From the NCBI GenBank assembly GCA_007125355.1, contig SLDG01000123.1:1-42518 (forward strand): a stretch of 42,518 nt of DNA, given 5' to 3'. Of the stretch, positions 1 through 42,518 are shown in pieces. The stretch is from Balneolales bacterium. GTDB lineage: Bacteria; Bacteroidota; Rhodothermia; Balneolales; Cyclonatronaceae. Position 1 is the stretch's first letter; every line of letters starts with the position of its first letter. The translations under genes and the position numbers were made by a program. The notes under the pieces are model-generated. The model was not told the origin of the DNA and did not search any database. It was given only the letters and a program-made list of their open reading frames with translations.

Positions 1-22
1 CAGCTGAGCTACCCACTGTCTT
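1..22 (-). tRNA. possible 5' fragment of a tRNA gene truncated by the window edge
   Basis: The reverse complement of nt 1-22 reads AAGACAGTGGGTAGCTCAGCTG. TAGCTCAGCTG(G) matches the U8-A9 plus D-stem/D-loop consensus of many bacterial tRNAs. Only about 20 nt are visible and the implied acceptor stem would start with C, so no isotype can be assigned. Confidence 0.3.
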
Positions 23-395
23 TACCACTTTGTAGCTACCCGAGCTTTTGTCAATAACCTGCACGCTTGTGCTTCCGCTTTTATTTCGTTTTTTACGTAC
101 AAACATGCGCTAAAATACACTAAAAAACACTGCGGGACACCCAAGAATCAATTTTTAGACTCGTAAGTCATTAAATATCAATACCCGAAAAAATCAACAC
201 AAAAAAGTGCGGAAGTCAGGAGCCGAAACCAAAGCGGTTATTGAGCTATTTTCTAAGGACAAACCAACTCTGTCATTAATAGCGGAATACCGGCACTATA
301 ATACGCCAAGGACAACCAAATTAATCCGGCATGTAGTCGAACCAGTGATGATAGTAGTTTTCAAGTTATTATGAAGTTACCCATTTCAGGCTCTG

Positions 396-423
396 GTAGA
401 GACGCAAAATCTTGCGCCTCTAC
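396..423. repeat. 28-nt palindromic hairpin element GTAGAGACGCA-N6-TGCGCCTCTAC (copy 1 of 2)
   Basis: 11-nt arms with one A/C mismatch. It has the same outer sequence and the same 28-nt length as the perfect palindrome at 14216-14243. Confidence 0.7.
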
Positions 424-572
424 TGTGCGTCATGGGCAAAAATGGTTGATTTTGTTGTATTTAAAACAAGGTATTCGGGTTTGTCCTACCGTGCCTCGAT
501 TATCGGGGAGCGATGCGAAGACGAAGGGTTGGCATTAGTGGATTAAAAAGCACTCCTTGATAGTGCAGACAA

Positions 573-640
573 TCCTTCGGCGACGCCGATAGAACTATCT
601 AAACCTTTATAACATCTGGGCTCGGCTGCTCAGGATGACG
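573..640 (+). repeat. dispersed intergenic repeat, core module copy A (TCCTTCGGCGAC ... GCTCAGGATGAC)
   Basis: Aligns by eye over about 70 nt with the reverse complement of 19866-19936, and more loosely with 34068-34140. It shares two terminal boxes and has an internal stem (GCCGA/TCGGC). Confidence 0.6.
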
Positions 641-693
641 ATGCTTTTAAGAGAATACTTTTAAAACATTTATTACACATTACCCCACCGAAA

Positions 694-2496
694 CTACTCA
701 ATAATTATATCAAACGGCAATCGCGCATACGTATGATTTGGGTCATCGAGTTGATTCAGGTAGTTGAATATAGATAGCAGATTAGATGGTAATTTCGACA
801 TCGTGTTTTCGCGTACACCTGCTTCACCAATTACGCTTACATTAAAGCTTCTCAGGATTCTGGTCCTGAAATCATCTTCGCGCTCGTATGTTTTAATTCT
901 CCAGTCGTCTGTTTCGGCAAGCTCAGCGGCTTTGGCAATAGCATCTCTGAGGCCGCCGATTTCATCTACGAGACCTAACTCAAGCGCATCGAGACCGGTC
1001 CATACACGGCCTTCGGCTATTTCAGCGGCGTGCGTTCTGTCCATATTGCGACCTTCTGATACCCGATACAGAAAATCATCATACGTTTCCATAGTTGAAG
1101 AATGGATGATTTCCCATTCTTCTGCTGTCGGTGAACGGTCACTGGTTCTCAGGTCAGCAAACGGATGCGTTTTAATGCCATCATAGGTAATCCCGTACTC
1201 CTCAGAAATTTCATCTAACACCGGGAACATGGAATACACCCCAATCGACCCTGTAACTGTCGCTGGCGCGGCAAAAATATGGTCGGCATAACTGGAAATC
1301 CAATATCCCCCTGAGGCTGCCACATTTCCCATACTCACAACAACAGGCTTTTCCTGGGCAAGCAAGCGCATTTCCCTTAAAATAATTTCAGATGGAGTAA
1401 CACCACCGCCCGGGCTGTTTACTCTAACGACAACCGCTTTAACATCTTCGTCTGTTCTTATCCCTCTAAGAAGCCTTGCGGTATAGTCACCGGCAATGTT
1501 GCTTTTGCCGCTACCACCTACAATTCCACCTTCTGCTATAACAAGCGCTATGTTATCTTTACCGCTTTCGTATTTTTTACTGCCTACATTATTGGCATAA
1601 TTGGCATAACTGACTTGTGTGAACGGTTTGCTTTCATCCTCAATTTCTGTAAATGCTCTCAACGCGTTTAAGGCTTCATCATAATAAGTAATACGGTCAG
1701 CAAAACCGGCATCGAGTACGGCATTGGCATCACGCATTCTCGCCGGGTCAGATGAAAAAGCCTGAATAAACTCGGGTTCTATCCCCCTTGATTCCGAGAC
1801 AGCCTGCAAAAACTGATTGTAAGAGCCCTCAAGAATCGACATGCGTTGTAATCGATCTTCAGCACTCATTTCCGTCCTGAAATACGGCTCCAATGCCGAC
1901 TTAAACGAACCTGCTCTTGAAATGTACAGCTTTACGCCAAATCGCTCCATTGCATTCTTGTAAAACGTGCGTGAAGTACTGTATCCGGGCACATTCAGGC
2001 TTCCGAACGGATGCATAAAAATGCTGTCAGCTACAGAAGCCAGAAAATAGGAACGCATGTTATAGGAATCATTGTAAGCATAAATGGGCTTGCCTGATTC
2101 TCTGAAATCTTCGAGTGCCTGTCGGACTTCGAGCAGTGTTGCCTGTCCGGAAAAATAAGTACCGCCTGTCGGCACGCTACCGGTGAGATAAATCCCCGAA
2201 ATCCGCTCATCTGTTGCAGCATAATCTATGGTATGCAGCAGCTCACGAAAATTTATTGTAGATGAAACCCCACCGCCTAAAACAGCATTTTGGATAATCT
2301 CGCTCGGCTCAACCGTTACAGGCCTGTCGCTGATAGGGCGATTTATATTCAAAACCAGCACTGAGCCTTTTTTCACTTCCGGTTTGTCATCCTTAACCGC
2401 GAAAAAAACTACAGCTGAGAAAATTCCAATGATGATAAATAGCGTCACAAAAATGGCGACGAATATAGATAATAGGTTGAGCAAAAATTGTTTCAT
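694..2496 (-). CDS. sppA: signal peptide peptidase SppA, 67K type (tandem S49 domains)
   Basis: 600 aa with an N-terminal TM anchor and two ClpP/S49-like halves. Has the motifs VNSPGGG and GNVAASGGYW. ATG start; stop lies 3 nt downstream of the preceding gene's stop (minus strand). Confidence 0.9.
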   Translation of the reverse strand: MKQFLLNLLSIFVAIFVTLFIIIGIFSAVVFFAVKDDKPEVKKGSVLVLNINRPISDRPVTVEPSEIIQNAVLGGGVSSTINFRELLHTIDYAATDERISGIYLTGSVPTGGTYFSGQATLLEVRQALEDFRESGKPIYAYNDSYNMRSYFLASVADSIFMHPFGSLNVPGYSTSRTFYKNAMERFGVKLYISRAGSFKSALEPYFRTEMSAEDRLQRMSILEGSYNQFLQAVSESRGIEPEFIQAFSSDPARMRDANAVLDAGFADRITYYDEALNALRAFTEIEDESKPFTQVSYANYANNVGSKKYESGKDNIALVIAEGGIVGGSGKSNIAGDYTARLLRGIRTDEDVKAVVVRVNSPGGGVTPSEIILREMRLLAQEKPVVVSMGNVAASGGYWISSYADHIFAAPATVTGSIGVYSMFPVLDEISEEYGITYDGIKTHPFADLRTSDRSPTAEEWEIIHSSTMETYDDFLYRVSEGRNMDRTHAAEIAEGRVWTGLDALELGLVDEIGGLRDAIAKAAELAETDDWRIKTYEREDDFRTRILRSFNVSVIGEAGVRENTMSKLPSNLLSIFNYLNQLDDPNHTYARLPFDIIIE

Positions 2497-2499
2497 TTT

Positions 2500-3333
2500 T
2501 TATTTAGTTTGTTTTTGGGATTTTTGTGCAAGAGCGAGAATACCTGTTCCTGATTGATTGCTACCGACAGTATCTGCAAGCATAAGTATTAATGATGGCA
2601 GAAGTGTAAAAATATACCAGAATGGAAGCAGTAACACACCGAAAAATCCGACCCGATTCAAAAACAACATGGGTAATTTGATAAGCATAACCCAGGCAGC
2701 ATGGCCAAATTTGCCGTATGTGTATTGAATTTTTACGGGATTAAACCCTGCCAGTTTCAATTTTTCTGTGATGTCTTCTTTGGAATATCCGGCACGGGCG
2801 TGTTCATCTACAAAAAACTCATCATCGCCGGCGTCTTCTTCAGCTAAATGCGATGGAGAATGCATCAAAAAAAATCCGCCGGGATTCAGACTTTCGAACA
2901 TGTTTATCATGACACGAACATCTTCGTGGATATGCTCAAGTACATCCACACATAAAACAAAATCGTAATCCGGTTCTTTGTAGTCCAACAAATCCTGTTT
3001 TTCGATCTCCATACGGCCATTTTCGACCTGTTTTTTGAAGTAAAACCGGCAATCATCCAGATAATCGTCTTTTACATCTACCGCTTTCACGAAACTTTGG
3101 CTGAAAATATTCAGCAATACACGGTCGTACTGCCCGAAGCCGTTTCCTGCATCCAAAATTTTGTTGATTTCATTGCCATTGATACGCTTCAATTCACGAA
3201 GGATTTTTCTGACGTGCCAGCTTCGCAGAAAAAACAAGTCCAGGGTCAAATAAAATAACCACCTGAGAAAACGTGAATTTCTAATAATCCCAGCGAATCT
3301 ATCTTTAACCGGGTCGTACGCAATCTGACTCAT
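2500..3333 (-). CDS. class I SAM-dependent methyltransferase with C-terminal membrane helices
   Basis: 277 aa. Motif I is ILDAGNGFGQYD, post-I/II motifs are VDVKDD and CVDVLEHI, and two hydrophobic helices lie at the C-terminus. Overlaps the upstream GT2 gene by 4 nt (ATGA). Confidence 0.75.
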   Translation of the reverse strand: MSQIAYDPVKDRFAGIIRNSRFLRWLFYLTLDLFFLRSWHVRKILRELKRINGNEINKILDAGNGFGQYDRVLLNIFSQSFVKAVDVKDDYLDDCRFYFKKQVENGRMEIEKQDLLDYKEPDYDFVLCVDVLEHIHEDVRVMINMFESLNPGGFFLMHSPSHLAEEDAGDDEFFVDEHARAGYSKEDITEKLKLAGFNPVKIQYTYGKFGHAAWVMLIKLPMLFLNRVGFFGVLLLPFWYIFTLLPSLILMLADTVGSNQSGTGILALAQKSQKQTK

Positions 3334-4280
3334 TCTCCGCCCCTTATGGTTCCTCTGATATTTATCCGTTTTTCATCTTTTCTGTTTCGGGATATCATCT
3401 CGCCAAACAAACCAATAGTGAAGAACTGTATACCAAGCAGAATCAGTAGAATACCGAAGAGTAGCAACGGCCTGCCTGCCAGAAACTGATTAAAAAATAT
3501 CCGCATAATTACCAGATAAAGCGTAATACCACCACCTGCAATCAGAAAACCTGAACCGAGTGTACCGAAGAAATGCATCGGGCGCTGTAAATAAAAATGG
3601 ATAAACATGAGCGTCAATAAATCCAGAAAACCGTTTATGAACCTGGATAGCCCAAACTTAGACTTCCCATATTTACGCGGATGATGTTTTACTTTTTTCT
3701 CCTGAATATTTCTGTAGCCATCCCAATATGCGAGCAATGGAATATACCGGTGCATCTCTCCATACAAATCGAGCCGGTCTACAACTTCTTTTCTGTAGGC
3801 TTTCAAACCGCAGTTGAAATCATGCAGCTTTATCCCTGTAACAATCGACGTTATTTTATTGAAAAACCTGGATGGAATGGTTTTAGTGATTGGATCTCTC
3901 CGCTTTTGCTTCCATCCGCTAACAAGGTCGGCGCCATTTTTAATCATTTCGATCATTCCAGGAATTTCGGCAGGATCGTCTTGTAAATCGGCGTCAATAG
4001 TCACAACGAATTCGCCTTCTGCAATTTTAAACGCTTTATCTAAAGCATTACTTTTGCCGTAATTCCTGCGAAACTGAATACCTCTTACCTGCTTGTGCTC
4101 ATTAGCCAACTTTTGAATTACATCCCAGGAATTATCCGTAGAGCCGTCATCCACGAAAATTACTTCAAATGAATAATCGGACGTCAGAGCATCTTCAATC
4201 GCTTGATATAATTCAATTAAAGATTCCTCTTCATTCAATAATGGAACAATTACGCTGACCTTGTTTAAAATCTTCTCCAA
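3330..4280 (-). CDS. family 2 glycosyltransferase, polyprenol-phosphate glycosyltransferase type (DPM1/ArnC/GtrB-like)
   Basis: 316 aa with VSVIVPLLNEE, VDDGSTD, IDADLQDDP and two C-terminal TM helices. The start codon is TTG, with no nearby in-frame ATG. Confidence 0.85.
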   Translation of the reverse strand: MEKILNKVSVIVPLLNEEESLIELYQAIEDALTSDYSFEVIFVDDGSTDNSWDVIQKLANEHKQVRGIQFRRNYGKSNALDKAFKIAEGEFVVTIDADLQDDPAEIPGMIEMIKNGADLVSGWKQKRRDPITKTIPSRFFNKITSIVTGIKLHDFNCGLKAYRKEVVDRLDLYGEMHRYIPLLAYWDGYRNIQEKKVKHHPRKYGKSKFGLSRFINGFLDLLTLMFIHFYLQRPMHFFGTLGSGFLIAGGGITLYLVIMRIFFNQFLAGRPLLLFGILLILLGIQFFTIGLFGEMISRNRKDEKRINIRGTIRGGE

Positions 4281-4483
4281 TGGCAGAGATACATTTATTC
4301 GTTAATATTTTCAGTTTTCTACAGCCCTAAAATAAGTATTTTGAGATGTATTATTATATGCAGATTTTACATGCAGATAGTATCTTTGAATGATGGTGAT
4401 TGTCAATGTCTTTTTTGCGATTCAATTATTTATATTGAGGCTATGAAAAACCTTGGTTTTACTAAGCCTTCAATCGGGTTATT

Positions 4484-4816
4484 ATGAAAAAATTATACTA
4501 CAGTATCGGAGAAGTCAGCGAGCGAACGGGCGTAGAAACCCATGTTTTAAGATACTGGGAGAGTATTTTTCCCCAATTAAATCCCACAAAAAACAGAGCA
4601 GGCAAACGCTTATACAACGAAGGCCATATTGATGTAGCATTGAAACTGAAGGAGCTTATCAAGGATAAAAAATTCAGTACCGCCGGCGCGCTACGAGCTC
4701 TGGAAAACAAACCCAAGGACGAAATCGAAGCCACAGAAGACGGGCTTCCTGTAGATTTAAAGCGTGACCTGTCTGAAATAAAAATTCTTCTTCAGCGAAT
4801 ATATGAGCAATTGTAG
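4484..4816 (+). CDS. small MerR-family transcriptional regulator
   Basis: 110 aa. The N-terminal HTH is YSIGEVSERTGVETHVLRYWESIFPQLNPTKNRAGKRLY, the RYWE/F-type MerR signature. ATG start. Confidence 0.8.
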   Translation: MKKLYYSIGEVSERTGVETHVLRYWESIFPQLNPTKNRAGKRLYNEGHIDVALKLKELIKDKKFSTAGALRALENKPKDEIEATEDGLPVDLKRDLSEIKILLQRIYEQL

Positions 4817-4828
4817 TACATTAACCGC

Positions 4829-5470
4829 ATGAAATTAATCCCACTATTCCCACTTCAAATTGTTGTTTTTCCAAATCAGATAATCCCCCTGCATATATTC
4901 GAAGAGCGCTACAAAAAGATGATTTCGGAATGCCTGAAGAAAGATCAACCCTTTGGAATTGTAAGTTACATTGACAAAAAAATATCTTCCGTTGGCTGCC
5001 TTTGCTCTATTGAGAAAGTCCATAAAAGCTATAGCGATGGCAAATACGACATCGTTTGCAGGGGAATTGACCGGTTTTTAACGCATTCCTACAACTCGAA
5101 TGATGTATATTTAAAGGGAAATGTGACTCTGTTCCATGATGAAGAATTACCCCCTGCGACAGAATCCCATCTTTTTAACGATGTCCTTAAAAAATTTAAA
5201 AAGTTACTGCAGGCGTCTATCACAATTCTTGAAGATACCGAAGTTGCAGATCCTGCTAATTCTTTCGAATTTGGACATTCTGTGGGATTTGATCTTGCCC
5301 AAAAACAAAATTTACTTGAAATTAAAACAGAGCAGGAACGCCTGAAATTTATATCCAAACATATTGATTCGGTACTCCCAAAGATGAAAGCCGCGGAAGA
5401 AATTAAAAGCAGAATTCGGAATAATGGCCATTTCAGGCAATTTCCACCAATCACATTTAATCCCGATTAA
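4829..5470 (+). CDS. LON substrate-binding (Lon N-terminal) domain protein
   Basis: 213 aa starting MKLIPLFPLQIVVFPNQIIPLHIFEERY, typical of stand-alone Lon N-terminal domain proteins. Lies 12 nt after the merR-like gene. Confidence 0.75.
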   Translation: MKLIPLFPLQIVVFPNQIIPLHIFEERYKKMISECLKKDQPFGIVSYIDKKISSVGCLCSIEKVHKSYSDGKYDIVCRGIDRFLTHSYNSNDVYLKGNVTLFHDEELPPATESHLFNDVLKKFKKLLQASITILEDTEVADPANSFEFGHSVGFDLAQKQNLLEIKTEQERLKFISKHIDSVLPKMKAAEEIKSRIRNNGHFRQFPPITFNPD

Positions 5471-5474
5471 TATC

Positions 5475-6350
5475 ATGCCTCTAAGCAAAGTTCAAAAAGG
5501 AAAATTCAGTTTTTTTACGATAGAAACCGGGCGGTTCAGCCTTGATGGCGGGGCTATGTTCGGTGTGGTTCCAAAAACAATGTGGAGCAAGAAAATAGAA
5601 TCTGATGAGAAGAACAGAATTCCAATGGCCATGCGCTGTTTATTGGTACATTCTTCAGAAACTGACAGGCTCTACCTCATAGACAACGGTGCCGGAACAA
5701 AATTCGATGAAAAAATGAGTGCCATTTACGGATTGTACTACGATGAAGGAACACTGGAATCATCTCTCGCTGAGCACGGTTTTTCTGTTGATGATATTAC
5801 GGATATGATTTTTACACATCTCCACTTCGACCACTGCGGTGGGAGCACGGCTTTTAATGAGAATGGCGAAGCCGAAATTGTCTTCAAAAATGCAACACAT
5901 TGGGTTTCGAGAAAACAGTGGGTAAATGCTAATACAGCTAATGAACGCGAAAAAGCCTCTTTTCTGCCCGAGAATATCGAGCCTCTGAGACAAAGCAGAA
6001 AACTAAAGCTGATTACGGAAGATCATGAATTTGAAAAGGGATTTACGATCGAAATGGTCAACGGCCACACAAAAGGCCAAACTCTACCATGTTTTGATAC
6101 CGATAATTTCAAGATGGTGTATGGAGCTGACCTGCTTCCCACCCACGCGCACATCCCCCTGCCGTGGATTATGGGATACGATTTATACCCCGTTGACACA
6201 TTAAGCGAAAAAAAGAAACTGCTTGAAAAGTGGAGCAATGAGGGGCGTTATTTGTATCTTGAGCACGATGCTGAACATGAAATTGTAACCATCGAGAAAA
6301 AAGGCGAACGCTATAGCGCGGGCAAATCATTAACATTAAACGAACTTTGA
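5475..6350 (+). CDS. MBL-fold metallo-hydrolase
   Basis: Has the HxHxDH motif (THLHFDHCGG) plus downstream His/Asp ligands. I prefer the ATG at 5475 (MPLSKVQ...), 4 nt after the upstream stop, over the ORF-track start at 5424, which overlaps the previous gene. Confidence 0.8.
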   Translation: MPLSKVQKGKFSFFTIETGRFSLDGGAMFGVVPKTMWSKKIESDEKNRIPMAMRCLLVHSSETDRLYLIDNGAGTKFDEKMSAIYGLYYDEGTLESSLAEHGFSVDDITDMIFTHLHFDHCGGSTAFNENGEAEIVFKNATHWVSRKQWVNANTANEREKASFLPENIEPLRQSRKLKLITEDHEFEKGFTIEMVNGHTKGQTLPCFDTDNFKMVYGADLLPTHAHIPLPWIMGYDLYPVDTLSEKKKLLEKWSNEGRYLYLEHDAEHEIVTIEKKGERYSAGKSLTLNEL

Positions 6351-6450
6351 GAGCATCATTTCTCACTTTATTTCTGATCAATTTCAGGATTTTTTTTAGT
6401 TGTGGATGAACATCTCAAAAACGCTTTCTGTTTTCAATAAATAAGGAACC

Positions 6451-9400
6451 TTGCCGTTAAGCATACAGCCCACGGACAACGAACAGGATTATCAGGTGAA
6501 GGAAAACAAAGACGAAAAACAACAGATAAACGATTATCGCAACATTGTTCAGCGATATCGTTCAAAGCTAAACCGGAATCGGATTTTATCCGTCATCTCA
6601 GGTTTTTTGGTGGCTTTTTTGGCCATTTTTCTTGTTTTTCTTTTTGTTGAGCAAACTTCCTGGCTTTCTCCCCTTTTAAAATCGGTATTTGCAGGCGCGG
6701 CTGTTTTGGCCGGAATCGGAGCTGCAATCTGGATTTTCAAATCACTGAATTTTTATCGTGAAGGTGATTATTACCGGCGGGTGACAAGAGACAAAAACCT
6801 TAGCTCACTACGATACCTGTTAGATTTAACTGCTGAAACTACAGATGACCCATCTCTGCTCAAAGACGCAGCGGTTAAACAAAACCTGAATGCGCTAAAC
6901 CCACAAAAAGTGAAAGCTACTTTTGCTGAGTGGAATAAAGGTGCCTCCGAAAGTTCTCTTTTTAAAACACTTAGTATAAGTACACTTCTATTGTTACTGG
7001 TTACGGCAGTGTTCAGTTGGCAAAATCCGAATACCACGCTTCGCGCTGGCACTTTTTGGGTGGCCTATGAAAAACCCAATCCATTTAATTACGCCGTTGA
7101 TCCCGGCGACACGCTTATCGAGCAAGGTTCCCGTTTTTACGTAACTGCAAATTTTGATGGCCCAAAGCCCGACCGTGTTGTATTATCATTCAGAACATTG
7201 GTTGAAGAAGAATTCAGATTAATGCCCATGGAAGAAACCACACCCGGAACGTTTGTATCTGAATCAATTGAGGCGTTTTCTGATCTTATGTATTACGTCA
7301 GAATGGATGAATTTCGCTCAGATACTTTTTCAGTGGAGACATCCCAAATCCCACGATTCCGCGAACTGGTAGTCGAGACCATTCCTCCGGGATATACCAA
7401 TCTCGAAACTCAAACTCATACATATCCTTTCAGCAGAATTGAGATCCCCGAAGGCTCAGAAATAAACATCAGAGCGAAAGCGAATAAGGATTTGACAGAT
7501 GTTATCATGAAACGTCGTACCGAATCCAATATAGAACTTGCGAATGATTCGCTTCAGATTTGGAATACTACCTTCCAACTTGCTGAATCCGATTCCATTC
7601 GTTTCAGCCTGAAGGATGCTGACGGGCTAGCAAATCGTAATCCTTTTGGGTTTACCATCAGTGCAATAAAAGATCAATATCCGTCGGTTCGCATTACGCG
7701 TCCGGAGCTGGTAGTGCAGAAACTCAATCCTGAATCATTGTCTGTTAGTTTTGAAGCGAGAGACGACTACGGATTTTCATCCATTCATCTGCGATATGAA
7801 GTTCTGGAGGGCTTCAGTGATGCCACAAGACGCGGTTCAGTTCGGCTTTCACGCAATGCACCCGCTTCGGTGAATTCTACTTATGAGTGGGATTTGCGTC
7901 CGCTTAGCCTTCAGGCGGCTGATGAGGTAACTTATTGGATTGAAGTTAATGATAACGACGCGTTTAACGGATTTAAACGTGCTGAATCGGCTCGACATAT
8001 TCTCAGAGCTACATCACTGGCAGAACATTTTTTGGATCAGGAACAACGCGAAGACAACGTAGACAGCGCGCTTGACGACCTTGCCAGACAAAGCGAACAA
8101 ACCCGCGAGGAACTCCGTCAATTAAGGGAAGACATCCTGCAAAATCCCGATGACAGCTGGGAACAGCAAAGAAAAGTTGATGAATTGATGGATCAGCAGG
8201 AAAGCATGAAGGATCAGCTTGATGATATGATGCGGGAATTTGAGCAACTCAGACAAGAGCTGCAGCAGGATGATATTCTTTCGGAAGATACGCTAAGGAA
8301 ATACGAAGAACTGCAACAACTTTTTGAGGAAATTGACGACCCTGCCATTCAGGAAATGCTCGAAAAATTACGCGAAGGCCTTGAAAATATGGACAGGGAT
8401 CAGATCCGTGAAGCAATGGAAAATCTGGAGTTTAATGAGCAGGCGCACCAGGAGCGGCTTGAGCGGACTATTGAGCTTTTAAAACAGCTTCGCATAAATG
8501 CCGAAATGGATAAAATGGCTGCCATGCTTGAGGAGCTTCAGAAACTCGAAGAGCGCATAATGGAAATGGAAGATACAGATGATCAGCTCCAACAGCAGGA
8601 AAGCGTTCAGCAGCAGTTAGAAGAGCTGATGGAGCAGTTTGAGCAACTTCCCGAAAAAGGGCCGCAACGCAGGCAGCAAATGCTCCAGGATATGGTGCAG
8701 GAAATGATGCCCGACATGCAGGACATCATGGACAGAATACAGCAAAACATGGAAGAACTCGGTCAGCCACAACCAAACACCGAACAAAGCCGACAACAAC
8801 AGCATGATATTTCAGAAAGCCTCGGACAAATGAGCGAGCAAATGCAAAGCTTCAGAAACCAGATGAATCAGGAAAGCATGTCGGTTAATATCTTTGCTCT
8901 GAAGACTATACTACAGAATCTCATTTTACTTTCTGATGCTCAGGAGGAACTAAATCTTCAAACTCTTGAGCTGGAACCAAACAGCCTGGCATTTCTTGAT
9001 CATGCAAGAATTCAGCGAACCATTTCGGTTAATTTCAATCAGGTAGCAGATTCATTGATGGCTGTGGCAAAAGAGGTGCCTCAATTTCCGAATTTCGTTT
9101 TGCGTCAAAGACAAGAAGTACAACAATCCCTCGACAGAAGTATGGAAAGCCTGATTGAGCGCAATAAAAACAATGCAACCACGGCTGAACGCATGGTACT
9201 TGGCGGGATTAACACACTTGGAAATCTCGTAGCTGATTTAATTGACCAATTGGATGATTCTGACGGAAATGGCGGAGGCGGCGGTGGTATGAGCGCCGAA
9301 CAGATGATGCAGCAAATGCAGGATATGAGCGGCGAACAACAACAACTGAATCAAATGATTCAGGATATGATCAACGATATGGCCGGCGAACGTTTGACAC

Positions 9401-9861
9401 AGGATCAAATGGAGCGGCTTGATCAAATGGCGCGGCAACAAAATGAAATAAGGCGCCAATTACAGGAAATGCAGCGTCGTGGAGCACTAAAGCCCGGCGA
9501 CAGCCTGATGAGTGAGTTTGAGCGTTTAGCCGAGGAAATGGAAGATACCATCAATGAACTCAGAGGTGGCAGTATAGATGAATTGATGGTTGAGCGACAG
9601 CAGAATATTTTGTCCAGAATGCTGGAAGCTGAGCAAGCAATTGATCAGCGTGAAGAGGACGATGAGCGCAGAGGAGAAACCGCAGAAGAGCTCGAACGAC
9701 GTGCATCCCCTGAAATGACACTCGAAGAACTTGAGCGTGAAATAAGGAACAGGCTGCAAGATCCAAATCAAACCAAATTTACTGAAGACTATCAGCGCCT
9801 GATTCGATTATACTTCGAAATCCTGCAGGAAACCGAGGGCACCGCGCTTCCTACGCCTTAA
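6451..9861 (+). CDS. giant membrane-anchored protein with a beta-rich middle region and a roughly 600-aa E/Q/M/D-rich coiled-coil tail (DUF4175-like architecture)
   Basis: 1136 aa with a TTG start. Three predicted TM helices fall within the first ~190 aa. Residues ~200-520 have mixed composition. From ~aa 525 (nt ~8023) the sequence is strongly biased heptad-like, including a G6 run and MMQQMQDM-type Met/Gln tracts. Confidence 0.6.
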   Translation: MPLSIQPTDNEQDYQVKENKDEKQQINDYRNIVQRYRSKLNRNRILSVISGFLVAFLAIFLVFLFVEQTSWLSPLLKSVFAGAAVLAGIGAAIWIFKSLNFYREGDYYRRVTRDKNLSSLRYLLDLTAETTDDPSLLKDAAVKQNLNALNPQKVKATFAEWNKGASESSLFKTLSISTLLLLLVTAVFSWQNPNTTLRAGTFWVAYEKPNPFNYAVDPGDTLIEQGSRFYVTANFDGPKPDRVVLSFRTLVEEEFRLMPMEETTPGTFVSESIEAFSDLMYYVRMDEFRSDTFSVETSQIPRFRELVVETIPPGYTNLETQTHTYPFSRIEIPEGSEINIRAKANKDLTDVIMKRRTESNIELANDSLQIWNTTFQLAESDSIRFSLKDADGLANRNPFGFTISAIKDQYPSVRITRPELVVQKLNPESLSVSFEARDDYGFSSIHLRYEVLEGFSDATRRGSVRLSRNAPASVNSTYEWDLRPLSLQAADEVTYWIEVNDNDAFNGFKRAESARHILRATSLAEHFLDQEQREDNVDSALDDLARQSEQTREELRQLREDILQNPDDSWEQQRKVDELMDQQESMKDQLDDMMREFEQLRQELQQDDILSEDTLRKYEELQQLFEEIDDPAIQEMLEKLREGLENMDRDQIREAMENLEFNEQAHQERLERTIELLKQLRINAEMDKMAAMLEELQKLEERIMEMEDTDDQLQQQESVQQQLEELMEQFEQLPEKGPQRRQQMLQDMVQEMMPDMQDIMDRIQQNMEELGQPQPNTEQSRQQQHDISESLGQMSEQMQSFRNQMNQESMSVNIFALKTILQNLILLSDAQEELNLQTLELEPNSLAFLDHARIQRTISVNFNQVADSLMAVAKEVPQFPNFVLRQRQEVQQSLDRSMESLIERNKNNATTAERMVLGGINTLGNLVADLIDQLDDSDGNGGGGGGMSAEQMMQQMQDMSGEQQQLNQMIQDMINDMAGERLTQDQMERLDQMARQQNEIRRQLQEMQRRGALKPGDSLMSEFERLAEEMEDTINELRGGSIDELMVERQQNILSRMLEAEQAIDQREEDDERRGETAEELERRASPEMTLEELEREIRNRLQDPNQTKFTEDYQRLIRLYFEILQETEGTALPTP

Positions 9862-9881
9862 ATACAATTTTTATAAGCACT

Positions 9882-10069
9882 AAGGCTTAAGGACACAAAG
9901 TTCACAATTTTTTATAAATAAACTCTGTGTTCCCTCTGTGTCCTCTGTGGTGTAATAAAACCAGTGTTTTTATTTATCACCTTTTTTATGATCAAAACTC
10001 AGGTAAAAATATTTTCTTCGTGAAGCTTCGTGTCTTTGTGTCTTTGTGTAGGTAAATTTGTCTAAGCCT
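9882..10069. repeat. composite inverted-repeat element filling the convergent intergenic gap (GTGTCTTTGTGTC-type motif); probable bidirectional terminator
   Basis: AGGCTTA (9883-9889) pairs with TAAGCCT (10063-10069). GACACAAAG (9892-9900) pairs with CTTTGTGTC (10034-10042). An internal related direct motif CTCTGTGTTCCCTCTGTGTCCTCTGTGG lies at 9923-9950. The 15-nt GTGTCTTTGTGTCTT (10030-10044) recurs at 30660-30674. Confidence 0.6.
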
Positions 10070-11555
10070 AAAACTCATCATCTTTAAAGTTTCCCAACGA
10101 ACCAAGCATGCTGCCCACCATATCGGTGTATTTTGTTTGGTTATCGAGGTCGTCTTTTCCAAGAATTGAGTTTTGATGCAGAGCCTCAATCAGAAAATCC
10201 ATTAATACCAGTTTCTCTTCTTTCTGTTGAATCTTGGTATATTTTTCCACAACCTCCTCCAGTCCGTCAACCTGCAATAACTGCTTTTCATACATTTTGT
10301 AAGGCATTTCATCACTAATTTCTACCGTGTTACCTTTGCTGAACCAGCTTACTATATCGGCATAGGCCTTATCGTTATCATTTTTCTTTTGTGGATCAGG
10401 GAAGTACTTTTTGAACACAGAGTTTATAGACTTACCAATTAAATGTTTGGCTACATTTATCGCACCTTCCTGCTCGCCTTCATATACCAATTCGAGCTTA
10501 CCCGTCAGTGCTGGAATGGCATGGTATAAGTCGCAAATTCTCAATACAGGTTTCTCTTTTTCAGATAAAAGTATTCTTCTTTCCGCCGATGACACAATTT
10601 GCTCCATCGCAGTAATGGTCATACGCGCCGACACTCCACTCTTTTGATCGATAAATTCAGACTCTCTTGCTTCAAAAGCGATTTGCTCGACAATTTCTTT
10701 CATGAAATGGGGAATTACAATATTACTGTCAGCTCTCTGAACCCAGGCTTCCTGTTCGGTAATTTGAATTCCCGTTTCAATATCTTTGGGATAATGCGTA
10801 ATAATCTGTGAATCAATGCGGTCTTTAAGAGGGGTGATTATATTTCCCCTGTTTGTATAGTCCTCGGGATTGGCTGAAAACACCATTGCCACATCCAAAG
10901 GAATGCGAATGTTGAATCCACGAATTTGGATGTCTCTCTCCTGCATAATATTCAACAATGCCACCTGAATTCTCGGCTGCAGATCAGGTAGCTCATTAAT
11001 CGCGAAAATGCCGCGATTCGCACGGGGAATTAATCCATAGTTGATGACTGATTCGTCACTTAATGCTTTTTTAAGTGTTGCTGCTTTTATGGGATCAATA
11101 TCCCCAATCAAATCGGCTACAGTAGTGTCAGGCGTTGCCAGTTTTTCGGCGTAACGCTCAGAGCGATGCACCCAGCTGATGGGTGTTTCATCACCTTTTT
11201 CAGCAATAATTTCTTTCGCTTGAGCAGAAATTGGATTGAAAGGATCTTCTCTGAGCCCGGTGCCACTGATATACGGCATCCATTCATCAAGCAGTGTATA
11301 AAGACTTCTTAGAATTCGGGTTTTTGCTTGTCCACGTAAACCAAGCAGAATTATATCATGCCTCGAAAGTATAGCATGTTTAATTTGCGGGATTACAGTT
11401 TTTTCATATCCTCTGACACCTTCAAAAAGAGGGCGCTTTTCGCGGATAGCTTGTTTTAAATTCTCTCTTAATTCATCCTTCAGTGGCCTTGAAACCCACC
11501 CGGACGATTTTAGTTCTTTTATGGTCGTAATTTCAGGTGCTTTTTGCACGTACAA
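10068..11555 (-). CDS. AAA+ ATPase of the BchI/ChlI (Mg-chelatase subunit I)/MoxR-like type
   Basis: 495 aa. Walker A is GLRGQAKT. The segment ANRGIFAINELPDL...VFSANPEDY...PLKDRI aligns with the BchI Walker B/sensor region. TTG start. Confidence 0.75.
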   Translation of the reverse strand: MYVQKAPEITTIKELKSSGWVSRPLKDELRENLKQAIREKRPLFEGVRGYEKTVIPQIKHAILSRHDIILLGLRGQAKTRILRSLYTLLDEWMPYISGTGLREDPFNPISAQAKEIIAEKGDETPISWVHRSERYAEKLATPDTTVADLIGDIDPIKAATLKKALSDESVINYGLIPRANRGIFAINELPDLQPRIQVALLNIMQERDIQIRGFNIRIPLDVAMVFSANPEDYTNRGNIITPLKDRIDSQIITHYPKDIETGIQITEQEAWVQRADSNIVIPHFMKEIVEQIAFEARESEFIDQKSGVSARMTITAMEQIVSSAERRILLSEKEKPVLRICDLYHAIPALTGKLELVYEGEQEGAINVAKHLIGKSINSVFKKYFPDPQKKNDNDKAYADIVSWFSKGNTVEISDEMPYKMYEKQLLQVDGLEEVVEKYTKIQQKEEKLVLMDFLIEALHQNSILGKDDLDNQTKYTDMVGSMLGSLGNFKDDEF

Positions 11556-11693
11556 TCTCCGATTATATTAATTAATATTCTATTGATTAAAACCAGAGAT
11601 GTGTATTTTTAATTCAGATGGGAATGAGAAAAAGTTTTGGGTTGCTGGGCATTTCTTCAGGTTAATACAGTTTTTAAGCTGCCTAAATCCCAA

Positions 11694-12257
11694 TCAACGA
11701 TTTCGCAGGTTCTCTATTACCTGACTAATCATTTGATAATCGCGTTCGGGGCCTCTTGAACCGGCTTCGTCTTTGTAGAATGTGCCGTCGGGAGCAACGT
11801 ATACTTTGTAGGGTATGCCACGAATATTGAGTTTGTTAGCCAAAGCCGTTGCGTGTACGTAATAGAAAGTGTAATCATGGCTATTCTTAAATCTCAACAC
11901 ATCATCCTTGCTGTCACTCCAAAGCGGGGATGTTGCCAATACGACGAAATCATCAGAATATTCATTCATCAAGCGGTCGAGCGTAGGCATGGACGCGAGG
12001 CAGGGTGCGCACCATGTTTCCCAAAAATCAATGAGGACGGTTTTTCCCTTAAATTCTGTTATCGAAATCTCATTTCCATCGAAATCATAAAATACTGCGG
12101 CCTCAATAGCGTCAATTTTGTCTTGACTCAGTGAGCTTGAAGGTGTCGCAACATCATTGCCATTAGATACTTCTTCATTAGAGCTTCCACCGCAAGCGGT
12201 AAGGGTTAAAGCAATTATAGCTACAAGAAAGTATGTAATCAAATTTTTTACAGTCAT
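11694..12257 (-). CDS. TlpA-family thiol:disulfide oxidoreductase lipoprotein
   Basis: 187 aa. The signal peptide ends in a lipobox-like LTLTAC, and the thioredoxin-fold active site is WETWCAPC. Confidence 0.85.
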   Translation of the reverse strand: MTVKNLITYFLVAIIALTLTACGGSSNEEVSNGNDVATPSSSLSQDKIDAIEAAVFYDFDGNEISITEFKGKTVLIDFWETWCAPCLASMPTLDRLMNEYSDDFVVLATSPLWSDSKDDVLRFKNSHDYTFYYVHATALANKLNIRGIPYKVYVAPDGTFYKDEAGSRGPERDYQMISQVIENLRNR

Positions 12258-12269
12258 AATATTAAATGG

Positions 12270-13424
12270 TTAGCTGAATATATTTTTAATTCGTGAAAAG
12301 AATCCGTTGGATGCATCCGCATGTTTAACGGGATCGAAATTCTCGGCATTTTTCAAAACCGAAATAGCTTCCCGTTCCTCATCGGTCAGTTTTTGGGGAA
12401 CAAAAACATTCACCCTAACATATTGATCTCCCCGCGAAAATGAATTTAACCCTTGAATGCCTTTTTCTTTCATTCTGAGCATTTTGCCGGGTTGCGTTCC
12501 GGATTCTATTTTCAACTTGGCTTTACCTTTTAACGTCGGAACTTCTACTTCGGTTCCTAAAATAGCATCGGGAATACTCACTTGCAGATCATAGAATATG
12601 TGATCGCCTTCTCGTTCAAAGTACTCATGTTCTTGTTCTTCAATCAAGATAATGACGCTTCCACTTTCTCCGCCTCTGAATCCTGCATTCCCCTGTCCTC
12701 TCAGAGTGATGTAATTACCGTTCGTAACACCTGATGGTATTTTTACTGTGATGGTTTCTTCGCCCTTCACGCGGCCATCGCCATTACAGGCCTTACACTT
12801 ATTCCGAATGGTGCGTCCTTCTCCATTACAAGTAGGGCAAGGCTGTACATTCACAAAAGAGCCAAACATCGTTCTCGAAACTTGTCTGTACTCGCCAGTT
12901 CCGCTACATGTAGAGCAAGTCATAAAATCAGATTCGGTGGCGGCACCTGTACCCCTGCATTCCTTGCACTTTACAAACTTCTTGATTTTTATTTTCTTTT
13001 CTGTACCCTCGGCAATTTCTTCAAGCGTGAGTTTAAGCCTAATTTTCATGTCATCTCCGGGGATACCGGCACTTCTTCGGGAACGTGACCTGCCCCGTTG
13101 GCCTCCTCCGAAAATATCCCCCCCAAAAATATCACCAAAGCGGCTGAAAATATCCTCAAAATCAACATTCTGGAAATCCGGTTCATTGAATCCACCTGAA
13201 CGCATTCCGGCATGCCCATATCTATCGTAACGCGCTTTTTTATTAGGATCTTTCAGTACATCAAACGCTTCAGCTGCCTCTTTGAACTTTTTTTCAGCTT
13301 CAGGGTCATCCGGATTCCGGTCGGGATGATACTTCATCGCCATTTTGCGATACGCTTTTTTTATTTGTTCAGTACCAGCATCCCTGTCAATACCTAATAC
13401 TTCGTAATAGTCTCTTTTACTCAT
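12270..13424 (-). CDS. dnaJ: molecular chaperone DnaJ
   Basis: Has the J-domain (DYYEVLG...HPDRN), a G/F-rich linker and four CxxCxGxG zinc motifs. The ORF-track start at 13427 is TTG; the next codon is ATG (13424), which I prefer. Confidence 0.95.
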   Translation of the reverse strand: MSKRDYYEVLGIDRDAGTEQIKKAYRKMAMKYHPDRNPDDPEAEKKFKEAAEAFDVLKDPNKKARYDRYGHAGMRSGGFNEPDFQNVDFEDIFSRFGDIFGGDIFGGGQRGRSRSRRSAGIPGDDMKIRLKLTLEEIAEGTEKKIKIKKFVKCKECRGTGAATESDFMTCSTCSGTGEYRQVSRTMFGSFVNVQPCPTCNGEGRTIRNKCKACNGDGRVKGEETITVKIPSGVTNGNYITLRGQGNAGFRGGESGSVIILIEEQEHEYFEREGDHIFYDLQVSIPDAILGTEVEVPTLKGKAKLKIESGTQPGKMLRMKEKGIQGLNSFSRGDQYVRVNVFVPQKLTDEEREAISVLKNAENFDPVKHADASNGFFSRIKNIFS

Positions 13425-13427
13425 CAA

Positions 13428-14006
13428 TTACTCGCTTACAATTACTTTTGCATGTCTTATAATTTTATCACCGAGCTTATATCCACTCTCGAGAACCTGT
13501 AACACAGTATTGCTTTCAACATTATCGCCGCCCGGCTGTTTCATGAGCGCATCATGATATTCAACATCAAAAGGTATACCAGCCTGATCTATTCGCTCGA
13601 CACCATAATGATCGATTACATTTTTGAACTTATTTCTAATGAGTTCAACCCCTTCAATAAAAGGATTTTTTTCTTTGTCTTTAACCGACTCTAATGTTCG
13701 CTCGAGATCGTCATAAATCGGCAAAAATTGCTCTAATGCATTAATTTTTGCATCATCGAATAATTGAATACGCTCTTTCTGTGTCCTGCGCTTCAGATTT
13801 TCGAACTCAGCTACTTTTCTAAGAGCCAAGTCTGTTTTCTGCTCGAGTTGGCCTTGCAGTGTCTCTATTTGCTGCTCGAGCGCTTCAACTGTATCTCTCA
13901 ATTCCTCAGTTTCATCCATGTACTCCGATGATTCACTCTCATTAACTACGGCCTCATCCTGATTTGCCGCGTCATTTAATTCATCTTTTTCTTTCTTGTT
14001 ACTCAT
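13428..14006 (-). CDS. grpE: nucleotide exchange factor GrpE
   Basis: Acidic N-terminus, a coiled coil and the C-terminal GrpE signature (LRKVAEFENLKRR ... GYKLGDKIIRHAKV). The ORF-track start at 14012 is TTG; the ATG at 14006 is preferred. Lies directly upstream of dnaJ. Confidence 0.93.
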   Translation of the reverse strand: MSNKKEKDELNDAANQDEAVVNESESSEYMDETEELRDTVEALEQQIETLQGQLEQKTDLALRKVAEFENLKRRTQKERIQLFDDAKINALEQFLPIYDDLERTLESVKDKEKNPFIEGVELIRNKFKNVIDHYGVERIDQAGIPFDVEYHDALMKQPGGDNVESNTVLQVLESGYKLGDKIIRHAKVIVSE

Positions 14007-14215
14007 ATCCAAAAGTTTCGGGTGTTTTCAGTGTAATTCTGACTTAACTATTTTGCTCTTGCAAAACCATTGGAGGTTTGCATCAGCATATAAATTTCTA
14101 TGTAAAGATTCTAATATATCGTTTAAATCTTAACTTGGTAATATACGGATTTTTGGGTGGATTTGCGAGATTGCGATGGTGATATTGGCAGGTTTTCGTT
14201 TTGATGTGGTAGATG

Positions 14216-14243
14216 GTAGAGACGCGATTAATCGCGTCTCTAC
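14216..14243 (-). terminator. perfect 28-nt palindrome GTAGAGACGCGA-TTAA-TCGCGTCTCTAC (copy 2 of 2), probable terminator downstream of the VOC gene
   Basis: Perfect 12-bp arms. Begins 32 nt after the stop of the 14275-14655 gene on the minus strand. Same family as 396-423. Confidence 0.6.
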
Positions 14244-14274
14244 AGATACATATAAATGTATATATTTCAATTAT

Positions 14275-14655
14275 TTATGATTCATGGAATATTTCAATCA
14301 TATTCCCATCAGGATCGGTGATGAACACGAAACGTCCGTTTTTCCTGTTAGCAGGTCCGCTGATGATGGTTACCTCTCTTTCTTTCATGAAAGCGGCAAC
14401 TTCATCCACGATTTCCGGTTTTGGTACTGTAAATCCGAAATGATCTACTCTGTAGTCTCTTGATGTTTTATCATAGCTTGTTTCGGCTTCTACAAGCACT
14501 ATACTGTCGGTGCCGATTCTGTATACCGCCATGCTTTTACCCATTTTCTTTTCGAGTTTAAAGCCGAGTAAGTCCCCGTAGAATTCTTCTGCTTTTACAA
14601 TGTCATTTACGCGAAGCGTGATGTGATTTAATCCGGTTGGTTTAAAATTTTTCAT
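14275..14655 (-). CDS. VOC family protein (glyoxalase/bleomycin-resistance/dioxygenase fold)
   Basis: 126 aa. LNHITLRVNDIVKAEEFYGDLLGF and a C-terminal DPDGNMIE are typical VOC-domain motifs. Confidence 0.8.
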   Translation of the reverse strand: MKNFKPTGLNHITLRVNDIVKAEEFYGDLLGFKLEKKMGKSMAVYRIGTDSIVLVEAETSYDKTSRDYRVDHFGFTVPKPEIVDEVAAFMKEREVTIISGPANRKNGRFVFITDPDGNMIEIFHES

Positions 14656-14741
14656 GGTATATCATTCTGTTTAATAATTTCAAATGCGAAGTCGAGACTT
14701 CAATACTTTTCGAAATCTAACACCCAACGCATGTTATTAGT

Positions 14742-15689
14742 TCATCTGATATCGTCTAAGGCATTGAGCAAGAACAACCTGAGAAATCTGTCGTTCCAGT
14801 GCCAGGTATGCTCTGCTTCGGAATGAAATGCTACACGGTTAAAACCTGCAGTGATGCCTGAGTCACGAAGTAAATCCACAAAGTATCGGGTTCTTTCGAG
14901 GTTACCCTTGTTACCATCAGCGGCAGCGCTTCTAACCCAAAAAGTAGTTTCAGAAAGCTCGTGGTAAGTTACCGGGTCTGCATTCTTTATCAGCTCAGTG
15001 GGATTCCAGTATCTTAGTGCTTGTGCCGTACGGTCTTCGGGTTTTCCCAATGCGGCATCAAAAACCGGGCTCTCGCACCAAATTGTATCTTTCTCACCGG
15101 TTCTGATATCAATTTGAGAATCATACATGTGCAGGCCATCATAGATACCAACATCATCGAAATAACCGGGCAAGCCGGCTGCGAGCATCGAAGCGGTATA
15201 TCCCCCGAGAGAAAATCCCGCTGTAAGGCGTTTCCCGTTTTGCAACCATTTGCCGTACCTGGCTTCTATGTATGGGATTAGCTCAAGCGTTAGGAAATCC
15301 CAAAACCTCCCGGTACCAAGACCCGCCCGCGGTTCAGGCAGATTTCCCATCATGTTGATTCCCAATGAATGCGTTTTATTGTCTATAGAGCATAAACCCG
15401 GCATTATTGCTGCTACAGGTGGAATCTTGCCACTTACGATTAATGCATCGAGATCTTCTATTGACGTTCTCTCACGGGATTCATCTTCGTCGATATTCAC
15501 CCACTCACGTTCATGCCCCCTGAAGAAATATGCCAAGTGTACCTCAGGCTGCTTCCTTAAATCAGGTGGTTCGTAAATAAAAACCGGCTGAGAAATTCCA
15601 AGTGACCTCGACCTGAACGGCAATAGTCTCAGGGCACCTTTTATCCGCGTTTTATGGCGGGCAAGGATATTCCTGTGAAGCGGAGTCAT
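14742..15689 (-). CDS. esterase-family alpha/beta hydrolase (esterase D / enterochelin-esterase-like, PF00756-type)
   Basis: 315 aa. The nucleophile elbow is GFSLGG and the C-terminal His context is EHTWHW. The start codon directly abuts the stop of the upstream gene (0-nt gap). Confidence 0.7.
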   Translation of the reverse strand: MTPLHRNILARHKTRIKGALRLLPFRSRSLGISQPVFIYEPPDLRKQPEVHLAYFFRGHEREWVNIDEDESRERTSIEDLDALIVSGKIPPVAAIMPGLCSIDNKTHSLGINMMGNLPEPRAGLGTGRFWDFLTLELIPYIEARYGKWLQNGKRLTAGFSLGGYTASMLAAGLPGYFDDVGIYDGLHMYDSQIDIRTGEKDTIWCESPVFDAALGKPEDRTAQALRYWNPTELIKNADPVTYHELSETTFWVRSAAADGNKGNLERTRYFVDLLRDSGITAGFNRVAFHSEAEHTWHWNDRFLRLFLLNALDDIR

Positions 15690-16556
15690 TTATCTTACGG
15701 GTTGAGCGGTTTCGAAAGCACCCGCTAATTCCGGCCTGTTTTCTTTAACAGCACGTTTAAGAAATCCGGGGATGACTGTTTTGTAAGTAGCATCGATATA
15801 CTGTGGCTTTTTAAGCCGCTCGATGATAATATCATATTTTTTCTGACCATGCTCTTCAATAATTTTAGCCTTTTGTTCCGGCTTACTGAAATGAAATAGC
15901 ATACCATCGGGGTCAGCTTCCGGATGAAACTGTACCGCTACCATTTGCTTTAATAGCCTTATGGCCATAACCGCCCGTTCCAGTTTTACATGCGGCCTTT
16001 CTTTTTCAATACAAAGAATTTGAGCACCCATTTCGTCCATCAGGTCTTTTCGTGGTTGTAAAACCTGCCATTCTCTGAAATCAGCGGCATAAAATGGATC
16101 TTTCAGGCCTTCAAACAAAGGGTCTGATTTACCGGCTTCTGTTTTATTTACTTTATACATTCCAAAGGCTGGAGAACGCCTTTCAGTAACTTCAGCAAAC
16201 TCAAAATGCCTTGCAACCATCTGATAAGAGTGGCAAATAAAAAGTCCGTACTTAGGTGGTTGACTTTTACCGGCATTGTAACGCCACAAATCATCCAGAA
16301 AATTGAAGTAGTTTTTCTCCCATGTAAGCCCCTCGCTGTCGAACGGGCTTCCTGGCCCGCCGGTTGAGATGTAAATATCGTATGATAGATCGGGGATTTC
16401 ATTTTTGTATCGGGCTTGATACACATTAAATTCAATGGGTACATTAAAATAAGCGCCTGAAGCATCTGCAAGCAGGTTTTTTATGCAGCGCATTCCTTGA
16501 TTCGGGATATTATTGTATAAATCAATAATTGCTGCTCTAATGGGTTTTGGTGTCAT
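15690..16556 (-). CDS. class I glutamine amidotransferase-like protein (possible gamma-glutamyl/amide hydrolase)
   Basis: Cys nucleophile lies in GLFICHSYQ (Cys codon 16233-16235), and His-Glu in VQFHPE. The ATG at 16556 is 4 nt after the upstream stop. The longer ORF-track start (16601) overlaps the upstream gene and adds a non-homologous Cys-rich tail. Confidence 0.7.
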   Translation of the reverse strand: MTPKPIRAAIIDLYNNIPNQGMRCIKNLLADASGAYFNVPIEFNVYQARYKNEIPDLSYDIYISTGGPGSPFDSEGLTWEKNYFNFLDDLWRYNAGKSQPPKYGLFICHSYQMVARHFEFAEVTERRSPAFGMYKVNKTEAGKSDPLFEGLKDPFYAADFREWQVLQPRKDLMDEMGAQILCIEKERPHVKLERAVMAIRLLKQMVAVQFHPEADPDGMLFHFSKPEQKAKIIEEHGQKKYDIIIERLKKPQYIDATYKTVIPGFLKRAVKENRPELAGAFETAQPVR

Positions 16557-16560
16557 CTTC

Positions 16561-17916
16561 TTATAGGTATCTGCAAATAAACATGGGCATGCTTCCGCCA
16601 CCGGCCGTTACGTTAGCAAGATTATTAAATGAGGTTCGGGTTAAACACCCCCCCATCAACGGTCCGTTGAGATAGGGGTCTAAGTCAATAATAGTTTCTT
16701 TTTGAGTCCAATTGTCTTCTATATTTAAGATAAAAGGTTCTTTCCCAATATCAATAACTTCCTGTACTACAAAATCATTCTTTAGTGCATGCTCAATAGC
16801 ATCATCCCACTCAGATTGTGAGCACTGAAAACCAAGTACAACACCATGGCCACCATAGTCATCGTTTGGTTTGAGGATGAAACTATCTTTATATCTTCTG
16901 GCTGACTCAACTAAATTTATAACCATTCCTCTGTAGCGTTCTTTCGATTCCCTGAATTTCCTTGTCCATGGAATGTGGGTTCTGATGGCTTTAATTTCAG
17001 CGTTATCGAGCACTTTCATGTAATATGGGTCGGTCAGAAGAGAAAACAGGTTTTTCTTGTGCACTAACTTTGACCTGAAAGAATTAAGATAACACGTTTT
17101 TTGTGCATGATATCCTTCGAGATATGCCTTACACTCATCAATAATCTCAAAAAATTCATTCATCAAAAGACGCCTATAGAGGATGTCGATTTTCTTTCCA
17201 TTCGCGTAAATCCAGCCGTCTTTGCATTCCAGTTCTCTGGGATCGCAAATCTCGCATACATGCCCTTTTCGGTTCAGGTATTCTTTGATTAGCACAAATT
17301 CGTTGTACGTGGGCACATTCAAAAAATCAACAATAGCGAATGAGGGCAACTCTTCCTTTCCGCAAAATTCTTCGTGATACACCCTGGTTAAACCATCGAA
17401 TGTATGCTCAAGCGGAGATACGAATCTTGTTGGAAATGTTTTTTCAAACTCCTGAAATACCGGCAGCTTTTGATAGATTTTTGCCATCTCGTGCACATAA
17501 GCAATACCCGCCGGAACCTCTGCATTTAGTTCTACAAATCTGAAGGAGGTATCGGTCAAAAAGGCGTCCATTCGCGCTGTAGCCGATAAACGAATAACAT
17601 TTGTGGGGATGGCACAAAGCTGGATTTCCAGGTCAGTAAGCCCAAGCAGGTTAAGCGTTTTTCTGTCGTTAAAAAAAACCGCCGCGATTTTCAAAATGGC
17701 CTGCCTGAGAATATAAACTGTATCCTGGATGTATTGATACGTTTTTTCTCCCAGAAACATGGGCCTTAGAGAAGCTGTAAGCGGCCTGCCGCCAAATGTT
17801 GTGCCTTGCTGCTTTTGCAGTTCGAGTAACATTTGCAACTGCTCTTCAGATGCACTGAGATTATCTGATATCAGCTGGTTATAATGATCAACCGCGTGCC
17901 TGGTGTGCTTAAGCAT
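16561..17916 (-). CDS. glutathionylspermidine-synthase-like / circularly permuted ATP-grasp superfamily amidoligase
   Basis: 451 aa. RMDAFLTDTSFRFVELNAEVPAG resembles the R.D...(K)..E.NADTP motif of the GSP_synth/CP-ATP-grasp families. SKLVHKKNLFSLL and FILKPNDDYGGHGVVLG match later family motifs. The start overlaps the upstream gene by 8 nt. Confidence 0.55.
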   Translation of the reverse strand: MLKHTRHAVDHYNQLISDNLSASEEQLQMLLELQKQQGTTFGGRPLTASLRPMFLGEKTYQYIQDTVYILRQAILKIAAVFFNDRKTLNLLGLTDLEIQLCAIPTNVIRLSATARMDAFLTDTSFRFVELNAEVPAGIAYVHEMAKIYQKLPVFQEFEKTFPTRFVSPLEHTFDGLTRVYHEEFCGKEELPSFAIVDFLNVPTYNEFVLIKEYLNRKGHVCEICDPRELECKDGWIYANGKKIDILYRRLLMNEFFEIIDECKAYLEGYHAQKTCYLNSFRSKLVHKKNLFSLLTDPYYMKVLDNAEIKAIRTHIPWTRKFRESKERYRGMVINLVESARRYKDSFILKPNDDYGGHGVVLGFQCSQSEWDDAIEHALKNDFVVQEVIDIGKEPFILNIEDNWTQKETIIDLDPYLNGPLMGGCLTRTSFNNLANVTAGGGSMPMFICRYL

Positions 17917-18850
17917 CAGGTTCCAGCGCTCCGTTCGCTGTAAACTGTAGTGTTTTCTTCTTCGCTTTCGATTTACTTACCGCATATTTGGCAACATGTT
18001 TTACGACCCAGTCGAAGTTTTCGGCGCCAACTGAATAATAATCAGCATCCGGGGCCGGATTCATAAAGTCGATTGCATAAGGCACTCCATCACGAACCGC
18101 GAACTCTACAGTGTTCATGTCGTAGCCAAGAGCTTTACAAATGGCGATGATGTCTTTTTCCATCTTCTTAAGCAGTTTAGGCGATGTAGGCTCAGGATTT
18201 ACATCAAAATACCTGCGATGCGGCTCAGCGCCCGGATTGTATTTCATAATTTTGGTGTACTTGCGGCCAATGCCGTAACAACGATAGTAATCCTCAAATT
18301 CGATCCCCTCTTGCAGCATCATACATAAATCACCGGATTCGTTGTAGGCATCAAAAAACTCATGGGGATTATTGATTTTGGTCACATCCCGCCATCCGCC
18401 GCCATCATGCGGTTTCAGGAAACATGGGAATCCCACATATTCAAAAATTCCTTCCCAATCGATCGGGTATTTTAAGTTTCTGAAAGAATTTGATTCTGTG
18501 TTTGGCGGATGCTGTTTGTGCGGCAAAATCACCGTTTTTGGTACGGCAACACCTGCATTCTCAGCAATAATATTATCTATAAACTTATCATCAGCACTCC
18601 ACCAAAACGGGTTGTTGATGACAAATGTGCCCTTTAGTGCAGCCCACTTCAGGTAGGAGCGGTAAAACGGTACTTCGTGCGAAATTCTGTCAATAATCAC
18701 ATCATAGCTGGGGTCTGCATCCATATTCACAGAGTCGATTTGAACAAACTCGGCGTGTACACCCTGCTCACCGTATTCTTCATTAATATGCTGTACCAAT
18801 GCATCCGGGAATGTTGTTTCCATTCCTCTGATAATTCCAATTTTCTTCAT
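17909..18850 (-). CDS. ATP-grasp ligase (RimK/GshB-like fold)
   Basis: Has FLKPHDGGGWRDV (phosphate-binding loop), MLQEGIEFEDYYRCYGIG, and VEFAVRDGVPYAIDFMN (Mg-binding E..N). I prefer the ATG at 18850 (MKKIGII), which is preceded by AAAGAGG. The ORF-track start at 18910 overlaps the upstream gene by 34 nt. Confidence 0.65.
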   Translation of the reverse strand: MKKIGIIRGMETTFPDALVQHINEEYGEQGVHAEFVQIDSVNMDADPSYDVIIDRISHEVPFYRSYLKWAALKGTFVINNPFWWSADDKFIDNIIAENAGVAVPKTVILPHKQHPPNTESNSFRNLKYPIDWEGIFEYVGFPCFLKPHDGGGWRDVTKINNPHEFFDAYNESGDLCMMLQEGIEFEDYYRCYGIGRKYTKIMKYNPGAEPHRRYFDVNPEPTSPKLLKKMEKDIIAICKALGYDMNTVEFAVRDGVPYAIDFMNPAPDADYYSVGAENFDWVVKHVAKYAVSKSKAKKKTLQFTANGALEPDA

Positions 18851-18876
18851 ATCTGACCTCTTTAGGTTTTTAAGTG

Positions 18877-19590
18877 TTACGGTAGGTGTTTTAGTATCAT
18901 TCTGCGCCACTCGTGCCAGTCATGTATTACGCCCGGACTCCAGACATCGAGCTCGTACCAAATTCCTTTGCTATATAGAATATCACAAAAATAACGAGTT
19001 GCATCAAGGCAAATATCATGATCGCCGGCAACAAAGCGTAAATCTACACGGCGAATCGCCTCCAGGTGATTGTGGTCGTTCATATTAGGCATGTAGTCAA
19101 CAGGATTATTGAAGTACACATTGTCATCATAATGGCCATTAGTAAATGCCCTGATGTCGTATTTTCCACTCATTGCAATCAATTTACCAAAATACCAGGG
19201 GTGTTTTAATGCCATGTTACATGCATGATAAGCACCAAAACTGGCCCCCGTTGAAATCAGAAACCTATTTGGGTTATTATTGTAGATGAAAGGGATGACT
19301 TCATCTTTAATATAGGCTTCATATTGGCTGTATCGAGCAAAACGAGTAAACGGATCCACGGATTTGTTGTAGAAGCTTTCGCCATCAACAGAGTCAACGC
19401 AGTAGAATTGGTTGAAGCCATTTTCTATCTGATGGCGAACCGTGTCTATCATGTGGAAGTCTTCCCACTCATAAAAGCGCCCCATACTTGAAGGAAAAAC
19501 AAGAACCGGCGCTCCTGCATGTCCAAAAACCAGCATTTCCATTTCTCTGCCCAAACTGGGACTCCACCATTTTACAAATTGTCTGTGCAT
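18877..19590 (-). CDS. esterase-family alpha/beta hydrolase (PF00756-type), first gene of the operon
   Basis: 237 aa. The nucleophile elbow is GASFGA and the C-terminal motif is IHDWHEW, paralogous in style to the 14742-15689 product. Confidence 0.65.
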   Translation of the reverse strand: MHRQFVKWWSPSLGREMEMLVFGHAGAPVLVFPSSMGRFYEWEDFHMIDTVRHQIENGFNQFYCVDSVDGESFYNKSVDPFTRFARYSQYEAYIKDEVIPFIYNNNPNRFLISTGASFGAYHACNMALKHPWYFGKLIAMSGKYDIRAFTNGHYDDNVYFNNPVDYMPNMNDHNHLEAIRRVDLRFVAGDHDICLDATRYFCDILYSKGIWYELDVWSPGVIHDWHEWRRMILKHLP

Positions 19591-19787
19591 ACGCTATTTT
19601 TGCTTATTATTAAATTAAAGGAAGTTACAGAGGGATTTTTATGCTGAACGAGGCTAAAATTAGCACTCCAGTTTTACCGGCAAAAGTCCCCGCAAGCCGA
19701 TTTTCGTAAAGTTTTTAAGTAACAATTAATTAACCAACAAAAGTACGCCATTTTCTGGATTAAGGAAACAAGAAAGATTTTGAATAT

Positions 19788-19796
19788 GGGGGGGGG
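19788..19796. repeat. G9 homopolymer tract in an intergenic region
   Basis: ATGGGGGGGGGCAGC: nine consecutive G read directly from the sequence. Confidence 0.9.
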
Positions 19797-19865
19797 CAGC
19801 AAATCTAATTTGTTACTGATGCGGGCTCCTTGTTTGATCTGCAGAATTGAAATAATGTAAAGCCT

Positions 19866-19936
19866 CGTCACCCAGAGCAGCCGAGCCCCGATGCTTATAC
19901 TAAGTGTTCTTAAGTTGTCTCGGTGTCGTCGGAGGG
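19866..19936 (-). repeat. dispersed intergenic repeat, core module copy B (inverted relative to copy A)
   Basis: The reverse complement reads CCCTCCGACGACACCGAG...GGGGCTCGGCTGCTCTGGGTGACG. It is collinear with 573-640 and has an internal stem CCGAG/CTCGG. Confidence 0.6.
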
Positions 19937-20285
19937 TTAGTTGATAAGGCTTTAGTGCGTTCACGAATTGTGCAGACGCTCCTTCGACTTTGCAGCGGAT
20001 AAATTTCATAAACAATGGCTTACAACCCAAGCAGTCGCTCCGCTCTTTTATATTCAGGATAACTACTTACACTCGGCGGTTTCTGAACTCTAAATACTGG
20101 TTACTTTACAAATAAACAGTTAAACGAATAAACAAATCCCCCACATCGCCATCGTCCAATCTTTTTGGAGTTTATTGTCTGCGGTGGTATTTTTTCGTTG
20201 CTTAATTTAAAATCATTGCATTTGTGCGTTAGCAATTACCGGGATTACTATCAGATGCATTTTCTTTAACTACATCGTTTTATAT

Positions 20286-21242
20286 ATGGAGTCAGTAATA
20301 AACAACTTAGCTTCACCGGTAGTTTTGGCCTTTGTGCTTGGTATCGTTGCCAAACTCATCAAAAGCGACCTCGATTTTCCGCGACCCCTTTACCAGTCAA
20401 TTTCTATTTACTTGTTGTTGGCCATTGGTTTAAAGGGCGGTGTTGAACTTAGCAAGACTCCTTTTAGTGAATTTTTAGGGCCTGCTTCCGCGACCCTTTT
20501 TCTGGGGGTACTTACCCCGCTAATTGCATTTGCAATTCTTCGGTATGTGGGCAAATTCGATATAACAAACGCGTCTGGTATTGCTGCCCATTACGGCTCC
20601 GTTTCGGTTGTAACGTTCATTGCAGCAATCAGTTATGTGCAGGCTCTCGGTCTTGAACCTGAGGGTTTCCTGCCAACTCTTGTAGCTATTCTTGAAGTAC
20701 CTGGCATAGTTGTGGCTCTGCTTATTCCCATCTTGATTGAGAAGAAAAAAGGAACGCTAAAAAAAGCCATGCATGAAGTTTTGACCGGCAGCAGTATTGT
20801 TTTACTTGTAGGAGGCTTGATAATAGGATTTGTTGTAGGTCCCACAAAATTTGAAAGCGTAGAGTTGTTTTTTGTGGGCGGTTTCCAAGGTGCGCTATTT
20901 CTGTTTTTACTGGAATTGGGGATGATTACTGCAAGCCGCTTGCGTGACTTAAAGAAAGTGGGTGCATTTCTTGTTGGGTTTGGTATTCTTGTGCCTATCT
21001 TGCATGGGTTCCTGGCAGTTATAATAGGAATGTGGGCCGGATTAAGTGTAGCAGGTGCAACTGTTTTTGCTGCAATGGTTTCCAGTGGTTCATATATCGC
21101 CGCACCGGCAGCGGTACGTATTGCACTACCTAAGGCCAATCCTACGTTGTATCTTACATCATCACTTGGAATTACATTCCCGTTCAATATTGCACTGGGA
21201 ATTCCATTGTATTACATTATAGCAAATTGGTTCGGAGGATAA
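20286..21242 (+). CDS. sbtA: sodium-dependent bicarbonate transporter family permease (SbtA-like, DUF897/Sbt_1)
   Basis: 318 aa polytopic membrane protein whose N-terminus (LASPVVLAFVLGIVAKLIKSDL.FP) has the SbtA-family style. Immediately followed by an SbtB-like PII gene. The symbol is by family resemblance only. Confidence 0.65.
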   Translation: MESVINNLASPVVLAFVLGIVAKLIKSDLDFPRPLYQSISIYLLLAIGLKGGVELSKTPFSEFLGPASATLFLGVLTPLIAFAILRYVGKFDITNASGIAAHYGSVSVVTFIAAISYVQALGLEPEGFLPTLVAILEVPGIVVALLIPILIEKKKGTLKKAMHEVLTGSSIVLLVGGLIIGFVVGPTKFESVELFFVGGFQGALFLFLLELGMITASRLRDLKKVGAFLVGFGILVPILHGFLAVIIGMWAGLSVAGATVFAAMVSSGSYIAAPAAVRIALPKANPTLYLTSSLGITFPFNIALGIPLYYIIANWFGG

Positions 21243-21243
21243 C

Positions 21244-21546
21244 ATGAGTTTAGTAAATTTAAAACTGGTCACCATCGTTTCTGAGCGCATCCTTAAAACC
21301 CAAATGGTAGAGCACATCGTTGAATGCGGCGCCAAAGGATACACCATGCTGGAGGCAACCGGAGAAGGTTCAAGAGGCATTCGCGCGAGTGAGTTTGAAG
21401 GCAGAAATGTCAAATTTGAGATTATTGCCAGCAGCGAGGTCGCTGAAAAGATATTTCAGAAAATAAAATCTGAGTATTTCGAAAATTACGCCGTAATTGT
21501 GTACTCGCAGGATGTACAGGTGGTACGGGGGGATAAATATATCTGA
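21244..21546 (+). CDS. sbtB: PII-like signalling protein, SbtB type
   Basis: 100 aa. KLVTIVSERILKTQMVEHIVECGAKGYTM, GEGSRGIRAS, NVKFEII and EYFENYAVIVY parallel cyanobacterial SbtB as I recall it (KLVIVTEKILLKK..ESGAKGYTV, GKGSRNVRSS, NIKFEIL, KYFNDYAGIIY). GGAGGA lies 5-10 nt upstream, and the ATG is 1 nt after the sbtA stop. Confidence 0.75.
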   Translation: MSLVNLKLVTIVSERILKTQMVEHIVECGAKGYTMLEATGEGSRGIRASEFEGRNVKFEIIASSEVAEKIFQKIKSEYFENYAVIVYSQDVQVVRGDKYI

Positions 21547-21549
21547 TAA

Positions 21550-22329
21550 CTACAAATCCGACTTCATAATCTTATAATAGCTTAACCCGAGACAAATACT
21601 AACCCAAATAAGGGAACCAATTACCGCGTATTGGGTATCCATGTGAAATTCGCTGAATCCCGCAGCCTCCAGAATGGGATTATGGATGAGGTCGTTAAAT
21701 GTATTTGTAATAAGAAAGTCTGTAACATCGGATCTGTCAAAAAAACGGATGACAGGCTCCGCAATCCAGGCCCATAAAAGCATCAAAATTAAAGTAAAAC
21801 CTGTGCTTTTCAGGAAGAGGGTCAGTAAAAGTGCAAAGGATAAATATCCCAGAACATACAGAAAGAAAGTTCCTGCAATCGCAAAAAGTTTTCCAGTTTT
21901 AATGCCTTCACCCAGAAATCCAAAATCGTGTACAAAGTAAATTGCGGTTAAGGCCATTAGAATCGTAGCAACAGCTGATATGGTTAGAACCAAAAGCAGT
22001 TTAGAAGTTATTATTTCAGTTCTGTTTAGTCCCTCAATAACATGTTGACGTACAATATTAAAGTTCAAGTCATTACTCAGCACCGAAACAAGAATAACAA
22101 CTGGAAGCCAAACCAAATAGCTGGAAACAAATGCACTGATTTGCCAGATTAATTCAGTTTCATAAGCTAATAAATTAGAAATCTGTAGTTCGCCCTGCTC
22201 TGTTTCCACAGTAAAGTTCGAGAAAACGAATACTGCAATCGGTGTTGCAATAGCAAATAATCCGAGTAAAATCCAAAAGGATGAGCGCCGGGAAATTTTT
22301 ATCCATTCAATTTTTAATAACTTAATCAT
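21550..22329 (-). CDS. ABC-2 type transporter permease
   Basis: 259 aa with about 6 TM helices. Overlaps the upstream ABC ATPase gene by 4 nt (ATGA). Confidence 0.7.
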   Translation of the reverse strand: MIKLLKIEWIKISRRSSFWILLGLFAIATPIAVFVFSNFTVETEQGELQISNLLAYETELIWQISAFVSSYLVWLPVVILVSVLSNDLNFNIVRQHVIEGLNRTEIITSKLLLVLTISAVATILMALTAIYFVHDFGFLGEGIKTGKLFAIAGTFFLYVLGYLSFALLLTLFLKSTGFTLILMLLWAWIAEPVIRFFDRSDVTDFLITNTFNDLIHNPILEAAGFSEFHMDTQYAVIGSLIWVSICLGLSYYKIMKSDL

Positions 22330-23228
22330 TTGTCCCCTCCAGTTACCCTAAGAAATACAGATTCCAGACTTTTTTTCGATTTTTGGAGATGATTTGCGAT
22401 GATTCCCGCATCAGAAAGTTTTTTGCTCAATTCACCAATACTAATATCGGCAACGGCCTGAACCATAAAGAAATCTCCCTTATTAATCATTTCCATAATT
22501 CCTGGCTGTACTTTCAGGAAAGATTCCAGCGTATCCATATCATCGGAGCCGATTTCAAAATAAGAATAGTCGTTTTTGTTGGAGCCAATTTCGTAGATTT
22601 CTTTTAAAACGCCCTGCTTAAGTATAGCGACATCCGTACAAACTTTTTCGACCTCATCCAGAATATGGCTGGCTATTATTATGGTTTTTCCCTCCAATGA
22701 CAATTTCTTTATCAATTCTCTTATTTCTACAATCCCCTGGGGATCGAGGCCGTTCGCAGGTTCATCAAGCACCAGCACTTCTGGCTCTGAAAGCAATACA
22801 GAAGCAATTGCCAGTCTTTGTTTCATCCCCAAAGAAAATGTTTTAAAGGGTGAATTTCTTCTCTCATACAACCCCACAGCTTTTAGGGCGTCTTCGATTG
22901 CATCTTCAGGAGCATCTTTTATCTTTGCAACCATTTTGAGATTACTTACCGCACTGAGATAGGGCAAAAAGTTTGGCTTTTCTAACAAAGATCCAATTTT
23001 TTTACGTATTTCGTTGTCTTTCAGGCCGTCACCAATATTCCAACTAAAATCGCCGGAATCCTGAAAGACAGCGCCTAAGATTATAGACAAGGTGGTAGTC
23101 TTTCCGCTTCCGTTTGGCCCAAGGATACCAAAAACAGATTTTTCGGGGACATTTAATGTTAGGTTGTCAACCGCTAAAAGATTGCCATATCTTTTAGTGA
23201 GATTGCGGATTTCCAGTAAGTATTTCAT
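22326..23228 (-). CDS. ABC transporter ATP-binding protein
   Basis: Walker A is GPNGSGKTT, the signature is FSLGMKQRL and Walker B is VLVLDEP. Carries a C-terminal accessory domain of about 80 aa. Confidence 0.9.
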   Translation of the reverse strand: MKYLLEIRNLTKRYGNLLAVDNLTLNVPEKSVFGILGPNGSGKTTTLSIILGAVFQDSGDFSWNIGDGLKDNEIRKKIGSLLEKPNFLPYLSAVSNLKMVAKIKDAPEDAIEDALKAVGLYERRNSPFKTFSLGMKQRLAIASVLLSEPEVLVLDEPANGLDPQGIVEIRELIKKLSLEGKTIIIASHILDEVEKVCTDVAILKQGVLKEIYEIGSNKNDYSYFEIGSDDMDTLESFLKVQPGIMEMINKGDFFMVQAVADISIGELSKKLSDAGIIANHLQKSKKSLESVFLRVTGGDK

Positions 23229-23362
23229 ATTTTTGTCCTAAATCAGTGTTTGAAAGTTATCTTAGCAATATTCAGCGCGCTCGAATTTTGGGCTAAGTAT
23301 TTTGCAGACAGATATTTCAAGATTCCGCTTAATGTACAACTAAATTTTTAATCTATTACGAT

Positions 23363-24043
23363 ATGTGTGGCAGATATGTTTTACATTCTCCAAAAAAAGA
23401 TATTGAATCTCATTATGGCGCCCAATTTACAGAGGAAGGGTTTTATACCCCGAGCTGGAATATTGCACCCGGTTCAATAAATCCGGTAAACCTTCTCGGG
23501 AAAGCCAGAGAACCCGGCATTGCCCCATTGAAATGGGGCCTCATTCCTTCTTTCGCAACTGATGAAAACATTGGCTTTAAGATGATTAATGCCAGAAGCG
23601 AAACCATAGAAGAAAAACCTTCATTTAAAAAGTCATTCCAAAGAAAACGCTGCCTTATTCCCGCAAACGGCTTCTACGAATGGAAACAAATTGAGGGTAC
23701 CTCAAAAAAACTTCCGTTTTTTATTCATTTAATCAGCTCAGAACTGTTTAGTTTTGCCGGAATTTTTGAATCATGGAAAAACAGTGATGGTAATCCGGTT
23801 TTCACTTATAGCATTATCACAACCCAGGCTAACGCGTTGCTTCAACCGCTGCACGAACGCATGCCGGTGATTCTTAAACCGGCAGAATACGAGTTTTGGT
23901 TAGATCCCATGAATAATAATATTGACGAACTTAAATCCATGCTCGTTTCTTATCCTATGGAAGACATGCGCGTGTTCAGAGTTAGTGATTTGGTAAATAA
24001 AACAGCAAATAACTCCGCTGAGTTAATACAGCCTTTGGTTTAG
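23363..24043 (+). CDS. SOS response-associated peptidase (SRAP / YedK / HMCES family) abasic-site processing protein
   Basis: 226 aa starting MCGRY (catalytic Cys2), with the typical WGLIP and FYEW motifs. Confidence 0.9.
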   Translation: MCGRYVLHSPKKDIESHYGAQFTEEGFYTPSWNIAPGSINPVNLLGKAREPGIAPLKWGLIPSFATDENIGFKMINARSETIEEKPSFKKSFQRKRCLIPANGFYEWKQIEGTSKKLPFFIHLISSELFSFAGIFESWKNSDGNPVFTYSIITTQANALLQPLHERMPVILKPAEYEFWLDPMNNNIDELKSMLVSYPMEDMRVFRVSDLVNKTANNSAELIQPLV

Positions 24044-24151
24044 GTGTTTTTCAGGGATTAGTGGTTTTATATTGGGGTGTTGGCAATTGTAAAACAATTA
24101 GTTTACACCTACCACCCACCCAACCCTTCTGTAAAATTATCCGTATCTTTA

Positions 24152-25270
24152 ATGATGCAGAAAAACGGAAATAAACCATCAAAAATTAATCTAAAATCAC
24201 TCAGCCGGGTAGAACTGGAATCGTTTTGTACCGATATGGGGTTGAAGCGCTTCAGGTCTGACCAGCTCTTTCAGTGGATGTACCAGAAAGATGTGCGTAA
24301 CTTCGATGAAATGACGAATCTTTCGAAGGATTTGCGGCAGAAGCTCTCTGAGGTTGCAGAGGTTGGTACTATTGAATTGGCATCCGAGCAAAGATCAGCC
24401 GACGGTACCATTAAGTTTTTATTCAGCCTGCATGACGAACATCGGGTAGAAGCGGTTATGATTCCGGATTTCAATGAGGATGGCAGCCCGAATCGCTTGA
24501 CAATTTGTGTGAGTTCACAGGTTGGCTGTGTTTTTGGATGCTCTTTCTGCGCCACCGGCAAAATGGGATTTCTCAGGCATCTCACCCCCGGTGAAATTGT
24601 GGATCAGATAATAAAAATTAACCAAACCACCGAAGAACTGCACGGACGGGGCATTACAAATATTGTGTATATGGGGATGGGCGAGCCCTTGCATAATTAT
24701 GCGTCTGTAGTAGAATCTGCGGCGGTAATTACGGATGAAAAAAGCCTGGGGCTTTCACCAAAACGCATTACCGTATCTACTGTTGGTCTGACAAAACAGA
24801 TAAAAAAACTGGCAGAAGAGCAGCAGCCGTTCAGATTGGCTATTTCACTGCATGCCCCGACGGATGAAAAACGCGATAAAATAATGCCGATTAACAGCTC
24901 GCTGAATCTGGCTGCATTAAGGGAATCGCTCGAGTATTATTACGCACAGACCGGCAATGGAGTCACTTACGAATATCTCTTGTTCGATGAGTTTAACGAC
25001 ACGCCGGCAGATGCCCGAAACCTCGCAAAAATCGCACATTGGATTCCCAGTAAGGTCAATATCATCATGTACAACAATGTTGCAGGCGTTACACTCAAAC
25101 GAGCCAGAGAGCACCGACTCGACGCGTTCATGCGTGCATTGCGAGACAAAGACGTAACAGCCACGGTACGCCGAAGTCGCGGGGATGATATCGATGCAGG
25201 CTGTGGCCAGCTTGCTATTCGCGAAGGCCAGCCCAAAGGAAAATCAATTGCTAAAGAACTCTCAAACTGA
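24152..25270 (+). CDS. rlmN: 23S rRNA/tRNA adenine-C2 methyltransferase RlmN (radical SAM)
   Basis: Has the CX3CX2C cluster (GCVFGCSFCATG) and RlmN-type N-terminal FRSDQLFQWMY. The ATG at 24152 (MMQKNG) is preferred over the GTG at 24077. Confidence 0.9.
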   Translation: MMQKNGNKPSKINLKSLSRVELESFCTDMGLKRFRSDQLFQWMYQKDVRNFDEMTNLSKDLRQKLSEVAEVGTIELASEQRSADGTIKFLFSLHDEHRVEAVMIPDFNEDGSPNRLTICVSSQVGCVFGCSFCATGKMGFLRHLTPGEIVDQIIKINQTTEELHGRGITNIVYMGMGEPLHNYASVVESAAVITDEKSLGLSPKRITVSTVGLTKQIKKLAEEQQPFRLAISLHAPTDEKRDKIMPINSSLNLAALRESLEYYYAQTGNGVTYEYLLFDEFNDTPADARNLAKIAHWIPSKVNIIMYNNVAGVTLKRAREHRLDAFMRALRDKDVTATVRRSRGDDIDAGCGQLAIREGQPKGKSIAKELSN

Positions 25271-25327
25271 GCGGATAGCGTCTGTACTATATGAGTTGGA
25301 TTACAAAAGTCGCTATCACGTACACCT

Positions 25328-25398
25328 CGGTCCCTCCCCTGCCGGGTTATCAAAATTAAGACCAAACCTTGATTGGGAGACAGCCGGGGTGAGGGCCG
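25328..25398. terminator. GC-rich imperfect hairpin between convergent genes
   Basis: CGGTCCCTCCCCTGCCGGG (25328-25346) pairs with CAGCCGGGGTGAGGGCCG (25381-25398), giving about 14 pairs with bulges around a 34-nt loop. Lies between the rlmN stop and the transporter stop. Confidence 0.45.
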
Positions 25399-25425
25399 AA
25401 TCAGTTGTATTTTGAATAATCCACA

Positions 25426-27594
25426 TCAGGTATCCATAGAGTCACTTTGTATAAGAACGTCATCGAATGAAACTTTTTCACCAGCAAGTACCATAATGGT
25501 CGTGGGCAGGTTTTTTAATCGCTCCTGAATTAAATTATAATAGTCCAGAAATTTGTCATCAGGTGTGGCCATTCCCATAAATATGAGATCAGAATAATTT
25601 GACGAAGTGTGTAAAATAGTTTCAAATGAGCGACCTCCTGCTACGATTATTTCGGTTTTAGCCCCTAATCTAAGCTTTTTGATAATACGCTCGAGATTCA
25701 AGTGTGCCGAATCGGCCGCTTGTTTGTTTTGAACGACCATTTTAATAGTAATTTCCGCATTCAACCAGCTCTGATTATTTTGCAAGATGTAAGCCAGAAT
25801 CATCATAAGCGCGCCATTACCTTTTAAGCCACCCCACCAAAGATCTATCTTCTTTTTCTCTCTGAACACAATATCCCCTACATCATGAACAATTACTACA
25901 TTACGTTTCTGCTCATAGAATTTAGCTATCATCCGACAATATAAGTGTCTGGTTTCAAGAGTTTCGCTATCACCTAAAATAATGGTATTGGGCACCAGAT
26001 AACCAAGGCCGTACGATTTGACCAATTCTTCAGCACCTGTGTAAGGATTGCTTCCGGTTGTAACTCTTACCAGAGCCTGAACACTTCTTTTATCAAGAAA
26101 ATCACGAATTTTTGACTCCATAGAAATAATCCGGTCATTACTTACTGTGTCTTCGGGCAGAATTGTTGCTATAGTTAATATCCCTCTATTCAAAGTAAAT
26201 GCATTTGCCAACTCTATCAGATGCCAGCGTTTTGCCGGTGCCCCTGTTAAAACAAGTGGATGCGGCCGCCAGGTTTTTAATTCAGCTTCCTGCCTTAATC
26301 GCATTAAACCTGTACGTATCAAAGCCATATATAATCCTTTACTTACATCGCCCCATGCGGTTTCCAATTGGCGCCGTTTGAGCCAGACAAATATTGTAAC
26401 AACAAACACAAAAGCTAAAACAGTAGCTAAAGGGTGGATTAAGAACATAACAATCAAACACCCGATTGCACCAATAATAGAAAAAACCCAATGTACTTTA
26501 AATTCAGGCCTGAAAGAGGGGCTGTCTAATAAACGCTCTATACCTGCAGCCGCATTTAGAACACCGTAGGTGGTTAGAAAGAACATGGTAAGAATTGGTG
26601 CAATTACATTCAGGTTTCCCAAATAGACAGCAACTAAAGCGAGCAACATAGTAAAAATTGTACCTGCCCGTGGAGTGTCGTTTTTTCCGCTTCCCCACCC
26701 CAACCAACGTAACCATTTGGGTAATACGCCATCTAAAGCCAAAGCCTGAAGCACTCTTGGACCACCCAACATGCTTCCGATAGCACTTGAAAGTGTCGCT
26801 CCCCAAACGCCAATAAGAATAGCATCGCCCCAATAGGAAATTTGTCTCATAATAAGAGGATCTGCAATAAGCGTTTCAGCATCAACCCGCATAGCCAAAA
26901 TTACAGGTAGTGTCATATAGATGAGAAATCCAGTTCCAATTGCAGCAAAAGTACCTCTCGGAATAGATTTAGCAGGGTCTTTCAGGTCACCAGACATATT
27001 TACACCTGCCATTATTCCGGTAACGGCAGGGAAAAAAACAGCAAATACAACCCAAAAGTTTTCTGAATCTTCGCTTGCCGCTCCCCACATTTCTATTTCA
27101 GATTCTTCAATCGGTTTACCAAAAAAAAGCGATAACAAAGACAATATGATTCCCAGCATTATAAAATATTGAGCTCTTATTGCAAATTTTGCTGATATTA
27201 ATGCCAGAATTCCAACACCTATAGTGGTAATTATACCTGCCATTTTAAAATCAACCCCCGGAAAAACACCGGCAACACTTTCGGCAAAACCTACTGTATA
27301 AAGTGCAACTGATAAGGCCAATGCAATAAACAAGGGGATTCCCACAGCCCCGCCTACCTCAACTCCCAACGAACGACTAATCATGTAGTAAGCGCCACCA
27401 ATTCGTACTCTCTGATCGGTTGCAATAGCAGATACTGATAATGCTGTAAGGAATGTTATACTGGTTGCTAATACTACGATTAATAATGTACCAACAAGGC
27501 CGACATTGCCAACAACCCAGCCAAAACGCATGTACATGATAACCCCCAGGATGGTAAGGATCGATGGTGTAAAAACCCCACCAAACGTTCCCAT
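25426..27594 (-). CDS. cation-chloride cotransporter (SLC12/CCC) family transporter of the APC superfamily with a cytoplasmic C-terminal domain
   Basis: 722 aa. The N-terminus GTFGGVFTPSILTILGVIMYMRFGWVVG is the SLC12-family signature. Has about 12 TM helices and then a soluble domain of about 270 aa. Confidence 0.8.
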   Translation of the reverse strand: MGTFGGVFTPSILTILGVIMYMRFGWVVGNVGLVGTLLIVVLATSITFLTALSVSAIATDQRVRIGGAYYMISRSLGVEVGGAVGIPLFIALALSVALYTVGFAESVAGVFPGVDFKMAGIITTIGVGILALISAKFAIRAQYFIMLGIILSLLSLFFGKPIEESEIEMWGAASEDSENFWVVFAVFFPAVTGIMAGVNMSGDLKDPAKSIPRGTFAAIGTGFLIYMTLPVILAMRVDAETLIADPLIMRQISYWGDAILIGVWGATLSSAIGSMLGGPRVLQALALDGVLPKWLRWLGWGSGKNDTPRAGTIFTMLLALVAVYLGNLNVIAPILTMFFLTTYGVLNAAAGIERLLDSPSFRPEFKVHWVFSIIGAIGCLIVMFLIHPLATVLAFVFVVTIFVWLKRRQLETAWGDVSKGLYMALIRTGLMRLRQEAELKTWRPHPLVLTGAPAKRWHLIELANAFTLNRGILTIATILPEDTVSNDRIISMESKIRDFLDKRSVQALVRVTTGSNPYTGAEELVKSYGLGYLVPNTIILGDSETLETRHLYCRMIAKFYEQKRNVVIVHDVGDIVFREKKKIDLWWGGLKGNGALMMILAYILQNNQSWLNAEITIKMVVQNKQAADSAHLNLERIIKKLRLGAKTEIIVAGGRSFETILHTSSNYSDLIFMGMATPDDKFLDYYNLIQERLKNLPTTIMVLAGEKVSFDDVLIQSDSMDT

Positions 27595-27911
27595 TTTACC
27601 GCTTATGGGTTCTGAATCTGTAGATTCCAGAGCTTTCGCCTTTTTTTTAAATATATTCTGTATGCCAGATTCAATACGGGGGTGCTGTAACCTTAATCAA
27701 TTTTTTGGCCTTATCTCTGACACATTTTTTAAAATCAAACTCAAACAAGTACATTTCTTTTTCTGTGAGTTACACTTTCTTTTTTACCACACTTTGATAA
27801 ACAACCCACTTTGTTATGAATAATTCGGGTTAAAAGCATACTTATAATAAAAAGATTTTAGCAGCTATGCAGAAACAAAGAATCTTTTTTTTGCATAAGT
27901 AAGTTAGACCG

Positions 27912-27942
27912 ATAGAAGGCTTTGATAAACCTTCTATTTTTT
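27912..27942 (+). terminator. stem-loop with T-tract (ATAGAAGG-N10-CCTTCTAT-TTTTT)
   Basis: 8-bp perfect stem (27912-27919 / 27930-27937) followed by a T run on the plus strand. Sits 6 nt past the stop of the minus-strand Omp85 gene, so it may act bidirectionally. Confidence 0.5.
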
Positions 27943-27947
27943 GTGGT

Positions 27948-29699
27948 TTAAAAACCTGATGTAATTCCAAAGTGCACTTTCCCGTTTGCTAAATCGTCAT
28001 CGGCTGAAATAGCATAGGTAAATTGCATGGTTCCGATGGGTGTGTTATACTGGAATCCAATTCCCCATGAATACAACCATTCGTTTATTTTCAGTGAGTT
28101 TTCAAATTCAAAAACTAACCTTGGCCGCTCATAATAGCCAAAAGCGCCAAAGACGAATGCGTGCGAAAACCGGTCAAGCAGATAACGGTATTCAACATCA
28201 CCCCAAAGCATTCTTGACGACTGAAACTGATCTTCCCGATATCCGCGAAATGAATGCGCACCACCGAAACGGTTTAAATCAACCTCAGTGAAAATATCAG
28301 AAATCATAATATAGCCATGCATCGAAGGTGCAATAATATGCCGCCTGAATGGATTGATATATCCCCTTAAAAAACCAGTTATTTCCTGCTGGGAGACTCT
28401 TCTTTTGTCTGTAAAATCCCCGATTCGGTCGTCTGTAATACGCTTAACACCGGTTTCTACAAGTACTCGTCCGTGTAATCCGCTGGTGGGGTTTCGTCTG
28501 CTGTCTGTTCTGCGATACTCTACTCCCAAGCCGGCAAAAAGCGCATTAGAATCCAGTTCTCTGATGGGCTGGCCTGTAATTCTGTTTGCAGAAGCTGCTT
28601 CAATACGCAGTGATCCGATAATTTCTGTTGAAGCACTTAAACTGTAACGTCCGTTCAGGCCAAAGTTCCTGACCTGATAGGTACTATCTTGCTGAATAAA
28701 ATTAAAATGTGCTCCGGCTCCAATTGGCAATCCGGCAATCCAGCTCATGTCGTAACTTAAATCAAGTCGTGTTACGAGTTCCTGTAATCGCTCAAAACGA
28801 ATGTTGATAGTGCTGCCATCAAAAAGTGCATTTCTGAGCATCAGTTGGCCGGTTCCGACAATGGTATTACCATCTTGTGGGCGCGGAACATATCCAATGA
28901 GAGCATCAAACATATTAGTTCTCGCTTCTTCAATTCCAAAATAAAGCAGATATTCTCCGTCATTAAATGCAATTTGCGGTTGTTCTACATCCTCAAAAAG
29001 ACCCGTGTTATCAAGATTCAATTGCGCATCCCGTAGCAGGTTTGGAGTAACCAACATTCCTTTTCTCACTCCGCTGGCAGTTTTAATGTAATCCGGATTA
29101 TTCCGTTGCAGCTCAGGTAGTATAAATCCATCTACTCTTATCTGAGGGCCAGTATCAATGTTTAGACGCACATCTACAATGCATTCATTTATATCGGGTT
29201 GGGGTTCTTCAACAACGACCCTTACCAGCATGTAGCCTTCATTTTCCCAATGCCTGATCATTCTGTTTATTTCAGATTCAATCCTTGATCCCGAAAAATA
29301 ACTTCCTGATGTGATAAATGGAGAAAAATCATTCAGTATCGATGCTTTTTGATCATCGGGTTCACCGGTGAGGTGAATATCAAAGGTTTCAATCCTGTGG
29401 CGGCACCCCCTGCTTGCAAAAAATGTAACGCGGCCAGAGTTTTCACGAATGGAAACAGAGTCTACACTTCCCCCGAAAAATCCCTCTGAGAATAACTCTT
29501 GATAAATGTAAGCATGCTGTCGGTTAAAGAGTGAATCAGATGCATTAACTTGCCTTAACTCTCTTGGGAACGTCATTTCGCGGCCGTCTAAACGCCAATC
29601 GGCCTGAATTTTAACACGTTCCTCTGCCAAAACTGCTGCCGGGAGAGCGCAAATAATGAAGCCAAGCATAATATAAAGCCGGGCCTTCAAAAAAATCAT
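27948..29699 (-). CDS. Omp85 (BamA/TamA) family outer-membrane protein
   Basis: 583 aa with a signal peptide, an N-terminal POTRA-like region, and a C-terminal beta-barrel of alternating pattern ending in ...HFGITSGF (terminal Phe). Confidence 0.75.
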   Translation of the reverse strand: MIFLKARLYIMLGFIICALPAAVLAEERVKIQADWRLDGREMTFPRELRQVNASDSLFNRQHAYIYQELFSEGFFGGSVDSVSIRENSGRVTFFASRGCRHRIETFDIHLTGEPDDQKASILNDFSPFITSGSYFSGSRIESEINRMIRHWENEGYMLVRVVVEEPQPDINECIVDVRLNIDTGPQIRVDGFILPELQRNNPDYIKTASGVRKGMLVTPNLLRDAQLNLDNTGLFEDVEQPQIAFNDGEYLLYFGIEEARTNMFDALIGYVPRPQDGNTIVGTGQLMLRNALFDGSTINIRFERLQELVTRLDLSYDMSWIAGLPIGAGAHFNFIQQDSTYQVRNFGLNGRYSLSASTEIIGSLRIEAASANRITGQPIRELDSNALFAGLGVEYRRTDSRRNPTSGLHGRVLVETGVKRITDDRIGDFTDKRRVSQQEITGFLRGYINPFRRHIIAPSMHGYIMISDIFTEVDLNRFGGAHSFRGYREDQFQSSRMLWGDVEYRYLLDRFSHAFVFGAFGYYERPRLVFEFENSLKINEWLYSWGIGFQYNTPIGTMQFTYAISADDDLANGKVHFGITSGF

Positions 29700-29725
29700 T
29701 CAAACCATTGTTTGGTGGACAGAAA

Positions 29726-30577
29726 TCAGCGAATAATTGCTTTTACAAAGTTAGGTAACGCAAAAGAGCCGATGTGTATTTCCTTATTGTAGTACTTCAA
29801 TTCTTTCCCAAAAGTTTCATGCGCAGCACCAACACGCTGCATGACTTCATCTGAAATGGGCTCAATCCCTTTACTGGCAAACATCATAGACCACATTCCG
29901 GTTGGGTAAAGCGGGATAAACGCGAGAAACATTTCTGTTACAGGATACAGCTCGTTGCAAGCACCAAATACACTCTTAATACTTTCGTGATAGCTTTCTA
30001 CAAAGGGGCTTTCTGTTTGAGATACCAAAACGCCATTGTCTTTAAGGCTACGATGACATTTTTCGTAGAAATCTTTCTTGAACAAATCTACTGCGGGGCC
30101 AACAGGGTCAGATCCATCAATGATAATTACATCGTACTCAGCTTCAGGACCATCAACAAATGTCAAACCGTTTTCGTAGAGCACATTTAATTTGGGATTT
30201 TCGAAATCGCCCACATCAGGCATGTGCAGTTTAGATGCCCTGACCACAGCCTCGTCGATTTCGACCATATCCACTTTTTTAACAGAGTGATGCTTGAGTA
30301 CTTCTCTGGCTGTACCTCCGTCGCCTCCGCCGATAATTAAAATACTCTCGGGCTTGGGATGCGAAAACATAGCCACATGCGCCATCATTTCGTGGTACAC
30401 GAACTCATCTCTCTCAGAAAGCATAACCATTCCGTCTATGGTCATTAAATTGCCCCATGTATCGGTCTCAAACACCTCTACAAGCTGGTAAGGTGTCTGC
30501 TCGTGGAAAAGCTGCTTTTTCAGGCCTACAGTAAGGCCGGTTTGTTCGTTGTAATATTCGTTGTACTGAATGGGCAT
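29726..30577 (-). CDS. speE: spermidine synthase (polyamine aminopropyltransferase)
   Basis: 283 aa with ILIIGGGDGGTAREVLKH, VEIDEAV and IIIDGSDPVGPA motifs. Confidence 0.92.
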   Translation of the reverse strand: MPIQYNEYYNEQTGLTVGLKKQLFHEQTPYQLVEVFETDTWGNLMTIDGMVMLSERDEFVYHEMMAHVAMFSHPKPESILIIGGGDGGTAREVLKHHSVKKVDMVEIDEAVVRASKLHMPDVGDFENPKLNVLYENGLTFVDGPEAEYDVIIIDGSDPVGPAVDLFKKDFYEKCHRSLKDNGVLVSQTESPFVESYHESIKSVFGACNELYPVTEMFLAFIPLYPTGMWSMMFASKGIEPISDEVMQRVGAAHETFGKELKYYNKEIHIGSFALPNFVKAIIR

Positions 30578-30655
30578 GGTTATAAAAATTAAGTCAGTGT
30601 AAAAGCAAAACGGGTAGGAATATCGAGCCCCTGAAATTAACTAATCTTAGTGAAA

Positions 30656-30682
30656 CCTTGTGTCTTTGTGTCTTCGTGTTTC
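30656..30682. repeat. GTGTCTTTGTGTCTT-motif element (second locus)
   Basis: CCTTGTGTCTTTGTGTCTTCGTGTTTC. Its 15-nt core (30660-30674) is identical to 10030-10044. Lies in the 128-nt gap between pdaD and speE. Confidence 0.7.
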
Positions 30683-30705
30683 ATTTAAAACTATTGAAAA
30701 AGGGA

Positions 30706-31188
30706 TTATTTATACCAAAGCACAGCTGCAGCAAAAACCGTAGCAATTTTTTCTACTTTATGCTCAACGCCAATAGTAAGTATTTCACGATATTTCCGCT
30801 TTCTGTATGCATATCCGTCAACAACCATTTGTTTAACAATAGCTTCTACATCAGCAAGCGGTTTGGTATCTTCAAATTCCATAATAAGACCGGGTTCATC
30901 AGGGTTTTCCGGGAGTCCTACTCCGATAGCTGCAGAAATAATTTCACCGGGGTTTTCAGAGGTGATGCCCGCGTAAGCAATTGGTATAAGTGCCCCTTTG
31001 GGTAATTCAATATGGTCTACCAATTCGCAGTTAGGTGGAATAATACTGCTCATACGAATCAAATTCGTATCTCCTACGCCCGCTTTGAGCAATGCGTTAT
31101 CAAAGGAGTTTAATTTCGTCGGCCCTTCTTCTGCACCCTTTACAAGAGAGAAAATCTCAGGGTTTTGAACCATCATGTTATTTGTCAT
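30706..31188 (-). CDS. pdaD: pyruvoyl-dependent arginine decarboxylase
   Basis: 160 aa. The self-processing motif NLIRMSSIIPP (Ser47-Ser48, codons 31045-31050) matches the PdaD Ser-Ser cleavage site. Confidence 0.85.
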   Translation of the reverse strand: MTNNMMVQNPEIFSLVKGAEEGPTKLNSFDNALLKAGVGDTNLIRMSSIIPPNCELVDHIELPKGALIPIAYAGITSENPGEIISAAIGVGLPENPDEPGLIMEFEDTKPLADVEAIVKQMVVDGYAYRKRKYREILTIGVEHKVEKIATVFAAAVLWYK

Positions 31189-31190
31189 AT

Positions 31191-31604
31191 TTAGTTACTC
31201 ATACTAAAATTTGGTGCATCTTTCGGTTTAAAAAGCAGTTCTTGTCCTTCTTCTACTTTAAACATCCCACGCTTCATCTCCATACTCGAAACATTTTTGG
31301 AGTTAAAGCAATCTTTAAGATGTTCTTGAATTATCCAGGGGTCTATGGTTTCACCACAGGTAAATATATCTACGGCAGCATATCCGTACTCGGGCCAGGT
31401 ATGGATAGCAATATGCGATTCTGCTATAACAACAGTACCACTCACACCATGGGGACTGAACTTGTGAAAATTATGTGATATGATGCTGGCACGCGATTTT
31501 CTTGTGCCTTCAAGTAATATAGATTCGATTTGTGCAACATCGTTGATTACATCCTGATCACAATCATAGTACTCAACCAGAACTTGTCTTCCAAGAGCTT
31601 GCAT
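31191..31604 (-). CDS. speH: S-adenosylmethionine decarboxylase proenzyme (small bacterial/archaeal type)
   Basis: 137 aa. VVIAESHIAIHTWPE carries the canonical Glu62-Ser63 autoprocessing site. The RBS AAGAGGAG lies at 31611-31618 (minus strand). Confidence 0.9.
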   Translation of the reverse strand: MQALGRQVLVEYYDCDQDVINDVAQIESILLEGTRKSRASIISHNFHKFSPHGVSGTVVIAESHIAIHTWPEYGYAAVDIFTCGETIDPWIIQEHLKDCFNSKNVSSMEMKRGMFKVEEGQELLFKPKDAPNFSMSN

Positions 31605-31860
31605 CTTATTCTCCTCTTGAGGCTTTGGTGGAAATTACTGTGGCGTTTGGGCTGCACCGCTTAACGTTTAGCCGGCCGTGCGTAGTTTGAATGTCAGCAG
31701 GTAAGTTATATCTGCATCTGCTACTCAAAAAAGAGGTCAATTTATGCACACCTTTATCTACAGCGGTTAATTTTGAAACCGCTGAGGTGTTGTTGTAACT
31801 GTTAGCTAATAGGCTGAACTTAAGAACATAAATTATCAATTTCGCCCTGATTACCTCTTT
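31605..31860 (-). promoter_or_regulatory. long candidate 5' leader of speH with competing SD / anti-SD / anti-anti-SD segments
   Basis: On the minus-strand RNA, AAAGAGGU (31853-31860), ACCUCUUUUUUG (31726-31737) and the SD AAGAGGAG (31611-31618) are mutually complementary. A two-tier hairpin ACACCU-CAGCGGUU-loop-AACCGCUG-bulge-AGGUGU spans 31748-31790. The transcription start is unknown. Confidence 0.35.
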
Positions 31861-31998
31861 ATTTAAATGTTCTGTATAAATTAAGTTTTAAGAAGTATCT
31901 TCTAAAGGGTATTTTCGACCGGAAAAGGCCAAGTGTAAAAGACCAAAAAATGATGTATTTACAGAACCATAAAATTAAGAATTTTTCTGACCAAATTA

Positions 31999-33987
31999 AT
32001 GCAGCAAACTAATTTTTTTTTAAATAAAATTGATGCCCATATTCTCTTTAAAAACATAATCTTACCAAGGAAGATAGAAGAGAAAATGCTTAAACTGCTA
32101 CGGCAGAATAAAATTTCCAAATGGTTTTCAGGAATGGGACAGGAAGCAATTCCTGTGGGAGTAGCATCCGCTCTGAAACCCGAAGATCATATCTGCACAA
32201 TGCACAGAAACCTAGGCATTTTTACGACACGAAACGTGCCCTTATATCCTCTCTTTTGCCAATTACTGGGTAAGAAAGATGGCTTTTCGGAAGGCCGGGA
32301 CAGATCATTTCATTTTGGCATACCCGAATATAACATTATTGGAATGATTTCGCATCTTGGTGCCATGTTACCGGTGGCCAATGGTCTCGCTCTCGCCTCT
32401 AAGATGGGGAGACAAAATTACGCAACACTGGCTTTTTGTGGAGAAGGTTCCACAAGCGAAGGCGATTTCCACGAAGCACTGAACCTTGCTGCGGTTTGGG
32501 AGCTCCCGGTTATATTTTTGATTGAAAATAACGGATATGCTCTGTCGACACCCATAAAAGAGCAGTTTGCCTGCGATTCAATTGTCTCAAAAGCTGATGG
32601 CTATGGCGTTAAGGGCACACAGATTGATGGAAATAATATTGTTGAGGTTTATGAGCAAATATCAAACGCACGGGAATACGTCCTGAATAATCAAAAACCG
32701 GTGCTCATTGAAGCAATGACCTTCAGAATGAGGGGGCATGAAGAGGCATCGGGCACAGCGTACATCCCAAAAGAACTTTTCGCTGAATGGAAGAAAAAAG
32801 ACCCTATTCTGGTTTTCAGGAAGTACTTAATTGAAAATGGGTTATTGAATGAGGATAAAATCAACGAAATGGAAAAAGAAGCCGAAGCCATTTTCCTGCC
32901 TGATTTAGAGCGGGCACTCTCTTCAGAAGATCCTGTATTTGATGAAGCTACGGAAAGAAATCGTGTTTTTATTCCATACAAAGCAAAGGAGGCTGTTTCG
33001 CATCAAAGAGAAACCATCGAAGGCCGCTACATTGATGGAATTACACGTGCACTTGAATTTGCCTGTGATGAGGATGAAAAAACGTTGGTTATCGGGCAGG
33101 ATATTGCCGAATACGGAGGCGCATTTAAAGTAACAAAAGGGTTTCTCGAAAAATATGGCCGTGATCGTGTAAGAAATACGCCTATTATAGAATCAGGAGC
33201 GGTTGGTACTGCTATCGGATTGTCACTTAAAGGATTCCGCCCAATTCTTGAAATGCAGTTCGCTGATTTTATTTCGTGTGGATTTAATCAGATAATAAAT
33301 AACCTCGCTAAATCGCACTACAGATGGGGCGCTAAAATGAATGTTACCATTCGCTCGCCTTACGGTGCCGGTGTCGGAGCAGGGCCGTTTCACTCGCAAA
33401 GTCCCGAAAACTGGTTTATGCAGCACTCCGGTTTGAAAATTGCCGTGCCGGCGACAGTTGAAGATGCATTGAACCTGACATGGTCTGCCATTCTCGACCC
33501 TAACCCTGTTTTGATTTTCGAGCACAAAAAATTATATCGCAGCCTCAAAGACGACCTTCCTACGCATCCCGTTGCGGAAACACTTGGCAAAGCGGCAATC
33601 AGGCGAAATGGCGATGATGCAACTATTATAACATACGGAATGGGTGTACACTGGGCACTTGCAAAAGCCGAGCAACTTTCTAAGGACAATGAAATTGAAC
33701 TGACCATAGTAGACCTCAGATCGCTGGTCCCATTAGATTTTGAGACCATAAAAAAAGCCGTTCAAAAAACCGGGAGAGTGCTTTTACTGGAAGAAGCCAT
33801 GGAAGTATTAGGCCCGATGAGTGAAATCAGTGCTCTCATATCAGAGCATTGTTTTGAATCGCTTGACGCGCCTGTGATTCGTTGTTCATCAATTAATACA
33901 CCCGTCCCATTCAACAGAATACTCGAAGACGGCTATCTGGCCGTGAGGAAGTTGGATGAAAAGTTGAAGTGGTTGTTGGATTATTGA
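31999..33987 (+). CDS. fused 2-oxoacid dehydrogenase E1 component, alpha plus beta subunits in one polypeptide
   Basis: 662 aa. The N-terminal half has the TPP-binding motif GEGSTSEGDFHEALNLAAVWELPVIFLIENNGYA. The C-terminal half is transketolase-like pyrimidine-binding/C-terminal (IGQDIAEYGGAFKVTKG ... NTPIIESG). Confidence 0.85.
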   Translation: MQQTNFFLNKIDAHILFKNIILPRKIEEKMLKLLRQNKISKWFSGMGQEAIPVGVASALKPEDHICTMHRNLGIFTTRNVPLYPLFCQLLGKKDGFSEGRDRSFHFGIPEYNIIGMISHLGAMLPVANGLALASKMGRQNYATLAFCGEGSTSEGDFHEALNLAAVWELPVIFLIENNGYALSTPIKEQFACDSIVSKADGYGVKGTQIDGNNIVEVYEQISNAREYVLNNQKPVLIEAMTFRMRGHEEASGTAYIPKELFAEWKKKDPILVFRKYLIENGLLNEDKINEMEKEAEAIFLPDLERALSSEDPVFDEATERNRVFIPYKAKEAVSHQRETIEGRYIDGITRALEFACDEDEKTLVIGQDIAEYGGAFKVTKGFLEKYGRDRVRNTPIIESGAVGTAIGLSLKGFRPILEMQFADFISCGFNQIINNLAKSHYRWGAKMNVTIRSPYGAGVGAGPFHSQSPENWFMQHSGLKIAVPATVEDALNLTWSAILDPNPVLIFEHKKLYRSLKDDLPTHPVAETLGKAAIRRNGDDATIITYGMGVHWALAKAEQLSKDNEIELTIVDLRSLVPLDFETIKKAVQKTGRVLLLEEAMEVLGPMSEISALISEHCFESLDAPVIRCSSINTPVPFNRILEDGYLAVRKLDEKLKWLLDY

Positions 33988-34067
33988 GTGTGTCTCTAAT
34001 GTCATCTCGCATGTAGTTGAACCATTGGTGAGAGTAGCTTTTACGTATTCCCGTGTAATTCGACCAG

Positions 34068-34140
34068 TCCTTCGACTACGCTGCGGGTTAACATCGATAC
34101 CTAAAAAACATAATAAGCCGCAGCTCCGCTCAGGATGACT
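34068..34140 (+). repeat. dispersed intergenic repeat, core module copy C (diverged)
   Basis: TCCTTCGACTACGCTGCGG...CCGCAGCTCCGCTCAGGATGAC has the same terminal boxes and spacing (~60 nt) as copy A. The internal stem is replaced by GCTGCGG/CCGCAGC. Confidence 0.5.
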
Positions 34141-34165
34141 ATTAGTTTTCAAATAGTTTTTTCTC

Positions 34166-35284
34166 TCAAACCAACTGAAAATGCTTACCGGCAAGAGCTT
34201 TTACGCACCCTTTTAACTCAAGCTGCAGAAGCGAAACAAGTATGCTGTGGCCGGGGATGCCTGTTTTTTCGGCAAGGGTATCGATATGGATGGTTTCTTT
34301 TCCTATGGCTTCACATAACGCACATTCTTCTATTGAGAGCTCAACCTGTTTCCATTTTGGCTGATGCTCCACCTTATTTTTCTGCTGTAGATTAATTGAA
34401 AGCTCAGAGAGAATATCCTGCAAATTTTGCACCAGCTTTCCATGTCCCCTTTTGATGATGGAATTGCAGCCGGCACCTGCTGTATTGTTCAGACTATGAG
34501 GAATCACAAATACCTCTCTGCCTTGGTCAAGTGCAGATCCGACCGTAATCATACTTCCACCGGTATCGGCTGATTCCACGACGAGAACGCCAAGGCTCAG
34601 GCCGCTTACAATCCGGTTTCTGACAGGGAAATTACCTGCATCGGGTTTGGTTCCGGGCACAAATTCTGTAACGATAGCTCCGTTATTTTCAATGATCCGC
34701 TCTGCAAGCTTTCGGTTTGCATCCGGATAAATCCTGTCTATTCCCGAACCAAGAACGGCAACCGTTGTTCCCTTTTGTTCTACAGTCGTTCGGTGCGCGA
34801 TTGTATCTATACCGTACGCCAATCCACTAAAAATACTCAGCCCGTTATTGACTAATTTTTTGGAAAACCGTTCAGCCGCATCACGACCGTATGGCGATGG
34901 TTTTCTTGTTCCAATAATGGCTATTCCCTTTGTTGAAAGAGCGTTTTTGTTTCCCCTTCCCCAAAGTAATATTGGTGGATCATAAATATGCCTAAGGCGT
35001 TCGGGATATTGCTCATCAGTTTGAGTAAGAAGCCAAACATCAGACTTTTCAGCATATTCGATAATCTTATCTACACGGTTCCAGTCTTTAAAGTTCAGAA
35101 TTTGTTTTGCTATTCCGATGCCAATTCCATCAATGCGAGTCAATTCTTTGGGTGTACTATCGAAAATTTTTTCCGGTTCTTTAAAATGCCGAATCAGCCT
35201 GGTTATTTTTTGCGCACCAAGGCCATTAATCATTGAAAGTGCCAGTTGCGGCTTAATATTCTGTTTCTGCTTCTCCATCCCCAT
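34166..35284 (-). CDS. dprA: DNA-processing protein DprA (Smf)
   Basis: 372 aa. Rossmann-like DprA core with GLAYGIDTIAHR and GGSMITV, plus a C-terminal winged-helix-like tail. Confidence 0.9.
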   Translation of the reverse strand: MGMEKQKQNIKPQLALSMINGLGAQKITRLIRHFKEPEKIFDSTPKELTRIDGIGIGIAKQILNFKDWNRVDKIIEYAEKSDVWLLTQTDEQYPERLRHIYDPPILLWGRGNKNALSTKGIAIIGTRKPSPYGRDAAERFSKKLVNNGLSIFSGLAYGIDTIAHRTTVEQKGTTVAVLGSGIDRIYPDANRKLAERIIENNGAIVTEFVPGTKPDAGNFPVRNRIVSGLSLGVLVVESADTGGSMITVGSALDQGREVFVIPHSLNNTAGAGCNSIIKRGHGKLVQNLQDILSELSINLQQKNKVEHQPKWKQVELSIEECALCEAIGKETIHIDTLAEKTGIPGHSILVSLLQLELKGCVKALAGKHFQLV

Positions 35285-36248
35285 GAAGTAATTTCCAGAT
35301 GACCTCTTTTAACGCATCAAGATTATGGCCAGTAGCTGATGATATTTCCACGCAGGGAATGTCAACATCCAGTTTTCGATCAAGATCGTATCCGGGTTTT
35401 AAATCCATTTTCGAGACCGCCAGCACACTTGGTTTTTCCACCAAATCAGCCCGGTACTGCTTCAATTCATTTTTGAGAATATGATATTCATCTTCAATAT
35501 CACCCTCGCTTGAGACCATATACAACAGAATCTTATTTCGCTCTATATGCCTCAAAAACTGTACTCCAAGCCCCTTCCCCTGATGCGCATCTTCAATAAT
35601 TCCGGGAATATCTGCCACAACGAAGCTCCTGAAATCCGACAACTGAACCACACCGAGGTTAGGCTCAAGCGTGGTAAAGGGATAATCTGCTACTTTTGGC
35701 CTTGCTGATGAAAGCGAAGCAAGCAGTGTACTTTTTCCCGCATTGGGGAAACCTACCAATCCTACATCTGCAATGAGTTTTAGTTCAATCTCAACTACAA
35801 CTTCCTCACCTTCTTCGCCGGGCTGTGCAAATCGGGGAGTTTGGCGGGTGGCGTTTTTAAAAAAAGTATTTCCTTTGCCGCCCATTCCGCCCTTGGCTAT
35901 CACGACTTTTTGCCCTTCTTCGGTTACTTCCCCGATTAGTCTTCGGGTTTCAAACTCATAGGCTACGGTTCCCAAGGGTACTCTCAGTATGATGTCTTCG
36001 CCGTCTTTGCCGGATTTCATTCCTCCCGCGCCAGCTTCACCGGCTGGTGCTTTGAGAAATTTCTTATAACGCAGGTCAAGCAGTGTATTCATGTGCGCAT
36101 CACCTTGCAGAACGATATCGGCTCCTTTTCCGCCGTCTCCACCATCAGGACCTCCTTTGGGGATATATTTTTCCCGTCTGAAAGACACCGACCCGGCGCC
36201 GCCTTTTCCGGCAGTGAGATAAAGTTTGGCGTAATCTGCAAAACGCAT
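35253..36248 (-). CDS. obg: GTPase Obg/CgtA
   Basis: N-terminal glycine-rich Obg fold (GGDGGKGADI), G1 GFPNAGKSTLL, G3 DIPG and G4 SKMD. Confidence 0.95.
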   Translation of the reverse strand: MRFADYAKLYLTAGKGGAGSVSFRREKYIPKGGPDGGDGGKGADIVLQGDAHMNTLLDLRYKKFLKAPAGEAGAGGMKSGKDGEDIILRVPLGTVAYEFETRRLIGEVTEEGQKVVIAKGGMGGKGNTFFKNATRQTPRFAQPGEEGEEVVVEIELKLIADVGLVGFPNAGKSTLLASLSSARPKVADYPFTTLEPNLGVVQLSDFRSFVVADIPGIIEDAHQGKGLGVQFLRHIERNKILLYMVSSEGDIEDEYHILKNELKQYRADLVEKPSVLAVSKMDLKPGYDLDRKLDVDIPCVEISSATGHNLDALKEVIWKLLHGDGEAETEY

Positions 36249-36348
36249 TAATGAACTAACTTAAAATGTTGGAGTTACAAAAAAGACAAATACAGAGACC
36301 CGGGATATCGGACTCGTTCCATATTAAAATTGCCTGGATTTTCTATCC

Positions 36349-37206
36349 TCAGGCTTTTTCTTCAAATTGGTGCAACAAAATCTTTAATAACCTGCCTAAT
36401 TTAGCTTTCATTTTCGTTCTCGGAACAATGAAATCCAGAAAACCGTGCTCGAGAAGATATTCTGAAGTTTGGAAGCCATCAGGAAGGTCTCTGCCGATTG
36501 TTTGGCGAATAACCCTCGGGCCGGCGAATCCAATCAGGGCATTTGGTTCGGCAATGTTAAAATCCCCAAGCATAGCAAAACTTGCTGTTACACCACCAGT
36601 TGTTGGGTTTGTCATTATACTAATGTAAGGCACTTTCGCCTCAGCAAGTTTAGCGAGCTTAGCCGACGTTTTTGCCATTTGCATGAGCGAGAGCACACTT
36701 TCCATCATTCTTGCACCACCGGATTGCGAAATTATTATCAGTGGGAATTTCTTCTTCTCTGCATGATCAATTGCTATGGCAAGCCGCTCTCCTACAACAG
36801 AACCCATGCTACCGCCAATAAAGCGGAAATCCATACATCCGATTACTACGTCTATTCCCTTAAGCTTTCCAACGCCAACCCGTGCGGCATCGGTCAACCC
36901 CGATTTATTCTGGGTATCAGCGAGCCTGTCGGCATATTTTTTCCGATCTGCAAACTCAAGTGGATCAGTAGGTTTAATGTCTTGCCCGAGTTCAGTAAAA
37001 TTGTTGTTATCAAATAAAATTTCAAAATAGGTTTTACTGCCAACCGCAAAATGATATCCGCTGTTCGGATCCACCCAACAATTTTCTTCTAACTCACGCC
37101 TGTGTACGGTTTCCCCCGTAGTCGGAACTTTCACCCAAACGCCTTCAGGCATTTCTTTTGGGGTTTCTGTTTGGATATTTGAAGTTTTCCGTTTAAACCA
37201 GGTCAT
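36349..37206 (-). CDS. accD: acetyl-CoA carboxylase carboxyltransferase beta subunit
   Basis: Strong collinear similarity to AccD ([40 protein letters not shown]). The N-terminal zinc ribbon lacks all four Cys. Confidence 0.92.
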
Positions 37207-37343
37207 ATTGCTAATTCTTTAGACTGTTTTAGAAAAATGAAACGTAAATAATCGGATTTGAATAAACAAATCGTCTGTTTGAACTATTAATAATAAATCA
37301 TATTGGATAAAAATAGGCTAAAAAAACTTCTCAAAAAAACGAA

Positions 37344-38018
37344 TCAATCAAGCTGATAAAGTGGTTCAAAATTGACAGGGTTGACTTTGCTTACGAATTG
37401 TTCTTTATAATCTGCATTGAAAAGCTCAATCATACTTTTCGCTGAAACTGCCTGGTCTGTTTCAAATATTTTTGCACACTCTACCATACCAACAAGCCTG
37501 TTAGTACCGGTTCCGGCAATAACATCACCGGGTTTACACATTACACTTATTTCATCAAGATGCAAAACTGCCGGTTCAGTTTGTGCTTCAAGCCTGTTAT
37601 TTGCTACCACAAACTGCTGATGATACAAATGTGTTCTTCTTGCATTAATTACACTATGAATGGTTTTTATTTCAGGGATGCGATAGATCATTCCCATTGC
37701 GATAGAAGCAAGGCTTTGAACTGCATAAAGTTGACATTTCTGATCGAACAATAACCCCTTGGCCGCGCTCGCGCCAATTCTTAGTCCGGTATATGAACCG
37801 GGGCCATTGTTTATGAGTATTTTCGAAATATTTTGAATGGTGTATTCATATTTTTCAAGTAAAGCCTGAATAAATTGAAATGTTTTTTCTGAATGTACAC
37901 CGGTTCCAATGGCACTAAGTTCATCGACAAATCCACTTCGTATTTGTAAAGCAACGGAGCAGACCGGTGTACCAGTTTCAATTGCTAAAATTACAGGGTA
38001 GTTATTTCTAAGGGACAT
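37344..38018 (-). CDS. tsaB: tRNA threonylcarbamoyladenosine biosynthesis protein TsaB (YeaZ)
   Basis: 224 aa with ILAIETGTPVCSVAL and GPGSYTGLRIG motifs. Confidence 0.88.
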   Translation of the reverse strand: MSLRNNYPVILAIETGTPVCSVALQIRSGFVDELSAIGTGVHSEKTFQFIQALLEKYEYTIQNISKILINNGPGSYTGLRIGASAAKGLLFDQKCQLYAVQSLASIAMGMIYRIPEIKTIHSVINARRTHLYHQQFVVANNRLEAQTEPAVLHLDEISVMCKPGDVIAGTGTNRLVGMVECAKIFETDQAVSAKSMIELFNADYKEQFVSKVNPVNFEPLYQLD

Positions 38019-38332
38019 TTAATATTTCGCTACAATTTATTTTTGTATTGGAAGGCTTTGTAAGTCTTCTGCCTTCATACTGTTCTACAGTTACGACATG
38101 TTTTTGATTAAAACTTTGCTCTATCTGTATTCATGTAAAAAAAACTTTACTAACGTTTTGTCATACATATTTTTGTGCCTCTTCACATATAACGGAAACG
38201 CAATAAAATAAGCAAATTCATACTTTTTCCTTCCCCGTTGTAAATACCCTTATTTCAATAGTGTTAAAGTAGGTTAAGATGCATTTAAATCCACATTCTA
38301 TATGGTTTTTTTTTGTTTCTTTGAGAAGATTA

Positions 38333-39790
38333 ATGGCAATAAAACATCTTCATATTATCATCATTTTGTGTGCTGTTCTCTGTGTAAAATGCTCGGATAA
38401 CGGAGCTGCGTCATTACATGGCTACCTAAACGGAGAAATTAACCAAATTACCTTATTTAAGGAAAGTGTTCATTATAAATACGGTCTTCATTTTGAGGAA
38501 ATACTTAAGGTAGATGAGTATTCTGAATTTAGCTTCGACCTCCAAATTGATGAACCGGATGTTTATTTTCTACGGCTTTTTAATCATGATTACCCCATTT
38601 ACGTAGAACCCGGCAAAAAGACCACTGTTATAATTAACACGAATACATTTCCTATTGGAACAACAGCAAATGGGCCAGGAAATGACTATAATATTGCCTA
38701 TCAGGAGTATTTAGCCCGAATGATGAAACTTGAACAACATGCCCGTAGCGAAAGAAGAAGTTTTTTAAAAAAGGAGTCAAATGACTACCTAACTCTCCAA
38801 AAGCTGCGCGTTCAGTTAGCAAAAGAATGCCTCGCAGGTACTGCTTTTGACTTCTATCTCTACCGAAATATCGGTGATTTGTTGTTTGCAAAACTGGAAG
38901 AAATCAGGCTTAGGAAAAATGAAACAGGGTTTGATCCTGAAAGTGCACGACAGGAAGTCCTTGAAATTGCTTTAAACAAAGATTTTTTCTCATACAAATC
39001 GTTAAAATCACAACGAGCCGGAATCAGGGATTTTGCCGACCGATGGGCTTCAACATTTGGAATACAGACAGAGCTTGAAGAAGAACATGACCGCCAATTG
39101 ATGGATTATGATTGGAAAAGGCTTGGGTTTGAATCCATCACCGAAAAAAAATTTAGTCTTCTACGATATACCAATAGCGATGAAGCCCGCGATTTTGCTG
39201 AGATGTATTTAATAGCAGAAACGCTCGGTGAAGGTGAATTTGAAACAGCCTCTAAACACTATTACGACTTTATATCACGAACCACCGATAAAGAATATGT
39301 GACTTTTCTTAGTAAACTATACGCTGATGTTAAACGTATCCAACCAGAGCAAAAAGCGCCCAATTTCCTACTCGCTGATGAAGACGGTGCGTTTCGATCG
39401 CTGAGTGATTTTGCAGGAAAATACGTTCTTTTAGATTTTTGGGCAACATGGTGCGCACCTTGCTTAAACGAGTTCAGCTATATGGAAGAAGTTTATGCCT
39501 CTTTCAAGAATTATGATTTTGAAATCATATCGATATCTGTGGATGAAGAAAAAAACAGCTGGCTAAACATGATTGATCAATATGATCATCAATGGGTTCA
39601 ACTTTATGCGGGACAGGGGTTCACGCATCCCGATTTTAGTATCTACAGGCCGGGAGGCATCCCTTTTTATGTATTGATAGACAGAAACGGATATATACTA
39701 AGACTAAACGATATAAGACCGTCGTTTAATTTTGATGAAGTGTTCAGCAGTATTCTTTATGCAGAAAAAGAATATGCGCTGAGAAATTAA
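38333..39790 (+). CDS. TlpA-family thioredoxin-fold protein with a roughly 350-aa N-terminal extension
   Basis: The C-terminal domain has LLDFWATWCAPC. The ATG at 38333 gives a plausible signal peptide (MAIKHLHIIIILCAVLCVKC), so I prefer it over 38279. Confidence 0.75.
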   Translation: MAIKHLHIIIILCAVLCVKCSDNGAASLHGYLNGEINQITLFKESVHYKYGLHFEEILKVDEYSEFSFDLQIDEPDVYFLRLFNHDYPIYVEPGKKTTVIINTNTFPIGTTANGPGNDYNIAYQEYLARMMKLEQHARSERRSFLKKESNDYLTLQKLRVQLAKECLAGTAFDFYLYRNIGDLLFAKLEEIRLRKNETGFDPESARQEVLEIALNKDFFSYKSLKSQRAGIRDFADRWASTFGIQTELEEEHDRQLMDYDWKRLGFESITEKKFSLLRYTNSDEARDFAEMYLIAETLGEGEFETASKHYYDFISRTTDKEYVTFLSKLYADVKRIQPEQKAPNFLLADEDGAFRSLSDFAGKYVLLDFWATWCAPCLNEFSYMEEVYASFKNYDFEIISISVDEEKNSWLNMIDQYDHQWVQLYAGQGFTHPDFSIYRPGGIPFYVLIDRNGYILRLNDIRPSFNFDEVFSSILYAEKEYALRN

Positions 39791-39925
39791 ACATTAATCT
39801 GATTCGAAAACCTTTTAAAAGCAATAAACTACGACATTGGGTTTCATCTCGAATAATTGTATATTATTGGAATTTTAAAGGACTAGTCGTTACAATGATT
39901 CCGACTATAATTAATTTAGTTAGAT

Positions 39926-40897
39926 TTGAAACATTATTATTATTACGATTCCCAAAAATGCGAATTCGTAAGTGTCACTTATTCTGGAAGTGATAAACTA
40001 ATACATACGCTGACTTCATGGTTAACTGTGGGTTTGGTTATAGCTGGTGTATTTTTTACCACAATGGCCAATTTTTCAGGTACCCCTTCTGAGATTGCTC
40101 TTAAATCTGAAAACAGGGAGCTGTTACGCCAATACATGCAAAACCACACAGATATACAGGCACTGAAAAACAAAATCAGTGATTTGGCTGAACGGGATAA
40201 CGAAATTTACAGAACTGTATTAGGTATAGATCCAATAACTTATGATGAACGTATGGCGGGTATTGGTGGAGCTGACCTATATGCTCATTTTGACAGATAT
40301 CGCGCCCCAACTGCACAATTACTCAGACAAACTGCATTTGATCTTGAAGTGTTAGAGCGTCAGATTAATATTCAAAATCTCAGCCTAAATGAAGTTTTCG
40401 AATATCATAATGCCAATAAAGACAAAATGCGTCACATGCCTGTTCTCAGGCCGGTAGATGGCAAAATTCTTAGTGGTTTTGGTATGCGGGTACACCCTGT
40501 ATACCGTGTAAGAAGAATGCACAGCGGGCTTGACTTTAGGGCAAGAGTTGGCACTCCTGTTTATGCGCCTGGTGATGGAATTATTACACACGCTGCTAAC
40601 CGTGCCGGCGGTTATGGCCTTACCATTGAAATTGACCATAATTTTGGATATGAAACAAGGTTTGCCCATTTATCCGGTTTTGCTGATGGAATCAGGCCGG
40701 GTACGAAAGTTACGAGAGGCCAGTTAATTGGGTACACCGGAAGAACCGGGCGAGTATCTGGACCACACCTGCATTATGAAATTTTACTTAACGGGAATCA
40801 GGTAGATCCTCTTAATTATCTGTTTGTTGATCTGACCCCGCAGGAGTACAGGGCATTTAAAGCAATAAGTGAAGCTACAACTCTAGCCGGCGATTAA
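39926..40897 (+). CDS. M23 family metallopeptidase (membrane-anchored, coiled-coil linker)
   Basis: Has the HSGLDF and GPHLHYE zinc motifs and an N-terminal TM helix. The TTG start is the only in-frame start upstream of the TM segment. Confidence 0.85.
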   Translation: MKHYYYYDSQKCEFVSVTYSGSDKLIHTLTSWLTVGLVIAGVFFTTMANFSGTPSEIALKSENRELLRQYMQNHTDIQALKNKISDLAERDNEIYRTVLGIDPITYDERMAGIGGADLYAHFDRYRAPTAQLLRQTAFDLEVLERQINIQNLSLNEVFEYHNANKDKMRHMPVLRPVDGKILSGFGMRVHPVYRVRRMHSGLDFRARVGTPVYAPGDGIITHAANRAGGYGLTIEIDHNFGYETRFAHLSGFADGIRPGTKVTRGQLIGYTGRTGRVSGPHLHYEILLNGNQVDPLNYLFVDLTPQEYRAFKAISEATTLAGD

Positions 40898-40937
40898 TCA
40901 GCAGCTTACTGTACTGTTATGCCATTTGGTAGTACTA

Positions 40938-41639
40938 CTATAGTTTTTCACTGAAATAAAGCTCTATCAAGCGATCTGAAGAGCGAATACTTTTTTTGAG
41001 CCAATCAAAAATAAGAGCAGTCTTTTCTTCTTCTGAAAGTGACCAAATTGCTTGTTCAATCGCTTTCTTAATTCTTTGGGTGGTTTCATATAATGTTAAT
41101 GCTACACTAACCGACAAATTCAGACTTTCACTAAACCCGTCCATCGGGATATACACGTTATAGTCTGCTTGGTTAATTGCTTGCTCTGTTAACCCTGTTT
41201 TTTCGGCACCAAATACAAGTGCCAAAGGTTTGTCGACATTCAATTCAGAAATAGATGTTGAATTGGCATGCGGGGATGTCGCTGCAATTTTATATCCCTT
41301 TGCCCTGAGTTGTGTATAACACGTGGTTATGTTATCGGTATTTGGCTGCATAAACCGATGCAGTGTTAACCATTTATGAGCATTTTTAGTAACTCCTTTA
41401 CTTATATTGAGCTTATATAGCGTTTCAACTGTATAGACATCCTGCACGCCAAAACAATCACAACTTCTGAGTACTGCACTTGCGTTGTGCGACTGATAAA
41501 TATTTTCGAGTACAACGGTGATATATCTGGTTCTCTTATCCGCTATCTCATATAGTTTTTTGAACCTTTCCTCGAAAACAAACTCTGATAAATAAGTAAT
41601 AAGTTGCCGTTTTTGTTCGAGAGATAGCGAATCCGGCAT
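40938..41639 (-). CDS. SpoU/TrmH-family RNA 2'-O-methyltransferase (TrmH-like)
   Basis: 233 aa. Has the SPOUT motifs NASAVLRSCDCFG, LVFGAEKTGL and IPMDGFSESLNLSVS. Confidence 0.8.
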   Translation of the reverse strand: MPDSLSLEQKRQLITYLSEFVFEERFKKLYEIADKRTRYITVVLENIYQSHNASAVLRSCDCFGVQDVYTVETLYKLNISKGVTKNAHKWLTLHRFMQPNTDNITTCYTQLRAKGYKIAATSPHANSTSISELNVDKPLALVFGAEKTGLTEQAINQADYNVYIPMDGFSESLNLSVSVALTLYETTQRIKKAIEQAIWSLSEEEKTALIFDWLKKSIRSSDRLIELYFSEKL

Positions 41640-41672
41640 ATTTTTTAAAATTTTTGATTAAACCATCAAGGG

Positions 41673-42347
41673 TCAATCATTTGTTAACTTAAAGCCCTGC
41701 TTACGTATAGTTTTGAAGTATTTTTTATTTGTATATGGCTTTATCTTTTTCCTGATGTAACTCAAATAAACGTTTACGTAGTTAGTTCGGGTATCAAAGC
41801 CTAATTCCCAAACATTATCAGACAGTTCATTGATACCTATTACTCTGTCCTGATTTTTCAGGAAGTAAGCCATTAAATCAAACTCGTTATTTGTAAGATC
41901 AATCTCATTATTGTTTACAAAGAACTTACGTTGTATCATATTCATTTTTAATTCGCCACACACGAGTTCTTCTTTTGACTTATTTGCATGGTATCGACGA
42001 ATGAGGGCATCTACACGAGCAATTAACTCGGTATTATCAAATGGTTTGGTAAGATAGTCATCTGCTCCGAAATCTAAACCACTTACTTTTATATTTATAG
42101 CGTCATATGCAGAAAGAATCAAAAGCGGTGTATCCACCTGTTTATCACGCAAGTTTCTGCATATCTCGAGCCCATCGATGTCGGGAAGTCCCAAATCAAG
42201 AACTATACAATCGTAGGTTCCTTTACTCGCTAATTCTTCTCCTAATGAGCCTGTAGCAACAAGGTCAACATCATACCCCTTTTTCTCAAGAATTTTTTCG
42301 ACCAATGACCCAACTACTTTATCATCTTCAACAACAAGTATTCTCAT
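41673..42347 (-). CDS. OmpR/PhoB-family response regulator
   Basis: The receiver domain has DD...D (VLDLGLPDIDG) and K (LTKPF). The C-terminal domain is a winged-helix DNA-binding domain. Confidence 0.9.
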   Translation of the reverse strand: MRILVVEDDKVVGSLVEKILEKKGYDVDLVATGSLGEELASKGTYDCIVLDLGLPDIDGLEICRNLRDKQVDTPLLILSAYDAINIKVSGLDFGADDYLTKPFDNTELIARVDALIRRYHANKSKEELVCGELKMNMIQRKFFVNNNEIDLTNNEFDLMAYFLKNQDRVIGINELSDNVWELGFDTRTNYVNVYLSYIRKKIKPYTNKKYFKTIRKQGFKLTND

Positions 42348-42387
42348 GTTATGAAATTATAAATGTTCCTAATAATGTATTATCCGG

Positions 42388-42435
42388 TTAGTCAGATTAA
42401 CACTTCAATGACAAATAATTGCTTAATCTGACCAA
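42388..42435. promoter_or_regulatory. 13-nt inverted repeat upstream of the response-regulator gene
   Basis: TTAGTCAGATTAA (42388-42400) and TTAATCTGACCAA (42423-42435) are complementary at 12 of 13 positions and separated by 22 nt. They lie 41-88 nt upstream of the ATG at 42347. Confidence 0.35.
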
Positions 42436-42518
42436 AATAATAAGCTATCCTTAATAAAAATTAATTTCAAATAATCTGTTAACGGACAGGAATACACTTC
42501 CTTATACCCGCTCCGCTA

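Follow-up and report, generated by a model that had tools for sequence, protein, structure and literature searches.

A modular ATP-grasp ligase and hydrolase operon from a Balneolales bacterium, kept in several bacterial phyla, with a possible role in small-peptide synthesis

Introduction

What do two ATP-grasp ligases and three hydrolase-type genes, packed on one strand of a Balneolales contig, do together? The window analyzed here (the whole stretch of 42,518 nucleotides) carries on its minus strand five consecutive open reading frames in the order E1, AG, CP, GAT, and E2 (Table 1). An initial annotation took them for an operon that builds and recycles an amide-linked molecule, for which it suggested a thiol, a polyamine conjugate, or a siderophore-like compound as candidates, or that modifies a protein tail. 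Three hydrolase-type genes beside two ligases would be unusual in a purely biosynthetic pathway, an observation that counts against a small-molecule product. Here, we examine the layout of the genes, the families and folds of their products, and their recurrence across bacterial phyla, and we weigh the possible functions against each other.

Operon structure and flanking features

The junctions proposed earlier agree throughout with our direct reading of the sequence: E1 and AG are spaced by 26 nt, AG and CP overlap by 8 nt (ATGCTTAA), CP and GAT are separated by 4 nt, and GAT and E2 abut with 0 nt between them (TAAATG). The start of AG was set at the ATG that follows the ribosome-binding site AAAGAGG by 7 nt; the longest open reading frame begins at a GTG at 18910, and the orthologs have 311–320 amino acids. 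The length of GAT is likewise counted from its ATG (orthologs, 274–289 amino acids). Tight or overlapping junctions, combined with a recurring gene order, bear out the suggestion of a single operon-like unit, and E1-AG-CP-GAT-E2 is a genuine operon that is kept in several bacterial phyla.

Table 1. Features of the operon and its downstream flank in the window
Feature	Coordinates	Strand	Length	Description
E1	18877..19590	-	237 aa	Cytoplasmic serine hydrolase, PF00756 "putative esterase"; first gene of the operon
AG	17909..18850	-	313 aa from ATG	Classical ATP-grasp ligase
CP	16561..17916	-	451 aa	Circularly permuted ATP-grasp, CP_ATPgrasp_2/1-like; fold as glutathione synthetase, GspS
GAT	15690..16556	-	288 aa from ATG	Stand-alone class-I glutamine-amidotransferase-like protein
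E2	14742..15689	-	315 aa	Second PF00756 serine hydrolase, accessory member
VOC	14275..14655	-	126 aa	VOC/glyoxalase-fold protein; PF00903 at 74.6 bits
Hairpin	14216..14243	-		Perfect 12 bp, GTAGAGACGCGA-TTAA-TCGCGTCTCTAC, 32 nt past the VOC stop codon

None of the cassette proteins shows a signal peptide at its N-terminus, and neither a riboswitch nor a defense match was found for the cluster. The absence of a precursor open reading frame was also noted correctly, as no conserved small open reading frame or carrier gene lies in or beside the cluster. Across the loci compared, no conserved transporter, regulator, or riboswitch accompanies it, which also counts against a small-molecule product.

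The VOC gene lies 86 nt downstream of E2, as claimed, and its product has sub-threshold matches to Fos-type thiol transferases and glyoxalase I. It adjoins the cluster only in the close relatives L088 and L089, and is absent from beside it in Cyclonatronum and every other locus compared; we therefore regard it as an accessory, lineage-specific neighbor that is possibly cotranscribed. The transcription unit may end at the hairpin beyond the VOC gene; no T-run follows this hairpin, and a consensus terminator scan gave no call. The polyamine genes pointed out earlier (SpeE, PvlArgDC, and AdoMetDC) are indeed present at 29726-31604, but their linkage to the cluster does not hold in relatives.

Enzyme families, folds, and active sites

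The initial annotation named the superfamilies correctly and was right that the active sites are intact: all the motifs that it quoted occur in the five proteins, and the catalytic residues are invariant among orthologs. AG is the most conserved protein within the cassette. It has at least 8000 homologs, with 66–74% identity across FCB-group phyla (a level that also fits a conserved macromolecular substrate and in that respect counts against a small-molecule product), and K146, E249, D261, and N264 are invariant among its orthologs. It has no Pfam match, and its match to rimK_fam is weak (30.6 bits against a cut-off of 143.4). The AF2 model of AG (pLDDT 80) superposes with TM values of 0.55–0.65 on MdnB/C, ArgX/LysX, Ddl, and RimK, fitting them about equally, so that the proposal of a RimK/GshB-type enzyme stands as far as the ATP-grasp fold is concerned but not for GshB specificity. 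On this model, AG is a generic RimK/LysX/Ddl-like ATP-grasp protein. Some of its nearest structures (RimK, LysX/ArgX, and MdnB/C) have protein or peptide carriers as substrates, another observation that counts against a small-molecule product. The C-terminal tail is conserved, reading QFTANGALEP here (general form QF[TS]ANGxLEP) and W[DS]xxLNP in other phyla, and is predicted to be disordered by AF2.

CP had been assigned to the GSP-synthase/circularly permuted ATP-grasp superfamily, which is upheld, although its sequence is nearer to CP_ATPgrasp_2/1 than to GSP_synth. The protein in the window scores slightly below the gathering score for CP_ATPgrasp_2 (PF14403; 29.8 bits against 32) and just at that for CP_ATPgrasp_1 (PF04174; 23.2 against 23.1), while 11 of 12 CP orthologs match PF14403 (best E 9.3e-13), and PF03738 and PF03917 are each matched by 1 of the 12 (E ~4e-4). 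A profile of CP also matches PDB 3n6x, a "putative glutathionylspermidine synthase" (E 2.7e-8). Its AF2 model (pLDDT 73.6) is nearest in fold to glutathione synthetases of the eukaryotic type and to homoglutathione synthetases (TM 0.52–0.58), with further matches to Cp1B, YjfC/YgiC, and GspS. R115, D117, E129, N131, P135, and K349 are invariant among orthologs and, like AG, CP is very highly conserved across phyla.

The remaining three proteins belong to hydrolase-type families. GAT scores 23.3 bits against PF00117 (gathering score 22.8) and weakly matches the NCBIfam stand-alone GATase models PRK07567 and PRK09065; C108, H211, and E213 and the motifs SGGPGSP and QFHPE are invariant. It may hydrolyze amide or gamma-glutamyl bonds or, alternatively, serve as a subunit that donates ammonia. 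E1 and E2 score 31.4 and 36.9 bits, respectively, against PF00756 (gathering score 22). In E1, S117 (GASFG), D192, and H223 are invariant (n=21 orthologs), as are S160 (GFSLGG) and H294 in E2 (n=12 orthologs), whose closest solved structures are feruloyl esterases (E 2.6e-8) and IroE-like hydrolases.

Conservation and sister architectures

Synteny reaches well beyond close relatives. Balneolia, Rhodothermales, Chitinophagales, Salinibacteraceae, KSB1, and a single Thermoanaerobaculaceae genome carry the cassette E1-AG-CP-GAT(-E2). This gene order turns up in dozens of contigs that are unrelated and have different genes around it, which goes far beyond what chance would produce. E2 is an accessory member: only about half of the FCB-type loci have it, and the close relative L089 does not. 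The five genes do not amount to the whole system, because sister architectures add a YbdK-type GCS2 carboxylate-amine ligase (542 bits against NCBIfam NF010039) that is not within the window. One of these, E1-AG-CP-GCS2, occurs in Chloroflexota (Herpetosiphon), Acidobacteriota, Obscuribacteraceae, and one 11-Mb genome; the other, E1-AG-GCS2-GAT-G1, was found in metagenomes, G1 being probably a very divergent CP-type ligase. In each of the three architectures, E1 immediately precedes AG. GAT comes after CP in the FCB-type loci and after GCS2 in the third layout. One locus (L013) combines E1-AG-CP-GAT with a convergent GCS2, and thus GAT and GCS2 can co-occur.

The two sister layouts show that the window holds one variant of a modular system, in which AG, CP or G1, and the YbdK-type GCS2 make up a set of at most three amide ligases alongside hydrolases. 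In six loci, the GAT-G1 pair adjoins an M42 glutamyl aminopeptidase, which hints at glutamyl peptides. A CP homolog (~40% identity) stands alone in about 34 Blastocatellia-type loci, so some members of the family work outside the cassette.

Proposed function and alternative explanations

Our best explanation, in which we place middling confidence, is that the operon represents the form taken in the FCB group by a modular amide-ligase system that is cytoplasmic and independent of ribosomes and nonribosomal peptide synthetases (NRPS), and whose product would be a small glutamyl-type peptide or peptide-amine conjugate. The general idea of an amide-linked molecule that is built and recycled is thereby retained as the best reading. 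ATP-grasp and carboxylate-amine ligases that are linked in operons usually carry out successive ligations toward peptide metabolites or cofactors (PMC4431377). What follows on substrates, on the sequence of steps, and on the kind of product is inferred. AG and CP would each activate a carboxylate with ATP to an acyl-phosphate and then couple an amine, and acting in succession they could yield a small oligopeptide or a conjugate of a peptide and an amine, with glutamate as a probable constituent. The YbdK-type GCS2 ligase would supply a third ligation in other phyla, while in the host of the window operon it may be encoded elsewhere in the genome or be absent. PuuD, gamma-glutamyl hydrolase, and the amidase domain of GspS remove gamma-glutamyl or amide-linked groups, and GAT, with its intact Cys-His-Glu triad, might do the same; alternatively, it could deliver glutamine-derived ammonia to the acyl-phosphate. 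E1, always beside AG, and the accessory E2 would cleave an ester, thioester, or amide bond, either in the product or in an intermediate; if so, the operon has a built-in route for trimming or turnover of its product.

A reversible modification of a protein or peptide tail, in which AG and CP add amino acids to the C-terminal or side-chain carboxylate of a conserved protein and E1, E2, and GAT act as erasers, seems to us unlikely. AG has a likeness to RimK, LysX, and TTL enzymes, and its model fits RimK, LysX/ArgX, and MdnB/C, all of which have protein or peptide substrates; in addition, the conservation of both ligases is very high, ligases together with hydrolases are the typical make-up of writer/eraser pairs, and the disordered tail of AG could be a docking peptide. 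However, such a scheme sits poorly with the lack of a conserved small open reading frame or carrier gene in or beside the cluster, with a rimK_fam score far under the cut-off, and with the nearest folds of CP, which are small-molecule ligases. To our knowledge, the partner GCS2 family (YbdK, EgtA) carries out only small-molecule ligation.

Could the product instead be an amidated di- or tripeptide that serves as a compatible solute, following the logic of NAGGN, with the peptide made by ATP-grasp and GAT amidating a carboxylate activated by CP or GCS2? Amidotransferases have precedents for such a role in Ngg/AsnO, CarA/CarB, and MurT/GatD; GAT retains all class-I GATase motifs (SGGPGSP, the nucleophile Cys, and QFHPE) and always adjoins some ligase (CP, GCS2, or G1), and many hosts are, from their record titles, halophiles, thermophiles, or soil bacteria of dry habitats. 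Yet its nucleophile elbow reads F-I-C-H-S rather than the usual G-x-C-x-G, two esterases fit poorly, and the neighborhood carries neither signs of osmoregulation nor a linked transporter, which together leave this explanation improbable. We rate lower again a catabolic or salvage route in which an amine or peptide is ligated with ATP (for example, gamma-glutamylated) and then degraded by GAT and the esterases, for although the GS-like ligase PuuA and the GATase-fold hydrolase PuuD of the Puu pathway offer a parallel pairing, the window has more hydrolases than ligases, and some loci link an M42 aminopeptidase to GAT-G1, there is no consistent linkage to an oxidase, dehydrogenase, aminotransferase, or uptake system, and a catabolic tagging step needs fewer than two or three different ligases.

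Comparison with known systems

The proposed amide-ligase system resembles several known ones in part. None of those named beforehand as possible identities (among them RimK, a graspetide cluster with a precursor, and the alpha-E/transglutaminase system) applies, judged on scores and neighborhoods. AG resembles in fold the ligases of RimK/S6 polyglutamylation and of the LysX/ArgX-LysW amino-group carrier systems (TM 0.57–0.65) and has a weak rimK_fam match, but the assignment to RimK was rejected on that score, and the neighborhoods examined hold no S6, LysW-like carrier, RimA/RimB, or lysine/arginine biosynthesis gene. The match of CP to PF04174 at the gathering threshold recalls the CP_ATPgrasp_1/alpha-E/transglutaminase system; this predicted peptide-tagging system was also rejected, as no alpha-E, transglutaminase, or NTN-hydrolase gene was found in any Pfam-annotated locus. 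With graspetide (microviridin-type) clusters, the operon shares the top single Foldseek match of AG, the macrocyclase AMdnB, and its esterases could in principle open omega-ester cross-links. However, MdnB does not fit AG better than Ddl, LysX, or RimK do, there is no conserved precursor open reading frame, and the conservation across phyla is of a housekeeping kind; a graspetide cluster was accordingly rejected.

The fungal E-64 ligase Cp1B (PDB 9cjn) is among the fold matches of CP (E 1e-7, TM 0.48). Cp1B belongs to the ATP-grasp enzymes and acts in a pathway that needs no NRPS, in which successive condensations lead to a small amide-linked molecule (PMC12568646). Unlike CP, to which it is 14% identical, it is eukaryotic and has other partner enzymes.

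Glutathione metabolism offers likenesses as well. Among the fold matches of CP, glutathione and homoglutathione synthetases rank first and YjfC, YgiC, and GspS next; CP keeps the motifs R-x-D...E-x-N-A-x-x-P and KP..YGG.G of the glutathione/GspS ligases, although its identity to glutathione, glutathionylspermidine, and peptide-spermidine ligases is 9–14%, and the system partner GCS2 belongs to the Glu-Cys-ligase-2 family. As in the bifunctional GspSA, a ligase is paired with a candidate amidase that has a Cys nucleophile, but in GAT, this is a GATase-I fold and not a CHAP domain.

In the searchable literature, we found no experimental characterization of a CP_ATPgrasp_2-type neighborhood, and the earlier statement that this gene order is not a described system holds for experimental work. 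An in silico study by Iyer, Abhiman, Burroughs, and Aravind (Mol Biosyst 2009), which the Pfam text for PF14403 is said to summarize, reportedly described a neighborhood of CP-ATP-grasp-2, GCS2, alpha-beta-hydrolase, amidohydrolase (GAT-II-like), and peptidase genes and predicted small-peptide synthesis. Compared with that neighborhood, the window has a class-I GATase rather than a GAT-II-like amidohydrolase, adds AG as a second, classical ATP-grasp as well as two PF00756 esterases, and lacks GCS2, and its CP is itself slightly under the family gathering threshold. Conversely, an M42 (M20-clan) peptidase is linked to GAT-G1, and we confirmed independently the linkage of the CP family with both GCS2 and a PF00756 hydrolase, which extends to Chloroflexota.

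A conserved operon of ligases and hydrolases

The five consecutive minus-strand open reading frames between 14742 and 19590, proposed in the initial annotation as one operon, are borne out in full by sequence, profiles and residues, and form a real, conserved operon. Taken straight from the reverse-complement sequence, the junctions are tight: 26 nt including AAAGAGG separate the E1 stop from the AG start codon, the last 8 nt of AG are shared with CP (ATGCTTAA), the CP–GAT gap is 4 nt, and the GAT stop abuts the E2 start (TAAATG). The mechanical longest reading frames of AG and GAT begin at GTG codons further upstream, but orthologue lengths (311–320 aa for AG, 274–289 aa for GAT) support the ATG starts that the initial annotation had chosen. 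No signal peptide is apparent at any N-terminus of the cassette proteins, and the enzymes all appear cytoplasmic.

Genes of the operon, in order of transcription, with the neighbouring VOC gene
Gene	Position	Strand	Length	Assignment
E1	18877-19590	-	237 aa	putative esterase (PF00756)
AG	17909-18850	-	313 aa	predicted classical ATP-grasp
CP	16561-17916	-	451 aa	predicted circularly permuted ATP-grasp
GAT	15690-16556	-	288 aa	class-I amidotransferase-like
E2	14742-15689	-	315 aa	putative esterase (PF00756)
VOC	14275-14655	-		glyoxalase-fold

The families first proposed for the esterases and the amidotransferase held up in HMM searches, all three proteins scoring above the gathering thresholds. 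E1 and E2 reach 31.4 and 36.9 bits against PF00756 (gathering score 22); S117, D192 and H223 of E1 and S160 and H294 of E2 are invariant among orthologues, and the threshold match together with a Ser-Asp-His triad predicts that both are esterases of this family. The closest solved relatives of E2 are feruloyl esterases and IroE-like hydrolases; a PDB sequence search returned no significant match for E1 or GAT. GAT lies just over the threshold of PF00117 (23.3 bits against a gathering score of 22.8), with C108, H211 and E213 invariant in 19 orthologues, and the match plus the Cys-His-Glu triad points to a class-I glutamine amidotransferase fold. It may be either an ammonia-donating subunit or a gamma-glutamyl/amide hydrolase, since the two share a fold and sequence cannot separate them.

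CP scores 29.8 bits against PF14403 (CP_ATPgrasp_2, gathering threshold 32 bits) and 23.2 bits against CP_ATPgrasp_1; 11 of 12 CP orthologues match PF14403 at E<0.01 (best 9.3e-13), a precomputed match is present on many CP homologues, and R115, D117, E129, N131, P135 and K349 are invariant among orthologues. By sequence CP does not fall in GSP_synth: the window protein has no PF03738 match at E<0.01, and one of the 12 orthologues matches (E 3.4e-4). Its likeness to GspS, YgiC and YjfC is at the level of the fold only (Foldseek E 6e-5 to 3e-4). The AF2 model of CP, of moderate quality (pLDDT 73.6, with two predicted substrate-lid regions below 50), finds eukaryotic-type glutathione and homoglutathione synthetases as its top PDB matches (Foldseek E 5e-10 to 1e-7, TM 0.52–0.58, ~440 columns), then the fungal E-64 ligase Cp1B, then YjfC, YgiC and GspS. 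On this model, CP would share the full-length circularly permuted ATP-grasp fold with eukaryotic-type glutathione synthetase, at a sequence identity of 9–13%, so that the residues binding gamma-Glu-Cys and Gly are not reliably transferable to it. PDB searches with a single CP or GAT sequence gave nothing useful, and the sole PDB match of the CP sequence profile is 3n6x, a "putative glutathionylspermidine synthase".

AG has no Pfam match, and its 30.6 bits against the RimK family TIGR00768 fall below the curated cut-off of 143.4 bits. Its AF2 model (pLDDT 80.1) has 488 PDB matches at E<=1e-3, to ATP-grasp enzymes, and K146, E249, D261 and N264 are invariant among orthologues; the modelled fold, with an ATP-binding Lys and Mg-binding acidic/Asn residues, marks AG as a predicted ATP-grasp enzyme. 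Because the model resembles MdnB/C, ArgX/LysX, Ddl/VanA and RimK about equally (TM 0.55–0.65), AG is best modelled as a generic, divergent ATP-grasp, and the GshB-like character first ascribed to it is not specific.

The C-terminus of AG (window 17909–17950), compared in L001, L002, L004, L012, L016, L081, L083, L084, L088 and L089 (comparison loci), consists of a basic linker and then the conserved motif QF[TS]ANGxLEP, and is predicted by AF2 to be disordered (pLDDT below 50). AG orthologues of GCS2-type clusters, in which CP is accompanied by a YbdK-type carboxylate-amine ligase (GCS2), end in W[DS]xxLNP instead, and some few FCB orthologues, all from loci that lack E2, have QWSGKI or QWAPNV at this end. 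The AG tail is a possible docking peptide for a partner enzyme.

Distribution of the cassette

CP has 3144 homologues in a set of 5.8 billion proteins, the closest of which place the window in Balneolales/Cyclonatronaceae. A one-genome-per-species scan gave at least 598 loci with a CP relative; 80 of these were examined, together with later additions, and the six window proteins were mapped onto them. The window, 10 genome loci and two further comparison loci (L081 and L083) have the complete E1-AG-CP-GAT-E2 order; E1-AG-CP-GAT is found in five loci, and AG-CP-GAT, with or without E2, in three. The hosts are Balneolia, Rhodothermales, Chitinophagales, unclassified Bacteroidota, Salinibacteraceae, KSB1 and one Thermoanaerobaculaceae MAG, and the question whether the gene order is conserved beyond close relatives is thus answered by its recurrence in several phyla. 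Save between close relatives, the cassette loci share no genes outside the five, which indicates that the cassette moves as a unit. An M28 peptidase downstream of GAT in some Rhodothermales, which carries a signal peptide and lies at a variable distance, was rejected as a member and reflects local synteny only. In about 34 Blastocatellia-type loci CP stands alone beside unrelated genes.

Sister architectures

CP homologues about 40% identical to that of the window are followed by a 370–385-aa GCS2 protein in Acidobacteriota, an Obscuribacteraceae MAG and a MAG labelled Proteobacteria. This protein matches PF04107 (E 1e-58) and scores 542 bits against NCBIfam NF010039 "carboxylate-amine ligase" (cut-off 371), and at least 30 loci have it next to a CP homologue. 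The full E1-AG-CP-GCS2 order is preserved in L031 and L051 and occurs also in L087; a search with the GCS2 of L013, a Thermoanaerobaculaceae (Acidobacteriota) MAG locus, led to HTH-AG-CP-GCS2 in Herpetosiphon llansteffanensis and E1-AG-CP-GCS2 in an 11.2-Mb genome. The L013 protein (L013:10184-11338) is 70–83% identical to Herpetosiphonaceae (Chloroflexota) GCS2, a level unusually high across phyla, which suggests that the module was transferred horizontally or is very strongly constrained.

A scan of metagenomes centred on GAT revealed a third layout, E1-AG-GCS2-GAT-G1, with GCS2 before GAT in about 20 loci and G1, a conserved protein of ~395 aa, directly after GAT in 34 (L096:890-2071, L097:6847-8043, L103:6838-8010 and 31 more metagenome loci). 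G1 has no match in Pfam. Over the C-terminal 100 residues it can be aligned to the CP family (hhalign E 0.009), VLKPLFSFAGxGV of G1 being aligned to ILKPNDDYGGHGV, and its profile weakly matches E. coli YgiC (PDB profile E 0.03); weak as these alignments are, G1 is probably an unrecognised, highly divergent CP-type ATP-grasp family. In six loci (L097, L112, L131, L134, L136 and L137) the GAT-G1 pair lies beside an M42 glutamyl aminopeptidase, in the order M42, GAT, G1. A LuxE-like acyl-protein synthetase adjoins all six, a weak UbiA-like ORF is also present in L097 and L112, and the six are without AG, GCS2 and E1.

GAT and GCS2 are not mutually exclusive substitutes, since L013 carries E1-AG-CP-GAT together with a convergent GCS2 and the third layout combines the two. 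These sister layouts show that the system is modular: E1 and AG stand in front, followed by one or two more ligases (CP or G1, and GCS2), usually GAT, and finally a varying set of extra hydrolases. The variant in the window lacks GCS2; none lies within the 42 kb, where hydrolase linkage alone is present.

Genomic surroundings

Divergent from the operon, upstream, are genes for an SbtA-type Na+/bicarbonate transporter and a P-II (SbtB-like) protein (window 20286–21546). A beta-carbonic anhydrase lies near these genes in relatives (L089:3065-4993); L088, another comparison locus, lacks the transporter pair and has the carbonic anhydrase immediately before E1. Downstream, VOC is followed by grpE, dnaJ and a thioredoxin-like lipoprotein. 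VOC adjoins the cluster in two relatives (CP 80–82% identical), one of which has lost E2, and is not adjacent in Cyclonatronum or any other locus examined; with adjacency limited to the closest relatives, we do not regard it as a core member. A perfect 12-bp hairpin (14216–14243) follows VOC, within the only 262 nt (14013–14274) that separate it from grpE; the window has no hrcA there, and in L088 (10636–12522) hrcA lies between VOC and grpE.

The initial annotation also pointed to polyamine genes about 10 kb away. Spermidine synthase, pyruvoyl-dependent arginine decarboxylase and AdoMet decarboxylase are indeed present at 29726–31604, 10–12 kb from the operon, but they are not co-located with the cluster in other genomes, and we reject a functional link. 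A precursor or carrier peptide is likewise rejected: no conserved small ORF was found upstream, and a 58-aa ORF that lies upstream in Cyclonatronum finds no homologue in either the window or the other loci. PADLOC models match none of the six proteins, which argues against a defence system. A riboswitch or other known RNA ahead of E1 was looked for and not found: no Rfam family reached the gathering threshold anywhere in the window, and 19500–20400, which spans the 695-nt region upstream of E1, had no match at E<=1; no tRNA is present, and scans for sigma-70 promoters and intrinsic terminators gave site counts no higher than in shuffled sequence. An intergenic stretch of ~85 nt upstream of E1 (19859–19938, minus strand) is ~76–81% identical to 571–647 (plus strand), 19 kb away, with a shared core of GGGCTCGGCTGCTC.GG.TGACGA.GCTTT; it has no Rfam match and may represent a short repeat or else a small RNA.

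What the system may make

Two ATP-dependent carboxylate-amine ligases (three across the system), with active sites intact, are co-inherited with intact hydrolase-fold enzymes that carry Ser or Cys nucleophiles. ATP-grasp and GS-fold ligases act via acyl-phosphate intermediates. AG and CP, joined by GCS2 where it is present, would build a small peptide or peptide-amine conjugate, probably one that contains glutamate; GAT would hydrolyse a gamma-glutamyl or amide bond or else deliver ammonia, and E1 and E2 would cleave the product hydrolytically at an ester, thioester or amide bond. Ligases linked in an operon usually work successively on a growing peptide-like product (PMC4431377). Glutamyl chemistry is hinted at, indirectly, by the GCS2 family itself, the rimK-like signal of AG, the linkage to M42 glutamyl aminopeptidase, and the GATase fold, which is common to PuuD and gamma-glutamyl hydrolase. 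We place about half of our confidence in this small-molecule assembly.

The main rival, reversible modification of a protein tail, draws on the RimK/LysX/MdnC-like fold of AG, on its unusually high conservation (66–74% identity across FCB phyla) and on its conserved tail, which is predicted to be disordered; we consider it unlikely, though it is the strongest of the competing explanations. Other rivals are an amidated solute of the NAGGN kind and a catabolic route resembling Puu. A more doubtful reading than the main rival is that the cassette, together with the GCS2 that accompanies it in other phyla, makes a new low-molecular-weight cofactor, either a gamma-glutamyl thiol or a peptide-amine, comparable to glutathione or glutathionylspermidine. 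Its users would be Rhodothermota, Balneolota, Bacteroidota, Acidobacteriota, Chloroflexota and Melainabacteria, with E1 as a thioester/ester hydrolase, GAT as an amidase of the cofactor, and the lineage-specific VOC as a cofactor-dependent enzyme of the glyoxalase-I or Fos type.

Multi-ligase amide operons are a source of glutathione-like cofactors, storage peptides and some antibiotics, made without ribosomes or NRPS enzymes. The present cassette, with strongly conserved enzymes, is retained by hundreds of species spread over at least six phyla, mostly little studied, and provides a concrete set of genomic partners for the YbdK/GCS2 "carboxylate-amine ligases", which for about two decades have lacked a settled physiological role. 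Once identified, the product could prove to be a widespread metabolite or cofactor that is new, or the work could uncover a new protein modification; it would also give new ligases for biocatalysis. The system occurs widely, its enzymes are intact, and it lends itself to direct testing.

Comparison with known systems

RimK, graspetide clusters and the CP-ATP-grasp/alpha-E/transglutaminase system, all named in the initial annotation as alternatives, were checked, and the cassette belongs to none of them. AG fails the RimK family cut-off (30.6 vs 143.4 bits), the cassette has no adjacent precursor peptide gene as a graspetide cluster would, and neither alpha-E nor transglutaminase, the partners of CP-ATP-grasp in another system, occurs in the Pfam-annotated neighbourhoods of nine loci. 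For GSP_synth, CP fails by sequence, the fold being common to CP, GspS and eukaryotic glutathione synthetase. The searchable literature holds no paper on the cluster and no experimental work on any variant.

The closest precedent is the CP ATP-grasp of the Pfam text for PF14403, which reportedly draws on Iyer et al. 2009 and takes Roseiflexus RoseRS_2616 as prototype. Its reported operon partners are a GCS2-like ligase, a peptidase of the alpha/beta-hydrolase fold, an amidohydrolase like GAT-II and an M20 peptidase, and the reported prediction is synthesis of small peptides. Operon linkage to both a GCS2-like ligase and an alpha/beta-hydrolase is found in L031, L051 and L087, and the Chloroflexota-type AG-CP-GCS2, with or without E1, fits the description. 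This kind of multi-ligase system, experimentally uncharacterised, has already been predicted computationally and is not categorically new. The operon in the window differs from it in having a class-I GATase and a second PF00756 esterase and in lacking GCS2, and its layout appears to be an undescribed variant.
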